A program made the translations under genes and the position numbers. From the NCBI GenBank assembly GCA_946409645.1, contig CAMJXE010000008.1, positions 263 to 64,262 on the forward strand: a stretch of 64,000 nucleotides of DNA, read 5' to 3'. The stretch comes from an uncultured Bacteroidales bacterium. Its GTDB lineage: Bacteria > Bacteroidota > Bacteroidia > Bacteroidales > WCHB1-69. Within the stretch, counting starts at the first letter, position 1, and every line of letters begins with the position of its first letter. The notes beneath the pieces were generated by a model. It was not told where the DNA came from. It ran no database searches and was given only the letters and a program-made list of their open reading frames with translations. Shown piece after piece: positions 1 to 64,000 of this stretch.

Positions 1-601
1 GAATCGACGCACCATCAAGCGCAATGCAAAACCGAAATTCAAGAAAATGCTGCAAGAAACACCCTCTATTGGCTCACACCGCCAGAATTGTATGAAGATG
101 AACCTGACTGGCGGCGCCGTATGGTTTGCCATTTATGAAGCTGTGGAGGAATTGTATGGTCGCATGACAGATGACCTCTACAGCCAGATGTGTAACGCCA
201 CATACTCCATCCCATTGATGGTCAGAAAGTTTCGGAACATGCAATTCTTCAGCCCAGAGTTTCAAGAGAAATACGCAAGAAGGATTGACAAGGCAAACAG
301 ATTCAAGTCGGAATACAACTGGACTTCCGACTATGGGATAGGCGCGCCCGATTTCAGCACGATGCGTTTCACCACTTGCGGACTGTGCGCCCTCGCCAAA
401 AGAACCGGGCACATGGACATCCTCCCCATCATGTGCCGCACGGATTACACCGTCGCGAGCATGATTGGCGCCAACCTGCACCGAAACAAGACCTTGGCTA
501 CCGGCGACCCCGTCTGCGATTATCTCTACACCCGACCAGGATCGGAGATTGAAAACCAGTGGCAGGCGGAGCATCCGAAAGGAACGTTCAATTCCAAATA
601 A
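1..601 (+). CDS. ATC-hydrolase-like protein (L-2-amino-thiazoline-4-carboxylate hydrolase family); N-terminus probably outside the window
   Basis: The frame stays open from nt 2 to the TAA at 599-601, so the Met at 47 is only the first in-window Met. The Cys-rich C-terminal signature FTTCGLCALAK..MCRTDY..TLATGDPVCDYLY matches my recollection of this family. No search was run. Confidence 0.55.
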   Translation, partial: NRRTIKRNAKPKFKKMLQETPSIGSHRQNCMKMNLTGGAVWFAIYEAVEELYGRMTDDLYSQMCNATYSIPLMVRKFRNMQFFSPEFQEKYARRIDKANRFKSEYNWTSDYGIGAPDFSTMRFTTCGLCALAKRTGHMDILPIMCRTDYTVASMIGANLHRNKTLATGDPVCDYLYTRPGSEIENQWQAEHPKGTFNSK

Positions 602-603
602 CA

Positions 604-1320
604 ATGATATACAATCTCGGAAACAGAGTCGTCAACAACTATCTCGTCAGTTTGGGCGAGGAGGATGGCTATGTGTTAATTGATACAGGATATGCGGAAA
701 GTTACGGTGCTTTCCGCAAACGATTGAAGAAGAGAGGAGTTTCGCCTAAAGAAATCAAGTACGTCTTTCTCACACATGCTCATGATGACCACGACGGGTT
801 TTTGAACGAGGTGCTGGCTATTACGGATGCGAAGGTTATACTTCATCGCAAAGCCATCGATGGTTTGCTAAAGGGACAGAACTCGTTTGAAGGAGGATGC
901 TCCAGCCGTTTGGCTTGGCTGTTCTGCCAGATATTAGCGCTCTTCGGTAAAGGAGAGCACAAATACCCTCCTCTTAAAGAAGAATACTTCAACAGACTTG
1001 TCACTATTGGGTCTGAAGAGTTCCAATCCCTTTCGCTGCCTTTTGAGGTCATAGAGACACCCGGTCACACCGCCGATCACATCTCAATGCTCAAAGACGG
1101 CATCTTATTCTGTGGCGATGCGACGATGAACAACTTTCCCAGCATCAAGCGCACCATCATTTGGATTGAGAACCTGGAGCAGTACAAGCAGTCGTGGGAG
1201 AAAATGATTGTATTAAATCCGCAGATGATATACCCAGCTCATGGGAAACCGTTTTCGACAAACGACCTGCGGAAGTACCGCCCGTATTTGGATAATATCA
1301 AGCTGTATAAATTAGGATAG
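604..1320 (+). CDS. MBL-fold metallo-hydrolase
   Basis: HxHxDH motif LTHAHDDHDGF, later ETPGHTADH and YPAHG. The ATG at 604 lies 2 nt after the upstream stop; the longer listed start (559) would overlap the upstream gene. Confidence 0.8.
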   Translation: MIYNLGNRVVNNYLVSLGEEDGYVLIDTGYAESYGAFRKRLKKRGVSPKEIKYVFLTHAHDDHDGFLNEVLAITDAKVILHRKAIDGLLKGQNSFEGGCSSRLAWLFCQILALFGKGEHKYPPLKEEYFNRLVTIGSEEFQSLSLPFEVIETPGHTADHISMLKDGILFCGDATMNNFPSIKRTIIWIENLEQYKQSWEKMIVLNPQMIYPAHGKPFSTNDLRKYRPYLDNIKLYKLG

Positions 1321-1421
1321 GAAGTGCAGGGCGGGAGCCATGCACTGTCGCCGTAATATACAACTAATCATAGACCCACGGCAAAGTACATTATCTCAGT
1401 TGCCAAAACACACATTTTCTT

Positions 1422-2051
1422 TCACATATCGAGTGCTTTTTTCACTCGTTGAACGGTAGAGTTGGATACATCACATAACTTCGCCGTCCGCCTGATACTG
1501 GTTCCTTTCTTAAGTTCCTTCACCACTTTCGGGTACTCTGCCCGCAACTGTTCTGCTGATTTCTTTGTCCCTTTCGGTCTCCCCAGCACGCCTCCTTCCG
1601 CTATGTACTTTGCCCTGCCGCTGTTAAGTCGGAATTTGATATTGTCACGCTCCAATTGCGCCGCTGTTCCCAGTACGGCTATCATAATGTTGCTGTAGGG
1701 GTTCTCGGTCCCGTCCTCTTGGAATAGGTATAAGTTCTCCTTCTGAAAAAACAGATTGAGCCGCACCTCCTTACAATGAAGGACATTTTTTAGGACTTCA
1801 TCGCAATTACGCCCAAGGCGGGATAACTCACTGCATAGAATTATATCTATGGAGTTGGATTCTGCGAAGTCCATACACTCCATAAGTACAGGTCGTTCTG
1901 TGTTTTTCTTCGCTCCACTGATATGCTCCTCGAACACCTTCACCACCTCGTAGTTGTTCTTGGTTGCGAAATCGGTCAGGTCAATCACTTGGCGGTCGGT
2001 GCTTTGTCTGTCGGTCGTGCTGGAAACACGGGAGTATATTACGGCTCTCAT
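1422..2051 (-). CDS. Small serine recombinase (resolvase/invertase family)
   Basis: N-terminal catalytic motif AVIYSRVSSTTDRQSTDRQ, core SELSRLGRN, C-terminal HTH GTSIRRTAKLCDVSNSTVQRV. Start set to ATG 2051 (MRAVIY), 19 nt downstream of a TATATTTG box. Confidence 0.85.
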   Translation of the reverse strand: MRAVIYSRVSSTTDRQSTDRQVIDLTDFATKNNYEVVKVFEEHISGAKKNTERPVLMECMDFAESNSIDIILCSELSRLGRNCDEVLKNVLHCKEVRLNLFFQKENLYLFQEDGTENPYSNIMIAVLGTAAQLERDNIKFRLNSGRAKYIAEGGVLGRPKGTKKSAEQLRAEYPKVVKELKKGTSIRRTAKLCDVSNSTVQRVKKALDM

Positions 2052-2070
2052 ACTCTTAGGTTTTACGCCG

Positions 2071-2078
2071 CAAATATA
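2071..2078 (-). promoter_or_regulatory. Bacteroidetes -7 promoter box (TATATTTG) for the recombinase gene
   Basis: Forward CAAATATA. 19 nt upstream of ATG 2051. Confidence 0.5.
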
Positions 2079-2083
2079 CAAAA

Positions 2084-2091
2084 TATATTTG
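2084..2091 (+). promoter_or_regulatory. Orphan -7-like box TATATTTG pointing into the 2092-2276 spacer
   Basis: Forms a perfect inverted repeat with 2071-2078 (5-nt spacer). No annotated plus-strand gene lies downstream. Confidence 0.3.
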
Positions 2092-2276
2092 GTATTATAT
2101 TCTAATAAATCAAAGATTTCTTGCGATACGATTTTAAGGGTGGTGCGCTGCGAGTAAGTAGATTTATCTCAATACGGTTTCGGGTGCAGTACACGTCATA
2201 GTAAAAAAATGACCCGCAAGCAGTTCTTATGGTATGCTAACGGGTACTGTTATGGATGGAATGGTGTTCGGTTAAA

Positions 2277-2762
2277 TCACAAATCCAACATCCCGAATTT
2301 TTGGGTATAAGGAATATGAATGTCAGTGAAATCAAACGAGACTTTTTCGTTTTCCTTCAGAATGTCGTACATCCGTTTGCTTGCCGTGTCGGAGGTCAGG
2401 TAATATGAGGCGGATTCACATTGCGCCTGCACGAGAAGTTTGACATCGTTTTGAATGATAATACGGGCATCCACCTCCAATACACCCTTTGATTTCGCCT
2501 CATATAGTATTTTCGCACCTTCACCCGACATGCTGGCGTGATATGCGTTGAAAGGGGAGAGAAGGATGTTTCGGAGCGGAAGGTTTAGTATGCTGTCCTT
2601 CACACAGAATTCGGCAACGGCAATAGTACTCATCCGAATAATATAATCGTGTTCCAAAAAGTATTGGAAATAGCCGAGCGCATTGTTATGCAGGTCATTG
2701 GTTTCGTCAAGCAGGCGAATTACAAACCCCGTGTCACAAAAAACTATTTTGTCATCCTTCAT
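2277..2762 (-). CDS. PIN-domain (VapC-like) ribonuclease
   Basis: Four acidic residues in canonical PIN order: D10 (VFCDTGF), E51 (AVAEF), D106 (IQNDV), D125 (LTSDT). The ATG overlaps the upstream gene by 11 nt. Confidence 0.75.
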   Translation of the reverse strand: MKDDKIVFCDTGFVIRLLDETNDLHNNALGYFQYFLEHDYIIRMSTIAVAEFCVKDSILNLPLRNILLSPFNAYHASMSGEGAKILYEAKSKGVLEVDARIIIQNDVKLLVQAQCESASYYLTSDTASKRMYDILKENEKVSFDFTDIHIPYTQKFGMLDL

Positions 2763-3534
2763 AGTTTCCTCCTCTTATTTCGTACAAGTATTCGTCCACA
2801 TCCACACCCGACCATATCGGCGTAGAAGCCTCAATCTTTTGTTTCAAGTAGTCCATATCAAATTTCGGTTCAAACTCAATCAGTTCCTTCAACTTAAGGG
2901 AGGAACTGTCAATCGCACCCGTGATGATGTTTTGCTTTGCGACAGCCACAACCCCATACTTTCTGTATAATGGGTTGCCTGGATAATTTGCAAGATATTC
3001 CTTGTCGGCATCTATTTTCACCGCACCGTCCTTGGTGTCCAAATGTATGTTGGACTTGTTTTTGCCTCCTGCATCAATGAGTGTGCCGTAATAATAGACC
3101 TCGGCATCCACCCATACGCTTTCAGTGCGTCGAAGTTCTGTCTCGGGAGTGATTCTTAATACCGAATGTTCATTTTCAGAGGAGTGTATGCCTAACGAAA
3201 GGTTGTTTTGGACGGCAAACCGCTGAAAATTCTCAAAAGCAACCGCCGTTTTGGGTTCAAGTGCGTCCAATGGGCTTGCCGTTGACAACATCAGTGTGAG
3301 AATGGAAGCGAATTCAACCGCCTTTTGTTTACTGACGGTGAAAACATTCTTCACAGATCCGTTCTCAACGTGAAAGGTGGCGATAGGGCGGTCTTTTTTC
3401 TTGTCAAGGTCAAGCATAGCGGAAGCATACTCCAACACATCACGCATAAGTGTTATGTCGTAATTGTCGGGAGTGAGCGGCTCTGCACCATACTTGCCGT
3501 CTATGTGTATAATAACCTGCCCTTGGTTTTGCAT
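2752..3534 (-). CDS. Hypothetical 261-aa protein, upstream partner of the PIN gene (possible atypical antitoxin or sensor)
   Basis: Long uninterrupted ORF. The listed start at 3576 is a TTG inside the promoter. The first ATG (3534, MQNQGQV) lies 22 nt downstream of a TATTTTTG box. Its stop overlaps the PIN start. I recognise no family motif. Confidence 0.6.
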   Translation of the reverse strand: MQNQGQVIIHIDGKYGAEPLTPDNYDITLMRDVLEYASAMLDLDKKKDRPIATFHVENGSVKNVFTVSKQKAVEFASILTLMLSTASPLDALEPKTAVAFENFQRFAVQNNLSLGIHSSENEHSVLRITPETELRRTESVWVDAEVYYYGTLIDAGGKNKSNIHLDTKDGAVKIDADKEYLANYPGNPLYRKYGVVAVAKQNIITGAIDSSSLKLKELIEFEPKFDMDYLKQKIEASTPIWSGVDVDEYLYEIRGGNYEG

Positions 3535-3556
3535 TCCATATTGTTTTTTCAGAATG

Positions 3557-3564
3557 CAAAAATA
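3557..3564 (-). promoter_or_regulatory. -7 box (TATTTTTG) for the 261-aa/PIN operon
   Basis: Forward CAAAAATA. 22 nt upstream of ATG 3534. A second box, CAAATATA, lies at 3574-3581. Confidence 0.55.
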
Positions 3565-3809
3565 CAACTTTTCCAAATATAAGAATGGGCTGCTATGATT
3601 TTTTTTCTGCTGTCAACCTGAAGGTTTGCATTTTAGGGAGCAATCATCAGCAGTAATCGTCGATAGAGTCGCCACCTGTCCATTCAAGTCCCTGCTTCAA
3701 TGTATATTGTTTCCTTGCACCTTGCTCTGTGAAGAAGGAGCCGAGGTTTGTGTGCAAGAATCCATCCGCTTTGGTAATGTTTGTCTCAATTCTGTCTCAG
3801 TTTTAACGC

Positions 3810-3847
3810 AAAAATCAGCAAACTACGTCCGTAATTTGCTGATTTTT
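3810..3847 (-). terminator. Hairpin terminator downstream of the tRNA-Leu/tRNA-Gly operon
   Basis: 13-bp stem AAAAATCAGCAAA / TTTGCTGATTTTT with a 12-nt loop. A/T runs on both sides, so it could act bidirectionally. Confidence 0.6.
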
Positions 3848-3866
3848 ATTGTTTTGTAAGACTTTG

Positions 3867-3939
3867 AGCGGAAAACGAGACTCGAACTCGCGACCCCAAC
3901 CTTGGCAAGGTTGTGCTCTACCAACTGAGCTACTTCCGC
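3867..3939 (-). tRNA. tRNA-Gly (anticodon GCC)
   Basis: The reverse complement GCGGAAGTAGCTCAGTTGGTAGAGCACAACCTTGCCAAGGTTGGGGTCGCGAGTTCGAGTCTCGTTTTCCGCT folds by hand into a cloverleaf. Anticodon loop is TTGCCAA and T-loop is TTCGAGT. Confidence 0.9.
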
Positions 3940-3945
3940 TTATCG

Positions 3946-4029
3946 TACCACGGGTGGGACTTGAACCCACACGCCCGCAATGGGCAAGGGATTTTAAGTC
4001 CCTCGTGTCTACCATTCCACCACCATGGC
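3946..4029 (-). tRNA. tRNA-Leu (anticodon TAA), long variable arm
   Basis: Reverse complement GCCATGGTGGTGGAATGGTAGACACGAGGGACTTAAAATCCCTTGCCCATTGCGGGCGTGTGGGTTCAAGTCCCACCCGTGGTA. Anticodon loop is CTTAAAA, T arm is GTGGG-TTCAAGT-CCCAC. Length 84 nt. Confidence 0.85.
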
Positions 4030-4070
4030 AGCACATTTTCCAATGAACGGGTCATCCGAAAATGACGGTG

Positions 4071-4078
4071 CAAAAATA
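4071..4078 (-). promoter_or_regulatory. -7 box (TATTTTTG) for the tRNA-Leu/tRNA-Gly operon
   Basis: Forward GTGCAAAAATACAC. 41 nt upstream of the tRNA-Leu 5' end. Confidence 0.55.
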
Positions 4079-4122
4079 CACTTTTTTCTTTATCCCCGTC
4101 ACTCTTGTTGAAAAAAAAATAT

Positions 4123-4842
4123 CTACCTGTTAATCAGATATATGCATGGAATCTTACCCAACTGACGCTCCTCCCGCTCGAAATATTTCCGCCATTTCGA
4201 CACCGATTGCGTCTTCAACAGCGCATTCTCTCCCGTCAGATTCGCCGCAATGCACACCCGCGTGGCCGGCTGCAACACGTTGCAGATCGAAGCTGTCATC
4301 CGGTTGTTCCGGTACGGCGTCTCGATGAACATCTGCGTCTGACCCGTCTTCACCGCCACCGCCTCAATCTCACGCAACCGCTTCTCCCGGTCATACTGCT
4401 CCGACGGCAGATAACCGTGAAACGTGAAGTTCTGCCCGTTCATGCCGCTGCCCATCAACGCGAGAATCAGCGAACTGGGACCAATCAACGGCACCACCTC
4501 GATGCCCAACTGGTGCGCCTTCTCCACCGCCTTGTGCCCCGGATCCGCCACACACGGCACACCAGCCTCCGACATCACCCCCACATTCTTCCCCTCCAGA
4601 CAGGGCTGCAGAAAGTCGTTCAGCTCCACTCCCTGCGTGTGCTCGTTCAGCTCGAAAAAGGTCAGCTCGTCAATACGCTTCTTGATCCCCGCATAACGCA
4701 GGAAACGCCGTGCCGTCCGCAACGCCTCCACAATGTAATAGTCCGTCTCGTTAATCGCATCCGCGTTCACCGACGGGAAGAAGGTTCCAAACGCGCCCTC
4801 CGCAATGGGAGTGGGAATGAGGTATAGTTTGCCGTATGTCAT
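4123..4842 (-). CDS. SAM-dependent methyltransferase, tetrapyrrole-methylase superfamily (RsmI-like)
   Basis: KLYLIPTPIAEG N-terminus and VGVMSEAGVPCVADPG motif, as in RsmI/YraL-type methylases. ATG at 4842. Confidence 0.75.
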   Translation of the reverse strand: MTYGKLYLIPTPIAEGAFGTFFPSVNADAINETDYYIVEALRTARRFLRYAGIKKRIDELTFFELNEHTQGVELNDFLQPCLEGKNVGVMSEAGVPCVADPGHKAVEKAHQLGIEVVPLIGPSSLILALMGSGMNGQNFTFHGYLPSEQYDREKRLREIEAVAVKTGQTQMFIETPYRNNRMTASICNVLQPATRVCIAANLTGENALLKTQSVSKWRKYFEREERQLGKIPCIYLINR

Positions 4843-4845
4843 AAT

Positions 4846-4894
4846 GGTTATAGGTTATTGACGTTTAGAGTTTATGGGTTATAGATTATAATGT
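4846..4894. repeat. Degenerate heptad array (7 units)
   Basis: GGTTATA GGTTATT GACGTTT AGAGTTT ATGGGTT ATAGATT ATAATGT. On the minus strand this reads nnTAAAC-type units ending at the start codon at 4842. Confidence 0.8.
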
Positions 4895-4989
4895 CAAAAT
4901 GGTGTAGAGATGTTATCGCGTCTCTCCGTCACATTAAGGCATCTCTACATCATATTATATGTCTGAATTAGATTTTCATATTCAGACCG

Positions 4990-4997
4990 CAAAAATA
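4990..4997 (-). promoter_or_regulatory. Candidate -7 box for the methyltransferase gene (long leader)
   Basis: Forward CGCAAAAATAAT. 147 nt upstream of ATG 4842. This is the only consensus box in the divergent spacer on this strand. Confidence 0.3.
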
Positions 4998-5106
4998 ATA
5001 TTTTTTCAGCCATCTTCTTCCTATGGCTCTACATTCCACAATCTCCCCTATTCTCTTTTTCCTTTTTTTCTATTGGCTATTGTCATTTGCCTATTCCAAA
5101 AAAATG

Positions 5107-5114
5107 TACTTTTG
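5107..5114 (+). promoter_or_regulatory. -7 box (TACTTTTG) for the cytidylate kinase-like gene
   Basis: AAAAATGTACTTTTGCACC. 44 nt upstream of ATG 5159. Confidence 0.55.
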
Positions 5115-5126
5115 CACCATCATTCT

Positions 5127-5156
5127 AAAATCAAAAGTCATAAATCAAAAGTCATA
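5127..5156 (+). repeat. Tandem duplication of about 14 nt in a 5' leader
   Basis: AAAATCAAAAGTCAT AAATCAAAAGTCATA, immediately before ATG 5159. Confidence 0.85.
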
Positions 5157-5158
5157 AT

Positions 5159-5794
5159 ATGAACAACCGAAAATACATCATCACCATCAACCGCGAAGCG
5201 GGAACTGGCGGTCACGAAATCGCCGAGAAAGTCAGCGAAATGCTCAACATCAAGCTCTATGACAAGACTTTCCTCGCTCATATCCTGGAAAAATTCAAAC
5301 TCACGCCAGAAGAAGCGGAGAAGATCAAAGCCTCAAAACCTAACTGGTGGTCGGAGTTCTGCCGTTTCTACAAACAATTCGGCACCACCGCCGCCATCGC
5401 ATACGAGAACTTCGAGGTGAACTCCCAGCAGCTCTACTACGCCGAGGCCAAAGTCCTGCGCGAACTCGCCGAACACGAGTCCTGCATTATCGTCGGACGC
5501 ACTGGCTTCCACGTCTTCAAAGACACCCCCGACACCATCCGGATCTTCTTCATCGCCGATATGGAACATCGGGTTGAACGCATGATGAAAAAGAGAAATC
5601 TGGACGAAAAAGAAGCGCGTGAAAAAATCAAGGAGCTCGACGAAGCCCGCGAAAACTTCACGAAAACCTTCGCAAATGTCTCCCGTTACGACGCCCGCAA
5701 CTACGACCTCGTGATCAACGTCACCCCATTCACCACAGACCAAGTGGCCCAGTTCATCGTTGAAAACCTAAAGAAGAAATACCCGGAACCGTAG
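5159..5794 (+). CDS. Cytidylate kinase-like family protein
   Basis: N-terminal P-loop-like INREAGTGGHEIAEKVSEMLNIKLYDK is typical of the Bacteroidetes cytidylate-kinase-like family. ATG lies 44 nt after a TACTTTTG box. Confidence 0.7.
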   Translation: MNNRKYIITINREAGTGGHEIAEKVSEMLNIKLYDKTFLAHILEKFKLTPEEAEKIKASKPNWWSEFCRFYKQFGTTAAIAYENFEVNSQQLYYAEAKVLRELAEHESCIIVGRTGFHVFKDTPDTIRIFFIADMEHRVERMMKKRNLDEKEAREKIKELDEARENFTKTFANVSRYDARNYDLVINVTPFTTDQVAQFIVENLKKKYPEP

Positions 5795-5821
5795 AAGAGT
5801 CTCGGAATTAAAATTTTCTGT

Positions 5822-6415
5822 ATGAAGCCCACGGAAACCGAAATCCTGCTACTTCGCGAAATGGTGGAAGAGTCCGTCGCGCGCAAAATGAAGGCCCCTG
5901 CCGATTTCCAATTCCTCACTGGCGTTATCCAAGAGCGTTGCAAGGAGACCTTGGGGGTGACCACCCTCAAGCGCATCTGGGGCTACATTGACGGCTACAA
6001 CACCACCCGCTACTCCACCCTCTCGGTCCTCGCCCGTTTCGTGGGCTACCGCGACTGGGACGACTTCCTGACCAACTACGACCTCACGGGAGAATCCTCA
6101 AACCCGGTGCTCGGCCGTGCCTTGCATCCCGACGAGATCCCTGAGGCGGGTCTCGTGCGCATCGCGTGGTCCCCGGACCGCCGCGTGCTGCTGCGACACC
6201 TCGGCGAAAGAAGCTTCATGGTGGAGGAGAGCGAAAATTCCAAGCTCAAGCCCGGCGATTCCTTTTCGTGTTCCTGCTTCATCCTCGGGGAGCCGCTCTA
6301 CCTCGACAATTTCGTGCACGGCAACAACCCTCCCACCCTCTTCGTGGTCGGCAACAAAGCCGGACTGACTGTGCTCATCCGAAAAAAGACAGGATTATTC
6401 CACCAGCAGAAATAG
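5822..6415 (+). CDS. Hypothetical protein (possible N-terminal HTH-like domain)
   Basis: Clean ORF 27 nt after the upstream stop. I recognise no catalytic motif. Its 3' end overlaps the convergent kinase gene by 21 nt. Confidence 0.5.
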   Translation: MKPTETEILLLREMVEESVARKMKAPADFQFLTGVIQERCKETLGVTTLKRIWGYIDGYNTTRYSTLSVLARFVGYRDWDDFLTNYDLTGESSNPVLGRALHPDEIPEAGLVRIAWSPDRRVLLRHLGERSFMVEESENSKLKPGDSFSCSCFILGEPLYLDNFVHGNNPPTLFVVGNKAGLTVLIRKKTGLFHQQK

Positions 6416-7633
6416 AGTATCAGAAATCTCTTTCATGTGAAGATAATAACTCATTCTGTACGCAGCTGTTAAAGGTTCTTCCAGCTCGGAACATTCGGGA
6501 TACTTTTTTATAATGGCATCCAAAATGACTTTTTCCCGTTCCTCGTATTTACGGTTGTCAGGTATTAGCCGTCCGTATTCCGCTTGTTCCATGAGCTTGT
6601 CTTCTGCAGCTCGATACCGGATCCAAAACGGTTCAAAGATGGTGTCCACACTCTGCTCAATCATCTGTAGGGCACCTTGCGGGAGTTCCTGCTTTTTGGT
6701 GACACTTTCTGTTATTTGGATGACTACAGTGTCCTTAGATGGTGTTTGGAAAGTGTCGGGATGTTGGGCTTCAGGAATTTCTGGACTTGGGGGAGGAAGA
6801 GAATGGATTGGTGAAGGTTGGCTTTGGCTTAGCAGCCATACGCCTCCCAACAGAACCAGGATGCAGGTTATTGGGAGCAATATGAAAACGTAGAGTCTTT
6901 TTCGCTGCATCCGCCGCAAAACCTCTTCCGCATTGCCGAAGCGCTTCTCGCGGTCGGGTTGCGTGCACTTGCGGGCAACACCCCGGTAAGCATGCGGGAA
7001 AATCTGCTGCAAGACGACCCCGAAGGCGTAGATGTCGGCACGGCAGTCCAACGCCACTCCGCCGCTCTTCTGCTCGGGCGCCGCGTACTTGTCCGACCCC
7101 GCTGGCTGCTTCAGAATGCCGTGGTAATCGGTGTCCGCCAACCCGAAATCAATGATCTTCACGTTGTGGCCGTTGTGGGTAATCAGGATGTTGTCGGGCT
7201 TCAGGTCGCGGTGGATGATCTGCTTGCCGTGGAAATAGGACATCGCCGACAGCACCTCCTTCGCGATCTTCCTCCGCACGGCCACCGACGGCTTCTGTAC
7301 GAGGAACTCCTTGAGCGTGCAGCCATCCACATACTCCATCACGATGGAAGGCCCCGCGACCGGGTCGGTCACGAAGCTGAATGTGTGCGCGATGTTGGGA
7401 TGTTCCATCTGCACCCCTAACTCGAACTCTTTGGTCAGCAACTCGTTATAGACCGCCTTCCGTTGAAATTCCGGTTTCAAGCCCTTCAGCACAAACCATT
7501 TGCCGTACCGTTTTGCCTTATACAAGCGGTTGAACCCACCCGATGGGATTTCTGCATACGCGGTGAACACGTCCGAGATGTTCTCGAACGAGGAAGTAAC
7601 TTCGCCTGAGGAGGAAGTTTCGCTAACAGCCAT
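6395..7633 (-). CDS. Membrane-anchored Ser/Thr protein kinase (Hanks type)
   Basis: HRDLKPDNILI catalytic loop, DFGLAD, KYAAPEQ. One TM segment (LYVFILLPITCILVLLGGVWLL) is followed by a C-terminal domain of about 140 aa that I cannot place. Start at ATG 7633 (MAVSE), 18 nt after a TATTTTTG box. Confidence 0.85.
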   Translation of the reverse strand: MAVSETSSSGEVTSSFENISDVFTAYAEIPSGGFNRLYKAKRYGKWFVLKGLKPEFQRKAVYNELLTKEFELGVQMEHPNIAHTFSFVTDPVAGPSIVMEYVDGCTLKEFLVQKPSVAVRRKIAKEVLSAMSYFHGKQIIHRDLKPDNILITHNGHNVKIIDFGLADTDYHGILKQPAGSDKYAAPEQKSGGVALDCRADIYAFGVVLQQIFPHAYRGVARKCTQPDREKRFGNAEEVLRRMQRKRLYVFILLPITCILVLLGGVWLLSQSQPSPIHSLPPPSPEIPEAQHPDTFQTPSKDTVVIQITESVTKKQELPQGALQMIEQSVDTIFEPFWIRYRAAEDKLMEQAEYGRLIPDNRKYEEREKVILDAIIKKYPECSELEEPLTAAYRMSYYLHMKEISDTLFLLVE

Positions 7634-7651
7634 AAGGATTATTATCGGGCG

Positions 7652-7659
7652 CAAAAATA
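7652..7659 (-). promoter_or_regulatory. -7 box (TATTTTTG) for the Ser/Thr kinase gene
   Basis: Forward GCGCAAAAATACAA. 18 nt upstream of ATG 7633. Confidence 0.55.
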
Positions 7660-7680
7660 CAAATTTTACGTTTCCCAAGT

Positions 7681-7715
7681 CTCAAATCTCAAATCTCAAA
7701 TCTCAAATCTCAAAT
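7681..7715. repeat. Perfect (CTCAAAT)x5 tandem repeat
   Basis: Five identical heptamers read directly from the sequence. On the minus strand they read (ATTTGAG)5. Confidence 0.95.
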
Positions 7716-7720
7716 CACAA

Positions 7721-7755
7721 AAAAGTGCGGAAACCCAAATGATTTCCGCACTTTT
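7721..7755 (-). terminator. Intrinsic terminator of gcvT
   Basis: Stem GTGCGGAAA (7725-7733) / TTTCCGCAC (7743-7751), followed on the minus strand by TTTTTT. Confidence 0.7.
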
Positions 7756-7782
7756 CGCATTTTCCGCAAATTTCCGCAATAT

Positions 7783-8877
7783 CTATTCCGGTTTGTAGAA
7801 CGGCATCTTCACTGTAACGGCCTTAAGCAGGCGGTTACGCACTTTGATGAAAATTTCCGTGCCGGCCTTCGCGAACTCTTTCTTGATCAGCGCAGTGCCG
7901 ATACCCTTGTTCACAGAGGGGCCGAAAGTGCCAGAACGCACCTCGCCGATGACGTTGCCCTCAGCATCGCACACCTCGTAGCCGTTTCTCGGAATACCGC
8001 GGTCAATCAGTTCGAAACCAGCAATTCTGCGGGTCACGCCGTTGGCCTTCAGGTCTTCCATGTACTTGCGGTCGATGAAATCCTTGCCATCGACAAACTT
8101 CGTGATCCAACCCAAACCGGCCTCGATCGGGGAAATCGTGTCGTCAATCTCGTGACCATACAGACAGAAGCCCATCTCCAAGCGCAATGTGTCGCGAGCA
8201 CCCAAACCGATAGGTTTGATGTCGAACTCGGCACCAGCCTCGAACACGGCATCCCAAATCTTCATGGCCACCTCATTCGGGAAATAAATCTCACATCCGC
8301 CGCTGCCAGTGTAACCGGTCGTGGAGAAGAGGATATTGTCGATGCCGGCGAAATTGATGATCTGGTTGGTGTAGTACTCCATATCCACCACGTTGGCATT
8401 GGTCAGCTTCTGCATGGCCTTGAGAGCCAGAGGTCCTTGCACTGCCAATTGGGAGATGCTGTCGGAGATGTTCTCGATCTCGGCACCGAACGCCTTGTTC
8501 TGCTCCACCACCCATGCCCAGTCTTTGTCGATGTTAGCGGCATTCACCACCAACAGATAATCCTCGTCATGGAGGTTATAGACCAGCAGGTCGTCCACGA
8601 TACCGCCCTTCCCGTTCGGGAAGCAGCTGTACTGCACCTTGCCCGGGAACAAGGCAGCCACATCATTGGTGGTGATGTGTTGCAGCAATGCCAATGCTTT
8701 GGGCCCCTTCACGGTGAACTCACCCATGTGTGACACATCGAACACACCCACTTTGTTTCTCACCTGCAGGTGCTCGTTGGTGATGCTGTCGTACTGAATC
8801 GGCATGTAAAAGCCGGCAAACTCTTCCATTTTGGCGCCTAACGCCTCATGTTTCGCTCTGTAAACGGTTTCTTTCAT
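7783..8877 (-). CDS. gcvT: Glycine cleavage system aminomethyltransferase GcvT
   Basis: [53 protein letters not shown]. Start at ATG 8877 (MKETVY); the listed upstream Met lies inside the promoter region. Confidence 0.9.
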
Positions 8878-8920
8878 ATTGATCTGATTTGATATTATTA
8901 ACGAATAATTTTTCAGTGGG

Positions 8921-8928
8921 CAAAAATA
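8921..8928 (-). promoter_or_regulatory. -7 box (TATTTTTG) for gcvT
   Basis: Forward GGGCAAAAATACA followed by T10. 43 nt upstream of ATG 8877. Confidence 0.55.
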
Positions 8929-8964
8929 CATTTTTTTTTTGATTACATCAGATTATGTTTACAG

Positions 8965-9028
8965 GCTTAGTAGCTTAGTAGCTTAATAAGCCTCTAAGCC
9001 TGTAAGCCACTAAACCCGTAACCGCACA
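8965..9028. repeat. Degenerate octad array (8 units)
   Basis: GCTTAGTA GCTTAGTA GCTTAATA AGCCTCTA AGCCTGTA AGCCACTA AACCCGTA ACCGCACA. Straddles the trmB stop codon (9010-9012). Confidence 0.85.
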
Positions 9029-9675
9029 TAATGTATCGTCTTCCCCTCGGCCAACCACATCTTTTCGTAAAACGTCTGCACTTCGGTGAGCAACGGATCG
9101 GCACCGCCCGCATACACGTCGGGGATGTTTTCTAAAAGCTCCCAACGCTGTTCTTTCGCCGTTTCGAGGAGATACTCGTAAAGGAAGTCACTGTCGGACT
9201 TCAAATGCAAAATACCGCCGTTCGCGGGCCAAATCCGGCGATAATAGTCGTTCACGAAATGCGGGCCCACCAGACGCTTGCGCTCTTTCTTGATCTGCGG
9301 GTCCGGGAATGTAACCCATATCTCGTCCACCTCGCCGGGCGCGAAATAATGTTCTATATGGTCGATCGTGATGCGCAGAAACGCCACATTCGCCAACTTC
9401 TGTTCTATCGCGTCCTTGCAACCGCGCCACAATCGTGCCCCTTTACGGTCAATGCCGATATAGTTGCGCTCGGGAAACCGTTTCGCCATCGCGACCGTAT
9501 ATTCACCCTTCCCACAACCCAATTCCAAAACTATCGGCCGGTCATTGTGGAAATAATCCTCCTTCCAACGTCCACGCAACGGAAACTCCTTCCCTACTCT
9601 ATCGTATTCCGTATGCTGGAACAAATTCTCAAACGTCGCGTTCTCCGCGAACCTCGCTAATTTATGTTTTGCCAT
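9010..9675 (-). CDS. trmB: tRNA (guanine46-N7)-methyltransferase TrmB
   Basis: SAM-binding motif LELGCGKGEY and FPDPQIKKERKRL. 221 aa. Confidence 0.9.
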   Translation of the reverse strand: MAKHKLARFAENATFENLFQHTEYDRVGKEFPLRGRWKEDYFHNDRPIVLELGCGKGEYTVAMAKRFPERNYIGIDRKGARLWRGCKDAIEQKLANVAFLRITIDHIEHYFAPGEVDEIWVTFPDPQIKKERKRLVGPHFVNDYYRRIWPANGGILHLKSDSDFLYEYLLETAKEQRWELLENIPDVYAGGADPLLTEVQTFYEKMWLAEGKTIHYVRLRV

Positions 9676-9742
9676 ATTCTCTCAATTAACAACGTAAAAT
9701 GTACAATGTACAAATGAACATTTAATATTTCTAATTCCTACC

Positions 9743-9769
9743 GAGCTCTTGCCCCTACCGGGGCTGCTC
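9743..9769 (-). terminator. Possible terminator hairpin after the ABC exporter gene
   Basis: GAGC..GCCCC-TACC-GGGGC..GCTC interrupted stem. No clear U-run. Confidence 0.35.
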
Positions 9770-9779
9770 AAGGAAATTT

Positions 9780-11552
9780 CTAATTACTAATTACTAATTG
9801 ATAATACTCTCCCCGTACCGCCATCAACTCTTCATGTGTGCCCTGTTCCACAATACGGCCTTGGTCCAAAACACAGATGCAATCAGCGTTTCGAATCGTT
9901 GACAACCGATGCGCAATCACCACTACCGTACACTGTTTCGACAACGCTTCTATCGACTGCTGGACCAGCCGCTCGCTCTCCGTGTCCATCGCCGAGGTCG
10001 CTTCGTCCAAAACCAACACCGGTGCCTTCCGCAACACTGCACGCGCGATACTCACCCGTTGGCGCTGACCGCCGGAAAGGGCCATTCCGCGGTCGCCGAC
10101 GACGTGATTGAACCCTTCAGGCATCGACATAACAAAATCGTAAATATTGGCCGTTTTCGCCGCTTCTACGACCTGCTCCGGCGTGGCGTCCATGCCTAAC
10201 GTGATATTGTTATATATCGTGTCGTGGAAAAGCATCACATCCTGGGACACCAACGCGAACAACGAACGGTAAGCTTCAACCCCGTATTTCCGTATGGAAA
10301 CACCATCCAAAAAAATGTCACCGCCATTGGTATCGTAGAAACGCATCAGCAAATCGGCAAGGGTAGATTTTCCAGCACCCGACTGTCCCACAAAAGCCAC
10401 CGTCTTGCCCTTCGGAATAGTAAGATCAACATGACTCAAGACCTTCACATCCGTATATGCGAAGGATACATCTCGGAACTCTATAGCATCACGGAAATTG
10501 GGCATCGGTAACACCAAACCGTTATCCTCCACATTGTCGGGAATCGACAAAAAATCTTGAATACGATCCAATGCTGCTTCACCGCGTTTGTAGTCTGAAA
10601 AAGCAGAAGATATCCGAGATATCGGGGTAATCACCTGCGAGAATAGCGCGATATAAGTGATGAATAACTCCGCCGATAATGACGATCGCGATGACAAAAC
10701 CAAAGACCCGCCAATCACTAAGACCACCATAATGGCCGACACACCCAGGAATTCACTCAACGGCGAAGCCAAATAGCTCTGACGATAAACCTTCTTCTGA
10801 TTCTCATGGAACTCTGTATTCAAGGAGTTGAAACGGCGATATGCACGCTCCTGCGCATTGAAACCATAGATAACACGGAGTCCTGACAAAGTCTCCTCAA
10901 CATGAGATAACAACTTTCCTAAACGCCTTCTATAAGATTTAGAAGAACGTTTCAACTGGTGAGCAAGGAACCCAATAATCAGGAAAGACGCGGGCATCAA
11001 CAAAACAGCCCATAACGAGAGTTGATAATCAATGTAAAAAAGGAAAGCAAGATAGCAAATGAGCGTGAGGGGGTCGGTAAGGAAGAGATAAACAGAGTTC
11101 AAGATAGTGTATTCGACTTCTTGCGCGTCATTGACTGCACGAGTAACCGCATCACCACGGTTCTCCTTGTTAAAATATCCCAACGGCAAAGATATCATCT
11201 TATCATAAAGACGGTTGCGTAATTGATACAAGAAATCGCTTCGCACATGCGCCATCACCCATAGGGACGAATATGCAGCTAAATTACGAAAGAAGTAAAG
11301 CAAAGCCGCACAGAAGATAATCATCACTATGGAGGTACTCAACTGATCCATCGGAACAATAGAGGAAAGTCGCGAAACGACGAACTCTGAAAGCGGACTT
11401 AAAGCATCCAAATGGCCACGAAACAGCAGCTTCACAAATGGCTCTATCATCAAGAACGCGAATATGGTCAACAACACATACATCGCATTCAACAAGAACA
11501 CGACTATCAATCTGCAAATATTTCCGCTATCAACAAGACGCAATTTCGTCAT
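9780..11552 (-). CDS. ABC transporter, fused permease/ATP-binding protein (MsbA-like exporter)
   Basis: N-terminal multi-TM domain, Walker A GQSGAGKST, signature LSGGQRQRVSIARA, Walker B VLVLDEATSAMD. Start set to ATG 11552 (MTKLRL); the listed start is a TTG. Confidence 0.85.
   Translation of the reverse strand: MTKLRLVDSGNICRLIVVFLLNAMYVLLTIFAFLMIEPFVKLLFRGHLDALSPLSEFVVSRLSSIVPMDQLSTSIVMIIFCAALLYFFRNLAAYSSLWVMAHVRSDFLYQLRNRLYDKMISLPLGYFNKENRGDAVTRAVNDAQEVEYTILNSVYLFLTDPLTLICYLAFLFYIDYQLSLWAVLLMPASFLIIGFLAHQLKRSSKSYRRRLGKLLSHVEETLSGLRVIYGFNAQERAYRRFNSLNTEFHENQKKVYRQSYLASPLSEFLGVSAIMVVLVIGGSLVLSSRSSLSAELFITYIALFSQVITPISRISSAFSDYKRGEAALDRIQDFLSIPDNVEDNGLVLPMPNFRDAIEFRDVSFAYTDVKVLSHVDLTIPKGKTVAFVGQSGAGKSTLADLLMRFYDTNGGDIFLDGVSIRKYGVEAYRSLFALVSQDVMLFHDTIYNNITLGMDATPEQVVEAAKTANIYDFVMSMPEGFNHVVGDRGMALSGGQRQRVSIARAVLRKAPVLVLDEATSAMDTESERLVQQSIEALSKQCTVVVIAHRLSTIRNADCICVLDQGRIVEQGTHEELMAVRGEYYQLVISN
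9781..9808. repeat. Heptad array TAATTAC TAATTAC TAATTGA TAATACT
   Basis: Read directly. Encodes the last residues (..YQLVISN) of the ABC exporter and abuts its stop codon. Confidence 0.85.
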
Positions 11553-11555
11553 CTG

Positions 11556-11590
11556 AATAACTGTCAATGAATAACTGATAACTATTAACT
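11556..11590. repeat. Heptad array AATAACT GTCAATG AATAACT GATAACT ATTAACT
   Basis: Read directly. Lies between the giant-gene terminator and the ABC exporter start. Confidence 0.75.
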
Positions 11591-11593
11591 AAA

Positions 11594-11626
11594 AAAGGAG
11601 TTGCACGCAAAGTGCGCACAACTCCT
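11594..11626 (-). terminator. Intrinsic terminator of the giant gene
   Basis: AAGGAGTTG(C/T)GCGCA... stem with arms 11594-11602 and 11618-11626 plus inner pairs, followed on the minus strand by TTTTTT. Confidence 0.75.
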
Positions 11627-11648
11627 TCAATGTATGAATAACTATTGA

Positions 11649-14600
11649 TTATTGTCTAACAGTCACAACCAACTTCTTAGTGACGACAGCGTCTTGAGTG
11701 CGGACAGTCATGATGTATGCACCGACAGAAAGACTGTTAACGTCTGCCTCGAAGTAGTAGTTGTCGCTATCAATATAGAGCTTACCATTGTAAACTTGCT
11801 TACCTGAGAAGTTGGTGATGGTCACAGTAGCGTCACCGCTCATGTTGTAAACGCGAGCCTTGAAAGTAGTGACGATAGCAGGAGCCGGGTTCGGCCAAAC
11901 TTCCATTTCAGGAACGATAACATTTTCGTCCGTAGAAATTGCAGGAGCCATAGTAGGAGCAACAGGATTCTCAACGGCTGCAAGGTTGTCACCGCCAACG
12001 ATCAAGAGGATAGAGTCAGTAGCCAAGGTATCAAGTGAACCATTGTAAGCATTGTGACCACCGATTCTCAAAGTCTTAGCGGAGTCTGCATTGTAGTAGA
12101 GGTGTTGATATGTACTCTGGTAAGAAGTAGCAATCAAACGATAAACGATCTTATATTCACCATTTGTAATGAACGGAGCAATAGTCTTGTCAACAGGACG
12201 CTCATTCAAGAAATGCATAAAGACATCATCGAACTGTTGGTTGTTACCGAAGGCCATATCTTGGTTCGGGAAGTGGTTACCAGTTTGAGCACCAGAAGCG
12301 GTCTCATAACCAGGAATTGAAGAATTGTAATAGCCAGTAGCATGCAAGAGTGAATGTTGGCTATTCTCCCAAGAAATGTGGTTACGAGTAATCCAAGTAT
12401 TGGTGTTGAAGGTCTGAGGTTGGAAGTAGGATGACAAGGAATCCTTGTTAATCACTCTACCATTGTGATAAATAGTGAACTCAACGAAAACAAGCTTGTC
12501 ACCAGGCATACATTCGTGGTTAACTTCCCAAGTGTATTCGGTCATATTACCAGTAGTCAAGTTTTCGATCTTATGAGTCTCAACACCGTTATACTTAAAG
12601 ATGAATTGAGGATCATCAGTGGTCTTAACCGTGATAACATGCTGATCGAAAGCGTCAACAGAGACATTGTTAATATCAACTGAAGAACAACCAATACCAT
12701 CAAGTTCAGTTGCAATCACATTGAAGTAGTAGTATTCACTGACAGGTACAAATTGAGCACCGGTGGTGTCGTAATTGAAGATCAAACGAGTTTGACCGTC
12801 AATCGTGTCGAAGGAGACATGCAAAGTAGCACCTAAGCCATAACCACCAGGAACATTTTGGAACTGACCATTAAGATCATATTGCCATTGATATTCGTAA
12901 GCAGTAATATCAGGATTAACAACGCTCAAAACTGCCTCACTATTGGTTTTACAAATTCTGGTATCACCAACAACATCAGGAATTGGCAACGGGAGAACCT
13001 TAACGATTACTGTATCAGTTGCATCATCACAATCGGAAGATACGATAACAACTAACAGCTTTTCATTATCCTCAGCAGTGAATACATGTTGATCAAGTTC
13101 AATTGTATCACCATCGAGCGTCCAAACAGTATCGATAGCGATAGCAGAAGGATCGATAACTTCAAATGATACTGATCCAAGGATAGAGTTCAAGCATACA
13201 GGAATTGTATCATAAACTGTACCTGCAATGATAGTTGCATCATTAATAGTGACAATAGGAGCAATCATGAATTCAAGTTCATAGATGTCAGTGGTGTATA
13301 TACCGCAGCTGGTTTCCCAAACATACTGTACTAAGACAGGACTATTGGGTTGATATTCGAACACAGTGTCAGTATTGTTGAATCTGACATAGTTAGCGCT
13401 TTCATAATTGTAGTAAGTCCAATATGAACCGTCAGGGAGAATGATGGAAGAAGAGCCTGTCCATTGAGGATCGACTTCTACAAAATCAGCGAACTTAGAA
13501 TTAACACAAGCGGCTTGCATCGTGGGCTCAGCATGTGTAGTATCATAGTAAGTGACATTAATGTAAGCAGTATCAGGTCCACAAGTGGTAGCTATTTGAG
13601 GATTAGGAGCAACGATAACAGCAAGCTTTTGACCAGCTTCGATGGTGAGTTTATTGTTGAAGTTGATAATCTGAGCCCAATTGCTGCCATTCACAGCCCA
13701 ATACGTAGTGTCAATCTCCGTAGGCAAATAATTATTAATATCTGCTGTGATAGATACACTGACCAACAGGTTGTTCAAAGTTGCTTCAGGACAAAGCACG
13801 ATAGTAGCAGGAGTCAAATTTGTTATTTGAACCGGCTTGAGTATGCGGAGTAAGCCCATGTCAACAATAGTGTCGCCACAACCGTTATTGTTCACAGCCT
13901 TGTAGCCGACCATCACAACCGAATACTTGATTGCAGAGTCAACAAGAGCCTGAGCTGTCAACATACCAGCATTGGTGAAATTATAAAGAATTTCATTATT
14001 AAAGGTATCAACAGTAGAGAATACCCAACCACTATCAGTAGCGTTGAAAACATGGATATTTAATGAATCGTAAAGGTTGAGAGCCTCAACTGCATTTTCG
14101 AGACAGAGTTCCATATTTTCGAAAGGTTCAGCAATAATGCTAGGCAGAGGATTCACAAAGACTGTGTCATCTTGAGTGCGGATAGTATAACCACAACGGG
14201 AACTGAACTCGAAATGAATCAACATATTGTCATCATCCATAGACACAACGTAAGGCATTGTAAGGGTCTGATAGTTTTGAGACGGTGCGTTTTGTCTCAA
14301 GACGAGCGCAGTTGCTTCAGAATCGTCAGCAAGAACGTGACCGTTAACCATGAAGTCAGAATACTTCATCGTGTCACCCTCACAATACACCTTCGTGAGA
14401 TACATAGGCATGATATCTGTCGTATCAACATAGATTCTGAAAGTAGTATCAGCAACACCACAACCATTATCAACGGTAATACGCAAATCAGAATTGTTGA
14501 AAGTCGAAGCGTAAGGAAGGAAGGTAAACTCGACTTGGCTATTGTTAGGAGCAACAAACTGCATGTCAAGAGTATCCCATTGTGCAGTATTAGTAGAATT

Positions 14601-17600
14601 TTGCTTCAACAGGTATGCTGCAACAAAGTCATTAGAAGGATTCGTAATACCAGCTCCAATAGCTGCCGTTTGTCCAGGACAATAATAATCTTGGAACATA
14701 AGCGTATCAATAGTCGGCTTATCTCTCAAATCAATCCAGAATTCGCCAAAGATAGTATCGCAATGATTACTGACTCGAACTAACGGTGAAGACTGAGTAG
14801 CGATGAATAGTTCAACATAATCCTCATAGGTAAGAGGATTAGTAGTATTGACAATAATGAGCGTATCATGAACATTGTCATAAACAACAATATCAACAAC
14901 TGCGCTTGCTGGGGTTACCGAAGCTTCGATAGCAGACTTGATTTCAGCAAGAACTGTGGTAGGTGCACAGTAGAACGTATCTTCTGTAAAGGATATAAGG
15001 GTATCGAAGTTAGCATTAGGCATTGCATACAACATCACATTGTGAGAAATGACGTTGTCGCAGGAGCTGTTTTGTTCACAAATACCTGCTTGTCTCCATT
15101 GACCAGGAACAACCTCGTTAACAACGAAAGAGGAATCAACAGTGAACGGACCGTACACAACGTTATCAATTGTGATAGTACCACAAGCGGTATCATTAAC
15201 AGAAGAGTACTGAATGCGGTTCAAAGAAACAGGCAGAGAACCAATGTTTGAAGTACAATTGAACTCGTCAGTTACTTTCACACAGAAAGTGAGGTCGTTG
15301 AGATTGGTGTCCGTACCCATGAAATTGAAACTGGAGTCAGTACCGTGCCAACCTTGAGTCCAGGTGTAAGAACTGATCTTCACATCATTCATAGGAACAA
15401 CAGCAATCAGAAGATCTTCTTGCTCACAGTAACGGTTAACAACATTAGTGGGAACAGGACAGCTGTTGATGGTGAAATAGAATTCAGGTCTCTGATGGAC
15501 AGTGACATTAATCATCGTGTCATAATTACAATGAGTGACAGGGTTGTAAGCATGGAAAATGTATGTACAACCATTCGGCATCACGTGATCAATATCAACA
15601 AGGATTGAAGCATTGTCTGAAGTGTCGATAATAGAGCACGGAGCTTTCCAGCTATAAATGAAGTTGGTGTCGCAATCCGTGAACACGCGACCAGTCAAAG
15701 TTACATCTGCATCATAGATACAATAGACAAAACCACCATTTACATGAGGTACGGGTTGGAAGTTATCTGTGATATAGAATGTAGGTTGACAGAGAGAATC
15801 TTGAATGGTAGCCATTGCATCGCGAACACAACCAGTGTTGAGATCCTTAGCCCAGAAGTGGTAAGTACCAACTGCCAAGCCTGTGAAGACACCAGTAGTG
15901 TTAGTGAAATTAACACCATCCATGCTATAAGCATAATAACCATCGGGATCTTCTGCATTCACGATAGTAACAGTAGCAGTACCGTCACCAGATGCAGGAT
16001 CGCAGAATTGGCTGGGAGTAGTAGCAATGCTGAGTTCAAACTCATACACATCAAGCTCAACATAGATGCTATCCTCGACATAACAACCAGTAACAGTGTC
16101 TAATGCAACGACATGATAGAGACCATCTGCCATCCAGTACATAGTGTGAGTCAACGGGAGATCGTAAGGAACTTGCATTTGAGTGTAAGAGGAATCGAAG
16201 AACAAATATTCATAGAAATGATCAGTCTCACCCTGTTCCACAACAGGAGAAAGGATAATCACCTGACCATTACCAGGTTTTGTAGTACCCATAGGACCAC
16301 AGTAATTGTTCGGGATCATAGTGAGTTCCATCGGCGGGATATGTTTGTGAGTAACAACAGTGTCTCCGCTGGTCTCACAACCATACTTAGAAATCACAGT
16401 CCAACGATAATATTTCTCGCCTAAACCAGTAACAGTGTGATTATGGGAAGCAATGTTAGCGTCAGTCTTAAATTCGGAGAAGTAAATAAGACCGCCGTTA
16501 TGAACAACGGTATCAATCTTAATACTATAGTTCTTAATGAATGTATTGAAGATATTTGCATCATTACCTTCTGCAGTTACATTGAATTCGATACCACCGT
16601 TGTAAGCTAAAAGATTAGGATCACAAGAGGTGTTGCTGATAATAGAATCAACTTCTACAACAGGATAATGCAAACTATCAGTAACTTGGAACGTCTGTTG
16701 AGTAGCACAGAAGTTACCATCGGTAGAAATAGCAGTAATTACATAGTCGTTACTTGCCAAACCAGTGTAGGGGTTAGCATAACCGTAAGAAGAACTGTTC
16801 GGGAAAGAATGATAATATCTGTAATCATTTGCAGGTGCAAATTCAAGAATACCGTTCTTATCGGGAGTACAGCTGAAGTTAGGAGTGATGGTAGCCGTGA
16901 ATTCAGGATACACACGAGAGTCCTTAACTTCAAAAGTGTCGTATGCCAAACAACCTTCTTGATTTTCAGCTTCGATAGCATAGAAACCATAATCCAAACC
17001 AGTAACAACAGTATTACCAGTATTCTTGTTAGATTTAATATTCCATGTAGCAGGCCATTCACCTTGAGTATTTCTCATCTTAACACGATACTTGTAATTA
17101 GTGTTGTCAAAGGTGATAGAGCCATTCTTCACAGTATTATCAGTGTGGAGGAAATAATCTGTATGACATTTCGTACGATCAGCAATTGTCACAGTAAAGT
17201 TAAAGTCGGAAGGTTCGATATCAACAGTGAAAGTAGTATCTTTGACACAGAAAGTAGTGTTGCTAATCTTTCTTACGAAATATTCACCAGCATCGACGAC
17301 TCCTTCGTAGTTAAGTTGCTTTTGCCAAATATAAGCGGTAGTAGATCCAACGGCGGGAACTTTCTTGTAGAGTTCATAGCTGAAACCATTCTCTTCGGTT
17401 ACAGCAATCAAACCATTTTCACCATTACATTGAGCTGGAGTAATCGTTACGATAGCCGGAGTGACATCATTAGGATCTTCGCCAACGAAGACTAATTTTT
17501 CACGCTCACAACCATGTAAGTTAATGACGGTTACTAAATACCAACCAGTAGAGAGTGAATCATAATAGATGGTATTCCAATTCGTACCTTCGTGATGAGG

Positions 17601-20600
17601 AACATCAGAAACCTTAATGTTCTCAGGATATTCAACACTAATACCGCTCAAAATCACGATATAACCCGTAGGAACAGTGTCAACAGCGATAATTCCGTTA
17701 TCGGCAGTGCACATATTGTCGTCCCAAACGCGAGTTTGGATATCTTTACCTTGATAGTACACAGTCAAAACTGCGGTATCCAATGCCACACACTCTTGGT
17801 CGTCAGTAGCGGTCACCAAGTAGTAGTAATTCATATAATCATTACCAGCATACATCAAAGTATCCATAATCATTAACTGAGCTTCATCACTTAATACCTC
17901 TTCTTGATTCAGTTCAGTCCATGCAAAAGTAGCATTAGCATCTGATGAAATAGCATTAAATGTCACAGAACCACCCTCGATAAGGTCGAATTGACAAACT
18001 TCTTGCTCAGGATCATCAATGTTGACCGTGATATAATTGGTGGGTTTGCGCAATTGGACAGTACCCGTCATCACAGCACCGCAAGGATTGACAATGGTGA
18101 TAGTCACAACAGAGTCACCATAGACTTGTTGACCAGCAGCAGGAGTTTGGGTGTACCAATCGTAGGTAGAACCGTTAATGATCAAATTCTCAACGAGGGT
18201 ATCAACACCAGCCTCTTGATGGTATTTAATACCGATATTGAATTCGTAACACTCATCGTTGATCATGGAAGCGGTGATGAATTCCTTGAAGTCAGGAACG
18301 AGCAATGCACAACCAGGAGCTTGAGGAACGAGGGTTTGCTCAGGAATGTTGGGAGTGAAGACAGGATCTTTAGCCTTAGCTCTAACTGAATATTGAGCAT
18401 TTGCAGAACAACCCTTATCATCTTCTGCATAAACGTATGCAGTGTAGAGGGTGTCGCAATATACAGGGATAATGTGGATAAAGGAAGTGTCAGCATCAGA
18501 AGCGTTGTTCACACTCTCACCAGTCCATACGAATGAATGCGGCTTAAGGGTCTGACCAGGAACAGGGTTAACAAGGTCAGCACGAATGTCAAGGTAACCG
18601 TATGTAGGACAAAGCGGGGTCTCCACATCAGCAGGAACCGGAGTAATAGCAATAACAGGGTTCTTTCTCACATAAACGAGTTTAATGTCAGAAGTATCGT
18701 AGCAACCGTTGCTGTTGGTAACGACCATCTGGAACTCAAAGTAGCCATAACCCGTGAATGCAACCTGAGTAGTGAGGCCATTTTGGTTAGTGAATTCAAC
18801 ATCTCCTCTATTGGCAATCCACTTATATGAATAAGGATTGAACGGACCAACGATAGAGTCGTCAATGCAAACAGTGGTGTCGAAAGAAAGAGTAATGCTA
18901 TCGCCGAAACAGATAAATTCAGGAGTAGCAGAGATACCACCTTCTTCAACGATAAACGGTTCAGGACGATCGAGGAAGAAGACAGCAGCAGTGATAGAGT
19001 TATTACATCTATCGGTAATCGTAGCATTGATGGTCAAGTGGTTATCCACGCGGAAAATATCCTTACCATTCTCACCGAAAGGAGGAAGACCGGTGTTTTC
19101 CCAAACGAAGCTAATGGATTGCATCAGGTATGCAGAATCGGTGCAGTTGTCATTCACATAAGGAGCAATAGCTGCGATAAGCGTCAAGCTATCCGGGCAG
19201 TCGTATGTACAGTTGCCAGCAGGAATCGGTAACAGACGAATCGGGCGATCGAAAGTGAATTCAGGAGCCACCACATCACGCGGAGTGACGATCTCGATGA
19301 AGGTAGATTGGTTACCGCAAGCATCTGCCAAGGTGTAGGTTCTCTTATGAGAATCATTGCAATATTCCGTGGAAACAACCTCGTCAGTAACACCAACCAA
19401 GGTAACCAGCTCAACATCGCAGTTGTCCTCGATTTCGATTTCGAAAGCTTCGACAACATCCTCGAGTGTAGTGTAAATAGGAGCATTGTCAGTGGTCACC
19501 TCACAAGCATCAACGAAATGAGAATACTCGGCAGGGGTAATGACGGGTTTAATGGTATCGCCAGTGAAATATTTGAAGACAACAGGTTTAGAAACACAAC
19601 CGTTGCCATCCACAACTATCACGGTAGTAACATAGTTGGAATCACACTTATTGGTAAGTTCTTGAGTGTAAGTGCTGGTGATTTGATTCGTCGTATCAGC
19701 GAAAACATCGGTATTCCAATAATAATGATACAGCGGATCAACATTGAACGGGATGTTGGCAATGGTCACTTCCATTTCCACCTCGCCGCCAGGACAGTAC
19801 ATTGAGTCCATCGGAGTTGCGACCAAAACAGGAGTTTGGTGCAAGTTCACCTTAACGAAATTGAAAACAGGAGATTCACAATCGGTTGCCTCGTTATAAG
19901 AAGTAGCGAAGAAATAAAGCGTGGTGTCCTTATTGACGGAAGGCTTATAATCCATCAAATTGACTTCCAATGCATTGCCTTGACCAGCAAGGATTGTTTG
20001 GAGGTTAAGGTTACCAATGACACGATACTCCTCGTTATCCTGAATCCGTTGATAAAGCTCTGAATTGTCTGCAGCATTCAGCTTCGTGTACCAACGAGTG
20101 GTGTTGGCACAATTAGGATCAGGAGCTGCCAAGGCGTTAAATACCGTTGTTGCATCAATCTCTTCAAGACAGAAATCAACCTTCGTCACAGTAATTACGG
20201 GAGCTTGCATTTCTTCAACCGTCACAGTGAAAGTCACAGGCTCGCTCTCACATTCGAGAGTGTCATTATAGGTATTGACTTGTTTAACAGTAAAGGAATA
20301 GATACCCGGAACCATGTTGTTAGGCAAAACGGGGTTCGGATACCAATTTTCACCTCTCTTCCACATAATCTGGTAGGTGTCATTATCCGTCAAACCGGTC
20401 AAATCGGGATGGACCAGCAAAGCGAGTGAATCCGTATTGAAAGCGTCGCATTTGCAGATCGTAAGGTCGTCAGCTTCCACAACAGGATTGTGTCTCAAGA
20501 AGAAACTAACATTTTGGATAGTGTCAATATTAATATATGCACAATCGCCGGCACCTTCGAATGTACCGTACAAGAGGGTTGTGTCAGGAATATTAGCATG

Positions 20601-21572
20601 GAAAGCGAAAGTTGTAGGAGCGGGACCGCCCATCACAACAGCGTCAGCGTTTTCGCAAATTTCCATAGAGAGGGTGTCAAAGACAGGATAGTGAAGAACG
20701 TCTTCCATGAGGACGGGGCCGCAGCAAGATTGGTGACCGCCGATGTGGGCGAGTTCGTTGCCACCAAATTGAGCGTTATACCAATCCGTACCGCCGATAC
20801 GCTCGCGAATGCGCATTGTCAATCTGTAGTCACCACTTTGTTTCCAATTAATAGAGACGAAGTTACGGGTAGAGGCGAGAAAATCATAGTAGAAATAGTC
20901 AAATCCTTGAGTATAGATATTCACCATCGGACTTGCAGGGGTAGGCAAAGTAGCAAGCACGGTGCCAGGGATACCAGTAACAGCAACATCCTGAGTTTGA
21001 AGAGCACCAGGATAGTTGGTCGGGGTAGTGCAATGAGGAAGACCCGAAATGGTATCTAGCAAAGTATATACCTCTGATTCGTTGCAATAGCCATAACCAT
21101 CCGGTACAATACCGCCGAGCCATGCAATCGTCTGACATTGGCCATTAGCATTGATTTGCGGGTAGAATGTGTGGATGCCGAAATCCGCATACTGGGACAG
21201 GTTGGCATTCACAATCTCCCACATACCGGTGGCATCATTTCTGCGCTCAAGTACCCAGTCAATAGAGACTTTCTTGCCAGCATACTCGGGGCAGGGACAG
21301 ATGTGCAACTCGTAGAGTTGGGTTTCGCCACCGTTAATGGCGAGCACTTCTTGACCCACATTACCAAGGTAACGGTTGTTCTCACCGAAGAGAACTGCAT
21401 TACCCAGCGTGTGGTTCAGGGCATACGTTCCATCAGCATTACCTGAATTGGCAACAGCAGACAGAACATCTGGTTGGAGATTCTCCACCCAGAAGCCACA
21501 CTGAGCTTTCGCGCTGAAGTTCATTAGCCCCAGCAGAACGCTCAGAAAGCAAATCGATAATAGTTTTTTCAT
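11649..21572 (-). CDS. Giant (3307 aa) Cys-rich secreted protein with T9SS C-terminal sorting domain; probable surface adhesin
   Basis: Sec signal MKKLLSICFLSVLLGLMNFSAKAQ. C-terminal roughly 85 aa (VWPNPAPAIVTTFKARVYNMSG...VTVRQ) resembles the Por_Secre_tail/TIGR04183 type. The central region has repeated Cys-bounded modules. Single uninterrupted 9.9-kb ORF. Confidence 0.85.
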   Translation of the reverse strand: MKKLLSICFLSVLLGLMNFSAKAQCGFWVENLQPDVLSAVANSGNADGTYALNHTLGNAVLFGENNRYLGNVGQEVLAINGGETQLYELHICPCPEYAGKKVSIDWVLERRNDATGMWEIVNANLSQYADFGIHTFYPQINANGQCQTIAWLGGIVPDGYGYCNESEVYTLLDTISGLPHCTTPTNYPGALQTQDVAVTGIPGTVLATLPTPASPMVNIYTQGFDYFYYDFLASTRNFVSINWKQSGDYRLTMRIRERIGGTDWYNAQFGGNELAHIGGHQSCCGPVLMEDVLHYPVFDTLSMEICENADAVVMGGPAPTTFAFHANIPDTTLLYGTFEGAGDCAYINIDTIQNVSFFLRHNPVVEADDLTICKCDAFNTDSLALLVHPDLTGLTDNDTYQIMWKRGENWYPNPVLPNNMVPGIYSFTVKQVNTYNDTLECESEPVTFTVTVEEMQAPVITVTKVDFCLEEIDATTVFNALAAPDPNCANTTRWYTKLNAADNSELYQRIQDNEEYRVIGNLNLQTILAGQGNALEVNLMDYKPSVNKDTTLYFFATSYNEATDCESPVFNFVKVNLHQTPVLVATPMDSMYCPGGEVEMEVTIANIPFNVDPLYHYYWNTDVFADTTNQITSTYTQELTNKCDSNYVTTVIVVDGNGCVSKPVVFKYFTGDTIKPVITPAEYSHFVDACEVTTDNAPIYTTLEDVVEAFEIEIEDNCDVELVTLVGVTDEVVSTEYCNDSHKRTYTLADACGNQSTFIEIVTPRDVVAPEFTFDRPIRLLPIPAGNCTYDCPDSLTLIAAIAPYVNDNCTDSAYLMQSISFVWENTGLPPFGENGKDIFRVDNHLTINATITDRCNNSITAAVFFLDRPEPFIVEEGGISATPEFICFGDSITLSFDTTVCIDDSIVGPFNPYSYKWIANRGDVEFTNQNGLTTQVAFTGYGYFEFQMVVTNSNGCYDTSDIKLVYVRKNPVIAITPVPADVETPLCPTYGYLDIRADLVNPVPGQTLKPHSFVWTGESVNNASDADTSFIHIIPVYCDTLYTAYVYAEDDKGCSANAQYSVRAKAKDPVFTPNIPEQTLVPQAPGCALLVPDFKEFITASMINDECYEFNIGIKYHQEAGVDTLVENLIINGSTYDWYTQTPAAGQQVYGDSVVTITIVNPCGAVMTGTVQLRKPTNYITVNIDDPEQEVCQFDLIEGGSVTFNAISSDANATFAWTELNQEEVLSDEAQLMIMDTLMYAGNDYMNYYYLVTATDDQECVALDTAVLTVYYQGKDIQTRVWDDNMCTADNGIIAVDTVPTGYIVILSGISVEYPENIKVSDVPHHEGTNWNTIYYDSLSTGWYLVTVINLHGCEREKLVFVGEDPNDVTPAIVTITPAQCNGENGLIAVTEENGFSYELYKKVPAVGSTTAYIWQKQLNYEGVVDAGEYFVRKISNTTFCVKDTTFTVDIEPSDFNFTVTIADRTKCHTDYFLHTDNTVKNGSITFDNTNYKYRVKMRNTQGEWPATWNIKSNKNTGNTVVTGLDYGFYAIEAENQEGCLAYDTFEVKDSRVYPEFTATITPNFSCTPDKNGILEFAPANDYRYYHSFPNSSSYGYANPYTGLASNDYVITAISTDGNFCATQQTFQVTDSLHYPVVEVDSIISNTSCDPNLLAYNGGIEFNVTAEGNDANIFNTFIKNYSIKIDTVVHNGGLIYFSEFKTDANIASHNHTVTGLGEKYYRWTVISKYGCETSGDTVVTHKHIPPMELTMIPNNYCGPMGTTKPGNGQVIILSPVVEQGETDHFYEYLFFDSSYTQMQVPYDLPLTHTMYWMADGLYHVVALDTVTGCYVEDSIYVELDVYEFELSIATTPSQFCDPASGDGTATVTIVNAEDPDGYYAYSMDGVNFTNTTGVFTGLAVGTYHFWAKDLNTGCVRDAMATIQDSLCQPTFYITDNFQPVPHVNGGFVYCIYDADVTLTGRVFTDCDTNFIYSWKAPCSIIDTSDNASILVDIDHVMPNGCTYIFHAYNPVTHCNYDTMINVTVHQRPEFYFTINSCPVPTNVVNRYCEQEDLLIAVVPMNDVKISSYTWTQGWHGTDSSFNFMGTDTNLNDLTFCVKVTDEFNCTSNIGSLPVSLNRIQYSSVNDTACGTITIDNVVYGPFTVDSSFVVNEVVPGQWRQAGICEQNSSCDNVISHNVMLYAMPNANFDTLISFTEDTFYCAPTTVLAEIKSAIEASVTPASAVVDIVVYDNVHDTLIIVNTTNPLTYEDYVELFIATQSSPLVRVSNHCDTIFGEFWIDLRDKPTIDTLMFQDYYCPGQTAAIGAGITNPSNDFVAAYLLKQNSTNTAQWDTLDMQFVAPNNSQVEFTFLPYASTFNNSDLRITVDNGCGVADTTFRIYVDTTDIMPMYLTKVYCEGDTMKYSDFMVNGHVLADDSEATALVLRQNAPSQNYQTLTMPYVVSMDDDNMLIHFEFSSRCGYTIRTQDDTVFVNPLPSIIAEPFENMELCLENAVEALNLYDSLNIHVFNATDSGWVFSTVDTFNNEILYNFTNAGMLTAQALVDSAIKYSVVMVGYKAVNNNGCGDTIVDMGLLRILKPVQITNLTPATIVLCPEATLNNLLVSVSITADINNYLPTEIDTTYWAVNGSNWAQIINFNNKLTIEAGQKLAVIVAPNPQIATTCGPDTAYINVTYYDTTHAEPTMQAACVNSKFADFVEVDPQWTGSSSIILPDGSYWTYYNYESANYVRFNNTDTVFEYQPNSPVLVQYVWETSCGIYTTDIYELEFMIAPIVTINDATIIAGTVYDTIPVCLNSILGSVSFEVIDPSAIAIDTVWTLDGDTIELDQHVFTAEDNEKLLVVIVSSDCDDATDTVIVKVLPLPIPDVVGDTRICKTNSEAVLSVVNPDITAYEYQWQYDLNGQFQNVPGGYGLGATLHVSFDTIDGQTRLIFNYDTTGAQFVPVSEYYYFNVIATELDGIGCSSVDINNVSVDAFDQHVITVKTTDDPQFIFKYNGVETHKIENLTTGNMTEYTWEVNHECMPGDKLVFVEFTIYHNGRVINKDSLSSYFQPQTFNTNTWITRNHISWENSQHSLLHATGYYNSSIPGYETASGAQTGNHFPNQDMAFGNNQQFDDVFMHFLNERPVDKTIAPFITNGEYKIVYRLIATSYQSTYQHLYYNADSAKTLRIGGHNAYNGSLDTLATDSILLIVGGDNLAAVENPVAPTMAPAISTDENVIVPEMEVWPNPAPAIVTTFKARVYNMSGDATVTITNFSGKQVYNGKLYIDSDNYYFEADVNSLSVGAYIMTVRTQDAVVTKKLVVTVRQ

Positions 21573-21686
21573 ACTGTTTTTGTTTAATTTGTAATTTATA
21601 TTATTTATTTTTCTTTATTATTTCTCGTTTTTTGCCTTTAAGTCAACACTATATATTACTTTACACTATACATAATTTTTAACCTG

Positions 21687-21694
21687 CAAAAATA
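21687..21694 (-). promoter_or_regulatory. -7 box (TATTTTTG) for the giant T9SS cargo gene
   Basis: Forward CTGCAAAAATACA followed by T9. 114 nt upstream of ATG 21572. Confidence 0.5.
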
Positions 21695-22076
21695 CATTTT
21701 TTTTTCATTGTTTATTCAAGAATCTAACTTTTTTCGATTTTTTTTGCATTTTTTCTCAATATGCTAATAATCAACATGTTAGAATACAACAACGCAGCAA
21801 AAAAAAATATCAACAGGTATCAACAAGTATCAAAAATGTTATAAACAGCGGTTTTACTACATAGTTTTGGGTTTTCTTGGTTATACGCAATGGGGAGAGG
21901 GAAGGTTACAAGTTAGCAGTTTGGGGTAACACCGAAAAATCACCAACATATTAAACCTCTTCCTTGAGGTGCCTTGTCAGGTGCAGGAATATCTGTAACT
22001 CAGAACGGATAGACGAAGAATAATGATCAATAGACAATATCGTTGCGAGAATCAAACAGCGCGTATTGGAATACGA

Positions 22077-22108
22077 ATCGCGCCGGAATTTTAAATTCTC
22101 GGCGCGAT
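22077..22108 (-). terminator. Hairpin terminator of the OmpA-family gene
   Basis: ATCGCGCCGGAATT-TTA-AATTC(T)CGGCGCGAT. About 14 bp with one bulge. Confidence 0.65.
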
Positions 22109-22163
22109 ATTGCATAATCAATTGATTATCTGTGATTTATAAATACCAATGTTCCTTTCATCA

Positions 22164-24089
22164 TCATCGGATGATCTTGAACTCTGTTCGGCGGTTGATG
22201 GCCCTGCCTTCATCTGTTGCGTTGTCCGCAATAGGAACACGTTTGCCGTAACCCTTGTACTGGAGACGGTCGGCGGGGATGCCCTTGTTAACGAGATAGT
22301 CGTAAACGGATTTGGCACGGTTTTCGGACAAGCGGTCGTTGTAATCATCAGAACCTTGGTCATCAGTGTGACCGCCGATCTCTATACGGATTTTATTAGT
22401 ACGGAGGTAGTCTGCCAACTTGTCGAGTTCAACGTATGACTCAGGCTTAAGCTCAGCCTTGTCAAAGTCGAAGAAGACGTTCTTGAGTGTGACAACCGTT
22501 CCCACGTCGGTGGGTTGCAGGGCGATGTCCTTGAGGAAAGGGGAAAGTTCTGTGTATGTCTTTTCCAATTGGAAGTTCTCGGAGTAGAATGGGTAGTCAG
22601 GGTGGGAAACATTGAGCAGCACATTACCACCGGTATGAATACAAGCAAGGTAGCTGCCCGTCTGTACATCAGAGGAAGTAGAAGTCAGTAATTGCTTGGT
22701 ATTCAGATCAATCATCTCAATCTTGGCGGCTAAAGGTTCACCTGTGAAGGCATCGCGTACATGGCCCTTTATGTAAGTAACGGGATTGGGACGCAACTGG
22801 TCATCAAGCTCGAAACTGTATAGGTCAAGCCCGCCAAAGCCACCATCTTTGTCTGAGGCGACGTATGCCAAAGTACCCATGGCGTTGATGAAGACATTGA
22901 TTTCGTCGGCCGGAGTATTGATAGGGTAACCCATGTTCTTGGGCTCGCTCCATGAACCGTCCGGTTGGAGCGTGGTGTAGTAGAGGTCGTAGCCTCCCAT
23001 TCCCACGCGCCCGTTAGAAGCGAAGTAGAGCGTGCGTCCGTCGCTGTGTATGAATGGAGCCGCATCATCTCCGGGTGTGTTAATGATTGGACCGAGATTT
23101 TCGGGAATCGAGAATTCGCCCTCAGCCGTCATAGTGGTCTTCCAAATGTCCATACCCCCATAGCCGCCGGAGCGGGAAGAGGCGAAATAGATGGTCGTGC
23201 CGTCAGAAGCCATAGTCGGCTGACTCTCCCATGCTGGAGTGTTCACAGGAGCACCAAAGTTACGGGGTCGCGACCAACGGTCACCGATGCGCTTTGCCCA
23301 GTAGAGGTCACAGCTTCCCATCCCGAAATCTGCGTCGCACAACGTGTAAAGCAGGTACTTTCCATCAGGAGATAGACACTGCGCTCCTTCGTTATAACCT
23401 GTCTTAATGGGTGGACCGAGAATATGTCGCGGATTCCAATTGCCATCGGAGGACTTAACACTACAGTAGAGATCCTCCTCATTGACACAAAAGGCGCAAA
23501 CCGTCGCATTGTCGCGGGGGCGTTTTACAGTAAAGACTATTTCTTCATCATCGGCAGTGATGGCCGCAAGGAACTCGTCCCAATCGGAGTTAACGTTAGG
23601 TCCAAGGTTAACAAGTTCATAGTTCATAGGATGCTGCATGGCCTCGATCGCGAACTTGCAATTGGCGATAATCTTCTGAGCTTCAGGATGTACGTCGGAA
23701 TACTGCAAACCAGTTTGCAGGAAAAGCTGCAAGGTATTGAGTGCGTATTCGTAAGCACCGCACTTGGCCCCCTCGTTGCCCGCAATGAAATAGAGCATTG
23801 GGTCAGGATTGCCAATGAGGTCGATGGCGCGTTGATAATTACACATCGCGGAATCGGACTGTAAGCGAAAGTTGAAAACATCTCCCTTCATGATGTATAG
23901 ATCTGGAAAATTAGGATCTTTGTCCTGAGCCTGATACAGATACTTCAATGCCTTGTCGAAATCATTGGATTTGAGGCATTGTTTGGCCTTTTCGCACAAG
24001 GGAGCCGCCTTAGAGCCTTTCTGCGCGTTAGTGATCATCGGAGCGATGAAACACATTAATATTATATATACTATATTTATTTTATACAT
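22164..24089 (-). CDS. OmpA-family protein with TPR-like and PD40/TolB-like repeats
   Basis: Signal peptide. Repeats YFASSRSGGYGGMDIW, LYFASNGRVGMGGYDLY, AYVASDKDGGFGGLDLY. C-terminal OmpA domain IEIGGHTDDQGSDDYNDRLSENRAKSVYDYLV..NRRTEF. Confidence 0.85.
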   Translation of the reverse strand: MYKINIVYIILMCFIAPMITNAQKGSKAAPLCEKAKQCLKSNDFDKALKYLYQAQDKDPNFPDLYIMKGDVFNFRLQSDSAMCNYQRAIDLIGNPDPMLYFIAGNEGAKCGAYEYALNTLQLFLQTGLQYSDVHPEAQKIIANCKFAIEAMQHPMNYELVNLGPNVNSDWDEFLAAITADDEEIVFTVKRPRDNATVCAFCVNEEDLYCSVKSSDGNWNPRHILGPPIKTGYNEGAQCLSPDGKYLLYTLCDADFGMGSCDLYWAKRIGDRWSRPRNFGAPVNTPAWESQPTMASDGTTIYFASSRSGGYGGMDIWKTTMTAEGEFSIPENLGPIINTPGDDAAPFIHSDGRTLYFASNGRVGMGGYDLYYTTLQPDGSWSEPKNMGYPINTPADEINVFINAMGTLAYVASDKDGGFGGLDLYSFELDDQLRPNPVTYIKGHVRDAFTGEPLAAKIEMIDLNTKQLLTSTSSDVQTGSYLACIHTGGNVLLNVSHPDYPFYSENFQLEKTYTELSPFLKDIALQPTDVGTVVTLKNVFFDFDKAELKPESYVELDKLADYLRTNKIRIEIGGHTDDQGSDDYNDRLSENRAKSVYDYLVNKGIPADRLQYKGYGKRVPIADNATDEGRAINRRTEFKIIR

Positions 24090-24173
24090 CCCTGTAGGGT
24101 TTTATTTCTAATATCCTATGGCTCGCTATCGCCTTCACCTTAAGTTGACATGTATCGGGCCAGCAGCCCCCCT

Positions 24174-24208
24174 GGAATAACTACTAACTACTAACTGCTA
24201 ACTGTTCT
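24174..24208. repeat. Heptad array GGAATAA CTACTAA CTACTAA CTGCTAA CTGTTCT
   Basis: Read directly. Contains the mazG stop codon (24184-24186) and its last codons (..EQLAVSS). Confidence 0.85.
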
Positions 24209-24990
24209 TTCGCCCGTTCCCAATATTCATCCATTTCTGCTAACGTCATGTCAGTAAGGGATTTACCATCGGCTTTTACCATATTTTCGAGGAGTTGAAA
24301 ACGGGAAATGAACTTACGATTGGTCTTTTCGAGGGCATCTTCAGGATGGACGTTGATAAAACGAGAGTAGTTGATGATAGCGAAAAGCACGTCGCCGAGT
24401 TCTTCTTCGATATGGGTTTGGTCGGGTGTGGGATTGTGCACCTCAGCTTGCAACTCACCGAGTTCCTCCTGCACTTTATCCCAAACCTGCTCTCGGTTAT
24501 CCCAGTCGAAACCCACTCCACTCGCCTTGTCCTGGATGCGGTAAGCCTTGGTGACGGCTGGCATTGCAGAGGGGATGCCACCCAGCACGGAGCGATTCCC
24601 CTCGGTTTTCAGCTTGATCTTCTCCCAATTTTCATGCACCTGATTGGCAGACTCGGCCTTGACTTCTCCATAAATATGAGGATGACGACGTATTAACTTG
24701 TCGCACAGTTGGTTAATCACATCTTTAACCTCAAAGAGATTCTGTTCGGAAGCGATTTTGGAATAAAAGACGATATGCAGCATCAGGTCGCCAAGCTCCT
24801 TGCACATATCTGGATAATCCTTTTCCATAATGGCGTCTGCTAACTCGAAAGTCTCCTCCACAGTGAGGTTGCGCAGCGTATCGAAGGTCTGCTCGCGATC
24901 CCATGGACATTTTTCACGCAGTTCGTCCATGATTTCGAGCAGATGCCGGAACGCGGCGAGCGCATCGGTGTATTTGTCGGGTTGATTCAT
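24184..24990 (-). CDS. mazG: Nucleoside triphosphate pyrophosphohydrolase MazG
   Basis: Two MazG repeats with EETFELADAI and EELGDVLFAI motifs. 268 aa. Confidence 0.9.
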   Translation of the reverse strand: MNQPDKYTDALAAFRHLLEIMDELREKCPWDREQTFDTLRNLTVEETFELADAIMEKDYPDMCKELGDLMLHIVFYSKIASEQNLFEVKDVINQLCDKLIRRHPHIYGEVKAESANQVHENWEKIKLKTEGNRSVLGGIPSAMPAVTKAYRIQDKASGVGFDWDNREQVWDKVQEELGELQAEVHNPTPDQTHIEEELGDVLFAIINYSRFINVHPEDALEKTNRKFISRFQLLENMVKADGKSLTDMTLAEMDEYWERAKEQLAVSS

Positions 24991-25009
24991 ATTAATATGG
25001 CCTTATAAT

Positions 25010-25048
25010 CCCCCTCACCTATCGGCTGGCCCCTCTATGGGGAGGGGG
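25010..25048 (-). terminator. GC-rich structure downstream of proS
   Basis: The GAGGGG(G) arm at 25042-25048 can pair with either CCCCTC at 25030-25035 or CCCCCTC at 25010-25016. No U-run. Confidence 0.35.
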
Positions 25049-25082
25049 GCTTGGGGGTTTTCAGTTAGTGAATCTCTGTTTC

Positions 25083-26558
25083 CTAATATGCTCTCGCAAA
25101 CAACACTCTTTGATGAGAAGGTTTACCCGTCAGGATACACTTACCTTCCTCTTGCGGGTTGTTGAACGGGATACAACGGATGGTCGCCTTGCAGAGATCC
25201 TTGATCTTTTCTTCAGTTTCTGGAGTACCGTCCCAGTGGGCATAAACAAAACCGGGCTTGTTGTCGAGCAAATCGACAAATTCATCCCAAGTGTCGGCTT
25301 TGTATGTATGTTCTTCTCTGAATTTCAGTGCTTTATTGAACAAATTTTGTTGAATTTCGTCCAAAAGATTCTGGATATGCTCCACAAGAGTATCGAAGGA
25401 GACGTTGTATTTCTCCATCGTGTCGCGACGAGCGACCTCAGCCTCGTTGTTTTCCATATCCTTCGGTCCGATGGCCACGCGCACAGGCACACCCTTCAGT
25501 TCGTACTCGTTGAATTTCCAACCAGAACGCTTGGTATCATCATTGTCGAATTTGACGGAAATACCGAGGGATTTCAGCTTCTGAACAAGTGTATCTACCT
25601 TAGCAGCAATCTGTTCACGCTGTTCATCGGTTTTATAAATCGGCACAATAACCACTTGGATGGGAGCCAAAACAGGAGGCAAAACCAAACCATTATCGTC
25701 GGAATGGGTCATGATGAGAGCACCGATGAGTCGGGTGGAGACGCCCCAAGAGGTAGCCCACACATATTCCTGTTCGTTCTTCTGGTTGAGGAACTTCACG
25801 TCGAAAGCCTTCGCAAAGTTCTGTCCAAGGAAATGCGAGGTACCGGCTTGGAGTGCCTTTCCGTCCTGCATGAGGGCTTCGATGCAGTAGGTGTCGAGAG
25901 CTCCACCGAAACGTTCATTCGGTGATTTCACGCCCATGATGACGGGAATAGCCATGTGCTTTTCAGCAAAATCGGCATATACGTGGATCATCTTGTCCGT
26001 TTCTTCGAGAGCTTCCTCGCGGGTAGCGTGAGCCGTGTGACCCTCTTGCCACAAGAACTCAGCAGTACGGAGGAAAAGACGGGTGCGCATCTCCCAACGA
26101 ACCACATTCGCCCATTGGTTGCAGAGTATAGGCAGGTCACGGTATGACTGAATCCAGTTTTTGTAGGTATCCCAAATGATGGTTTCGGAGGTTGGGCGTA
26201 CGATAAGTTCTTCCTCCAGCTTTGCATCAGGATCCACGACGACACCGCCGCCGTTAGGATCATTTTTCAGACGATAGTGGGTGACCACCGCACACTCTTT
26301 TGCGAAACCTTCCACATGACTGGCCTCACGGCTGAAGAAGGATTTCGGAATAAAAATCGGGAAATAAGCATTGGAATGGCCTGTATCTTTAAACATTTGG
26401 TCCAACTGACGCTGCATTTTCTCCCAGATGGCATATCCGTAAGGCTTGATCACCATACATCCGCGCACGGAAGAATTCTCCGCCAAATCCGCTTTTTTCA
26501 CAATGTCATTATACCACTGTGAATAATTTTCTTCTCTTGAACAAAAATTTTTAGCCAT
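25083..26558 (-). CDS. proS: Proline--tRNA ligase (archaeal/Bacteroidetes type)
   Basis: [61 protein letters not shown]. Start at ATG 26558 (MAKNF), 60 nt after a TATTTTTG box; the listed N-terminal extension runs through the promoter. Confidence 0.95.
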
Positions 26559-26587
26559 AAATTTTTCTGTATATATTAACTTTTTAG

Positions 26588-26595
26588 TACTTTTG
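26588..26595 (+). promoter_or_regulatory. -7 box (TACTTTTG) for the low-complexity lipoprotein operon
   Basis: TTAGTACTTTTGCCG. 57 nt upstream of ATG 26653. Confidence 0.5.
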
Positions 26596-26618
26596 CCGTC
26601 TAATAAAAAATTAAGGTG

Positions 26619-26626
26619 CAAAAATA
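26619..26626 (-). promoter_or_regulatory. -7 box (TATTTTTG) for proS
   Basis: Forward GGTGCAAAAATAAT. 60 nt upstream of ATG 26558. Confidence 0.5.
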
Positions 26627-26652
26627 ATAAAATAAGAGATAAGGAGGACACT

Positions 26653-28275
26653 ATGAAGAAACAAATTTTAATCGTATTAAGCGCAGTAACTTGCTTATTA
26701 GCAGCTTGTTCAACTGCAAACTTCGCCTACTACGATGATATATACACCTCATCTTCGGGCGAAAAGAAGGCTAAAACCGGAACTCCGACCGCAGCCACGG
26801 CAAATGTCAACGCAACGGTGGAGGCCGATTCTATCATCTATGAAACCGATGAAAATGGAAATTTGCTTCGCACGCTGACCTACTATCCGGGAAGCAGCGA
26901 ACCCGTTGTAACCACCTATATGGAAGTTGTGGACAGTAACGGAACGGCCACCTCTGCCGCCATCGGAGGTTCATCTGGAGGTTCCACGTATGATCCCGAC
27001 GACTACTATGACTACAGTTACACTTCCCGTCTCCGTAGATTTCACACTGACGTTTACGTTGGATGGGGTTACTATGACCCTTACTTCACCAACTTGTATT
27101 GGTACGATTACTGTCCCGCCAGCTGGGGCTTGAGCATCTACCTGGGTTACAATTGGTGGTGGCCGGGTTACTACTATCGTCCCTACTACTATGGCCCCTG
27201 CTGGTACAGCTGCGGGTTTAACTACGGTTGGGGCTGGTACAGACCATACTACGATCCTTGGTATCACCCTTACGGCCCCTACGGCCCGCACGGTCCCGCA
27301 CCCATCGACTGGTATCATAACAACCACGACCCGAACCACAGCTACTTCTATGGTCACCGCAACAACATCGGACCCTCAGTGGGTAACGGTGGCGGCAATG
27401 GCGGTCGTGGCGAACGTCCTGACAATGAGGGCTCTAACGGTTCTATAGCAAGTGGTTACGGCAACGGTGCGACTAACAATTACTACTCCACCACGCCGGA
27501 ATCCTTCAACCAACGCTACGAACAAATAGCAGGTACCACTGGTGGAGGCAGCAGCTTCGGCAACAGTTCCAACAGCAGCACCACCCCCACTTCCATATCT
27601 AACAAAATAATCACCGGTGCCCGCACGGAAGCACCCACTAACTTGAAGCCCGCTGACATCAACGCTCAACCTGCTGTTTCTAACACTACGACTACTCCTA
27701 CCAACGTACCCACTGGCACTACAGCTACTCCAGCCAAGCAGACTACAACCACTGTAACATCCGGCAGAACAAACAGTTCCACAACTACTAGTACCACCAC
27801 AAATCGTCCGACCACGGTAACCCGCACCGTCGTGACTCCCTCCAATACGTCCACTCGCCCCGCCAACACCACCCGTCCTGGCACCACGACGACCACACGT
27901 CCCGCAACGACCACGGTGACCAGAACTGTTCCTACAACCACCCGTCCTTCCAATACAACGACGACTCCGCGTACGGAGTCCAGAGAATACTCCACCCCTG
28001 CCGGTACTTCCAGCAGTCGCTCCAACTACAATACACCTGCACGCAGCAGCCGTCCAGCCACCACCGTTCCCTCAAGAGAGAGTCGGTCCAGCCATAGTGC
28101 ACCCGCCAGCAACAGCCGTTCGTCCTACAACTCCTCTCCCAGCAGCCGTTCATCCTATAGCAGCTCATCCAGTAGTCGTCCTTCACACAGCAGCAGTTCA
28201 AGTTTCTCTCGTAGCGGTGGTTCTTACAGTAGCGGTTCACACAGTAGCGGTTCACACGGCGGCGGCAGAAGATAG
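26653..28275 (+). CDS. Low-complexity lipoprotein (Tyr/Trp/Pro/Gly-rich core, Thr-rich and Ser-rich tail)
   Basis: Lipoprotein signal [19 protein letters not shown]. Start at ATG 26653 behind AAGGAGG. Strong compositional domains (see findings). Confidence 0.7.
28228..28257 (+). repeat. Perfect in-frame 15-nt tandem duplication (AGTAGCGGTTCACAC x2) inside the lipoprotein gene
   Basis: Encodes [10 protein letters not shown] near the C-terminus. Confidence 0.95.
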
Positions 28276-28393
28276 ACTTGAGAGTAAAAAATAAGATTTA
28301 TAATAAGAAAAAACAAAGGGATATTTGACATATTGTCAGGACTATACGCAAGAGCCCAAAATGACTAAAGTCTTACGCCTTAAGTCTATCGAC

Positions 28394-28435
28394 AGTAAAC
28401 CTTAAACCCTAAACCTTAAACATTAAACCCTAAAC
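28394..28435 (+). repeat. Heptad array (6 units) CTTAAAC / CCTAAAC type
   Basis: AGTAAAC CTTAAAC CCTAAAC CTTAAAC ATTAAAC CCTAAAC, ending 3 nt before ATG 28439. G-poor. Confidence 0.9.
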
Positions 28436-28438
28436 CAA

Positions 28439-29881
28439 ATGAAAAAGATAACCACATTCATCATCGCAATATTGGGCATTATCGGAGTGGCGAACGCACA
28501 AGGTGACTACGAGGCATTCACCTTTTCACAGTCCGACTATTTGGGAACAGCGCGGTTCATGGGAGCTGGTGGCGCTTTTGGAGCCACGGGCGGCGACTTC
28601 TCAGCTCTGAGCACGAACCCAGCTTCCATCGGCCTTTTCAAGCGCAATGAGACTTCATTCACCTTCATGGGTCTTTCTTTTTCCAACACTGATTCCTATT
28701 ACTACGGCAATCACAACAGCACCCGTAATTTCAAGTATATTTTGCCCGAGGCGGGTATCGTCACCGTCCGCAAGATTCATCGTGACAACGAATGGCGCAG
28801 CTGGCAATTCGGCTTCGGATACAACCGCATCATGGACTTCAACAACACGCTGCGCTTCTCCGCCAACACTCACAACACCCTTATGAATCAGGTAATTAAC
28901 CACGTTAACGGTATCAATTACAACAACTTGTCAGGAGACGGATACTTAGCCTGGAACAGTTGGTTAATTGATACTATACCTGGTACCACCAACCAATACT
29001 ACAGTTTCTTCAGTGATGAAGACATTTACCAGAAGGCGGTGGTGACTCGCAAAGGCGCGATCGATGAAATGGTACTCAGCGTGGGCGGCAACTACGGCGA
29101 CAAACTGTTCATCGGCGCTACCGTAGGATTCCCATTCCTCAATTTCACGGAGATCACTACCTATACGGAGGATCCTGTCAACGTTGATGACATTGCCGGC
29201 ATTAACGACTACACACTTTTTACAGAGCAAAGAAATTCGGGCACAGGCGTGAACTTGAAGTTGGGTCTCATTTACCAACCCGCTGAATTTCTGAGACTTG
29301 GAGCATCCTTCCATACTCCAACCTACTACTGGGTCGTCAGGGATAATTTATATCGCGAAATGACTACCCACTATAGCAATGGTAAGTCCAACACCAACTC
29401 TTACACCAACAACAACCGCTTCTCTTTGGTTACACCGCTGAAATTCAACGTCAGCGCCGCATTCCTCATTGCAAAACGTGCCTTCATTGCGGCAGAATAC
29501 GAGTTCCAGAATTACGGAATGGCAAATTTGAATGCAGACAATTACGACTATGTCTTTGAAAACGAGCTCGTTCAAGCGAAATACGGCGTAGCTCACAATA
29601 TCCGCGTAGGTGCCGAAGTGAACATCACCCAAGGCTTTGTCATGCGTGCTGGCTATCGTCTGAAAACCTCTCCATACAAGTCAGCAGACAATAATTACAA
29701 CAACACCACGCAGTTCATATCTGGTGGTATCGGCTTCAGAGGCGAATATATTTTCTGCGACTTGTCATACGCATATCGCTTGAACAAAGACAGTTATTGG
29801 TTGTACGACCCAGTTGGAGAACCGGGCTACTACACCACCAACACACATAATGTCATCCTCACGTTAGGCTGTAAGTTCTAA
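28439..29881 (+). CDS. Outer-membrane beta-barrel protein, FadL/TodX-like family
   Basis: Signal peptide ..GVANAQ. N-terminal ARFMGAGGAFGATGGDFSALSTNPASIG motif as in FadL/PorV-type barrels. Alternating beta-strand pattern and C-terminal Phe. Confidence 0.6.
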   Translation: MKKITTFIIAILGIIGVANAQGDYEAFTFSQSDYLGTARFMGAGGAFGATGGDFSALSTNPASIGLFKRNETSFTFMGLSFSNTDSYYYGNHNSTRNFKYILPEAGIVTVRKIHRDNEWRSWQFGFGYNRIMDFNNTLRFSANTHNTLMNQVINHVNGINYNNLSGDGYLAWNSWLIDTIPGTTNQYYSFFSDEDIYQKAVVTRKGAIDEMVLSVGGNYGDKLFIGATVGFPFLNFTEITTYTEDPVNVDDIAGINDYTLFTEQRNSGTGVNLKLGLIYQPAEFLRLGASFHTPTYYWVVRDNLYREMTTHYSNGKSNTNSYTNNNRFSLVTPLKFNVSAAFLIAKRAFIAAEYEFQNYGMANLNADNYDYVFENELVQAKYGVAHNIRVGAEVNITQGFVMRAGYRLKTSPYKSADNNYNNTTQFISGGIGFRGEYIFCDLSYAYRLNKDSYWLYDPVGEPGYYTTNTHNVILTLGCKF

Positions 29882-29887
29882 CAATTC

Positions 29888-30679
29888 ATGAGAAAAACAC
29901 TCCTTATTCTTATTATTTCAGTCGCCTTGAGCAATATAAATGCCCAAGAGCGACTTTTTTTTACGGAAAAACCATACAAATCGCTTACCACGGATATTCA
30001 GGGAAACCTTTACCTTTTTTCCGGTTCCAGTCTCGACTTTTTCACACCCGATGGAAAGCGTCATCTTAATTATAGCGACCCTTCGTGGGGAAACATCACG
30101 AGCGTGGATGCGGGCATCTCTTCGAAAGTCCTCGTCTATTACCGTGAAAACGGCACTATCACTCTACTGAACAATGAGTTAGCTCCCTTCAGTAGTCCAC
30201 TGAACCTATTCGAAAAGTCGCTGAACACGATAAGTTTGGCGGCCATGGGCAACCCTAACAAGATTGTGTTATACGATGATGCCAACCAAGATCTCATCAT
30301 TACAGACTTGAGCCTTAACATCCTGAGTCGCACACACATCACCTTCCCCGGAGAGTTCCATCCTATTGACATGCAAGTGGTTCCCGAACACCGCATCGCG
30401 TTGCTGGATACTATTCATGGCATCTGTCTCTTCGACTTTTTCGGAACATTCGAGAAGATGATTCCTATACCCAATGTGCAAGCCATGCAATTCATGAAAG
30501 ATCAAATCATTTATCTGAAAGACAAAACCTTATATCGCTACAGAATTCCTACTGAATCTTCCCCAATGTCTATTGAATCCATAGACATCAAAACGACAAA
30601 CATTAAACAATTCCGGTTTTTCCAAGACAAATTATATTACATTGACGACAGCAATCATCCCATGTGGTTCAAACAATAA
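29888..30679 (+). CDS. Secreted hypothetical protein
   Basis: Signal peptide MRKTLLILIISVALSNINAQ. Starts 6 nt after the upstream stop, so likely the same operon. No motif recognised. Confidence 0.55.
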   Translation: MRKTLLILIISVALSNINAQERLFFTEKPYKSLTTDIQGNLYLFSGSSLDFFTPDGKRHLNYSDPSWGNITSVDAGISSKVLVYYRENGTITLLNNELAPFSSPLNLFEKSLNTISLAAMGNPNKIVLYDDANQDLIITDLSLNILSRTHITFPGEFHPIDMQVVPEHRIALLDTIHGICLFDFFGTFEKMIPIPNVQAMQFMKDQIIYLKDKTLYRYRIPTESSPMSIESIDIKTTNIKQFRFFQDKLYYIDDSNHPMWFKQ

Positions 30680-30715
30680 AAAGTAGAGACGCAAAATTTT
30701 GCGTCTCTACTTTTT
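30678..30715. terminator. Perfect 38-nt palindrome; bidirectional terminator between convergent genes
   Basis: AAAAAGTAGAGACGCAAAA|TTTTGCGTCTCTACTTTTT. Confidence 0.8.
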
Positions 30716-30742
30716 TCATAACACGACATTAATTACGAATTA

Positions 30743-31948
30743 TTATTCGTGAGCATACACTGGCAGTGGTTGATCCACCTGTTCGTTCCACGGCAGACCG
30801 TAACCACCGATTTCCTTCATGAACGGATCTGGATCGAACTGTTCAACATTGAAGACACCCGCACCTTGCCACGTGCCAGTGAGAATCATCTTGGCACCTA
30901 ACATGGCAGGAACACCCGTCGTGTAAGATACCGCCTGAGCACCCACTTCCTTGAAACACTCTGCATGATCGCAGTTGTTCCACACATAATAAGTGCGTTC
31001 TTTGCCGTCTTTAACACCCTTGATCTGGCAACCGATGGAGGTTTGTCCGTGGTAACCTTCGCCTAATGAGGAGGGTTCGGGCAGCACTGCCTTCAGGAAC
31101 TGCAACGGCACGATCTCCATACCCTTGTAGAGGATGGGCTTGATGCTGGTCATGCCGACCTCCTGCAGAACGTTCAGCACGGTGAGGTATTTCTGGCCGA
31201 AGGTCATCCAAAAACGGGCTCGCTTAATGGTCGGATAACTCTTCACGAGAGACTCCAGTTCCTCATGATAAAGCAGATAAGACTCACGGTCGCCGATATT
31301 CGGGTATTTCACGGGACGGTGAATCGACATCGGATCGATCTCCACCCACTGACCGTTCTCCCAATACTTGCCGCGTTGGGTAATCTCACGGATGTTGATT
31401 TCGGGGTTAAAGTTGGTGGCAAAAGCCTTGCCATGGTCACCGGCATTGCAATCCACGATATCGAGATAGTGCATTTCGTCGAAGTAATGCTTTGCGGCAT
31501 ACGCCGTGTATATGCTGGTCATTCCAGGGTCGAAACCGCAGCCGAGGAGAGCCATGATGCCAGCCTCTTTGAAGCGATCGTGGTAGGCCCACTGCCAGCT
31601 GTACTCAAACTTCGCCTTGTCGCGCGGCTCGTAGTTGGCGGTGTCCATGTAATTGGTTTTCGTAGCCAAGCAGGCATCCATCAGCGGCAGATCCTGATAC
31701 GGTAACGCCACGTTTATCAGCAAATCAGGTTTATAGCTTTCAAGCAGTCGGATGGTTTCTTCCACATTGTCGGCATCGACCTGAGCGGTTTGGATGCGGT
31801 TGCCGCCGATCTGCGCAGCGATGGCATCGCATTTCGCCTTCGTGCGCGAAGCCAGCATGATTTCAGTAAAAACTTCCGGTACGGAAGCACATTTGTGAGC
31901 CACGACGGAACCAACGCCGCCTGCTCCGATGATGAGTACTTTTGCCAT
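30743..31948 (-). CDS. Saccharopine dehydrogenase family protein (carboxy(nor)spermidine dehydrogenase-like)
   Basis: Rossmann motif KVLIIGAGGVGSVVAHK at the N-terminus and full-length family resemblance. Start at ATG 31948, 45 nt after a TATATTTG box. Confidence 0.85.
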   Translation of the reverse strand: MAKVLIIGAGGVGSVVAHKCASVPEVFTEIMLASRTKAKCDAIAAQIGGNRIQTAQVDADNVEETIRLLESYKPDLLINVALPYQDLPLMDACLATKTNYMDTANYEPRDKAKFEYSWQWAYHDRFKEAGIMALLGCGFDPGMTSIYTAYAAKHYFDEMHYLDIVDCNAGDHGKAFATNFNPEINIREITQRGKYWENGQWVEIDPMSIHRPVKYPNIGDRESYLLYHEELESLVKSYPTIKRARFWMTFGQKYLTVLNVLQEVGMTSIKPILYKGMEIVPLQFLKAVLPEPSSLGEGYHGQTSIGCQIKGVKDGKERTYYVWNNCDHAECFKEVGAQAVSYTTGVPAMLGAKMILTGTWQGAGVFNVEQFDPDPFMKEIGGYGLPWNEQVDQPLPVYAHE

Positions 31949-31993
31949 ATACAATATATTTGTTAAAAAAACATTCCTTTCTGATTCAGACGG

Positions 31994-32001
31994 CAAATAT
32001 A
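31994..32001 (-). promoter_or_regulatory. -7 box (TATATTTG) for the saccharopine dehydrogenase-family gene
   Basis: Forward CGGCAAATATACA followed by T6. 45 nt upstream of ATG 31948. Confidence 0.55.
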
Positions 32002-32064
32002 CATTTTTTAGGCATAAGCCGACAACCAATGCAACAACTCATATCCAACAACCATTAAAAATCG

Positions 32065-32072
32065 TATTTTTG
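32065..32072 (+). promoter_or_regulatory. -7 box (TATTTTTG) for the gldB-like gene
   Basis: ATCGTATTTTTGCCC. 24 nt upstream of ATG 32097. Confidence 0.55.
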
Positions 32073-32096
32073 CCCATTCAAAAAAAAACGAAACGT

Positions 32097-33137
32097 ATGA
32101 GAAAGAACATCTTATCATTCCTGTGTATCTTGCTGATTATCTGCATCGAACTCACTGGATGCAAAAAGAAAGAAAAGCCCGTGGACGTGGCCAAGCCCAA
32201 GCTGACCGAGGAGCAGACTAAAGCAGCCAAGAACATCGAAATCAAGATTTTGCGCTACGAGCAAGATCTGTTCAACATGGATCGAAACAATATGGTAGCC
32301 GGTTTCAAGGCACTGTACGGGAAATACCCAAACAATATCATCGCTCACGGCGCATGGAACAACACCGAAATGATAGAGTCCATCAGAGGGTTCGTCAGCG
32401 ACCCTGTGATTGAGGAAATTTATCGCGATACTGAAAAACAATTCGCTGATTTGTCGGAATTTGAGCAACAAATCAAAAACGGAATGACCCTCTATCTCAC
32501 CCACTTCCCCAACGAAAAAGTGCCCGATTTCTGCACATTAGTATCCGGTATCGATTTTCAGATGCCACAGGTTTTCGGCTATGAAAACACCATTTTCGTC
32601 TGCCTTGACATGTATCTCGGCAAAGATTATAAACACTACGCCCAAGCTGGAATGCCGAAATACATCGCCGCCCGATGCGACAAAAAGTATATGGCCACCG
32701 ACTGCTTCTCCAAAGCTCTGGTTTACAGACATCTGCCCGACAAAACCTTGGTCACGTTGCTCGACAACATGGTGGATGCCGGCAAGAAAATGCTCTTCGC
32801 ACAAATCATGTTCCCGACCGTTCCCGCCCAAGACATTCTCGGTTACAGTAAGGAGCAATACAAATGGGCAACTGCCCACGAATCAGCCGTTTGGCACAAG
32901 CTCATTGAGAAAAACATGGTTTACAACAACTCCGAAGATGTCATCCGTCGTATGATGGATGAAACACCCTTCACTCGCGACTTTGGCAACAACTCACCCG
33001 GTCGTTTGGGTGTCTTTCTTGGTTTCCAAATCGTGCAAAGCTATATGAAAACGCACCCCGGAACAACAATGAAAGACCTTTTGAAGATGACCGACAGCCA
33101 AAAGTTCTTGCGAGAGTCCGGCTATAAACCAAATTAG
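32097..33137 (+). CDS. gldB: Lipoprotein, GldB-like (gliding motility lipoprotein family)
   Basis: Lipobox LTGC. IKILRYEQDLF and overall size resemble GldB; this is recollection only. ATG 32097 lies 24 nt after a TATTTTTG box. Confidence 0.55.
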   Translation: MRKNILSFLCILLIICIELTGCKKKEKPVDVAKPKLTEEQTKAAKNIEIKILRYEQDLFNMDRNNMVAGFKALYGKYPNNIIAHGAWNNTEMIESIRGFVSDPVIEEIYRDTEKQFADLSEFEQQIKNGMTLYLTHFPNEKVPDFCTLVSGIDFQMPQVFGYENTIFVCLDMYLGKDYKHYAQAGMPKYIAARCDKKYMATDCFSKALVYRHLPDKTLVTLLDNMVDAGKKMLFAQIMFPTVPAQDILGYSKEQYKWATAHESAVWHKLIEKNMVYNNSEDVIRRMMDETPFTRDFGNNSPGRLGVFLGFQIVQSYMKTHPGTTMKDLLKMTDSQKFLRESGYKPN

Positions 33138-33191
33138 GACGTATGACGTGTGACGTGAGACGTAAAATACGAATCACAAGTCACAAATCAT
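33134..33191. repeat. Heptad-period array (GTATGAC GTGTGAC GTGAGAC ... GAATCAC AAGTCAC AAATCAT)
   Basis: Read directly. The left end (33140-33149 CGTATGACGT) is the inverted repeat of 33213-33222 (ACGTCATACG). Confidence 0.8.
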
Positions 33192-33321
33192 ATACTATTT
33201 AATGCATTATTTACGTCATACGACGCCCCAAATAATTAACAATCAATATTATATCACCTTATTAACAATTAATGTTTGATAAGTATTTTTAAATCACGAA
33301 TTAATTTTAATAAAACGGTTG

Positions 33322-33329
33322 TATCTTTG
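33322..33329 (+). promoter_or_regulatory. -7 box (TATCTTTG) for ssb
   Basis: GGTTGTATCTTTGCCG. 24 nt upstream of ATG 33354. Confidence 0.55.
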
Positions 33330-33353
33330 CCGTGAACTTTAAAACTAAATATT

Positions 33354-33800
33354 ATGTCAGGAATTAACAAAGTAATCTTAGTGGGTTATCTCGGAAAAGA
33401 CCCGGAAATCAGAACTTTTGAAAACGGCAGCAAGAAAGCGAGCTTCTCTATGGCCACCACCGAGTACCGAAAGGACAAGGATGGCAACCGTATCGAAATC
33501 ACGGAGTGGCACAACATTGTGATGTGGCGCAACTTGGCCGAATTGGCAGAGAAATACCTCTCCAAAGGCCGACAGATCTATGTGGAGGGCCGTTTACGCA
33601 CCCGCAACTGGGATGATGCCAACGGCGTGAAGCACTACATCACGGAAGTGGAGGCCAACACCTTCACCTTCCTGTCACCCAAGGAGAACGGAGGTCCGAC
33701 AGTGACGCAGGTGCCCAACCAGACGGTCGCACCGCAACAACCCCTGCCGCCCGAAAGTCCAGTCCCCGAGGAGAGTTTCTCCGACGACCTGCCCTTCTAA
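33354..33800 (+). CDS. ssb: Single-stranded DNA-binding protein
   Basis: INKVILVGYLGKDPE, TEWHNIVMW, Pro/Gln-rich linker and acidic tail DDLPF. Confidence 0.95.
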   Translation: MSGINKVILVGYLGKDPEIRTFENGSKKASFSMATTEYRKDKDGNRIEITEWHNIVMWRNLAELAEKYLSKGRQIYVEGRLRTRNWDDANGVKHYITEVEANTFTFLSPKENGGPTVTQVPNQTVAPQQPLPPESPVPEESFSDDLPF

Positions 33801-33806
33801 GACAAG

Positions 33807-33838
33807 CAACGGCGGCCTTTCGGTCGCCGTTGTTTTTA
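33807..33838. terminator. Terminator between convergent ssb and alaS
   Basis: Stem CAACGGCG (33807-33814) / CGCCGTTG (33825-33832), followed by TTTTT. Confidence 0.7.
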
Positions 33839-36445
33839 TAATTTCGATTTCGCTAACTGAACCGCCTCGTTGACGGCCGCCGCCACCCCGTCGGGGTTCT
33901 TGCCGCCCGCCATGGCGAGCGTCGGGTGACCGCCGCCGCCACCTTGGATAAGCTTGCCGGCAGCACGCACTAACGTCGGGGCATCCACCTTGCTTGTCAG
34001 GTTCGTGCTGATGCCGACTGCCAGGTTCGGTTTGCCGTCGTGCACGCTGCCCAACACCACCACGTGGTTGTCGCCCTCGCGCAACTGCAGGGCAACCTGC
34101 CGCAGCATGTCAGCGGAATAGTCGGTGACTTTCGACATGAACAGCACACCGTTGACCTCCTCGGCATTTTCCATCAGGGATTTGCCGAACTCCAACGCCA
34201 TCTGACGGTCGATGTCCTCCATCTTCTTACGCAACACCTGACAATCATCCTGTAATTTCTGCACCGATTGGATCAGATTGGTGGCGTTCGTCATGACTTT
34301 CAGCTGCGCCAAGGTGTCTTGATCGTCATAGACCAGCTGCTCGGCAGCTTCGCCAGTCACCGCTTCGATACGGCGCACGCCAGCGGCCACCGCGCCTTCA
34401 GACACGATCTTGAAGAGCCCGATGTTACCCGTGGCGGAGGTGTGCGTACCACCGCACAACTCCACCGCGTCGCCGAACTGGATGACACGGACAGTTTTGC
34501 CGTACTTCTCGCCGAACAAGGCGATGGCGCCACGCTCGCGGGCCTCTTCAATCGGCACATCAACAAACTCTTGCAACGGTAGGTTCTGACGGATCATGGC
34601 GTTCACCATCTTCTCGGCCGCACGCAACTCCTCGTCCGTCACCTTGGCGAAGTGGGAGAAGTCGAAACGCAAACGGTCGGAAGAAACCATAGAACCTTTC
34701 TGTTCCACATGCGTGCCCAACACGCTGCGCAGCGCGTGGTCGAGCAGGTGCGTGGCAGAGTGGTTGTTGGCCGTCTTCTGCCGCTTTTCGGCATCAACAC
34801 GAGCCACGAAAGTGGCGTTCATATCTGCCGGCAACTTGCTGGTATGATGGATAGTGAGGTTGTTCTCCTTGGTGGTGTTGTAAATCTCCACGGTGTCGGT
34901 GCCGTTGGTCAGCACACCTGTGTCGCCCACCTGACCGCCGGACTCGGCATAGAAAGGTGTCTGGTCGAGCACCACCTGGAAATAGGTCTTGCCCTTGGCG
35001 GTCACCTGCCTGTATTTCACGATCTTGGACTCGCACACCAACTGGTGATAGCCGAGAAACACGGTGGGAGCCTCTTGGGATAGCAGCTCCACCCAGTCAC
35101 CGGCGGAAACCGACGTGGCGGCGCGGGAACGCTCCTTCTGCTGGCGCAGGCCCTCGGCGAAACCGTCCATATCCACCGTCAGGCTCTTTTCGGATGCCAT
35201 CAGGCAGGTGAGGTCGATCGGGAAACCGTAAGTGTCGAACAGTTCGAAGGCGAAGTCGCCGTCGATGACCGTCTTGCCGGCCATCTTCTTGACGTAATTT
35301 TCGAATTTGAGGATGCCAGAGTCGAGCGTTTTGAGGAAGGAGGTCTCTTCCTCGCGAATGACATTCTCAATGAGCTGTTGCTGCGCCTTGATTTCCGGAA
35401 ACTGGTGCCCCATCTGTGCCACAAGGTCAGCGACCAGCGCATGCATGAAAGGCTCATTGAAGTTGAGGAAAGTGAAGCCGTAGCGGATGGCGCGACGCAG
35501 GATGCGGCGGATGACATAGCCGGCGCCTGTGTTGGAGGGCAGTTGGCCATCGGCAATGGCGAAGGTGACGGCGCGCAAGTGGTCGGCCACCACGCGCAGA
35601 GCCACATCGACATCGTGTTTCTCACCGTACTTCACCCCGGCATTCTGCGCAATCTTTTGGATAATCGGCTGGAAGACATCGGTGTCGTAATTGGATTTCT
35701 TGCCTTGGACGGCCATACAGAGGCGCTCGAAGCCCATGCCCGTATCGACATGTTTGGCGGAAAGCGGATGCAACTCGCCGGAAACCACACGGTTATACTG
35801 CATGAACACCAAGTTCCAAATCTCAATCACCAACGGATTGTCTTTGTTTACGAGTTCCGCACCAGAAACATTTGCACGTTCGTCATCGTCGCGCAAATCT
35901 ATATGGATCTCTGAACAAGGCCCACATGGACCGGTGTCACCCATTTCCCAAAAGTTATCTTTCTTATTACCCTTCAGGATACGGTCTTCCGGCAAATGTT
36001 CCTTCCAAAAGTCGTAAGCTTCCTGGTCAAAAGCCGTACCATCCTTCTCATCACCAGCGAAAACAGTGGCGTATAGACGGTTCTTGTCGAGCTTCATTAC
36101 ATCAGTAAGGAATTCCCAAGCATAGGCGATAGCTTCTTTTTTGAAGTAGTCACCGAACGACCAGTTGCCAAGCATCTCGAACATGGTGTGGTGGTAGGTA
36201 TCGCGACCCACCTCCTCCAAGTCGTTGTGTTTTCCCGACACACGCAAACATTTCTGCGAGTCGGCCACACGCAGATACTCGCGAGGAGTATTGCCAAGGA
36301 ATATATCTTTGAACTGGTTCATACCAGCATTGGTGAACATCAATGTCGGGTCATTTTTAATCACCATCGGTGCCGAAGGCACAATCTGATGACCTTTGGA
36401 CTTGAAAAAATCCAGAAAAGCGGAACGTATTTCGTTAGATGTCAT
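33836..36445 (-). CDS. alaS: Alanine--tRNA ligase
   Basis: FLDFFKSKGH, FTNAGMNQFK, WSFGDYFK, HSATHLL editing motif, CGGTH. Start at ATG 36445 (MTSNEI), 19 nt after a TATTTTTG box. Confidence 0.95.
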   Translation of the reverse strand: MTSNEIRSAFLDFFKSKGHQIVPSAPMVIKNDPTLMFTNAGMNQFKDIFLGNTPREYLRVADSQKCLRVSGKHNDLEEVGRDTYHHTMFEMLGNWSFGDYFKKEAIAYAWEFLTDVMKLDKNRLYATVFAGDEKDGTAFDQEAYDFWKEHLPEDRILKGNKKDNFWEMGDTGPCGPCSEIHIDLRDDDERANVSGAELVNKDNPLVIEIWNLVFMQYNRVVSGELHPLSAKHVDTGMGFERLCMAVQGKKSNYDTDVFQPIIQKIAQNAGVKYGEKHDVDVALRVVADHLRAVTFAIADGQLPSNTGAGYVIRRILRRAIRYGFTFLNFNEPFMHALVADLVAQMGHQFPEIKAQQQLIENVIREEETSFLKTLDSGILKFENYVKKMAGKTVIDGDFAFELFDTYGFPIDLTCLMASEKSLTVDMDGFAEGLRQQKERSRAATSVSAGDWVELLSQEAPTVFLGYHQLVCESKIVKYRQVTAKGKTYFQVVLDQTPFYAESGGQVGDTGVLTNGTDTVEIYNTTKENNLTIHHTSKLPADMNATFVARVDAEKRQKTANNHSATHLLDHALRSVLGTHVEQKGSMVSSDRLRFDFSHFAKVTDEELRAAEKMVNAMIRQNLPLQEFVDVPIEEARERGAIALFGEKYGKTVRVIQFGDAVELCGGTHTSATGNIGLFKIVSEGAVAAGVRRIEAVTGEAAEQLVYDDQDTLAQLKVMTNATNLIQSVQKLQDDCQVLRKKMEDIDRQMALEFGKSLMENAEEVNGVLFMSKVTDYSADMLRQVALQLREGDNHVVVLGSVHDGKPNLAVGISTNLTSKVDAPTLVRAAGKLIQGGGGGHPTLAMAGGKNPDGVAAAVNEAVQLAKSKL

Positions 36446-36464
36446 AATTTTAAAAAACAGGGCG

Positions 36465-36472
36465 CAAAAATA
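36465..36472 (-). promoter_or_regulatory. -7 box (TATTTTTG) for alaS
   Basis: Forward GGCGCAAAAATACA. 19 nt upstream of ATG 36445. Confidence 0.55.
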
Positions 36473-36565
36473 CATAAAATTCGCGAATGTCACGTGGTTT
36501 TTGCTGACATTCTTATTGTTTAAAAATGACTCGAGAAAACCTATTGCCATTCAACAAATAATATG

Positions 36566-36573
36566 TATTTTTG
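36566..36573 (+). promoter_or_regulatory. -7 box (TATTTTTG) for the MBOAT operon
   Basis: ATATGTATTTTTGCCG. 79 nt upstream of ATG 36653. Confidence 0.5.
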
Positions 36574-36652
36574 CCGCACTTTGTTCTCCAGTGTCATCCG
36601 CGAATTTCCGCTGCAGAACAAATGAAGAGAGGAAATAATCGAAGCTCAAAAT

Positions 36653-38071
36653 ATGGTTTTTAGCAGTAACGTTTTCTTAATAGTCTTTCTGCCCATTTTT
36701 CTGACATGCTACTTTCTATGTCCGAAACGCTGGAGGAATCTCGTGCTGTTGCTCTTTTCCATCGTTTTCTATGCTTATGGCTCCCCAACGTTCATTTTCC
36801 TGCTTCTCGGCTCCATTGTCCTCAATTATTATCTGGTAAAATTGATGTACAAGTCTGAAAAACAGATATATAAGAAGATATTCTCAGGACTTGCTATTCT
36901 CGCCAGTTTGGGACTGTTACTCTATTTCAAATATGCGAACTTCTTTGCAGATAACCTAAACGCTCTGCTCACAACTTTTGGCCTGCAATCGTTTTCTTTC
37001 TCGAAAGTGCTGCTGCCCATCGGCATCTCTTTCTTCACGTTCCAGTCCATCACTTACGTTGTGGATGCCTACCGTGGAAATCATCCTCCTATGGAACGGC
37101 TGTCAGACTATATGCTCTATATCATCATGTTTCCGCAACTCATCGCAGGACCGATTGTACGGTACTGCGACATCGCGGACGACATTCGGCAACGGGAGCA
37201 GAATTGGGCGGAAAGTCTGCAAGGCTTCTACCGTTTCGTGATAGGCCTTTCCAAAAAGGTGCTCGTTGCCGATGTTATTGGAAAACAGGCTGACATATTA
37301 CTTGCTGGCGATTTGACAACGATGAATACCGGCACCGCATGGATTGCAATCATTGCCTACACCATGCAGCTCTATTTCGACTTCTCGGGTTACTCCGACA
37401 TGGCCATCGGACTCGGCAAAATCATGGGTTTCCATTTCCCTGAAAACTTCGACAATCCTTATAACTCCGCAAGTATCAGCGAGTTTTGGAGACGCTGGCA
37501 CATTACCTTAGGCACCTTTATGCGCAACTATCTCTATATTCCCCTCGGCGGCAACCGCTGTTCCAAACCTCGAATGTACTTCAACCTCTGGGTGGTGTTC
37601 CTCCTTTCCGGTCTTTGGCACGGTGCAAACTGGAATTTCGTGTTATGGGGTGCGTATCACGGTTTTTGGCTCGTGATAGAACGCATTGGATTGAACAAAT
37701 TTTACGAGAAAATCGGCAAAGCACCCAGTGTCATAGTCACTTTTTTCATCGTAACCATAGGCTGGGCATTGTTCCGTATCGAAAACATTTCGGATGCCTT
37801 TACCTTTATTTCAAGATTGTTCATATTTGATTTTCAGTCGATTATACCGATTAGCAGCCTTCATTTTTGCTTTACGCTCGTCATGGCACTGGTTTTCGCT
37901 TTCATTTCCCTGTCTCCCTTCGGAAAAAAGTGTCAAAACTTTGTATTTTACACCCGCTTCTCTAAGAAACAGCATCTTGCTGTATGGCCCGTTAGTATTT
38001 TTATGCTTCTTTTCTGCCTAAGCGCCCTTAATGCGGTAGGTTTCAGTCCATTCATCTATTTCAAATTTTAG
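36653..38071 (+). CDS. MBOAT-family membrane O-acyltransferase (AlgI/DltB-like)
   Basis: Multi-pass membrane protein with the conserved region WRRWHITLGTFMRNYLYIPLGG..LSGLWHGANW. Confidence 0.85.
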   Translation: MVFSSNVFLIVFLPIFLTCYFLCPKRWRNLVLLLFSIVFYAYGSPTFIFLLLGSIVLNYYLVKLMYKSEKQIYKKIFSGLAILASLGLLLYFKYANFFADNLNALLTTFGLQSFSFSKVLLPIGISFFTFQSITYVVDAYRGNHPPMERLSDYMLYIIMFPQLIAGPIVRYCDIADDIRQREQNWAESLQGFYRFVIGLSKKVLVADVIGKQADILLAGDLTTMNTGTAWIAIIAYTMQLYFDFSGYSDMAIGLGKIMGFHFPENFDNPYNSASISEFWRRWHITLGTFMRNYLYIPLGGNRCSKPRMYFNLWVVFLLSGLWHGANWNFVLWGAYHGFWLVIERIGLNKFYEKIGKAPSVIVTFFIVTIGWALFRIENISDAFTFISRLFIFDFQSIIPISSLHFCFTLVMALVFAFISLSPFGKKCQNFVFYTRFSKKQHLAVWPVSIFMLLFCLSALNAVGFSPFIYFKF

Positions 38072-38080
38072 GAGCCTGTC

Positions 38081-39481
38081 ATGAAAGATTTACTCTATAA
38101 AATACTGTTTTTTAGCACGATAGTGGTTCTTTTGCTCTTTTTGGCGCAAACTGTCACACCATTCGTCAACTTCAAGCCACTCGGCGGGGTCACTGAAAAA
38201 GTGGAAAAACCTAAACTGAACTTTCAAAGCTATGCCGACGGCTCATGGCAACGTTTCTCTGACGACTACTTCGACAAACATCTCGGTTTCCGAGAACCGC
38301 TGATTCGTTATTACAACCAATATATTTGGAATCTTTTCAAGGAATCAAACAATCCCAGCGTGATGCGCGGAAAAGACAACTGGCTGTTCGAGGATATCTA
38401 TGTCAGAGAGCATTATGAAAGTTTGATGTATGACCATACCAACGACACGGCTGAAATGAGGAGGATCTTTGAGACCGAGGCTCTACGACTTTGGAAAGTG
38501 CAAAAGTTGCTGGAGGAGCACAACATCTACATTTTTGTCAACATCGCCCCCGGGAAAAATGCGATTTATCCTGAATATCTTCCCGAGAACAGATTCTATT
38601 TGCGTCCGGAAGGCCTTCACGCATACGAATTCTACAAAAAACGTTTCGATGAACTGGGGGTGAATTACATCGACAATGTGGCTGTTTTCAAAAGACTCAA
38701 GAACAATGTGGACTACCCTTTATTTCCAAAAAAGGGTGGACATTGGTCCAACATAGCCTCTGTTTATGTTTTCGATTCCATCCTTCGCTATATGGAAGAT
38801 ATCGGAAATCAAAATCTTAGAAATCTAATAATCGGTAAACCATATATCGCTCCAACCCGGGACCCCGACGACGACCTTGAGCACCTTCTCAATTTGGCTT
38901 TTCCGATACCATCACCACCGAATTATTATGTTGATGTGACGGTTATCGACGATTCTACCGCTACCAAGCCCTATTTCACTGTCATTGGCGACTCTTATCA
39001 TTGGAATTTCATCTTTAATATCCCATTGTTGGACATTTTTCAGAAAGTTCCCTATTGGTATTACAATTACATCATTTACGGTGATGATGAAAACACCTCC
39101 ACTTTAGATCTTGATCTCGAGAAAGAGCTCATGCGCACCGACTATATCATGCTCAACTACAGTACTATGTCTCTATATAGGTTAGGTAGTTGTTTCTTAC
39201 CCAGAGCGTTACTTCATCTTTGCTACGACAAGAACACCATTGATTCCGTCGCCTTTCAAGTCATGGAGAGTATGAAAGAGGACAAGCAACTCTATGCCAA
39301 TTTTCTTGAAGAATCAAAAATCAAACAAAAAAGCGTAGAACAACTCATGTATGAATTTGCCATCTATTTAATCAAAGAGAATCCTGAAAAGTATTTTGAG
39401 GAACTTAACGGCGAAAAAATGCCCACTTCCAGGAATAAAAATTTGAAAAAAAAGCAAACATCTGACAATAATCAAAAATAA
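38081..39481 (+). CDS. Membrane-anchored AlgJ/AlgX-like protein (putative O-acetyltransferase partner of the MBOAT)
   Basis: N-terminal TM anchor. KKGGHWS and VIGDSYHW resemble the D-x-HW / GDS motifs of AlgJ/AlgX-type proteins. Starts 9 nt after the MBOAT stop. Confidence 0.5.
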   Translation: MKDLLYKILFFSTIVVLLLFLAQTVTPFVNFKPLGGVTEKVEKPKLNFQSYADGSWQRFSDDYFDKHLGFREPLIRYYNQYIWNLFKESNNPSVMRGKDNWLFEDIYVREHYESLMYDHTNDTAEMRRIFETEALRLWKVQKLLEEHNIYIFVNIAPGKNAIYPEYLPENRFYLRPEGLHAYEFYKKRFDELGVNYIDNVAVFKRLKNNVDYPLFPKKGGHWSNIASVYVFDSILRYMEDIGNQNLRNLIIGKPYIAPTRDPDDDLEHLLNLAFPIPSPPNYYVDVTVIDDSTATKPYFTVIGDSYHWNFIFNIPLLDIFQKVPYWYYNYIIYGDDENTSTLDLDLEKELMRTDYIMLNYSTMSLYRLGSCFLPRALLHLCYDKNTIDSVAFQVMESMKEDKQLYANFLEESKIKQKSVEQLMYEFAIYLIKENPEKYFEELNGEKMPTSRNKNLKKKQTSDNNQK

Positions 39482-39488
39482 TATCACT

Positions 39489-40460
39489 ATGAAGAAAGTA
39501 TTAGGTATCGGAAACGCACTAGTGGATATCTTAGTGCACATAGACAACGATGAGATCCTCAACCGCTTAGGATTGCAAAAAGGCGGTATGGAAATGATCG
39601 ATGCACAACGGAAACGCGAAATTTTAGAGGTTATTGCGGAGATGCCGCAGACATTGGCAACCGGTGGATCCACCTCTAACACCATCCACGGTTTAGCTCG
39701 ATTGGGCGCGAACGCTGGCTATATCGGCAAAGTGGGAAACGACGAATTAGGCAAGCTCTTTCGAGAAGAGTGCAACCGATTCGGTGTCATCCCGCACCTT
39801 ATTAACTCAGAGGAAGACACAGGAGTAGCTATCACCTTCATTTCCCCAAATGCAGAACGCACTTTCGCCACTTACCTCGGTGCCGCCGCCACCATGCAAC
39901 CTGCCGAAGTGGATGCGCAAACAATTGGCAACTACGACATTATCCACATCGAAGGCTACCTCATCTTCAATCACGATCTGATTCTGGAGGTATGCCAAAA
40001 AGCCAAAGCACAAGGTCTGATGATTTCCATGGATATGGCCAGTTACAACTTGATAGAAAGCAACTTGGCCTTTGTAAAGATGTTGCTGCACGACTACGTT
40101 GATATCATCTTTGCCAACGAAGAAGAAGCAAAAGCTTTTACTGGCGTAGAAAACATGGAAGCTTTGCACATGCTGTCCGAATCCTGCCCTATCGCCATCG
40201 TGAAGGTTGGCAAGGACGGATCATACGTCAAAATGAACGGCGAAGTGACCTCCATCGCACCCGTGGATGCGAAGAGAATCGACACCACAGGCGCCGGCGA
40301 CATCTACGCATCAGGCTTCCTGTATGGCTACATTAACGGTTTCAACGCTTTGAAATCTGGAAACTTGGCATCCTATCTCTCTTCACGACTGATTGAATAC
40401 GTCGGAGCAAAGCTGCCTGACGAGGAATGGACAAAAATAAAAGAAGAGGGACTGTGTTAG
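39489..40460 (+). CDS. PfkB-family carbohydrate/nucleoside kinase
   Basis: TGGSTSNT and DTTGAGDIYASGFLYG signatures. Starts 7 nt after the upstream stop. Confidence 0.85.
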   Translation: MKKVLGIGNALVDILVHIDNDEILNRLGLQKGGMEMIDAQRKREILEVIAEMPQTLATGGSTSNTIHGLARLGANAGYIGKVGNDELGKLFREECNRFGVIPHLINSEEDTGVAITFISPNAERTFATYLGAAATMQPAEVDAQTIGNYDIIHIEGYLIFNHDLILEVCQKAKAQGLMISMDMASYNLIESNLAFVKMLLHDYVDIIFANEEEAKAFTGVENMEALHMLSESCPIAIVKVGKDGSYVKMNGEVTSIAPVDAKRIDTTGAGDIYASGFLYGYINGFNALKSGNLASYLSSRLIEYVGAKLPDEEWTKIKEEGLC

Positions 40461-40471
40461 TTCCTCTTCTT
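40441..40471 (+). terminator. Hairpin spanning the pfkB-family gene stop codon
   Basis: AAGAAGAGG..CCTCTTCTT stem with the TAG stop (40458-40460) in the loop. Confidence 0.45.
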
Positions 40472-40481
40472 CATCATTTCG

Positions 40482-40554
<73 letters not shown>

Positions 40555-40567
40555 TTGTTTTGCGCGG

Positions 40568-40575
40568 CAAAAATA
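40568..40575 (-). promoter_or_regulatory. -7 box (TATTTTTG) for tRNA-Thr
   Basis: Forward GCGGCAAAAATACA followed by T9. 13 nt upstream of the tRNA 5' end. Confidence 0.55.
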
Positions 40576-40591
40576 CATTTTTTTTTGATAT

Positions 40592-41620
40592 ATGAAGAAT
40601 TGGCGATATTTTTTTCTATTCGGCCTGCTGACAACCCTGATTGGGCTGGCCATTAATTTATCACAACAAAAAGATTACCAACGCGTTGTGGTTGAAAACA
40701 GCCCCATGTCCGACATCGCGACAGACAACGACGGCAACCTTTTCCGACTGCCCTTCTCCTACCAATTGGAAGAAGTGACTTCGGAGAAATATCGGTCAGG
40801 AGCCGCCAAATCGCACACTGCGGTAATTGTTTGTCAATATCAAAATCAGACCGAGAGACTTGAAATTTCCGAGAATCATCCCGCCAAATATTACCAATAC
40901 GATTTCTATCTCCGCGCTATAGGGGAAGCCCCATCTTCCAAACAATATGCCGAAATCATCTTGTCACATTCGCCTGCACAAACCATTGTCTATATTGGTC
41001 TTATCACATTGATATTCACATCATTAGTATGGATTATCCGATTCTTTCCCGTTGAAGGCTCCTTAGGTCGATGGGCATTAGTGCTGGCGTTATCCATTGT
41101 GGTCTTTGCCATTATCATCGTTTTCAACCCAATGATGCGGTCCAAGGAAGTTCCACCTATCCTTCGCAGCACTTGGTTCATTCCTCATGTCGCAAGCTAC
41201 GTCTTTTCATACGCTATTCTTATAGCAGGCTTTATATCAGCCATTTACGCTGATATAAAAAAAAGTTCCTCTACTTTGGTATGGTCTCAACGGATGCTAA
41301 GATGCGGGACTGGCTTTTTCACTATTGGGTTGTCATTGGGTATCGTCTGGGCAAAGGAAGCGTGGGGTACTTTCTGGAACTGGGATCCGAAAGAGACGAT
41401 GGCACTCATCACCTACTGTTACTACCTTTTGTTGTGCATGGGCACTCGACACATTCACTTTCTACAATCCGACGTTACAACTGGTAAATCGCGTCAACTT
41501 GCCTTTCACCTGAATGTCACCATACAATTCGCGGGGATACTTTTCCTTATCCTCTGCTGGACCTGTCCGCAGTTCATCATCAACCTCCTCGGTTGGTCAC
41601 AAAGCCTGCACAGTTACTAA
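40592..41620 (+). CDS. ccsA: Cytochrome c biogenesis protein, compact CcsBA/CcsA-like (system II heme handling)
   Basis: WWD-type motif WAKEAWGTFWNWDPKETMALITY with flanking His. The N-terminal part (FRLPFSYQLEEVT..YRSGAAKSHTAVIV..ISENHPAKYYQYDFYL) resembles the C-terminal end of ResB/CcsB. Confidence 0.7.
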   Translation: MKNWRYFFLFGLLTTLIGLAINLSQQKDYQRVVVENSPMSDIATDNDGNLFRLPFSYQLEEVTSEKYRSGAAKSHTAVIVCQYQNQTERLEISENHPAKYYQYDFYLRAIGEAPSSKQYAEIILSHSPAQTIVYIGLITLIFTSLVWIIRFFPVEGSLGRWALVLALSIVVFAIIIVFNPMMRSKEVPPILRSTWFIPHVASYVFSYAILIAGFISAIYADIKKSSSTLVWSQRMLRCGTGFFTIGLSLGIVWAKEAWGTFWNWDPKETMALITYCYYLLLCMGTRHIHFLQSDVTTGKSRQLAFHLNVTIQFAGILFLILCWTCPQFIINLLGWSQSLHSY

Positions 41621-41648
41621 TTATCCACTAATCACTAACCACAAAAAA
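41616..41648. repeat. Heptad array ACTAATT ATCCACT AATCACT AACCACA
   Basis: Read directly. Starts at the ccsA-like stop codon and is G-free on the plus strand. Confidence 0.7.
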
Positions 41649-41668
41649 CGCCCTCCATTGGAAGGCGC
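41649..41668. terminator. Terminator shared by ccsA-like (+) and rpmA (-)
   Basis: On the minus strand GCGCCTTCC-AAT-GGAGGGCG followed by TTTTTT. Confidence 0.6.
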
Positions 41669-41696
41669 TTTGACTAATCTCGACAAATCTCAATGA

Positions 41697-41960
41697 CTAT
41701 TCCTGAGTTGCAGGGATTACAGAAACGTAGGATCTGTCCTTATAGGTTTTCTTGAATTCAACGATGCCGTCGCACAGTGCGAAGAGGGTGTGGTCTTTAC
41801 CCATACCCACGTTCTTACCAGGGTTGTGGACGGTACCTCTTTGGCGGACGATGATATTGCCAGCCTTGGCAAACTGACCACCAAAAATCTTCAAACCTAA
41901 TCTTTTACTAGCTGATTCGCGGCCGTTCTGAGAACTACCGACACCTTTTTTATGAGCCAT
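41697..41960 (-). CDS. rpmA: 50S ribosomal protein L27
   Basis: [32 protein letters not shown]. Confidence 0.95.
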
Positions 41961-41990
41961 AAGTCTAAATTTTAATCGTTAATACTAAAT

Positions 41991-42302
41991 TTACAAGGTG
42001 ATGTTATCAATCTTGATGGAGGTCAAGCATTGACGATGACCATTCAATTTCTGATAACCTTTTCTTCTTTTCTTCTTGAAAACGAGAACTTTGTCGCCTT
42101 TCAAGTGTTGGAGCACGGTAGCGGTCACGCTTGCACCGGAAACGGTAGGCGTACCCACTTTCACATCACCGTCATTGTCCACTAACATAACGCTGTCAAA
42201 TTTGACTTGCGCACCTTCTTCAGCCTTGAGGCGTTGAACATAGACTCTGCGGTCTTTTTCAACCTTGAATTGTTGCCCGGCTATTTCTACAATTGCGTAC
42301 AT
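41991..42302 (-). CDS. rplU: 50S ribosomal protein L21
   Basis: MYAIVEIAGQQFKVEKD..VFKKKRRKGYQKLNGHRQ. 103 aa from ATG 42302; the listed N-terminal extension covers the promoter. Confidence 0.95.
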   Translation of the reverse strand: MYAIVEIAGQQFKVEKDRRVYVQRLKAEEGAQVKFDSVMLVDNDGDVKVGTPTVSGASVTATVLQHLKGDKVLVFKKKRRKGYQKLNGHRQCLTSIKIDNITL

Positions 42303-42337
42303 TTTGGTATAATTTTTGTTTGTAATTTTTTGGGCGG

Positions 42338-42345
42338 CAAAAATA
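42338..42345 (-). promoter_or_regulatory. -7 box (TATTTTTG) for rplU-rpmA
   Basis: Forward GGCGGCAAAAATAAG. 35 nt upstream of ATG 42302. Confidence 0.55.
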
Positions 42346-42444
42346 AGATTTTTTTTGATATAAATATTTCGCCTGCAATTTTTTTTAAACTTTTGCGTTA
42401 TTGAGCCGTTTTGTATAAACTTTAATAATGAAAAATATATAAAT

Positions 42445-43551
42445 ATGAAGACATTAAACATTTCTAAAGCACTGTTATTCACAATGTTGGCCTTTTTCAC
42501 CTGCACCTACTCGAGTTGCGCCCAGAAGGAGAGCCATGGCACAAGATACGTTGATTTGACCGACGCCGCAGAGTCGTCTGTCAACGCAGTGGTCTATATC
42601 AAGACCGAATTCACGCAAAAAAATTCTATGTGGGACGACTTTTTCGGCGGCACGATATGGGAACATTTCTTTCGTTCCGCCCCAAGCACTTACCCCGTAC
42701 AGGCAGCCGGTTCAGGTGTCATCATCTCCTCCGACGGCTACATTGTCACCAACAACCATGTGGTGCAAGATGCAGAGAAGGTGACCATCACCTTGAACGA
42801 CAAGCGAGAATACAACGGTGAAATCATCGGCACCGACCCTGCTTCCGACCTCGCGCTCATCAAAATCAATGAAACGCGTCTGCCCTACCTGAAATTCGCA
42901 AACTCCGATTCCGTACGCATTGGCGAATGGGTGTTAGCAATCGGCAACCCTATGGGGCTCAACTCCACCGTCACCGCCGGCATCATCAGTGCGAAAGCCC
43001 GTCAACTCAGTACCGGCCGCAACTCCATGTCCGATGAAGTCTATCTCCAAACCGACGCTGCCGTCAACTCCGGCAATAGTGGCGGCGCCCTTGTGAATGC
43101 CGCTGGTCAACTGGTCGGCATCAACACTGCCATAGCCTCTGGAAACGGCTACTATACCGGCTACTCCTTCGCCATCCCCTCCAATATCGTGGAAAAAATC
43201 AGCCATGACCTGAAGAACTATGGCGTCACTCAACAGGCTTACCTCGGCGTTTCCATTATGGAACTGAACGCAACAAATGCTAAAGAGCTAAACCTCAGCG
43301 ATGTGAATGGTATCTACGTAGCCGAAGTATCTGACAACGGTGCCGCTGCCCAAAACGGTTTCCAAGAAGGCGATGTCATCACACATATAGACAACACGCC
43401 CGTCAACAGCCTTCCAGAAGTGCGCGGAGTACTCAAAACCAAATCTCCCGGTGACAAAGTGAAGGTCGTTTTGGTCAGAAACAAAGAAAAAATGACCAAA
43501 AATGTAACTTTATTGAATAGTAAAGGTACAACAGAAAAGGTTGAAAAATAA
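42445..43551 (+). CDS. htrA: HtrA/DegP-family serine protease with one PDZ domain
   Basis: Catalytic contexts TNNHVV (His), DLALIK (Asp), GNSGGAL (Ser). C-terminal PDZ-like region. Signal/lipoprotein-like N-terminus. Confidence 0.85.
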   Translation: MKTLNISKALLFTMLAFFTCTYSSCAQKESHGTRYVDLTDAAESSVNAVVYIKTEFTQKNSMWDDFFGGTIWEHFFRSAPSTYPVQAAGSGVIISSDGYIVTNNHVVQDAEKVTITLNDKREYNGEIIGTDPASDLALIKINETRLPYLKFANSDSVRIGEWVLAIGNPMGLNSTVTAGIISAKARQLSTGRNSMSDEVYLQTDAAVNSGNSGGALVNAAGQLVGINTAIASGNGYYTGYSFAIPSNIVEKISHDLKNYGVTQQAYLGVSIMELNATNAKELNLSDVNGIYVAEVSDNGAAAQNGFQEGDVITHIDNTPVNSLPEVRGVLKTKSPGDKVKVVLVRNKEKMTKNVTLLNSKGTTEKVEK

Positions 43552-43553
43552 AT

Positions 43554-43616
43554 GGTTATTGATTATTGAAGCTTTTGGTTTAACGTTTAAAAGTCAACAG
43601 CAAACAGCCAAAGTCA
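43554..43616. repeat. Heptad array (9 units)
   Basis: GGTTATT GATTATT GAAGCTT TTGGTTT AACGTTT AAAAGTC AACAGCA AACAGCC AAAGTCA, directly after the htrA stop. Confidence 0.8.
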
Positions 43617-43686
43617 TAAAAGATATTCCATGAGCAGACCCGATAGGGGCAAGTGCACGGTAGAAAAAGTTGAAAAGTCATTATAA

Positions 43687-44547
43687 ATGAGACAATTAAA
43701 GATATCAAAATCCATCACCAACCGCGATTCGGCTTCGCTGGAACGGTTCCTTTCGGACATCAGCAAGGTGCAGATGATCGGCGCAGACGAGGAGGTGGAA
43801 CTTGCCCGCAAGATCAAAGCGGGCGACGAGGATGCGCTTAACAAGCTGGTTACAACCAACTTACGTTTTGTCGTGTCCGTAGCAAAACAGTACCAAAATC
43901 AGGGCATCGGGTTGCAGGACCTCATTAACGAGGGCAACTTGGGACTGATCAAGGCGGCACAACGCTTCGACGAAACCCGCGGCTTCAAGTTCATCTCCTA
44001 CGCCGTCTGGTGGATTCGCCAAGCCATCCTGCAAGCCATTGCCGATCAATCACGCATCGTGCGCCTGCCGCTGAACCAAGTGGGCGTCATCAACAAAATC
44101 AAGAAAGAGACCGCTCGACTGGAGCAGTCGCTCAACCGTTTGCCCACCACTGAGGAGATTGCTAACGCCATGGATATGCCTGTCTATAAGGTGGCTGAAA
44201 TCATGAAAATGAACAATCATCCGCAATCCATCGACTCTCCCATAGCCCCCAACGAAGAGACCCGCTTCGTGGATGTTTTCGTGCACGACAATGACGACGA
44301 CACCGACACCTCTCTGATGCAAGAATCGCTCTCGTCAGAAATTAACGACCTGTTGGAAACCTTGCCTGACAAGGAAGCGGATGTGTTGCGTCTCTTCTTC
44401 GGCATCGGCACCTCCCATGAACATACTTTGGACGAGATTGGGGACAAACTTGATCTCTCGCGCGAGCGAGTGCGGCAAATCAAGGAACGTGCCCTGAAGA
44501 GATTACGCCAAAACAGCAAGAACAAAAACCTAAAAAGTTATTTATAA
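43687..44547 (+). CDS. rpoD: Primary RNA polymerase sigma factor (compact Bacteroidetes sigma-A)
   Basis: Region 2 (NLRFVVSVAKQY, YAVWWIRQAI) and region 4 (LDEIGDKLDLSRERVRQIKERAL). 286 aa. Confidence 0.9.
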   Translation: MRQLKISKSITNRDSASLERFLSDISKVQMIGADEEVELARKIKAGDEDALNKLVTTNLRFVVSVAKQYQNQGIGLQDLINEGNLGLIKAAQRFDETRGFKFISYAVWWIRQAILQAIADQSRIVRLPLNQVGVINKIKKETARLEQSLNRLPTTEEIANAMDMPVYKVAEIMKMNNHPQSIDSPIAPNEETRFVDVFVHDNDDDTDTSLMQESLSSEINDLLETLPDKEADVLRLFFGIGTSHEHTLDEIGDKLDLSRERVRQIKERALKRLRQNSKNKNLKSYL

Positions 44548-44641
44548 AATATATTCCTAAAGCAGCCCTGAAAGGGCAAAGCATATCAGCCCAAAGTAAG
44601 GACGTCAGGCAGTAGCCGGGAATCTTTGGGTCAATAATCAA

Positions 44642-45241
44642 ATGAAAAGACTATCACATATATATATTGTATGCGCAACGATTATAGTATGCGCAATGCT
44701 AACGTCATGCAAACCCAAACCGCTGCCAGAGCCCAAACCCATGGGCTATTTCCGTATTGATCTGCCTGAACATCAATACCGCCGCTTGGATACCACTCTA
44801 CCCTTCTCCTTCGAACAATCCGTTTTTGCGAACACCTCCATCGAGCCGCAACCTGACCAATCGCTTTGGGTAAATGTGACATACCCTGAACTTAGGGCCT
44901 CCTTGAGGTTCACCTGTTTCACGCTCAAAAACGCGGATAGTTTACGAAGACTGATGGTTTCGGAAGATAAAATGGTGAAATTCCACTACCAAAAAGCCGA
45001 TGATGTGCAATTTTCTATTATCAAAGACCCCGGAGCACAGATCTGGGGACAAACCTACGAAATCTACGGCAAGCAGGTGGCCACTCCATTCCAATTCTGG
45101 CTCACCGACAGTGCGCACCAATTCGTACGAGCCGCACTATATTTCGACAACACACCCAACAACGACTCTCTCCAGCCTGTCATCGATTATCTCAAAGAAG
45201 ATGCCATGCACCTCATCAACTCCTTCGCATGGAAACCCTGA
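44642..45241 (+). CDS. gldD: Lipoprotein, GldD-like
   Basis: Lipobox LTSC followed by PKPMGYFRIDLPEHQY...LPFSFEQS, as I recall for the GldD family. Confidence 0.55.
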   Translation: MKRLSHIYIVCATIIVCAMLTSCKPKPLPEPKPMGYFRIDLPEHQYRRLDTTLPFSFEQSVFANTSIEPQPDQSLWVNVTYPELRASLRFTCFTLKNADSLRRLMVSEDKMVKFHYQKADDVQFSIIKDPGAQIWGQTYEIYGKQVATPFQFWLTDSAHQFVRAALYFDNTPNNDSLQPVIDYLKEDAMHLINSFAWKP

Positions 45242-46209
45242 CACAAAACATCTTCCATATAGAATCAAAAGCGGTTTTTAACGAAACTGCTTTGCGGATT
45301 TTCCACTTTCAATACGACAGAAATTCCGTATATCAATCTTATTGTCAGCATCTTAATATCAGAGCAGAAGATATTAGAACTTTGGAAGAGATCCCCTTTC
45401 TTCCCATATCCTTTTTTAAAACACATGAGGTGAAAACAACGGAATTTGAACCAGAACTGACCTTCCGTAGCAGCGGCACAACGGGAATGCAATATTCCCA
45501 ACACCTCATCAAAGATGCGCAACTGTATCGACAAAGTCTGCTTGAAAGTTTCCGCCATTTCTACGGAGATCCATCTGAATACACCTTTTTAGCTCTGCTA
45601 CCCAACTACTTAGAGCAAAAAAACTCTTCATTAATTTATATGATGGAAGCTCTAATGCACAAATCAGGTGCAAAAGACAACGGTTATTATCTTTATAATC
45701 ACGAAGATTTATACCAAAAATTACTACAACTCCACAATAATAAACAGAAAACAATTCTATGGGGGGTTACGTTTGCTTTGCTTGATTTTGCAGAACATTA
45801 CCAAATCGATTTTCCGCAACTTATTGTATTTGAGACCGGTGGTATGAAAGGCCGTCGCAAAGAAATGGTAAAAGAAGAACTTTACGACATCCTGCGGAAG
45901 GCGTTTGGAGTGCCCGATATCCACTCCGAATACGGCATGTGCGAGCTGCTGTCGCAAGCCTATAGTAGAGGAGGAAACCTCTTTACCACCCCGCCTTGGA
46001 TGCAACTGCGATTGCGGAACGAAAAAGACCCTTTGGACGGTAGCAATTCCGTAAGCACCGGTGTCATCAACGTCGTCGATCTGGCCAATATCTACAGCTG
46101 CTCCTTCATTGCGACGGAGGATTTAGGTCGCCGGCATCCGCAAGGAATTGAAATACTCGGTCGCCTTGACCATTCTCAGTTACGTGGTTGTAATCTTATG
46201 GTACTGTAA
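45229..46209 (+). CDS. LuxE/PaaK-like acyl-protein synthetase family protein
   Basis: FHFQYDRNSVYQSYC..EEIPFLPISFFK N-terminus and TSGTTG adenylation motif (SSGTTGM) resemble the Bacteroidetes LuxE-like family. The ATG overlaps the gldD-like gene by 13 nt. Confidence 0.55.
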   Translation: METLTQNIFHIESKAVFNETALRIFHFQYDRNSVYQSYCQHLNIRAEDIRTLEEIPFLPISFFKTHEVKTTEFEPELTFRSSGTTGMQYSQHLIKDAQLYRQSLLESFRHFYGDPSEYTFLALLPNYLEQKNSSLIYMMEALMHKSGAKDNGYYLYNHEDLYQKLLQLHNNKQKTILWGVTFALLDFAEHYQIDFPQLIVFETGGMKGRRKEMVKEELYDILRKAFGVPDIHSEYGMCELLSQAYSRGGNLFTTPPWMQLRLRNEKDPLDGSNSVSTGVINVVDLANIYSCSFIATEDLGRRHPQGIEILGRLDHSQLRGCNLMVL

Positions 46210-46215
46210 AAAATG

Positions 46216-46223
46216 TACCTTTG
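46216..46223 (+). promoter_or_regulatory. -7 box (TACCTTTG) for the FMN-binding protein gene
   Basis: AAAAAATGTACCTTTGCAG. 70 nt upstream of ATG 46294. Confidence 0.5.
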
Positions 46224-46293
46224 CAGCCTCGTTAAAAACGAGATAAAATATCGTATATTATTTATTATCAGAAAATTAAAAGCAAAAGTCACT

Positions 46294-46698
46294 ATGAAGA
46301 AAGGAATGTTTGCCCTCATCAGCGCAATGTTGGTGATCATCGCCGCGGTTTTCATCTGCGCCACCTCAGGCGACAAAGTGATGACTAAAGAGAAAGGCGT
46401 TTACATTGTGAACACCACCACCTTGACACAGGATGTCATCGGTTATAACGGTACAACCCCGCTGAAAATCTACATCAAGAACGACATAATCCAGAAAATT
46501 GAGGCACTACCCAACGAAGAGACCCCTGGATTTTTCGCCAGAGTCCAAGAGAACCTGCTGAACAAGTGGAACGGCATGACCGTCAAGCAAGCAGCCAATA
46601 CCGAAGTGGATGTCATATCTGGGGCTACCTATTCCTCTAACGCAGTGAAAGCTAACGTAAAGACAGGGGTGCAATATTACCAAAAACACAAAAAATAG
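46294..46698 (+). CDS. FMN-binding domain protein (membrane anchored)
   Basis: TM anchor plus VISGATYSSNAV, the FMN_bind signature (covalent FMN Thr/Ser context). ATG 46294 lies 70 nt after a TACCTTTG box. Confidence 0.65.
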   Translation: MKKGMFALISAMLVIIAAVFICATSGDKVMTKEKGVYIVNTTTLTQDVIGYNGTTPLKIYIKNDIIQKIEALPNEETPGFFARVQENLLNKWNGMTVKQAANTEVDVISGATYSSNAVKANVKTGVQYYQKHKK

Positions 46699-46750
46699 GA
46701 ACGTATCGCATCCTGCCAATTGTGGCAAGGGGCTCTATGGAAAAGGCAAC

Positions 46751-48055
46751 ATGACGAGGCAGTGGTTATTTATTCGCATAGGCATTTTAGGAATGCTGTT
46801 ATTTATGGCGGAAAAGGTTGCTTTTGCCCAAGGACCGGACACCATCCGCATGATGCAATATAATTTGATGTATTACACCAATAATTCTGGCGTTTCGGAA
46901 TGCAACAGCATCACAAACAACCTGAACACCAAGGATATGCACATTAAGACGATTTTCCAGTATGTGCAACCCACGGTGATGTGTGTGTGCGAAATGGGGT
47001 CACAAAATCAATATGCCGATCGGCTGCTCAACAACGCCATCAACACCGATGGCATTAATTATTACAAGCGAGGTCCACTCACCAACCAGTCGGGCGGATA
47101 CCTTGCCAATATGGTTTACTACGACTCGCGCAAACTGACCCTGTACAAATCGACATGCATAAACACTTCATACAGAGATATTAACGGTTACACTTTCTAC
47201 TACAACGCCGACAATTTATCCTCAGGTGATACTATCTTCATGACTTATTGGATTGGACATTTGAAAGCTGGTTCAGGATATTCCAACGAATCCTACCGTT
47301 TGACTCAGGTTCAAAAACTGATGAATCGTATCTCCAATTCAGGAATGCCAGGGAACTATATCTTTTCGGGTGACTTCAATATCTATTATAATGAAGAACC
47401 TGCTTACCAAGAACTTACAGAGTACTCCAACAGTCTTTACCGTTTCTACGACCCTGCTAATAGTCCTGGCTATTGGCACAACAATCCACAATTCGCCTCG
47501 CTCCACACCCAATCCACACACAACCAATCGACTGATTGCTTCGCAGACGGTGGACTGGACGACCGTTTCGACATCATCCTAGTTTCCCCATACATCTACT
47601 ATGGCAGTGACAGACTACACCTCATTGAAGGTTCTTATCATGTTGTGGGACAGGACGGTATGCGGTTCAATGGTTCGGTGCTGTCACCCACCAACTCTTC
47701 GGTACCAAATGATGTCGCTCTTGCACTTTACTATCAATCTGACCACCTGCCTGTTGTCATGGATATGGCCATTGACGCGCACGTAGGCGTAATCGAACAT
47801 ACCTCAGACTATTACATCAATGTACACAATCCGGTTCGGGAGTCACTACAAGTCGAAATGCAGAGCAATCGCCCCGAAGAATACACTATTTCCATTTTCA
47901 CTATAGAAGGGAAACTACTTGGCAGCTACCAGGAAAACATGTCTGAAGGGGTGCGCCGTTTATCTTACCCATTTCCTTATGGCAAAGGAGCTTATATCAT
48001 CGTATTTCAGGACAAAAAAGGTCAAAAAACAGTAAAAAAAGTAATCGCTTTTTGA
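46751..48055 (+). CDS. Endonuclease/exonuclease/phosphatase (EEP) family protein with T9SS C-terminal sorting domain
   Basis: Signal peptide. IRMMQYNL N-terminal and QSDHLPVVMDM C-terminal EEP motifs. The last roughly 80 aa (INVHNPVRESLQVEM...KKVIAF) look like a T9SS CTD. Confidence 0.75.
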   Translation: MTRQWLFIRIGILGMLLFMAEKVAFAQGPDTIRMMQYNLMYYTNNSGVSECNSITNNLNTKDMHIKTIFQYVQPTVMCVCEMGSQNQYADRLLNNAINTDGINYYKRGPLTNQSGGYLANMVYYDSRKLTLYKSTCINTSYRDINGYTFYYNADNLSSGDTIFMTYWIGHLKAGSGYSNESYRLTQVQKLMNRISNSGMPGNYIFSGDFNIYYNEEPAYQELTEYSNSLYRFYDPANSPGYWHNNPQFASLHTQSTHNQSTDCFADGGLDDRFDIILVSPYIYYGSDRLHLIEGSYHVVGQDGMRFNGSVLSPTNSSVPNDVALALYYQSDHLPVVMDMAIDAHVGVIEHTSDYYINVHNPVRESLQVEMQSNRPEEYTISIFTIEGKLLGSYQENMSEGVRRLSYPFPYGKGAYIIVFQDKKGQKTVKKVIAF

Positions 48056-48105
48056 CATTTTACGAACAATCATTAACCAAAAAATCACTTTGTGCAAAAA
48101 AAATG

Positions 48106-48113
48106 TATCTTTG
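48106..48113 (+). promoter_or_regulatory. -7 box (TATCTTTG) for the dksA-like gene
   Basis: AAAAAAAATGTATCTTTGCAC. 39 nt upstream of ATG 48153. Confidence 0.55.
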
Positions 48114-48152
48114 CACGTTCAATTATTCACCAATAATAACATTTAAAATATT

Positions 48153-48539
48153 ATGAGCGAAGTAGTTGTAAACCGTTATTCCGATGAAGATTTGGAAGAA
48201 TTCAGAGCCTTAATCGAGAAAAAAATCGAAGAAGCAAAGAAGAATCTCGAAGTATATCAGGAGGCATACAGTGGTGTCGGCAATGACACTAAGGACACTG
48301 CTCCTACTTTCAAGAACCTCGAAGAGGGGAACCAAGTGCTCTCCAAAGAGGAAAATGGTCGCTTGATGGCTCGACTGGTAAAATATATCTCCAACCTGGA
48401 GGCTGCTTTGGTACGTATTGAAAATAAGACATACGGCGTGGACCGCATCACTGGCAAACTTATCCCCAAGGAACGCCTGAGAATCGTCCCTCACGCTACG
48501 TTAGATATCGATACCAAACTGCAAGAGAAGAAGAAATAA
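48153..48539 (+). CDS. DksA/TraR-family protein (Cys-less variant)
   Basis: Coiled-coil N-terminus and C-terminal RIENKTYGVDRITGKLIPKERLRIVPHAT resemble the Bacteroidetes TraR/DksA family. There are no Cys in the zinc-finger positions. Confidence 0.55.
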   Translation: MSEVVVNRYSDEDLEEFRALIEKKIEEAKKNLEVYQEAYSGVGNDTKDTAPTFKNLEEGNQVLSKEENGRLMARLVKYISNLEAALVRIENKTYGVDRITGKLIPKERLRIVPHATLDIDTKLQEKKK

Positions 48540-48554
48540 TTTCTTACGCGGCCA

Positions 48555-50300
48555 ATGATAACCGCGATGCGACCATTATTAGATATAGACGATTTGTCGC
48601 TCGAACTTCGGCGCGACACCCAATGGAATCCTATTCTACATCAGATCAGCTTTTCCCTCCATGAAGGAGAAACATTGGGTATTGTCGGTGAGTCTGGCTC
48701 TGGAAAATCAGTAACTGCACTGTCCGTCATGCAGTTACTGAATTCAAAAATCGCCCGCTACCCATCTGGGCGCATCCTCTTCCATCATCGGCAAGACCAC
48801 AATCCCATCGACATTCTGAAAGCACCGGAAACGGTCATGCAAACCCTGAGGGGAAACCAAATCGGCATGATTTTCCAAGAACCGATGACCTCTTTGAACC
48901 CAGTCATCCGGTGTGGTGAACAAATTACAGAACAGATACTTCTACACAACAAAATCGACGAGAAAGAGGCCAAAGAGCGCGTCCTCAGTCTGTTCGACGA
49001 AGTGCGGCTTCCACGACCCACACAGATTTTCGGCTCTTACCCGCATGAACTCTCTGGTGGACAGAAACAGCGCATCATGATTGCTATGGCCATGAGCTGC
49101 AACCCCAAACTGCTCATCGCCGACGAGCCTACCACCGCATTGGATGTCACCATCCAGAAAAACATCCTCGAACTGATCCGCAATTTACAAGAAAAACATG
49201 GAATGGGAGTGCTGTTCATCACCCACGATCTCGGAGTGGTAGCCGAAATCGCGGACCGCACTATCGTGATGTACAAAGGCAATATCGTGGAAGAAAACAC
49301 TGTCCGCAACATCTTTCTGAACCCAAAACACGCTTACACTAAGCAACTTATCGCTTGTCGTCCCTCCATGACAACGCGACTGAAAAAGCTCCCGCAAGTA
49401 GCCGATTTTGATGGTAACACCGATGTTGACATGCAACAAGTTCTTGACCAATTGACCATATCCCCTGAAGAACGAAAAACAACACTCAACACTATCTATT
49501 CTGGAGATAAAATCATCAGAATCAACAACTTAAATAAAGTTTACAAAGTCAGAAAACGGAAAATTTTTGAGAGACAGCAATATTTTCATGCACTGCACGA
49601 CATCAGCCTCGACATTTACGAAGGGGAGACCCTTGGGCTGGTCGGGGAGTCGGGATGTGGCAAAACCACTTTGGGACGTTCCATGCTGCGACTGATCGAG
49701 CCCACTTCTGGCGACGTTTTTTATCGCGGAAGGAATCTCGTTCAACTTCCCAATTCGGAAATGCGGAAGATGAGAAAAGAGATGCAAATCATCCTGCAAG
49801 ATCCCTATTCTTCTCTCAACCAGCGACTTACTATCGGCGAAGCCCTATTGGAGCCAATGCGGGTTCATGGCATTCTGTCTAACGATAATGAACGTAAAAA
49901 ACGAGTGATCGAGCTTTTGGAACGCGTAAGTCTCAATGAATCACATTTTTACAGATATCCTCACGAATTCTCCGGGGGGCAACGGCAACGTATTTCTATT
50001 GCACGTGCGTTAGCGGTTAACCCGAAATTCATTATCTGCGATGAATCGGTTTCTGCCCTTGACGTATCGGTGCAGGCACAAGTTCTGAACCTTCTCAACG
50101 AACTCAAAGCCGAATACCATTTCACCTACATCTTCATCTCACACGATTTTTCGGTGGTAAAGTTCATGTCCGACCGCATTGCCGTCATGCAACAAGGTGT
50201 CATCGTGGAAACGGGTGAGGCAGATGCCCTTTGCGCAAATCCTCAGACGGAATACGCCAAAAAACTTATCAGTGCCATACCTAAAGGAATCGTTGGTTAA
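48555..50300 (+). CDS. ABC transporter ATP-binding protein with two ATPase cassettes (Dpp/Opp D-F fusion type)
   Basis: Walker A GESGSGKS and GESGCGKT. Signatures LSGGQKQR and FSGGQRQR. Walker B LLIADEPT and FIICDESV. An alternative ATG lies at 48567. Confidence 0.85.
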
Positions 50301-50356
50301 TAATACAATATTTAATCTGTTTTTACGTTTCACACCTTTATTTAAAAAAAAATATA

Positions 50357-51271
50357 ATGTACAACATCTTGAAAATCATTATCCGAATCGGCATTGGCGT
50401 GTTTTTTATCGTCTCCGCCATTTTAAAACTTTTGTCTTTAGATCATTTCGAACTCTATATCTACAGTTTCAATCTGTTCAATCTCACGCTGAGTGGATTG
50501 GCCGCACGTAGTATTATAGCCGCTGAAGTATTGGTCGGTATCCTCTTGATTACCAAGGTAAAATATAAACCGGCTTGGTGGCTCACCCTTTTGATGCTCA
50601 TCGGATTCTCCCTATTGCTTGTTTATGTAATCCTTTTCAGAAACGACTCTAACTGTCACTGTATGGGCGAATTGGTGGAAATGAAGCCGTCCATTTCCCT
50701 TATCAAAAACTTCGTAGGCATCGCACTGTTGTTCCTTATTCGCAAAGAGGAGGATTACGCATTCCGGAAACGCACACGCGTGCTTGTGCTGGCCGGTACC
50801 CTTCTCGCTGCTATCGTGCCTCCTTTCGTCCTCTTCCCCATCGACAACATCTATTCCGCTATTTTCAAATCCGACAAAAACAATTTCAATGAAGCCTCTT
50901 TCAACGCGCTGATGGCGGACTCTACCATGCAGGATGTCAATCTTGACAAAGGCAATTATATTGTGGGAATCGTCTCCTCTGGATGTGAATTTTGCCGCAC
51001 AAGCTGCCTGAAAATGTCCGAAATCGCCAAACACAACCAACTGGACAGCACTAAAATCATCTATTTCATCTGGGGTGACAGCACTTCCGTCAAAGCATTT
51101 CCTGCTGAAACCAAAACTGAGGCGTTCAGATACGTCAAGATTAATCCACTTATGGCCATCCGCGTCACCAACACCTTCCCTTTGTATCTTTTCATGAAGG
51201 ATGGCTCTGTGGAAAGGACGGCTGATTTACACCAATTGACTGAAAATTCTGTAATTTTACATTTGGAATGA
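50357..51271 (+). CDS. MauE/DoxX-like membrane domain fused to a thioredoxin-like domain
   Basis: Four or five N-terminal TM helices (IGIGVFFIVSAILKL..). The C-terminal soluble part has a CxxC motif (SSGCEFC). Confidence 0.5.
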   Translation: MYNILKIIIRIGIGVFFIVSAILKLLSLDHFELYIYSFNLFNLTLSGLAARSIIAAEVLVGILLITKVKYKPAWWLTLLMLIGFSLLLVYVILFRNDSNCHCMGELVEMKPSISLIKNFVGIALLFLIRKEEDYAFRKRTRVLVLAGTLLAAIVPPFVLFPIDNIYSAIFKSDKNNFNEASFNALMADSTMQDVNLDKGNYIVGIVSSGCEFCRTSCLKMSEIAKHNQLDSTKIIYFIWGDSTSVKAFPAETKTEAFRYVKINPLMAIRVTNTFPLYLFMKDGSVERTADLHQLTENSVILHLE

Positions 51272-51280
51272 TATTTTTTG

Positions 51281-51288
51281 TATTTTTG
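51281..51288 (+). promoter_or_regulatory. -7 box (TATTTTTG) for the 51341 gene
   Basis: TTTTTTGTATTTTTGCAG. 52 nt upstream of ATG 51341. Confidence 0.5.
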
Positions 51289-51340
51289 CAGAAATTTTTA
51301 ATTTGTATTTCAATTAATCTCAAAACAAACAACAACTCTT

Positions 51341-51889
51341 ATGGCTTTAAACGATAAAAAGAGACACGATATTTACAACTTTTATTCAGAAAACGGCTTC
51401 CAGCACCCGACTGATGAGATAGTTGACAAGCTGAACATTTGTCACAAAACATTTTTCAACAGATATGGCACCAAAGCCAATTCTATCGAAATCGCATGGG
51501 AATATTGGCAACAAATGTGTTTTCAGAAATGGAACTCCATTATGATGAACTGCAATCATAGCGTGGAAGAGTTGACCATGACGTTATATAATATCTATTC
51601 CATCCGATTCGATTATCCCCATTACTACAAATACACGCGCGATCAGCGTAAATATCTCAATGAAAATTCATTTTTCTATTCCGCGATACAAAGAGTGTTG
51701 GAAAAAGGGAAAAAATGCTTTCATGTTTACGAGAATCTGAACAACCAAACCTATATCACTTTCGTGTTGAATAACATGTTTTTGATTGACAATGAGCATC
51801 ACAACAAGGCTGAAGTGCTGAAATATGTACTCCTTCCCGCCCTCACGGAACGAGGAATTGAACTCTTTATGGAAACCCCCTTTGCATAA
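51341..51889 (+). CDS. Hypothetical protein, possible TetR-like HTH at the N-terminus
   Basis: PTDEIVDKLNICHKTFFNRYGTKANSI weakly resembles a TetR HTH. ATG lies 52 nt after a TATTTTTG box. Confidence 0.35.
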   Translation: MALNDKKRHDIYNFYSENGFQHPTDEIVDKLNICHKTFFNRYGTKANSIEIAWEYWQQMCFQKWNSIMMNCNHSVEELTMTLYNIYSIRFDYPHYYKYTRDQRKYLNENSFFYSAIQRVLEKGKKCFHVYENLNNQTYITFVLNNMFLIDNEHHNKAEVLKYVLLPALTERGIELFMETPFA

Positions 51890-51899
51890 ATAAAAAACG

Positions 51900-51907
51900 T
51901 ATTTTTG
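51900..51907 (+). promoter_or_regulatory. -7 box (TATTTTTG) for the aminotransferase gene
   Basis: AAAAACGTATTTTTGCGC. 19 nt upstream of ATG 51927. Confidence 0.55.
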
Positions 51908-51926
51908 CGCCAAAAATAAAAAGAGG

Positions 51927-53132
51927 ATGATGACTCTACGTCAACAATTTTTGGCACACATAGGACAAACTTCCCCCGAACCCCTTCTTTTGGAAGTGGA
52001 ACGGGCGGAAGGTGTTTTTTTTTATACGCCACAAGGAAAACGTTATTATGATTTGATTTCGGGCGTGTCGGTGAACAATGTCGGTCATGCCAACCCCGCC
52101 GTTATTTCAGCAGTACAGATGCAAGCAGCTGATTATATGCACGTTATGGTGTATGGCGAATTGGTGGAACGGCCACAAGTGCAATATGCAAAGCTAATTT
52201 CCGAATTACTTCCCGACCCGTTAGACAGCGTCTATTTCGTGAATTCGGGCAGCGAGGCGGTGGAAGGGGCTCTAAAACTAGCAAAACGTTACACCGGGAG
52301 GCACAAGATGATGTCGATGCACTGTGCTTACCACGGCTCTAACCATGGCTCGCTCAGCATGATGGCCTCTCCTGAGGGTGACACTTGGAAAGCACCTTTC
52401 CAACCGCTACTCCCTAACGTGGAATACTTGTGGTTCAACAACTTCGACGACATTAACCGCATTGACGAAGAAACCGCCTGCGTATTGGTGGAACCCGTGC
52501 AAGGCGAAGCTGGCGTTATTCCCCCGAAAGAGGGTTACTTACAAGCCCTTCGCAGACGTTGCGACGAAACTGGCACCATGCTGATATTCGATGAGATACA
52601 GACGGGATTGGGTCGCACTGGCGCGATGTTCGCCATGCAGAAATATGGCGTAACACCTGATATTGTATGTTTGGCGAAGGCTTTTGGCGGCGGAATGCCC
52701 CTTGGTGCCTTCATCTCCTCGAAAGAGATTATGGACTCTCTGCAGAGCAATCCCGTTTTGGGACATATCACCACTTTCGGCGGGCATCCTGTGTGCTGTG
52801 CCGCTGGTTTGGCCGCTCTTCAGTATAATATTGACAATCACTTAGTTGACAATGTCGAAGAAAAGGGGAAACGTTACGAAGAAGCTTTAAAGAATGCCCC
52901 GCACGTACAAGAAATTCGCCGCAGCGGCCTGTTGATGGCCGTGGAACTCGGTTCTTCCGACAAGCTCTTCAAGATAATGTCTCTCTTCAAAGAAAACGGC
53001 ATCATGAGCGACTGGTTCCTCTTCTGCGACACCGCTTTCCGCATCTCCCCTCCGCTGACGATTTCTGAGGAGGAGATTGATGATTCGTGTAGGATAATTT
53101 TGCGTTGTTTAGAAAATATTTACGAACAATAG
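51927..53132 (+). CDS. Class-III PLP-dependent aminotransferase (acetylornithine/ornithine aminotransferase-like)
   Basis: GSEAVEGALKLAKR, DEIQTGLGRTG, LAKAFGGGMP (PLP Lys). Confidence 0.85.
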   Translation: MMTLRQQFLAHIGQTSPEPLLLEVERAEGVFFYTPQGKRYYDLISGVSVNNVGHANPAVISAVQMQAADYMHVMVYGELVERPQVQYAKLISELLPDPLDSVYFVNSGSEAVEGALKLAKRYTGRHKMMSMHCAYHGSNHGSLSMMASPEGDTWKAPFQPLLPNVEYLWFNNFDDINRIDEETACVLVEPVQGEAGVIPPKEGYLQALRRRCDETGTMLIFDEIQTGLGRTGAMFAMQKYGVTPDIVCLAKAFGGGMPLGAFISSKEIMDSLQSNPVLGHITTFGGHPVCCAAGLAALQYNIDNHLVDNVEEKGKRYEEALKNAPHVQEIRRSGLLMAVELGSSDKLFKIMSLFKENGIMSDWFLFCDTAFRISPPLTISEEEIDDSCRIILRCLENIYEQ

Positions 53133-53173
53133 ACATTTTGCGCCTTACACGCCCTTAACCATGTAAACAAACC

Positions 53174-53220
53174 TTAAACCATAAACCTTAAACCATAAAC
53201 CTTAAACCATAAACCTAAAC
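53174..53220 (+). repeat. (TTAAACC ATAAACC)x3 tandem array
   Basis: Three near-perfect 14-nt units plus a partial unit, ending 1 nt before ATG 53222 (recG). Degenerate copies extend back to about 53148. Confidence 0.95.
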
Positions 53221-53221
53221 A

Positions 53222-55342
53222 ATGACCTCTACCACAAGCGACTTACTAAGCACCCCCATCGAATTCCTGAAAGGAGTTGGCGAAAAGCGGGGAGGGGTGC
53301 TCCGAAAGGAATTCAACATCCAAACTTTTAATGACTTACTGTACTATTTTCCGTACCGCCATATTGACAAGTCGCACGTTTATCATGTGAGCGACATCGT
53401 GAATGACGGTGGGTATATTCTCTTGCGCGGCACTATCAGCAACGTCCGTATCGTGGGACAAATGCGCGCGCAAAGGCTCACCGCGCAATTCACCGACGAG
53501 ACTGGTGCTATCGAATTAGTCTGGTTCAATGGCATCCGGTGGGTACAGGACGTGCTGAAATCGCGCAAAGAATTCGTGATTTTCGGCAAACCGACACTCT
53601 TCAACAACAGATGGAACATCACCCATCCTGAACTTATTGATCCCGCACAACAGCAAAACTCCCCCATTTCACTGCGATTCCAACCACTCTACAACACTTC
53701 CGAAACAGCCAAGAAGAAATCGCTGGATTCCAAAGCAATGTCCAAGCTGACGGCCAACCTCTTAACGCAGGTCAAAGACATCATCCCCGAAACGATGCCT
53801 CGCGAGATGGTGGAAGAGCTACATTTGATGACCCTACGCGACGCACTCGTCAATATCCATTACCCTGAAGACAACCAGAAACTGTCACAGGCCACGTTGC
53901 GCTTGAAGTTCGACGAACTCTTTTTCACACAACTCAAACTACTGAAACTCAAATTGATAAACACCAACCGTTTTAAGGGATTTGTCTTTTCTCAAGTAGG
54001 ACATTACTTCAACACTTTCTATAAAGAATGTTTGCCGTTCGACCTGACCAACGCACAGAAACGGGTGCTCAGGGAGATTCGCGGCGACGTAGGTAGCGGT
54101 CGTCAAATGAACCGCTTGCTTCAGGGCGACGTGGGTAGCGGTAAGACCATCATCGCGCTCTTCAGTATGTTGTTAGCTATTGATAACGGGTATCAAGCCT
54201 GCATGATGGCACCCACGGAAATCCTTGCCACTCAACATTACGAAAAAATCAGTAAACAACTGGAACACATTGGATTACGTGTCGAATTCCTCTCTGGATC
54301 TACCAAAACGGCCAAACGCAAACAATTGCTCACTGACTTGCAGAACGGTCAGGTTAGCATCCTTATCGGCACCCATGCACTCATCGAAGATAACGTGGTT
54401 TTCAACAAATTAGGCATTGTCGTCATTGATGAACAGCACCGTTTCGGGGTGGAGCAACGGGCGAAGTTATGGCGCAAGAGCGGTGCCATTCCTCCGCATA
54501 TCCTCGTGATGACCGCCACACCAATACCGCGCACTCTCGCCATGACCCTTTACGGTGATTTGGACGTTTCCGTCATTGACGAGTTACCAGCGGGACGTAA
54601 ACCTATTGTCACTCAACATTATTACGAGAAAGACCGCCTCAAAATGTTTGGTTTCCTGAAACAGCAGATTGCGGAAGGGCGGCAGGTTTTCATCGTCTAT
54701 CCCCTGATTCAGGAGTCGGAGGCGTTGGACTTGCTTGATTTACAGGCTGGTTACGAAGCCATCGAGCGCAGTTTCCCACCACCGGAATACAGCATCGGGG
54801 TGGTGCATGGCAAGATGAAGGCCGAGGAGAAGGATTACACCATGAACTGCTTCAAGAAGGGGCAAATCCAGATTCTGCTCTCCACCACGGTGATTGAAGT
54901 GGGCATCGACGTTCCGAACGCCACAGTGATGGTTATCGAAAACGCCGAACGGTTCGGACTCTCGCAGCTTCACCAGCTGCGCGGGCGCGTGGGCAGAGGC
55001 GGCAACCAATCGTACTGCATACTCATGTCCAAATACGAACTCTCCTCCGAAGGTCGCAAGCGCCTGAATGCCATGGTAGAAACCAACGACGGATTCGAAA
55101 TCGCCAACTTCGATTTGCAACTGCGCGGTCCCGGCGACCTGCAAGGCACTCGCCAAAGCGGCATGCTCGACTTCAAAATCGCCGACCTTACCAAAGACGA
55201 GAAATTGGTGGTTTACACTCGTAACTATGCACAACAAGTGCTGGACAAAGACCCTGATTTGTCGCTACCCGAGCACAAACGTCTCGCTGAAACATTGGAG
55301 AATCAGGTGCAAAAGGACACCAACTGGAGCGTAATCAGCTAA
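53222..55342 (+). CDS. recG: ATP-dependent DNA helicase RecG
   Basis: Helicase motifs GDVGSGKT, DEQHRFG, MTATPIPRT, QLHQLRGRVGRG. N-terminal wedge domain. 706 aa. Confidence 0.9.
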   Translation: MTSTTSDLLSTPIEFLKGVGEKRGGVLRKEFNIQTFNDLLYYFPYRHIDKSHVYHVSDIVNDGGYILLRGTISNVRIVGQMRAQRLTAQFTDETGAIELVWFNGIRWVQDVLKSRKEFVIFGKPTLFNNRWNITHPELIDPAQQQNSPISLRFQPLYNTSETAKKKSLDSKAMSKLTANLLTQVKDIIPETMPREMVEELHLMTLRDALVNIHYPEDNQKLSQATLRLKFDELFFTQLKLLKLKLINTNRFKGFVFSQVGHYFNTFYKECLPFDLTNAQKRVLREIRGDVGSGRQMNRLLQGDVGSGKTIIALFSMLLAIDNGYQACMMAPTEILATQHYEKISKQLEHIGLRVEFLSGSTKTAKRKQLLTDLQNGQVSILIGTHALIEDNVVFNKLGIVVIDEQHRFGVEQRAKLWRKSGAIPPHILVMTATPIPRTLAMTLYGDLDVSVIDELPAGRKPIVTQHYYEKDRLKMFGFLKQQIAEGRQVFIVYPLIQESEALDLLDLQAGYEAIERSFPPPEYSIGVVHGKMKAEEKDYTMNCFKKGQIQILLSTTVIEVGIDVPNATVMVIENAERFGLSQLHQLRGRVGRGGNQSYCILMSKYELSSEGRKRLNAMVETNDGFEIANFDLQLRGPGDLQGTRQSGMLDFKIADLTKDEKLVVYTRNYAQQVLDKDPDLSLPEHKRLAETLENQVQKDTNWSVIS

Positions 55343-55362
55343 TACCTAACCTTTAAATACAC

Positions 55363-55390
55363 GTAGAGACGCGATGAATCGCGTCTCTAC
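55363..55390. terminator. Bidirectional terminator between convergent recG and the S46 peptidase gene
   Basis: 12-bp stem GTAGAGACGCGA / TCGCGTCTCTAC with a 4-nt loop. Confidence 0.7.
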
Positions 55391-55416
55391 AACAGGGTTA
55401 CACAAAAAAACGTAGA

Positions 55417-57576
55417 TTATTTCCGAATATCCATCTCTTTCAACAAATATCCGGCACCACCGAACTTGTCGATGACGAAAAGGACGTAACGAACGTCAAC
55501 ATTGATGCAGCGTTGCAGCTCGGTGTTGAAGACGATATCACTGCTCAATGCCTCCCAATTGCCGTCGAAAGCCAAGCCGATGAGTTCTCCATTGCCGTTC
55601 ATAATCGGGCTGCCAGAGTTACCGCCAGTGATGTCGTTATTAGAGAGGAAGCAGACGTGCATAGTGCCGTCCTTATCCAAATATTGACCGAAATCTTTCT
55701 TCAAAATGAGGTCTTTCAGCTTAGCGGGAACATCAAACTCGAAATCGCCGGGAACCTCTTTTTCGAGGATACCCTTGGTGGTGGTGTAGTAATTGTAATG
55801 CACACCATCAGCAGGATAGTAATCGCAAATGGTACCGAAAGTGGTACGCATCGTGCTGTTGGCATCCGGATACATCGGGGTTGCTGCGTTCATCTCCTTC
55901 AGTGCTGCAATGTAGGTGCGACGCGGAACCTCCAACTTTTCGTCATAGGAGAAAACAGATGAATTGAGCATCAGATATTGATACACGGCTTGGAAATACT
56001 GATATGCAGGATCGTTCACCAACACCTTTTCTGACGGAGATTTCACAAATTTCTCAAAATTATTCTTGCTGATGAAAATGGAGTTGAGCATAGCCTTCTC
56101 AAAAGCGGCATAATCTCCTTTATACTTCTTGGCGAAGAAAGTCAGGTCAGGACGGTTGGACTCTGAGTGGTTGTTCCAAGTCTTGAGAGCAGCCACCACG
56201 ATTTTAGCTTCGGTAGCGGGATCAGTGTCATTATTGTAATTGTCGAAAGATTTCAACAACTTCTCCACTTTGGAGTCGTCGAATTTCTTCTGACCTTTGT
56301 CGAGTTTCAACTGGCCATGCAGACGCAATGTGGCAAGCAACGTCGGAGAAGCGGAGAACTGAAGATTGCCGTTCATCACAGATTTGAACTTGGCACCGTC
56401 AACTTCCTTGCAGACTTTTTCAATTTCGCTCAAACAGTTGCCATATTTATCTTTGCGTTTGCTGTCAGCATTGATCCATTTCATCAATTCTGATTCTTGT
56501 TTTGCCTTGGACTCCACCACTTTGAGAGCCTTCAAGCTCTCCACCTCACCGTGTTGGTTCTTCCAGTAGTTGGCCAAACCAGCATGTTTGTCAGCGTATT
56601 GAAGATGCACCTTCTGAGAAGCCTCCATAGCATCGTGAATCACGGGCAAAATAGCATCCAAAGGTTCGTAAATGGCAGGAGCATTGATGTCGATTTCGTT
56701 TTGCACTTCGTATGAAGTCATGAAACGATTGGTGGTGCCAGGATAACCCCAAATCATGGTGTAATCACCAGGTTGATAACCTTTCAAGCTAATCGGAAGA
56801 TAATGTTTCGGTTTCATCGGAACGTTTTCCTTAGAGTATTTTGCAGGAGAACCGTCGGGAGCGGTGTAGATGCGGAACACGGTGAAGTCGCCGGTGTGAC
56901 GAGGCCACATCCAGTTGTCGGTGTCGCCGCCGAACTTACCGATGGAACTCGGGGGAGCCACCACGAGGCGCACGTCCTGATACATTGTGTAGATGAACAT
57001 GTAGTACTCATTGCCTTCGTAGAAGGGCTTCACTACTACTTTGTAGCGGCCGTCTGCGGAGTTCTCCTTTTTCAGTTTCTTGATAGCCTCCTCCACATAT
57101 TTTGCACGATCGTTTTCGGTGGTGTTCTCGTCCACCTTTGCCAGCACAGTGCTAGTCACATCTTCCATTCTTTCAAGGAAATGTACATGGAAATTCACGG
57201 GCAGCTCCTCCTCCTTACTCATGGCAAAGAAACCGTTGTTGAGATAGTCGTGCTCCACAGTGGAGAGCTCCACGACGGATGAGTAACCACAGTGGTGATT
57301 GGTGAACATCAGACCGTCCTTTGAGACAATCTCACCCGTGCAGAAACCATCGCCAAGTTGCACAATGGCGTCTTTCAAGGAAGAATGGTTAATGTCATAC
57401 AACTGTTCTGCAGTGAGCTGCAAGCCCATCTTCTGCATCTGTGCATAATTGTAATTCTTGATGAACATAGGCAACCACATGCCTTCATCCGGCGGATTCA
57501 CAGCGAAAACGGGTGCTGTAATCGCCAAAACTGCCACAATCAGCAGTTGTTTTTTCAGAAATGATAAAAACTTCAT
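55417..57576 (-). CDS. S46-family dipeptidyl-peptidase (DPP7/DPP11 type)
   Basis: Signal peptide, FTNHHCG (catalytic His), GGNSGSP (catalytic Ser). 719 aa. Confidence 0.85.
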   Translation of the reverse strand: MKFLSFLKKQLLIVAVLAITAPVFAVNPPDEGMWLPMFIKNYNYAQMQKMGLQLTAEQLYDINHSSLKDAIVQLGDGFCTGEIVSKDGLMFTNHHCGYSSVVELSTVEHDYLNNGFFAMSKEEELPVNFHVHFLERMEDVTSTVLAKVDENTTENDRAKYVEEAIKKLKKENSADGRYKVVVKPFYEGNEYYMFIYTMYQDVRLVVAPPSSIGKFGGDTDNWMWPRHTGDFTVFRIYTAPDGSPAKYSKENVPMKPKHYLPISLKGYQPGDYTMIWGYPGTTNRFMTSYEVQNEIDINAPAIYEPLDAILPVIHDAMEASQKVHLQYADKHAGLANYWKNQHGEVESLKALKVVESKAKQESELMKWINADSKRKDKYGNCLSEIEKVCKEVDGAKFKSVMNGNLQFSASPTLLATLRLHGQLKLDKGQKKFDDSKVEKLLKSFDNYNNDTDPATEAKIVVAALKTWNNHSESNRPDLTFFAKKYKGDYAAFEKAMLNSIFISKNNFEKFVKSPSEKVLVNDPAYQYFQAVYQYLMLNSSVFSYDEKLEVPRRTYIAALKEMNAATPMYPDANSTMRTTFGTICDYYPADGVHYNYYTTTKGILEKEVPGDFEFDVPAKLKDLILKKDFGQYLDKDGTMHVCFLSNNDITGGNSGSPIMNGNGELIGLAFDGNWEALSSDIVFNTELQRCINVDVRYVLFVIDKFGGAGYLLKEMDIRK

Positions 57577-57641
57577 AATACTTTGATTTGTTTATTGTTT
57601 GTATATTGTTTACTACACTCTTACACAACCTTTTGTATAAA

Positions 57642-58298
57642 TCACTCATTAGATGCCACCTCTACAGGATTTACTACATTTTCCTCTTCTTTATTTTCTA
57701 ATTCATTGAAAATACGTTTGTTAAAGATAATCGCCATGAAAATACCCACGGTGATGCAAGCATCCGCGAAGTTGAAGATAGCCGGGAAGAAATAGGAACC
57801 GCCCCAAAGCGGGAATTTTTCAGGAATCCAGAAAAGTTTAAGGTAGAACATATCAACCACTTTGCCGAAGAAAAATGGTGCATACCCGTGCCCTGGCGAC
57901 CACTTTGCCACTTCAAGGAAATTGCTTTCCGTAAAGCAAAGTCCATAAAACATACTGTCGATGATATTGCCAAACGCACCCGCTATCACCAGGCAGAAAA
58001 TCGCGAGAACCACACCGTCCATCTTCTCCTCTTTCAGCCGTTTGATAAAATACCAGCAGAGCAAGCCCACCAAAAGAATACGCACGATGGACAGCAACAA
58101 TTTCCCAACCTGTTGCCCGAAGCTAATTCCAAAAGCCATACCTTCATTCTCCACAAAATGAAGGTTTAACCATTGCCCGAGCAACGGAACAGTCTGTCCC
58201 ACAGTAAAATGTGTCTTTACCCAAAATTTGATGATTTGATCTATGATGATGAGCACAAGCACCACAATTACCGCAATCCAAGCGTATTTCTTTTTCAA
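57642..58298 (-). CDS. lspA: Lipoprotein signal peptidase (signal peptidase II)
   Basis: VENEGMAFG and FNFADACIT motifs, 4 TM. The only in-frame start before the first TM helix is a TTG at 58298. Confidence 0.85.
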   Translation of the reverse strand: MKKKYAWIAVIVVLVLIIIDQIIKFWVKTHFTVGQTVPLLGQWLNLHFVENEGMAFGISFGQQVGKLLLSIVRILLVGLLCWYFIKRLKEEKMDGVVLAIFCLVIAGAFGNIIDSMFYGLCFTESNFLEVAKWSPGHGYAPFFFGKVVDMFYLKLFWIPEKFPLWGGSYFFPAIFNFADACITVGIFMAIIFNKRIFNELENKEEENVVNPVEVASNE

Positions 58299-58335
58299 TT
58301 TTTCAGTTTTAATAATTATTACACAAAATAAAGTG

Positions 58336-58343
58336 CAAAAATA
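58336..58343 (-). promoter_or_regulatory. -7 box (TATTTTTG) for lspA (and the downstream S46 peptidase gene)
   Basis: Forward GTGCAAAAATATAA. 37 nt upstream of the TTG start at 58298. Confidence 0.5.
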
Positions 58344-58467
58344 TAAAAATATTGAATATGTTCATAGCCTTTCCCGCATTTTCACGATGATTAACATGTA
58401 CCCTTCTGGAAAAGAATATTTTTTGACAACAATAATATGAAAACTTTGTTCGTTATGATTTTTTTTA

Positions 58468-58475
58468 TATTTTTG
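58468..58475 (+). promoter_or_regulatory. -7 box (TATTTTTG) for the small lipoprotein / mltF-like / purD unit
   Basis: TTTTTTATATTTTTGCCA. 26 nt upstream of ATG 58502. Confidence 0.5.
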
Positions 58476-58501
58476 CCATTCCTTTTTAGAAATAAAGCTT
58501 T

Positions 58502-58909
58502 ATGAAAAAAACGAGAATTATTCTGCCGATCATGATCGCCTTAGTAGGCGTGCTTCTTTTCTCACAATGCAAGAAGGACCACTCCTGCAAAATGCGCATC
58601 ACATGCTATTATTCATCCAATGGCATGGATGCCGATTCGGTAGTGCCTTACGCCTTGATTTCGTTTGACACCGTCAAATACAACGCTGGCCTGGCCGTGC
58701 AGACCGCCATTTCTAAGGTGCAAGATCAGCCTACAAATGCCAAAGGCGTTTTCACCTACACGCTCGACTACCCCGCACTGCTAATCGTGAACGCAGTGAA
58801 GTATGACACGGTGAACGGAACGCCCTACAAATACACCGGTACCACTCAAGTACAAGTGAATGAAGGCGAGACGACCGAAAAGACCATCTTGATGGTGGAG
58901 ACCAACTAA
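58502..58909 (+). CDS. Small lipoprotein, unknown function
   Basis: Signal peptide with lipobox LFSQC. ATG lies 26 nt after a TATTTTTG box. Confidence 0.5.
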   Translation: MKKTRIILPIMIALVGVLLFSQCKKDHSCKMRITCYYSSNGMDADSVVPYALISFDTVKYNAGLAVQTAISKVQDQPTNAKGVFTYTLDYPALLIVNAVKYDTVNGTPYKYTGTTQVQVNEGETTEKTILMVETN

Positions 58910-58919
58910 ATTCCTGATT

Positions 58920-60284
58920 TTGAATAGAAAACACCTTAGTTATCTATTTCTCATAATCGCATCCATTCTGCTTGCCATCGTGGTATTATGGCGTGGGCAT
59001 GTTTTTAATATGCCCAACATTCATATCCCTAAACACGAGAAAAAGCAACCAAAACGCAGCGACACACTTTCTGTGTGCCTGTTTTATCATGCCGCCGATT
59101 ACTTCGTCTATCAAGGCTCAGTCATTGGTTTTCAATATGACATGCTCAAACAACTGGAGAAAAACCTCCATCGGCCGGTGGATATCACTATCGAGGCCGA
59201 TGCCGAGACCATGTTCCTGACCGCTCTATCCAACAAGTACGACATTGTCTGCTTCGACTTCGACAAGGCCAACTATGTCCCCAATTATATCACAGTTTCA
59301 GAACCCATCGCCTACACCTATCCCGTACTGATTATGCGCAAAAAAGATGCCGCATACGATACACTTCCGCATATCGTCAACACCTCCGCGAAATATTACA
59401 ACCAATTAGATTTCAGCTCCTTGAACAACCCCTCTTCCTGGATAGTGAAACACAATCCAGACTTTGCCATTGAAGATTTGATGGACATGCTGGTAGATAA
59501 AACCATCGACTACGCCGTCTGCAACTACAACGAAGCTATCACATTGATGCCCTTCTACACACAACTGACCATCGGACCGCGCGTGGGCGAAAATTTCCCG
59601 CGCACTTGGATCCTCAATAACCATAACAACGTTCTCAATGACTCTATCAATCAGTGGCTTTCCGAATACAAAGAGACCAACAAATACCAAGCTTTGTGCA
59701 GAAAGTACCTCTCTCCCCACTCCTACGTCATCTCTCAATCGTTCGGAAAAAGCAAGAACAGCACTTCGCAATACGATGCGGTTTTGAAGAAAGCGGCTTC
59801 AAAACTCGGCTTCGATTGGCGGCTTATTTCGTCAATCATTTATCAAGAATCCCATTTCATTCCCGATTTGATTGGTTTCGGAGGCAGTTTCGGAATCATG
59901 CAGATGATGCCCGCCACCTGCGAAAGTTACGGCATCACCGACTCTTCTTCCGTGGAAGATCAGATTTGGGCTGGTGCAAAATACATTTCGTACTTGTGCA
60001 ATATTTTCAAGGATAAAGTCGATACCGCCGACCTCTACTATTTCGTGGCAGGCGCTTACAATTCGGGGCCCGGCCATATTTTAGACGCCATTGCTCTTTG
60101 CAAAAAACATGACGATGATGCCACCAAATGGACAAACGTATCGGAGTACCTGATTAAGAAATCCCATAAAGAATACTATCGGGACGATGTAGTAAAATGT
60201 GGTTATTATCCTGGTAAACATACCGTTAACTATGTAGATCAGGTAATGACAAGATATAATGGATATACATTAACAAAAAAATAA
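58920..60284 (+). CDS. Membrane-bound lytic transglycosylase (MltF-like: solute-binding-like domain plus SLT domain)
   Basis: TM anchor. C-terminal SLT motifs IIYQESHF (catalytic Glu), GIMQMMPAT, AGAYNSGPG. Apparent TTG start at 58920. Its stop overlaps the purD ATG. Confidence 0.75.
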   Translation: MNRKHLSYLFLIIASILLAIVVLWRGHVFNMPNIHIPKHEKKQPKRSDTLSVCLFYHAADYFVYQGSVIGFQYDMLKQLEKNLHRPVDITIEADAETMFLTALSNKYDIVCFDFDKANYVPNYITVSEPIAYTYPVLIMRKKDAAYDTLPHIVNTSAKYYNQLDFSSLNNPSSWIVKHNPDFAIEDLMDMLVDKTIDYAVCNYNEAITLMPFYTQLTIGPRVGENFPRTWILNNHNNVLNDSINQWLSEYKETNKYQALCRKYLSPHSYVISQSFGKSKNSTSQYDAVLKKAASKLGFDWRLISSIIYQESHFIPDLIGFGGSFGIMQMMPATCESYGITDSSSVEDQIWAGAKYISYLCNIFKDKVDTADLYYFVAGAYNSGPGHILDAIALCKKHDDDATKWTNVSEYLIKKSHKEYYRDDVVKCGYYPGKHTVNYVDQVMTRYNGYTLTKK

Positions 60285-61549
60285 TGAGAGTATTAGTGAT
60301 CGGACGCGGTGGCCGCGAGCACGCCATCGCTTGGAAAATGGCACAATCGGCATTGAAGCCGGAGATTTTTATCGCACCTGGCAACCCCGGAATGTTGTCT
60401 ATCAGCACACAAACCGCCACACAAGTACAGTTGGTCGGCATTGACGAAACAGCGAGCGAGCAACTACGAGACTTTGCCTTGGAAAACCACATCGATTTGA
60501 CGGTGGTAGGCCCTGAAGCGGCACTCGCCTGCGACATCGCCACGGTATTTGCCACCGCTGGACTGCGTATCTTCGCCCCAACAGCTGCCGCCGCTCGCAT
60601 TGAAAGCAGCAAGGAGTTCGCCAAGGATTTGATGCAGAAGTATCAGATCCCCACCGCCCGTTACCGCACATTTGAAGACTATGAGGCTGCAAAACAGTAT
60701 CTTTACGAACATGGCGCTCCCATTGTCATTAAGTATGACGGTTTGGCTGCCGGTAAGGGCGTGGTAGTCGCTGTGACGGCAGAAGATGCTGACAATGCTT
60801 TGAAAGACATGCTGTTAGACAATCGTTTCGGCAAAGGCAAGGTCGTGATGGAAGAGTTCTTGCAAGGTCCTGAATTTTCTTTGTTGACTTTAGTGAACGG
60901 TGAACAAGTGGTACCGCTCGTCATCGCGCAGGATCATAAACGCGCCTATGATGGCGACAAAGGTCCGAACACCGGCGGCATGGGAGCCTATTCGCCCGTG
61001 CCCGTCATTCCGCAAACGCAAATCGACTGGGCTGTGGAGCATATCATGAAACCTACTGCAAAGGCCTTGATAGCAGAAGGTTATCCGTTCTGCGGAGTGC
61101 TTTACGGTGGCTTGATGCTGACCAACGAAGGTCCCAAAGTGATCGAGTTCAACGCCCGTTTTGGAGACCCCGAAACCGAAGTAGTATTACCGAAACTCAA
61201 GAGCGACCTCACACAAATGATGCTTGATATTCTTGAAAATAAAGAAGTTAAAGCTGAATTCTACGATGAATCTTTTTTAGGTGTGGTGCTTGCCGCCAAA
61301 GGTTACCCAGGTAGCTACACCAAAAATATCCCACTGAACAGTCCCGCTGACATTCCGCAACAAGTCTTCTGTATGGGCGTAAAAGAAGAAAACGGTCAAC
61401 TATACTCCAACGGTGGCCGCGTGCTTTTCGTTGTGGGGAAAGGCAAAACATTACAAGAGGCTAAACAAGACGCCTATCAGGGAGTTGAAAAGATGGCGCA
61501 CCCGGATTTGTTCTACCGAAGCGACATCGGTTGGCAGGCGGTATTGTAA
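60284..61549 (+). CDS. purD: Phosphoribosylamine--glycine ligase
   Basis: MRVLVIGRGGREHAIAWK, ATP-grasp core, GGMGAYSP, NGGRVL. Confidence 0.95.
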   Translation: MRVLVIGRGGREHAIAWKMAQSALKPEIFIAPGNPGMLSISTQTATQVQLVGIDETASEQLRDFALENHIDLTVVGPEAALACDIATVFATAGLRIFAPTAAAARIESSKEFAKDLMQKYQIPTARYRTFEDYEAAKQYLYEHGAPIVIKYDGLAAGKGVVVAVTAEDADNALKDMLLDNRFGKGKVVMEEFLQGPEFSLLTLVNGEQVVPLVIAQDHKRAYDGDKGPNTGGMGAYSPVPVIPQTQIDWAVEHIMKPTAKALIAEGYPFCGVLYGGLMLTNEGPKVIEFNARFGDPETEVVLPKLKSDLTQMMLDILENKEVKAEFYDESFLGVVLAAKGYPGSYTKNIPLNSPADIPQQVFCMGVKEENGQLYSNGGRVLFVVGKGKTLQEAKQDAYQGVEKMAHPDLFYRSDIGWQAVL

Positions 61550-61569
61550 AAGCGTTTCTTGAAAAGTCT

Positions 61570-62163
61570 CTATAAGTGTTGTAGCATTTTTTTCCATCTG
61601 AAATAACCAAGCACAGCGACGATGACGTACACCATAAAGAGTACGCCTGTCGGGTATAACCCTTTCCAAAAATAGAGAATAGTGGAAACTATGTTAATTA
61701 CAATCCATAACAACCACTGTTCCAGATATTTTTGTGCAAGCATCCACATAGCCACGATGCTGAGAGCGGTGGTGAACGCGTCTCCGGCAGGCACCGTACT
61801 GTCTGTGCAGGTTTTCAGCACCCAAAACAGCAGACCCCATAATATCACCGACACGGCAACAAGTGGCAAAATCTGCCTGTTTGGCGTGTGCGTGATAGGT
61901 ATTTCATTAGTCGTCAAGTCATTAGCAGTCAAAGCAGAGCTTCGCAATCGAGTCCACCTCAACCATCCGTATGTGTTCGCCCCGATATAATAGAGATAGA
62001 CAGCTGCGTCTGCGTAAAATTTCCCGTGAAAAAAGATGACTACGTAGAACAACGACATCAGGATGCCGACTGGCCATAGCCAAACGTTGGCCTTGTATTC
62101 CAAAAAAAGGTAAGCCAGCCCGATGACGGCTCCAATAATTTCTATGATTAAATCCACAGACAT
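61570..62163 (-). CDS. pnuC: Nicotinamide riboside transporter PnuC
   Basis: Seven-TM protein. LEYKANVWLWPVGI and WLLWIVINI resemble PnuC. Start at ATG 62163 (MSVDLI), 21 nt after a TATTTTTG box. Confidence 0.8.
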   Translation of the reverse strand: MSVDLIIEIIGAVIGLAYLFLEYKANVWLWPVGILMSLFYVVIFFHGKFYADAAVYLYYIGANTYGWLRWTRLRSSALTANDLTTNEIPITHTPNRQILPLVAVSVILWGLLFWVLKTCTDSTVPAGDAFTTALSIVAMWMLAQKYLEQWLLWIVINIVSTILYFWKGLYPTGVLFMVYVIVAVLGYFRWKKMLQHL

Positions 62164-62184
62164 AATGATATTAAAATTGGGCGG

Positions 62185-62192
62185 CAAAAATA
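62185..62192 (-). promoter_or_regulatory. -7 box (TATTTTTG) for pnuC
   Basis: Forward GGCGGCAAAAATACA. 21 nt upstream of ATG 62163. Confidence 0.55.
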
Positions 62193-62282
62193 CAATATTC
62201 GTCGATTCATCGTTTAGTTCTCATCAACGATTATCTGTTCATAAAATATGAGAATAGTGCAAGATCATTGGTGAATATCTGT

Positions 62283-62290
62283 TATTTTTG
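62283..62290 (+). promoter_or_regulatory. -7 box (TATTTTTG) for the M23 peptidase gene
   Basis: CTGTTATTTTTGCAA. 17 nt upstream of ATG 62308. Confidence 0.55.
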
Positions 62291-62307
62291 CAAATTGTGT
62301 TTATCGG

Positions 62308-63630
62308 ATGAGAAAAAAAAGAGCTTTATATAATCCAAAGATCCTTTGCACACTTTCTCTGATTGTGGTGCTGCTGCTTTCTTTGCCTTCTTTTGCGCAA
62401 AGCGGAAAAAGCAGCACGCAACTCAAAAAAGACAAACAAAAGATAGAAAACGAAATTGCCAACACTCAAAAACTGCTGAAGAAAAACGAATCCAACCAAA
62501 AAGCGGCAGTACAACAAGCCGCCTTGTTACGACAGCAAATCCAAAACAGGGAGAAGATGATCACTAACCTCAACTCCCAAATCATCCAAATGGAAGACGA
62601 ACAAGAACAGAACTCTCAGGAAATCAAGCAACTGGAAAAGCGATTAACCTATATGAAAGCCGACTACGCCCAAGTGGTCTATAACGCTTACCGTAACCGA
62701 AGATTCCTTGATAAAGTAACTTTCATTCTCGCCGCTGACGACTTCACCCAAATGTTCCGTAGAATGCGCTATTTCGCTATTTTCTCCAGAAACGTGCGTG
62801 AACAATCGGAACGAATCCAAAAAACGACCGCAGAACTGACGAAAAAGAACGAAGAAATTGTGGTATTGAAGAACGATAAACTGACCGCCCTTTCTTCTAA
62901 AGAACAAGAAATCAAAAGCTTGGAAAACGACAGACGGAAGAAGACACAAAACGCTGAAAAACTCAAGAAAGAATCGCAAAAGCTTAATGCCGATTTGAAA
63001 AAAAAGCAACAACAACGTAAGGAATTGGATGCTGCCATTCAGCGAGCTGTGAAAGAGGAAATCGCCAAAGCGAACGCCGAACGTGCGAAAAAAGGTGCAA
63101 AGGCTTCATCTGGAAAAAGTTCCGGTGGCACTTCCACTGCATCCACTTCATCCACGAAAACCACATCTTCGCGAAATTCCGTGACCATCTCTTTGACCCC
63201 AGAAGAGGCTTCTCTTAACACCTCCTTTATCAATAACAAAGGCAAACTGCCCTGGCCAGTTGCAAAAGGTGCTAAAGTAAGCGACTTCGGTAACTATCCA
63301 CACCCTGATGTGCCCTCCGTTCAAATTGAGAACCACGGCATCGACATTATGGTGGAAGCCGGTACACCCGCCCGCGCTGTGTTTGACGGCGTCGTCACTG
63401 GAGTGATGAACATCATGGGAACCACTGTTGTGATGATTAGACATGGAGAATATCTTACTGTATATCAAAATCTTACATCCGCACGTGTTAAAAAAGGCGA
63501 CAAAGTTTCTACCAAACAAACCATTGGAACGGTAGCCCAAAACGCCTCGTCGAACACCTACGAACTCCATTTCGAAATCTGGAAAAACGACCGTTATGTG
63601 AACCCTAACGAATGGCTGGCACGAAAATAA
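62308..63630 (+). CDS. Peptidase M23 family protein with long coiled coil (EnvC-like murein hydrolase activator/endopeptidase)
   Basis: Signal peptide, Q/K/E-rich coiled coil. C-terminal M23 motifs HGIDIMV, HGEYLTVYQNL, LHFEIW. Confidence 0.8.
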   Translation: MRKKRALYNPKILCTLSLIVVLLLSLPSFAQSGKSSTQLKKDKQKIENEIANTQKLLKKNESNQKAAVQQAALLRQQIQNREKMITNLNSQIIQMEDEQEQNSQEIKQLEKRLTYMKADYAQVVYNAYRNRRFLDKVTFILAADDFTQMFRRMRYFAIFSRNVREQSERIQKTTAELTKKNEEIVVLKNDKLTALSSKEQEIKSLENDRRKKTQNAEKLKKESQKLNADLKKKQQQRKELDAAIQRAVKEEIAKANAERAKKGAKASSGKSSGGTSTASTSSTKTTSSRNSVTISLTPEEASLNTSFINNKGKLPWPVAKGAKVSDFGNYPHPDVPSVQIENHGIDIMVEAGTPARAVFDGVVTGVMNIMGTTVVMIRHGEYLTVYQNLTSARVKKGDKVSTKQTIGTVAQNASSNTYELHFEIWKNDRYVNPNEWLARK

Positions 63631-63636
63631 TACGCT

Positions 63637-64000
63637 ATGATCATCAAAACCGCCGATTATTTGCAAAGCGAGGCCGACTGGCGCAAATGCCCATCTCCAA
63701 ACCTACCCGAATACGCTTTCATCGGACGTTCCAACGTTGGAAAATCCTCGCTTATCAACATGTTGACAAACCGTAACAGTCTGGCCAAAACCTCATCTAA
63801 ACCCGGTAAAACACAGACTATCAACCACTTCATTATAAACAAAAACTGGTATCTTGTGGATTTGCCAGGCTATGGTTTTGCCAAAACATCTAAAACCAAC
63901 CGCGAAAAATGGCAAAAAATGATCTCCGACTACTTATTGTTCCGCGAAAACCTGCAACTGGTATTCGTCCTCGTGGACTCTCGTATTGAACCTCAACAAA
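63637..64000 (+). CDS. engB: Ribosome biogenesis GTP-binding protein YsxC/EngB (3' end outside the window)
   Basis: Hand translation from ATG 63637 gives [29 protein letters not shown] (G1)..DLPGYGF (G3). The ORF is open to the window edge and absent from the ORF track. Confidence 0.85.

Follow-up and report, generated by a model that had tools for sequence, protein, structure and literature searches.

In the 64,000-nucleotide stretch of DNA that was analysed, called the window below, two overlapping genes on the minus strand lie between a recombinase gene and a pair of tRNAs, and the following features were located in and around them.

1422..2081 (-), small serine recombinase gene (resolvase/invertase type), downstream neighbour, matching PF00239 at E 6e-33
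2203..2246 (-), terminator-like hairpin (2213-2246) and then a U7 run (2203-2209), 3' of the PIN stop, from folding
2277..2762 (-), gene for a PIN-domain (VapC-like) nuclease, putative toxin, an ORF of 161 aa with D10, E51, D106 and D125
2752..2762 (-), overlap of partner stop and PIN start, 11 nt, ATGAAGGATGA, with the geometry of translational coupling
2752..3534 (-), partner gene, putative antitoxin or sensor, an ORF of 260 aa from the ATG at 3534
3557..3564 (-), Bacteroidetes-type -7 promoter box TATTTTTG (TAnnTTTG), about 23 nt before the partner ATG, from the sequence
3574-3581 (-), second TAnnTTTG match, TATATTTG, upstream of the partner, from the sequence
3648..3779 (-), remnant of an HNH homing-endonuclease gene, its last 43 codons, from blastn homology to the related contig L001
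3866..4029 (-), tRNA-Gly(GCC) and tRNA-Leu(TAA), upstream of the two genes, from ARAGORN and Rfam

The first-pass annotation had read two minus-strand ORFs at these positions, and both are present, the PIN product being 161 aa long with four acidic residues as described; the coordinates of the partner also stand, but its length is 260 aa from the ATG at 3534, not 261 aa. The acidic residues of the PIN product, D10 (VFCDTGF), E51 (AVAEF), D106 (IQNDV) and D125 (LTSDT), follow the canonical order D...E...D...D, and across 135 unique relatives D10 is kept in 131 and each of the other three in all 135. Searched directly against Pfam, the window PIN gave no match at E <= 1, and neither it nor its partner matched an entry in Pfam, NCBIfam, PADLOC, PHROGs or the PDB sequences; searches of the PDB with family profiles returned no match. 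PF01850 was matched by 14 of 29 PIN homologues (E <= 0.1; best 1.5e-6), and a precomputed PF01850 match exists on one homologue. The AF2 model of the PIN protein (pLDDT 92.9, pTM 0.87) is a three-layer alpha/beta/alpha fold with a central parallel sheet, like solved VapC structures. When this model was compared with the PDB by Foldseek, the top 20 matches were VapC/PIN proteins (E <= 1e-3 down to 5e-6, TM 0.51-0.73), with the VapC toxins 3zvk, 1y82, 3tnd and 5wzf among the best. The homologue matches, the structural matches and the conserved acidic residues bear out the earlier PIN assignment, and the protein appears to be a VapC-like PIN with a complete acidic active site and a putative metal-dependent ribonuclease activity.

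Pfam and NCBIfam searches found no RHH, AbrB, Phd or HTH domain in the partner or in 29 of its relatives, in agreement with the first reading, which had seen no RHH, AbrB or HTH signature. Nor did the partner match any described OB family in Pfam, NCBIfam or the PDB sequences, and an exact look-up of the window protein returned no record. Its AF2 model (pLDDT 82.7) is laid out as an N-terminal alpha/beta region (residues ~1-130), an OB fold (~141-220) and C-terminal helices (227-253). The topology at 141-220 is beta1-beta2-beta3-alpha-beta4-beta5, for which DSSP assigned strands at 141-155, 161-167, 170-176, 192-202 and 208-220 and a helix at 178-182. Nearly all top Foldseek matches in the PDB were OB domains, at 10-17% identity and with TM of 0.55-0.63 when normalised to the small targets; the Foldseek matches of the partner included SSB-type OB proteins (RPA, Rim1, baculovirus LEF-3 and ExoVII) and tRNA-binding OB domains (LysRS and TiaS). 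The model thus points to a classical OB fold, with weak Foldseek E-values of ~1e-3, and this fold gives substance to the suggestion that the roughly 230 aa left unplaced in the first-pass annotation could form a sensor or second domain. Model confidence is lowest over the last 40 residues (pLDDT 59-68). A W-x4-R-G motif is nonetheless conserved at the C-terminus, and its arginine, R254, is kept in 30 of 31 sequences; few other residues persist in relatives with as little as 21% identity. Since the conserved C-terminal feature is this motif and not acidity, the acidic toxin-binding tail proposed earlier is not supported.

The 11-nt overlap, from which coupling of the two genes had been proposed, is real, and an overlap of 1-14 nt between the partner and PIN ORFs was found in 131 of 132 related loci, which bears the proposal out. 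A PIN-family ORF lies directly downstream of the partner in 78 of 80 partner-selected genomes, the partner lies directly upstream in every PIN-selected contig with room for it, and all six IMG/VR matches carry the pair. Orphan partners exist (L079, L177 and L182), and we found no clear case of an intact PIN standing alone with room upstream. Conservation of the gene pair, set beforehand as a refuting test, holds in both directions. The partner family comprises 332 clusters at 90% identity and at least 966 clusters at 50% identity, is found in at least 464 species-level genomes, and recurs together with PIN in hundreds of genomes. The distance matrices of the two proteins are correlated with r = 0.945, compared with a maximum of 0.065 in 500 permutations, and dN/dS of about 0.035-0.057 indicates strong purifying selection on both genes. 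The pair is obligate both ways and its genes co-diverge. Inter-protein covariation (MI-APC), underpowered with 128 pairs and Neff ~51, placed its top pairs across all regions of the partner and did not single out the C-terminus. A GGAGG before the PIN ATG had been taken as a Shine-Dalgarno sequence; the motif is indeed there, located 5 nt (end to ATG) before the start, but it is part of the AGA-GGA-GGA that encodes the conserved partner residues R254-G255-G256. Forced by these codons, it provides no independent evidence for a PIN ribosome-binding site, and that part of the argument falls.

The promoter block upstream of the partner is invariant in the four closest relatives, divergence beginning further upstream, and TAnnTTTG occurs within 120 nt upstream in 98 of 106 related loci, compared with ~9 expected from shuffles. 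The pair has its own predicted Bacteroidetes promoter. At the other end, the terminator-like hairpin (-13.1 kcal/mol, z -2.27) and its U7 run mark the end of the conserved module. For 106 loci, the 80 nt ahead of the module held no excess of palindromic operators, the best inverted-repeat score being 4.99 against 4.72 in shuffled sequences.

Both neighbours named in the first-pass annotation are in place, the serine recombinase downstream of the PIN gene and the tRNAs upstream of the pair. The recombinase scored 106 bits for the Mpi family, for which the cutoff is 272. In 80 loci we found no recombinase recurring beside the pair and no conserved third gene; partner and PIN alone recur. The recombinase and the tRNAs are local neighbours, the recombinase lying outside the conserved module. 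The tRNA pair is a transcription unit separate from the module, ended by a hairpin at 3810-3847, and is likely an insertion landmark. A tRNA at 40482-40554, considered as a duplicated attachment site, was rejected as a different tRNA. A 35-nt imperfect inverted repeat (1719-1753 / 3542-3576), considered as an invertase site, was judged to be chance because it is 77% complementary and AT-rich and has one arm within the recombinase ORF. A tRNA directly upstream of the module is also seen in L002 and L012. The AT-richer patch seen by eye on first reading is not anomalous: module GC is 0.446, the window as a whole has 0.461, a GC this low or lower is found in 38.5% of windows of the same size, and a contrast exists only against the GC-rich genes at 4.1-4.8 kb.

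By blastn, homology to the closest relative, the phage-like contig L001, covers window positions 2196-3779, with its 3' end at 2196. Homology to the closest relatives stops at the module borders, and the flanks are unrelated even at 88-90% nucleotide identity. The translation of the HNH remnant matches the C-terminus of L001:3231-4268 (HNH_3/phrog_59), the gene preceding the module in L001, and the remnant probably marks a mobile, phage-derived origin of the module; as the module adjoins this remnant, the element around it has decayed in part. The pairs of L001 and L162 sit amid DNA-metabolism genes (HNH, helicase, RecE-like exonuclease and primase), that of prophage L163 between tail fibre and integrase, and that of L165 beside an ImmA/Xre regulator. 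A plasmid search matched the pair on a Bordetella plasmid only, and a search of GenBank isolate phages gave no match. The pair is widespread in Bacteroidota, gut and rumen Prevotellaceae among them, and occurs in Burkholderiales as well. Some copies reside in defence islands, beside WYL regulators, RM, reverse transcriptase, SbcCD, AAA_15/21, type I-B cas7, GmrSD, BrxH and AriA. The mobile context proposed on first reading is therefore well founded, with the HNH remnant upstream, a phage-like closest relative, and copies in prophages, on a plasmid and in defence islands. Immediate neighbours are mostly not defence genes, and many copies stand in housekeeping contexts, so that a defence role is tentative. 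PADLOC-DB v2.0.0 gave no meaningful match for the window proteins and 29 relatives of each, the best scores (E ~0.004-0.01) being to unrelated models in 1-4 members.

The two genes decay unequally. An intact partner stands next to a broken or missing PIN in 11 of 78 genomes, with L182 as a further example, and the reverse, an intact PIN with a broken partner, occurs in one genome. In a comparison of two datasets that were sampled in different ways, with related loci among them, this asymmetry of 11 versus 1 has a Fisher p of 0.005 and a length-weighted binomial p of 2e-4. We took the far more frequent loss of PIN as indirect evidence that the PIN product would be toxic by itself and that the partner would rescue the cell.

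We consider it fairly probable, from sequence and structure models, that the locus is a mobile, self-contained two-gene module of the toxin-antitoxin type, in which an OB-fold partner inactivates the PIN nuclease and whose role is addiction and/or abortive infection. The partner would be made first and PIN second, from one short transcript that starts at the module's own promoter and carries the overlapping stop and start, and the partner would hold PIN inactive. The flexible C-terminal helices of the partner, ending in W-x4-R-G, would bind PIN, and Arg254 would occupy its acidic active site in the manner of the arginine near the C-terminus of FitA/VapB antitoxins; the low pLDDT of these helices and the conserved motif bear on this indirectly. 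The N-terminal alpha/beta region and the OB fold stand where VapB has its small DNA-binding domain; its most likely ligand is single-stranded nucleic acid or a phage product, and through it infection, or loss of the element, could bring about the release of PIN, putatively an RNA-cleaving enzyme. Carried on temperate phages, plasmids and genomic islands, the module would most likely serve addiction and/or abortive infection or superinfection exclusion. Several observations count against this reading: labile type II antitoxins are not usually well-folded proteins of 260 aa, the locus has no known antitoxin DNA-binding domain, no enrichment of operator palindromes and no PADLOC match, the covariation did not point to the C-terminus, and many copies sit among housekeeping genes. 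A more specific form, in which the pair represents a new sensor-antitoxin class and an uncatalogued prophage-borne defence system, and in which binding of phage single-stranded nucleic acid or protein pulls the W-x4-R-G plug, triggers RNA cleavage and brings about abortive infection, seems to us rather doubtful.

A dedicated anti-phage abortive-infection system is possible, if on the unlikely side. Here the sensing of a phage trigger, such as ssDNA replication intermediates, a phage SSB or another protein, would fall to the OB and alpha/beta regions of the partner, and the freed PIN would cut host or phage RNA; the toxin-and-inhibitor core is the same as in the explanation we prefer, and the biological role alone differs. 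The copies in defence islands and the prophage positions of L163 and L165, which are typical of defence morons, fit this possibility, whereas the lack of a PADLOC match and the mostly non-defence character of the adjoining genes do not. The partner model also resembles a phage protein annotated DUF6575 (BFVD structure match, TM 0.28-0.36), and one E. coli defence system is reported to contain DUF6575 (PMC9519451), so the resemblance may be a weak lead to the role of the partner; however, the DUF6575 Pfam model did not match the partner, and the likeness is structural alone.

We regard as clearly unlikely that the pair is a constitutively active two-subunit nuclease, whose OB partner would be an SSB-like or RNA-binding adaptor that brings ssDNA, tRNA or other RNA to PIN via its C-terminal tail, in the nucleic-acid metabolism (replication, recombination or RNA processing) of a phage or element. 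Phage SSBs recruit partners through their C-terminal tails, and the SSB-type and tRNA-binding OB matches of the partner, the DNA-metabolism genes around the pairs in L001 and L162, and the absence of operator-like palindromes would all be in keeping with such an enzyme. Against it, dozens of chromosomal settings unrelated to one another contain the module by itself, under its own promoter and with no other phage or replication genes, and the PIN fold matches VapC toxins and not replication nucleases of the FEN or RNase H type. The loss of PIN at 11 versus 1 is unexpected for equal subunits of one enzyme. Orphan partners also exist, but no clear example of an intact PIN alone, with space for a partner upstream, was found. 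That the reading frames arose by chance or are decayed pseudogenes, functionless in the window genome, might be considered because neither window protein matches a curated family directly and the module adjoins an HNH-gene remnant, but conservation already refutes it, both ORFs being full length relative to hundreds of homologues, with all catalytic and family-invariant residues, the low dN/dS given above, and an intact promoter box and terminator.

No description of the partner-PIN pair was found in Pfam, NCBIfam, PADLOC or the literature searched, and the locus seems to be a toxin-antitoxin or phage-defence unit of a kind not yet described. Its partner belongs to a large uncharacterised family that is the obligate companion of a divergent VapC-like PIN and has a predicted OB fold in the usual place of the DNA-binding domain. 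The pair rides temperate phages of gut and rumen Bacteroidota, in which defence and addiction systems are poorly charted, E. coli-centred catalogues under-sampling them. Should the OB domain prove to sense a ligand, the pair would offer a tractable two-protein model of how a nucleic-acid signal leads to nuclease activation.

Among prokaryotic toxin families the largest is PIN/VapC, whose known antitoxins are, to our knowledge, small DNA-binding proteins. The module shares with VapBC and FitAB the VapC-like PIN fold and its four acidic residues, a partner gene upstream that overlaps the toxin start, and a patchy mobile distribution. The conserved arginine near the partner C-terminus may be a further likeness by analogy, since FitA and VapB place an active-site-blocking Arg near theirs. 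Unlike in these systems, the partner here is 260 aa long, about three times the size of VapB, and has an OB fold and an unassigned alpha/beta region instead of an RHH, AbrB, Phd or HTH domain; there is no palindromic operator signal, and the PIN, ~25-30 aa longer than VapC usually is, scores under the Pfam thresholds for PIN. PIN toxins are known to pair with many unrelated antitoxin domains, and in the NetFlax network they occur with the non-canonical antitoxins PanA, ImmA/IrrE-like D25 and RHH_6 (PMC10440598). The present pair resembles these in joining PIN to an unrelated larger partner domain and in its links to phage defence and mobile elements; however, the main text of that study names no OB-fold partner (PMC10440598), and in Pfam and PADLOC our partner matches none of their domains. 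SSB-type OB proteins (T7 gp2.5, RPA, Rim1 and LEF-3) have the beta1-3/alpha/beta4-5 topology and flexible C-terminal tail predicted for the partner, which differs from them in its extra N-terminal region of 130 aa and its strict coupling to a PIN gene. PIN domains are also combined with OB-type or RNA-binding modules in PIN-TRAM proteins, in Dis3/Rrp44, where PIN occurs with CSD/S1, and in Nob1 with Pno1, which are fusions or housekeeping RNA-processing factors and not mobile two-gene cassettes, and to which no sequence relationship was detected. They share with the present pair the combination of a PIN site and a beta-barrel nucleic-acid-binding module that could select the substrate.

The first-pass annotation had placed two overlapping ORFs on the minus strand between a serine recombinase and a tRNA operon. 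All of these were found, the two ORFs at exactly the coordinates proposed:

1422-2081, minus strand, small serine recombinase (PF00239, E 6e-33)
2277-2762, minus strand, PIN gene, ORF of 161 aa
2752-3534, minus strand, partner gene, ORF of 260 aa from its ATG
3557-3564, -7 box TATTTTTG, a TAnnTTTG match upstream of the partner ATG
3648-3779, minus strand, remnant of an HNH homing-endonuclease gene (last 43 codons, ~130 nt)
3866-4029, minus strand, tRNA-Gly (3867-3939) and tRNA-Leu

The partner stop and the PIN ATG share ATGAAGGATGA, giving the 11-nt overlap described earlier, and the partner has 260 residues rather than 261. A TTG-extended version of its ORF (274 aa) was rejected as the real start because the family alignments begin at the ATG and a conserved promoter box lies within the extension. 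Two other claims did not stand. The string GGAGG, taken as a ribosome-binding site of the PIN gene, is formed by the codons of the partner's conserved R254-G255-G256 and therefore provides no independent evidence for such a site; Shine-Dalgarno pairing is little used in Bacteroidota. The supposed AT-richer patch has an ordinary GC content (0.446 for the module versus 0.461 for the window), 38.5% of same-size windows being as low or lower. The module lies between the serine recombinase and a hairpin downstream of the tRNAs (3810-3847), with the HNH remnant between hairpin and module. This near-perfect 18-nt hairpin directly follows tRNA-Gly and probably terminates the tRNA-Leu/tRNA-Gly operon, which makes co-transcription of the module with the tRNAs unlikely. 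A second tRNA at 40482-40554 (minus strand) has the same Rfam score as tRNA-Gly, but was rejected as a duplicated attachment site since it is a different tRNA. The serine recombinase probably starts ten codons into its listed TTG ORF, at an ATG (MRAVIYSRVSS); it reached 106 bits with the Mpi master-invertase model, whose cutoff is 272, and no target inverted repeats were identified for it. A 35-nt inverted repeat, 77% complementary, has one arm within the recombinase ORF (1719-1753) and the other on the module promoter (3542-3576); an invertase site is conceivable here, but since it is AT-rich and imperfect, the repeat probably arose by chance.

The 161-aa protein had been read as a PIN nuclease, and our analysis bore this out. 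It had no direct match in Pfam, NCBIfam, PADLOC, PHROGs or PDB sequences; among 29 members sampled from its family (at least 95 clusters), 14 matched PF01850 (best E 1.5e-6). Modelled by AF2 from the family alignment (pLDDT 92.9, pTM 0.87), the protein had VapC toxins as its best PDB neighbours (E down to 5e-6, TM ≤0.73), the neighbours including Rickettsia VapC2, Pyrococcus PIN proteins, Shigella VapC and VapC20, VapC15, VapC11 and VapC21 of M. tuberculosis. The acidic residues D10, E51, D106 and D125 are all present in the contexts quoted for them. Of 135 unique relatives from the fetched loci, 131 retain D10 and all 135 retain each of the other three residues, and the flanking motifs (DT.F.IRLL, STI.(V/I)AE, ND.K..AQA and YLTSD) are classical PIN motifs. 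These results identified the protein as a VapC-like PIN domain whose active site is complete; the membership of this putative toxin in the PIN superfamily rests on fold and catalytic residues.

Searches of the curated libraries with the partner itself and with 29 relatives gave no match, and its database homologues are named only 'hypothetical protein'. The family comprises 332 clusters at 90% identity and 966 at 50% (E ≤ 1e-3), almost all of 250-265 aa. Its AF2 model (pLDDT 82.7) has three parts: an alpha/beta region of beta-hairpins and helices (residues ~1-130), a domain of beta1-beta2-beta3-alpha-beta4-beta5 topology (141-220), and C-terminal helices (227-237 and 246-253) with the lowest model confidence (59-68). 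Foldseek comparison with the PDB revealed that nearly all top matches are OB-fold domains, such as those of the ExoVII large subunit, the LysRS anticodon-binding domain, RPA14/32, IF1, Rim1, Ten1, YgiW, RecO and LEF-3, with weak E-values (~1e-3) and TM-scores of 0.55-0.63 normalised to these small targets. In BFVD, two uncharacterised phage proteins matched over the full length (E 1.5e-10 and 5e-8). In an alignment spanning a Bacteroidota branch, a Burkholderiales branch and distant representatives, down to 21% identity, the surviving residues belong mostly to the OB core (E145, G150, G156, G157, N162, H164, G170, N187 and Y190); G59, S60 and Q104 are kept outside it, as is a C-terminal W-x4-R-G motif, with R254 present in 30 of 31 sequences. 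As modelled, the partner is an uncharacterised OB-fold protein, and its C-terminus is flexible yet conserved in sequence.

When one genome per species was scanned with the partner profile, at least 464 genomes scored positive; most belong to Bacteroidota (Bacteroidales, Flavobacteriales, Cytophagales, Sphingobacteriales and Saprospiraceae). The pairing of homologues, which the first-pass annotation had singled out for checking, holds from both sides: a PIN-family ORF lies directly downstream in 78 of the best 80 of these loci, and in metagenome contigs scanned with the PIN profile the partner lies directly upstream wherever room allows, one remnant excepted. In 131 of 132 loci the ORFs share an overlap of 1, 4, 8, 11 or 14 nt. 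Between the distance matrices computed pairwise for each protein, the correlation is r = 0.945 (permutation maximum 0.065), and mean divergence is equal (0.465 versus 0.467); the genes thus move and diverge as a unit, and partners are not swapped. Measured against relatives of closest identity (88-92% at the nucleotide level), dN/dS is 0.035-0.057 for both genes. Clustering of neighbouring ORFs over 80 loci yielded only the partner and PIN families, with no third conserved gene.

The homology of the window to two of its closest relatives ends at the module borders (2196-3779 for the phage-like contig L001; 2268-3573 for L002). A hairpin with U7 follows the PIN stop. In 98 of 106 loci the Bacteroidetes -7 box TAnnTTTG stands shortly before the partner ATG (~9 expected; 120 nt searched in loci L001-L166), and TATTTTTG lies within a 45-nt block invariant among four relatives whose sequence further upstream is unrelated. 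In 78 of the 106 loci the box begins just 10-19 nt before the ATG, which suggests leaderless or near-leaderless transcripts for many copies. A 28-nt motif with GCAAAAATA, the same box on the opposite strand, has three copies in the window (3548-3575, 4062-4089 and 4981-5008), marking one promoter each for the module, for the tRNA operon and for a third unit. Upstream of the module, a search for palindromic operators gave no signal, leaving classical DNA-binding autoregulation unsupported.

The mobile context suggested earlier was found in phages, a plasmid and defence islands. L001 carries an intact HNH homing-endonuclease gene before the module (L001:3231-4268), together with phrog_22485 (E 9e-162) and a DNA helicase. 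A 65%-identical copy, P0137 (61 contigs), lies inside a rumen phage with endolysin amidase and tape-measure genes as neighbours. All six IMG/VR matches have the pair adjoining phage genes, for instance between tail fibre and integrase (L163), beside an ImmA/Xre-type regulator (L165), or among a DNA methyltransferase, a RecE-like exonuclease and a primase-helicase (L162). GenBank isolate phages gave no match. Bordetella bronchiseptica plasmid pA (L176, NZ_CP132331.1 34497-35762) carries a full-length pair (HMM E 1e-29 and 1e-30) of the Burkholderiales branch, which also includes Achromobacter, Kerstersia, Paraburkholderia and Variovorax; this 39-kb plasmid is full of small hypothetical genes, and both module proteins are annotated as hypothetical. 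Some chromosomal copies have defence-island neighbours (WYL regulators, RM, reverse transcriptase, SbcCD, AAA_15/21, cas7b, GmrSD, BrxH and AriA), and many others have housekeeping neighbours such as asd. The copies at L003:8417-9469, L004:6566-7618, L177 and L179 adjoin type I-B cas7 or lie in islands with WYL regulator, RM methyltransferase, reverse transcriptase, SbcCD and AAA_15/21 ATPase genes. PADLOC has no model that either protein matches. Taken together, the pair forms an obligate unit that is autonomous and mobile.

Decay of the two genes is asymmetric. In 11 of 78 species genomes where the partner is intact, the PIN gene is missing or disrupted by frameshift or truncation, and the reverse occurred once (L053); weighted for gene length, this 11:1 ratio gives p = 2e-4. 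Among ~70 scorable PIN-selected loci at most one partner is broken (L109), a contrast with the partner-selected set of Fisher p = 0.005 between two differently sampled sets whose loci are not all independent. In L182 (900-1400), from the window's clade, the partner is intact and 95% identical, and the PIN gene has a frameshift near codon 8 and a truncation after about residue 98; the flanks there are the housekeeping genes HlyIII, pdxJ, fabD and dnaE. Orphan partners occur in L079 and L177, and no orphan intact PIN with room upstream was seen among the loci scored. This pattern is expected if the PIN protein alone is deleterious and the partner alone harmless. The main rival explanation, in which the pair makes up a non-toxic two-subunit nuclease and the partner serves as its positive substrate adaptor, draws on the partner's SSB-like structural matches and the DNA-metabolism neighbourhoods of some copies, but sits poorly with the asymmetric decay, the VapC-type PIN fold and the stand-alone distribution of the module.

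The interpretation of the first-pass annotation is supported in its main points; as to function, we infer, with somewhat better than even confidence, that the module consists of a toxin (PIN) and a neutralising partner. The OB-fold partner is translated first, from the same short transcript as the PIN protein; in this toxin-antitoxin reading, its C-terminal helices would bind the PIN protein, the conserved arginine perhaps sitting in the acidic pocket. Such a placement is reported for Arg68 of FitA and for VapB tails (Mattison et al. 2006, cited in PMC10440598). Free PIN protein would cleave tRNA or rRNA. The OB and N-terminal parts may bind single-stranded nucleic acid or a phage factor, which could tune toxin release or target the complex.

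Our literature search turned up no report of a PIN toxin with an OB-fold partner. The finding rises above routine through the large and broad partner family, the phage carriage of the module in gut and rumen Bacteroidota, and the unusual domain where a DNA-binding module would be. The module would work in the manner of VapBC/FitAB type II toxin-antitoxin systems, but lacks the small RHH, AbrB, Phd or HTH antitoxin with operator binding of canonical VapBC. Since many unrelated antitoxin domains have been described before as partners of PIN toxins (PMC10440598), the module represents a new partner and not a new category.
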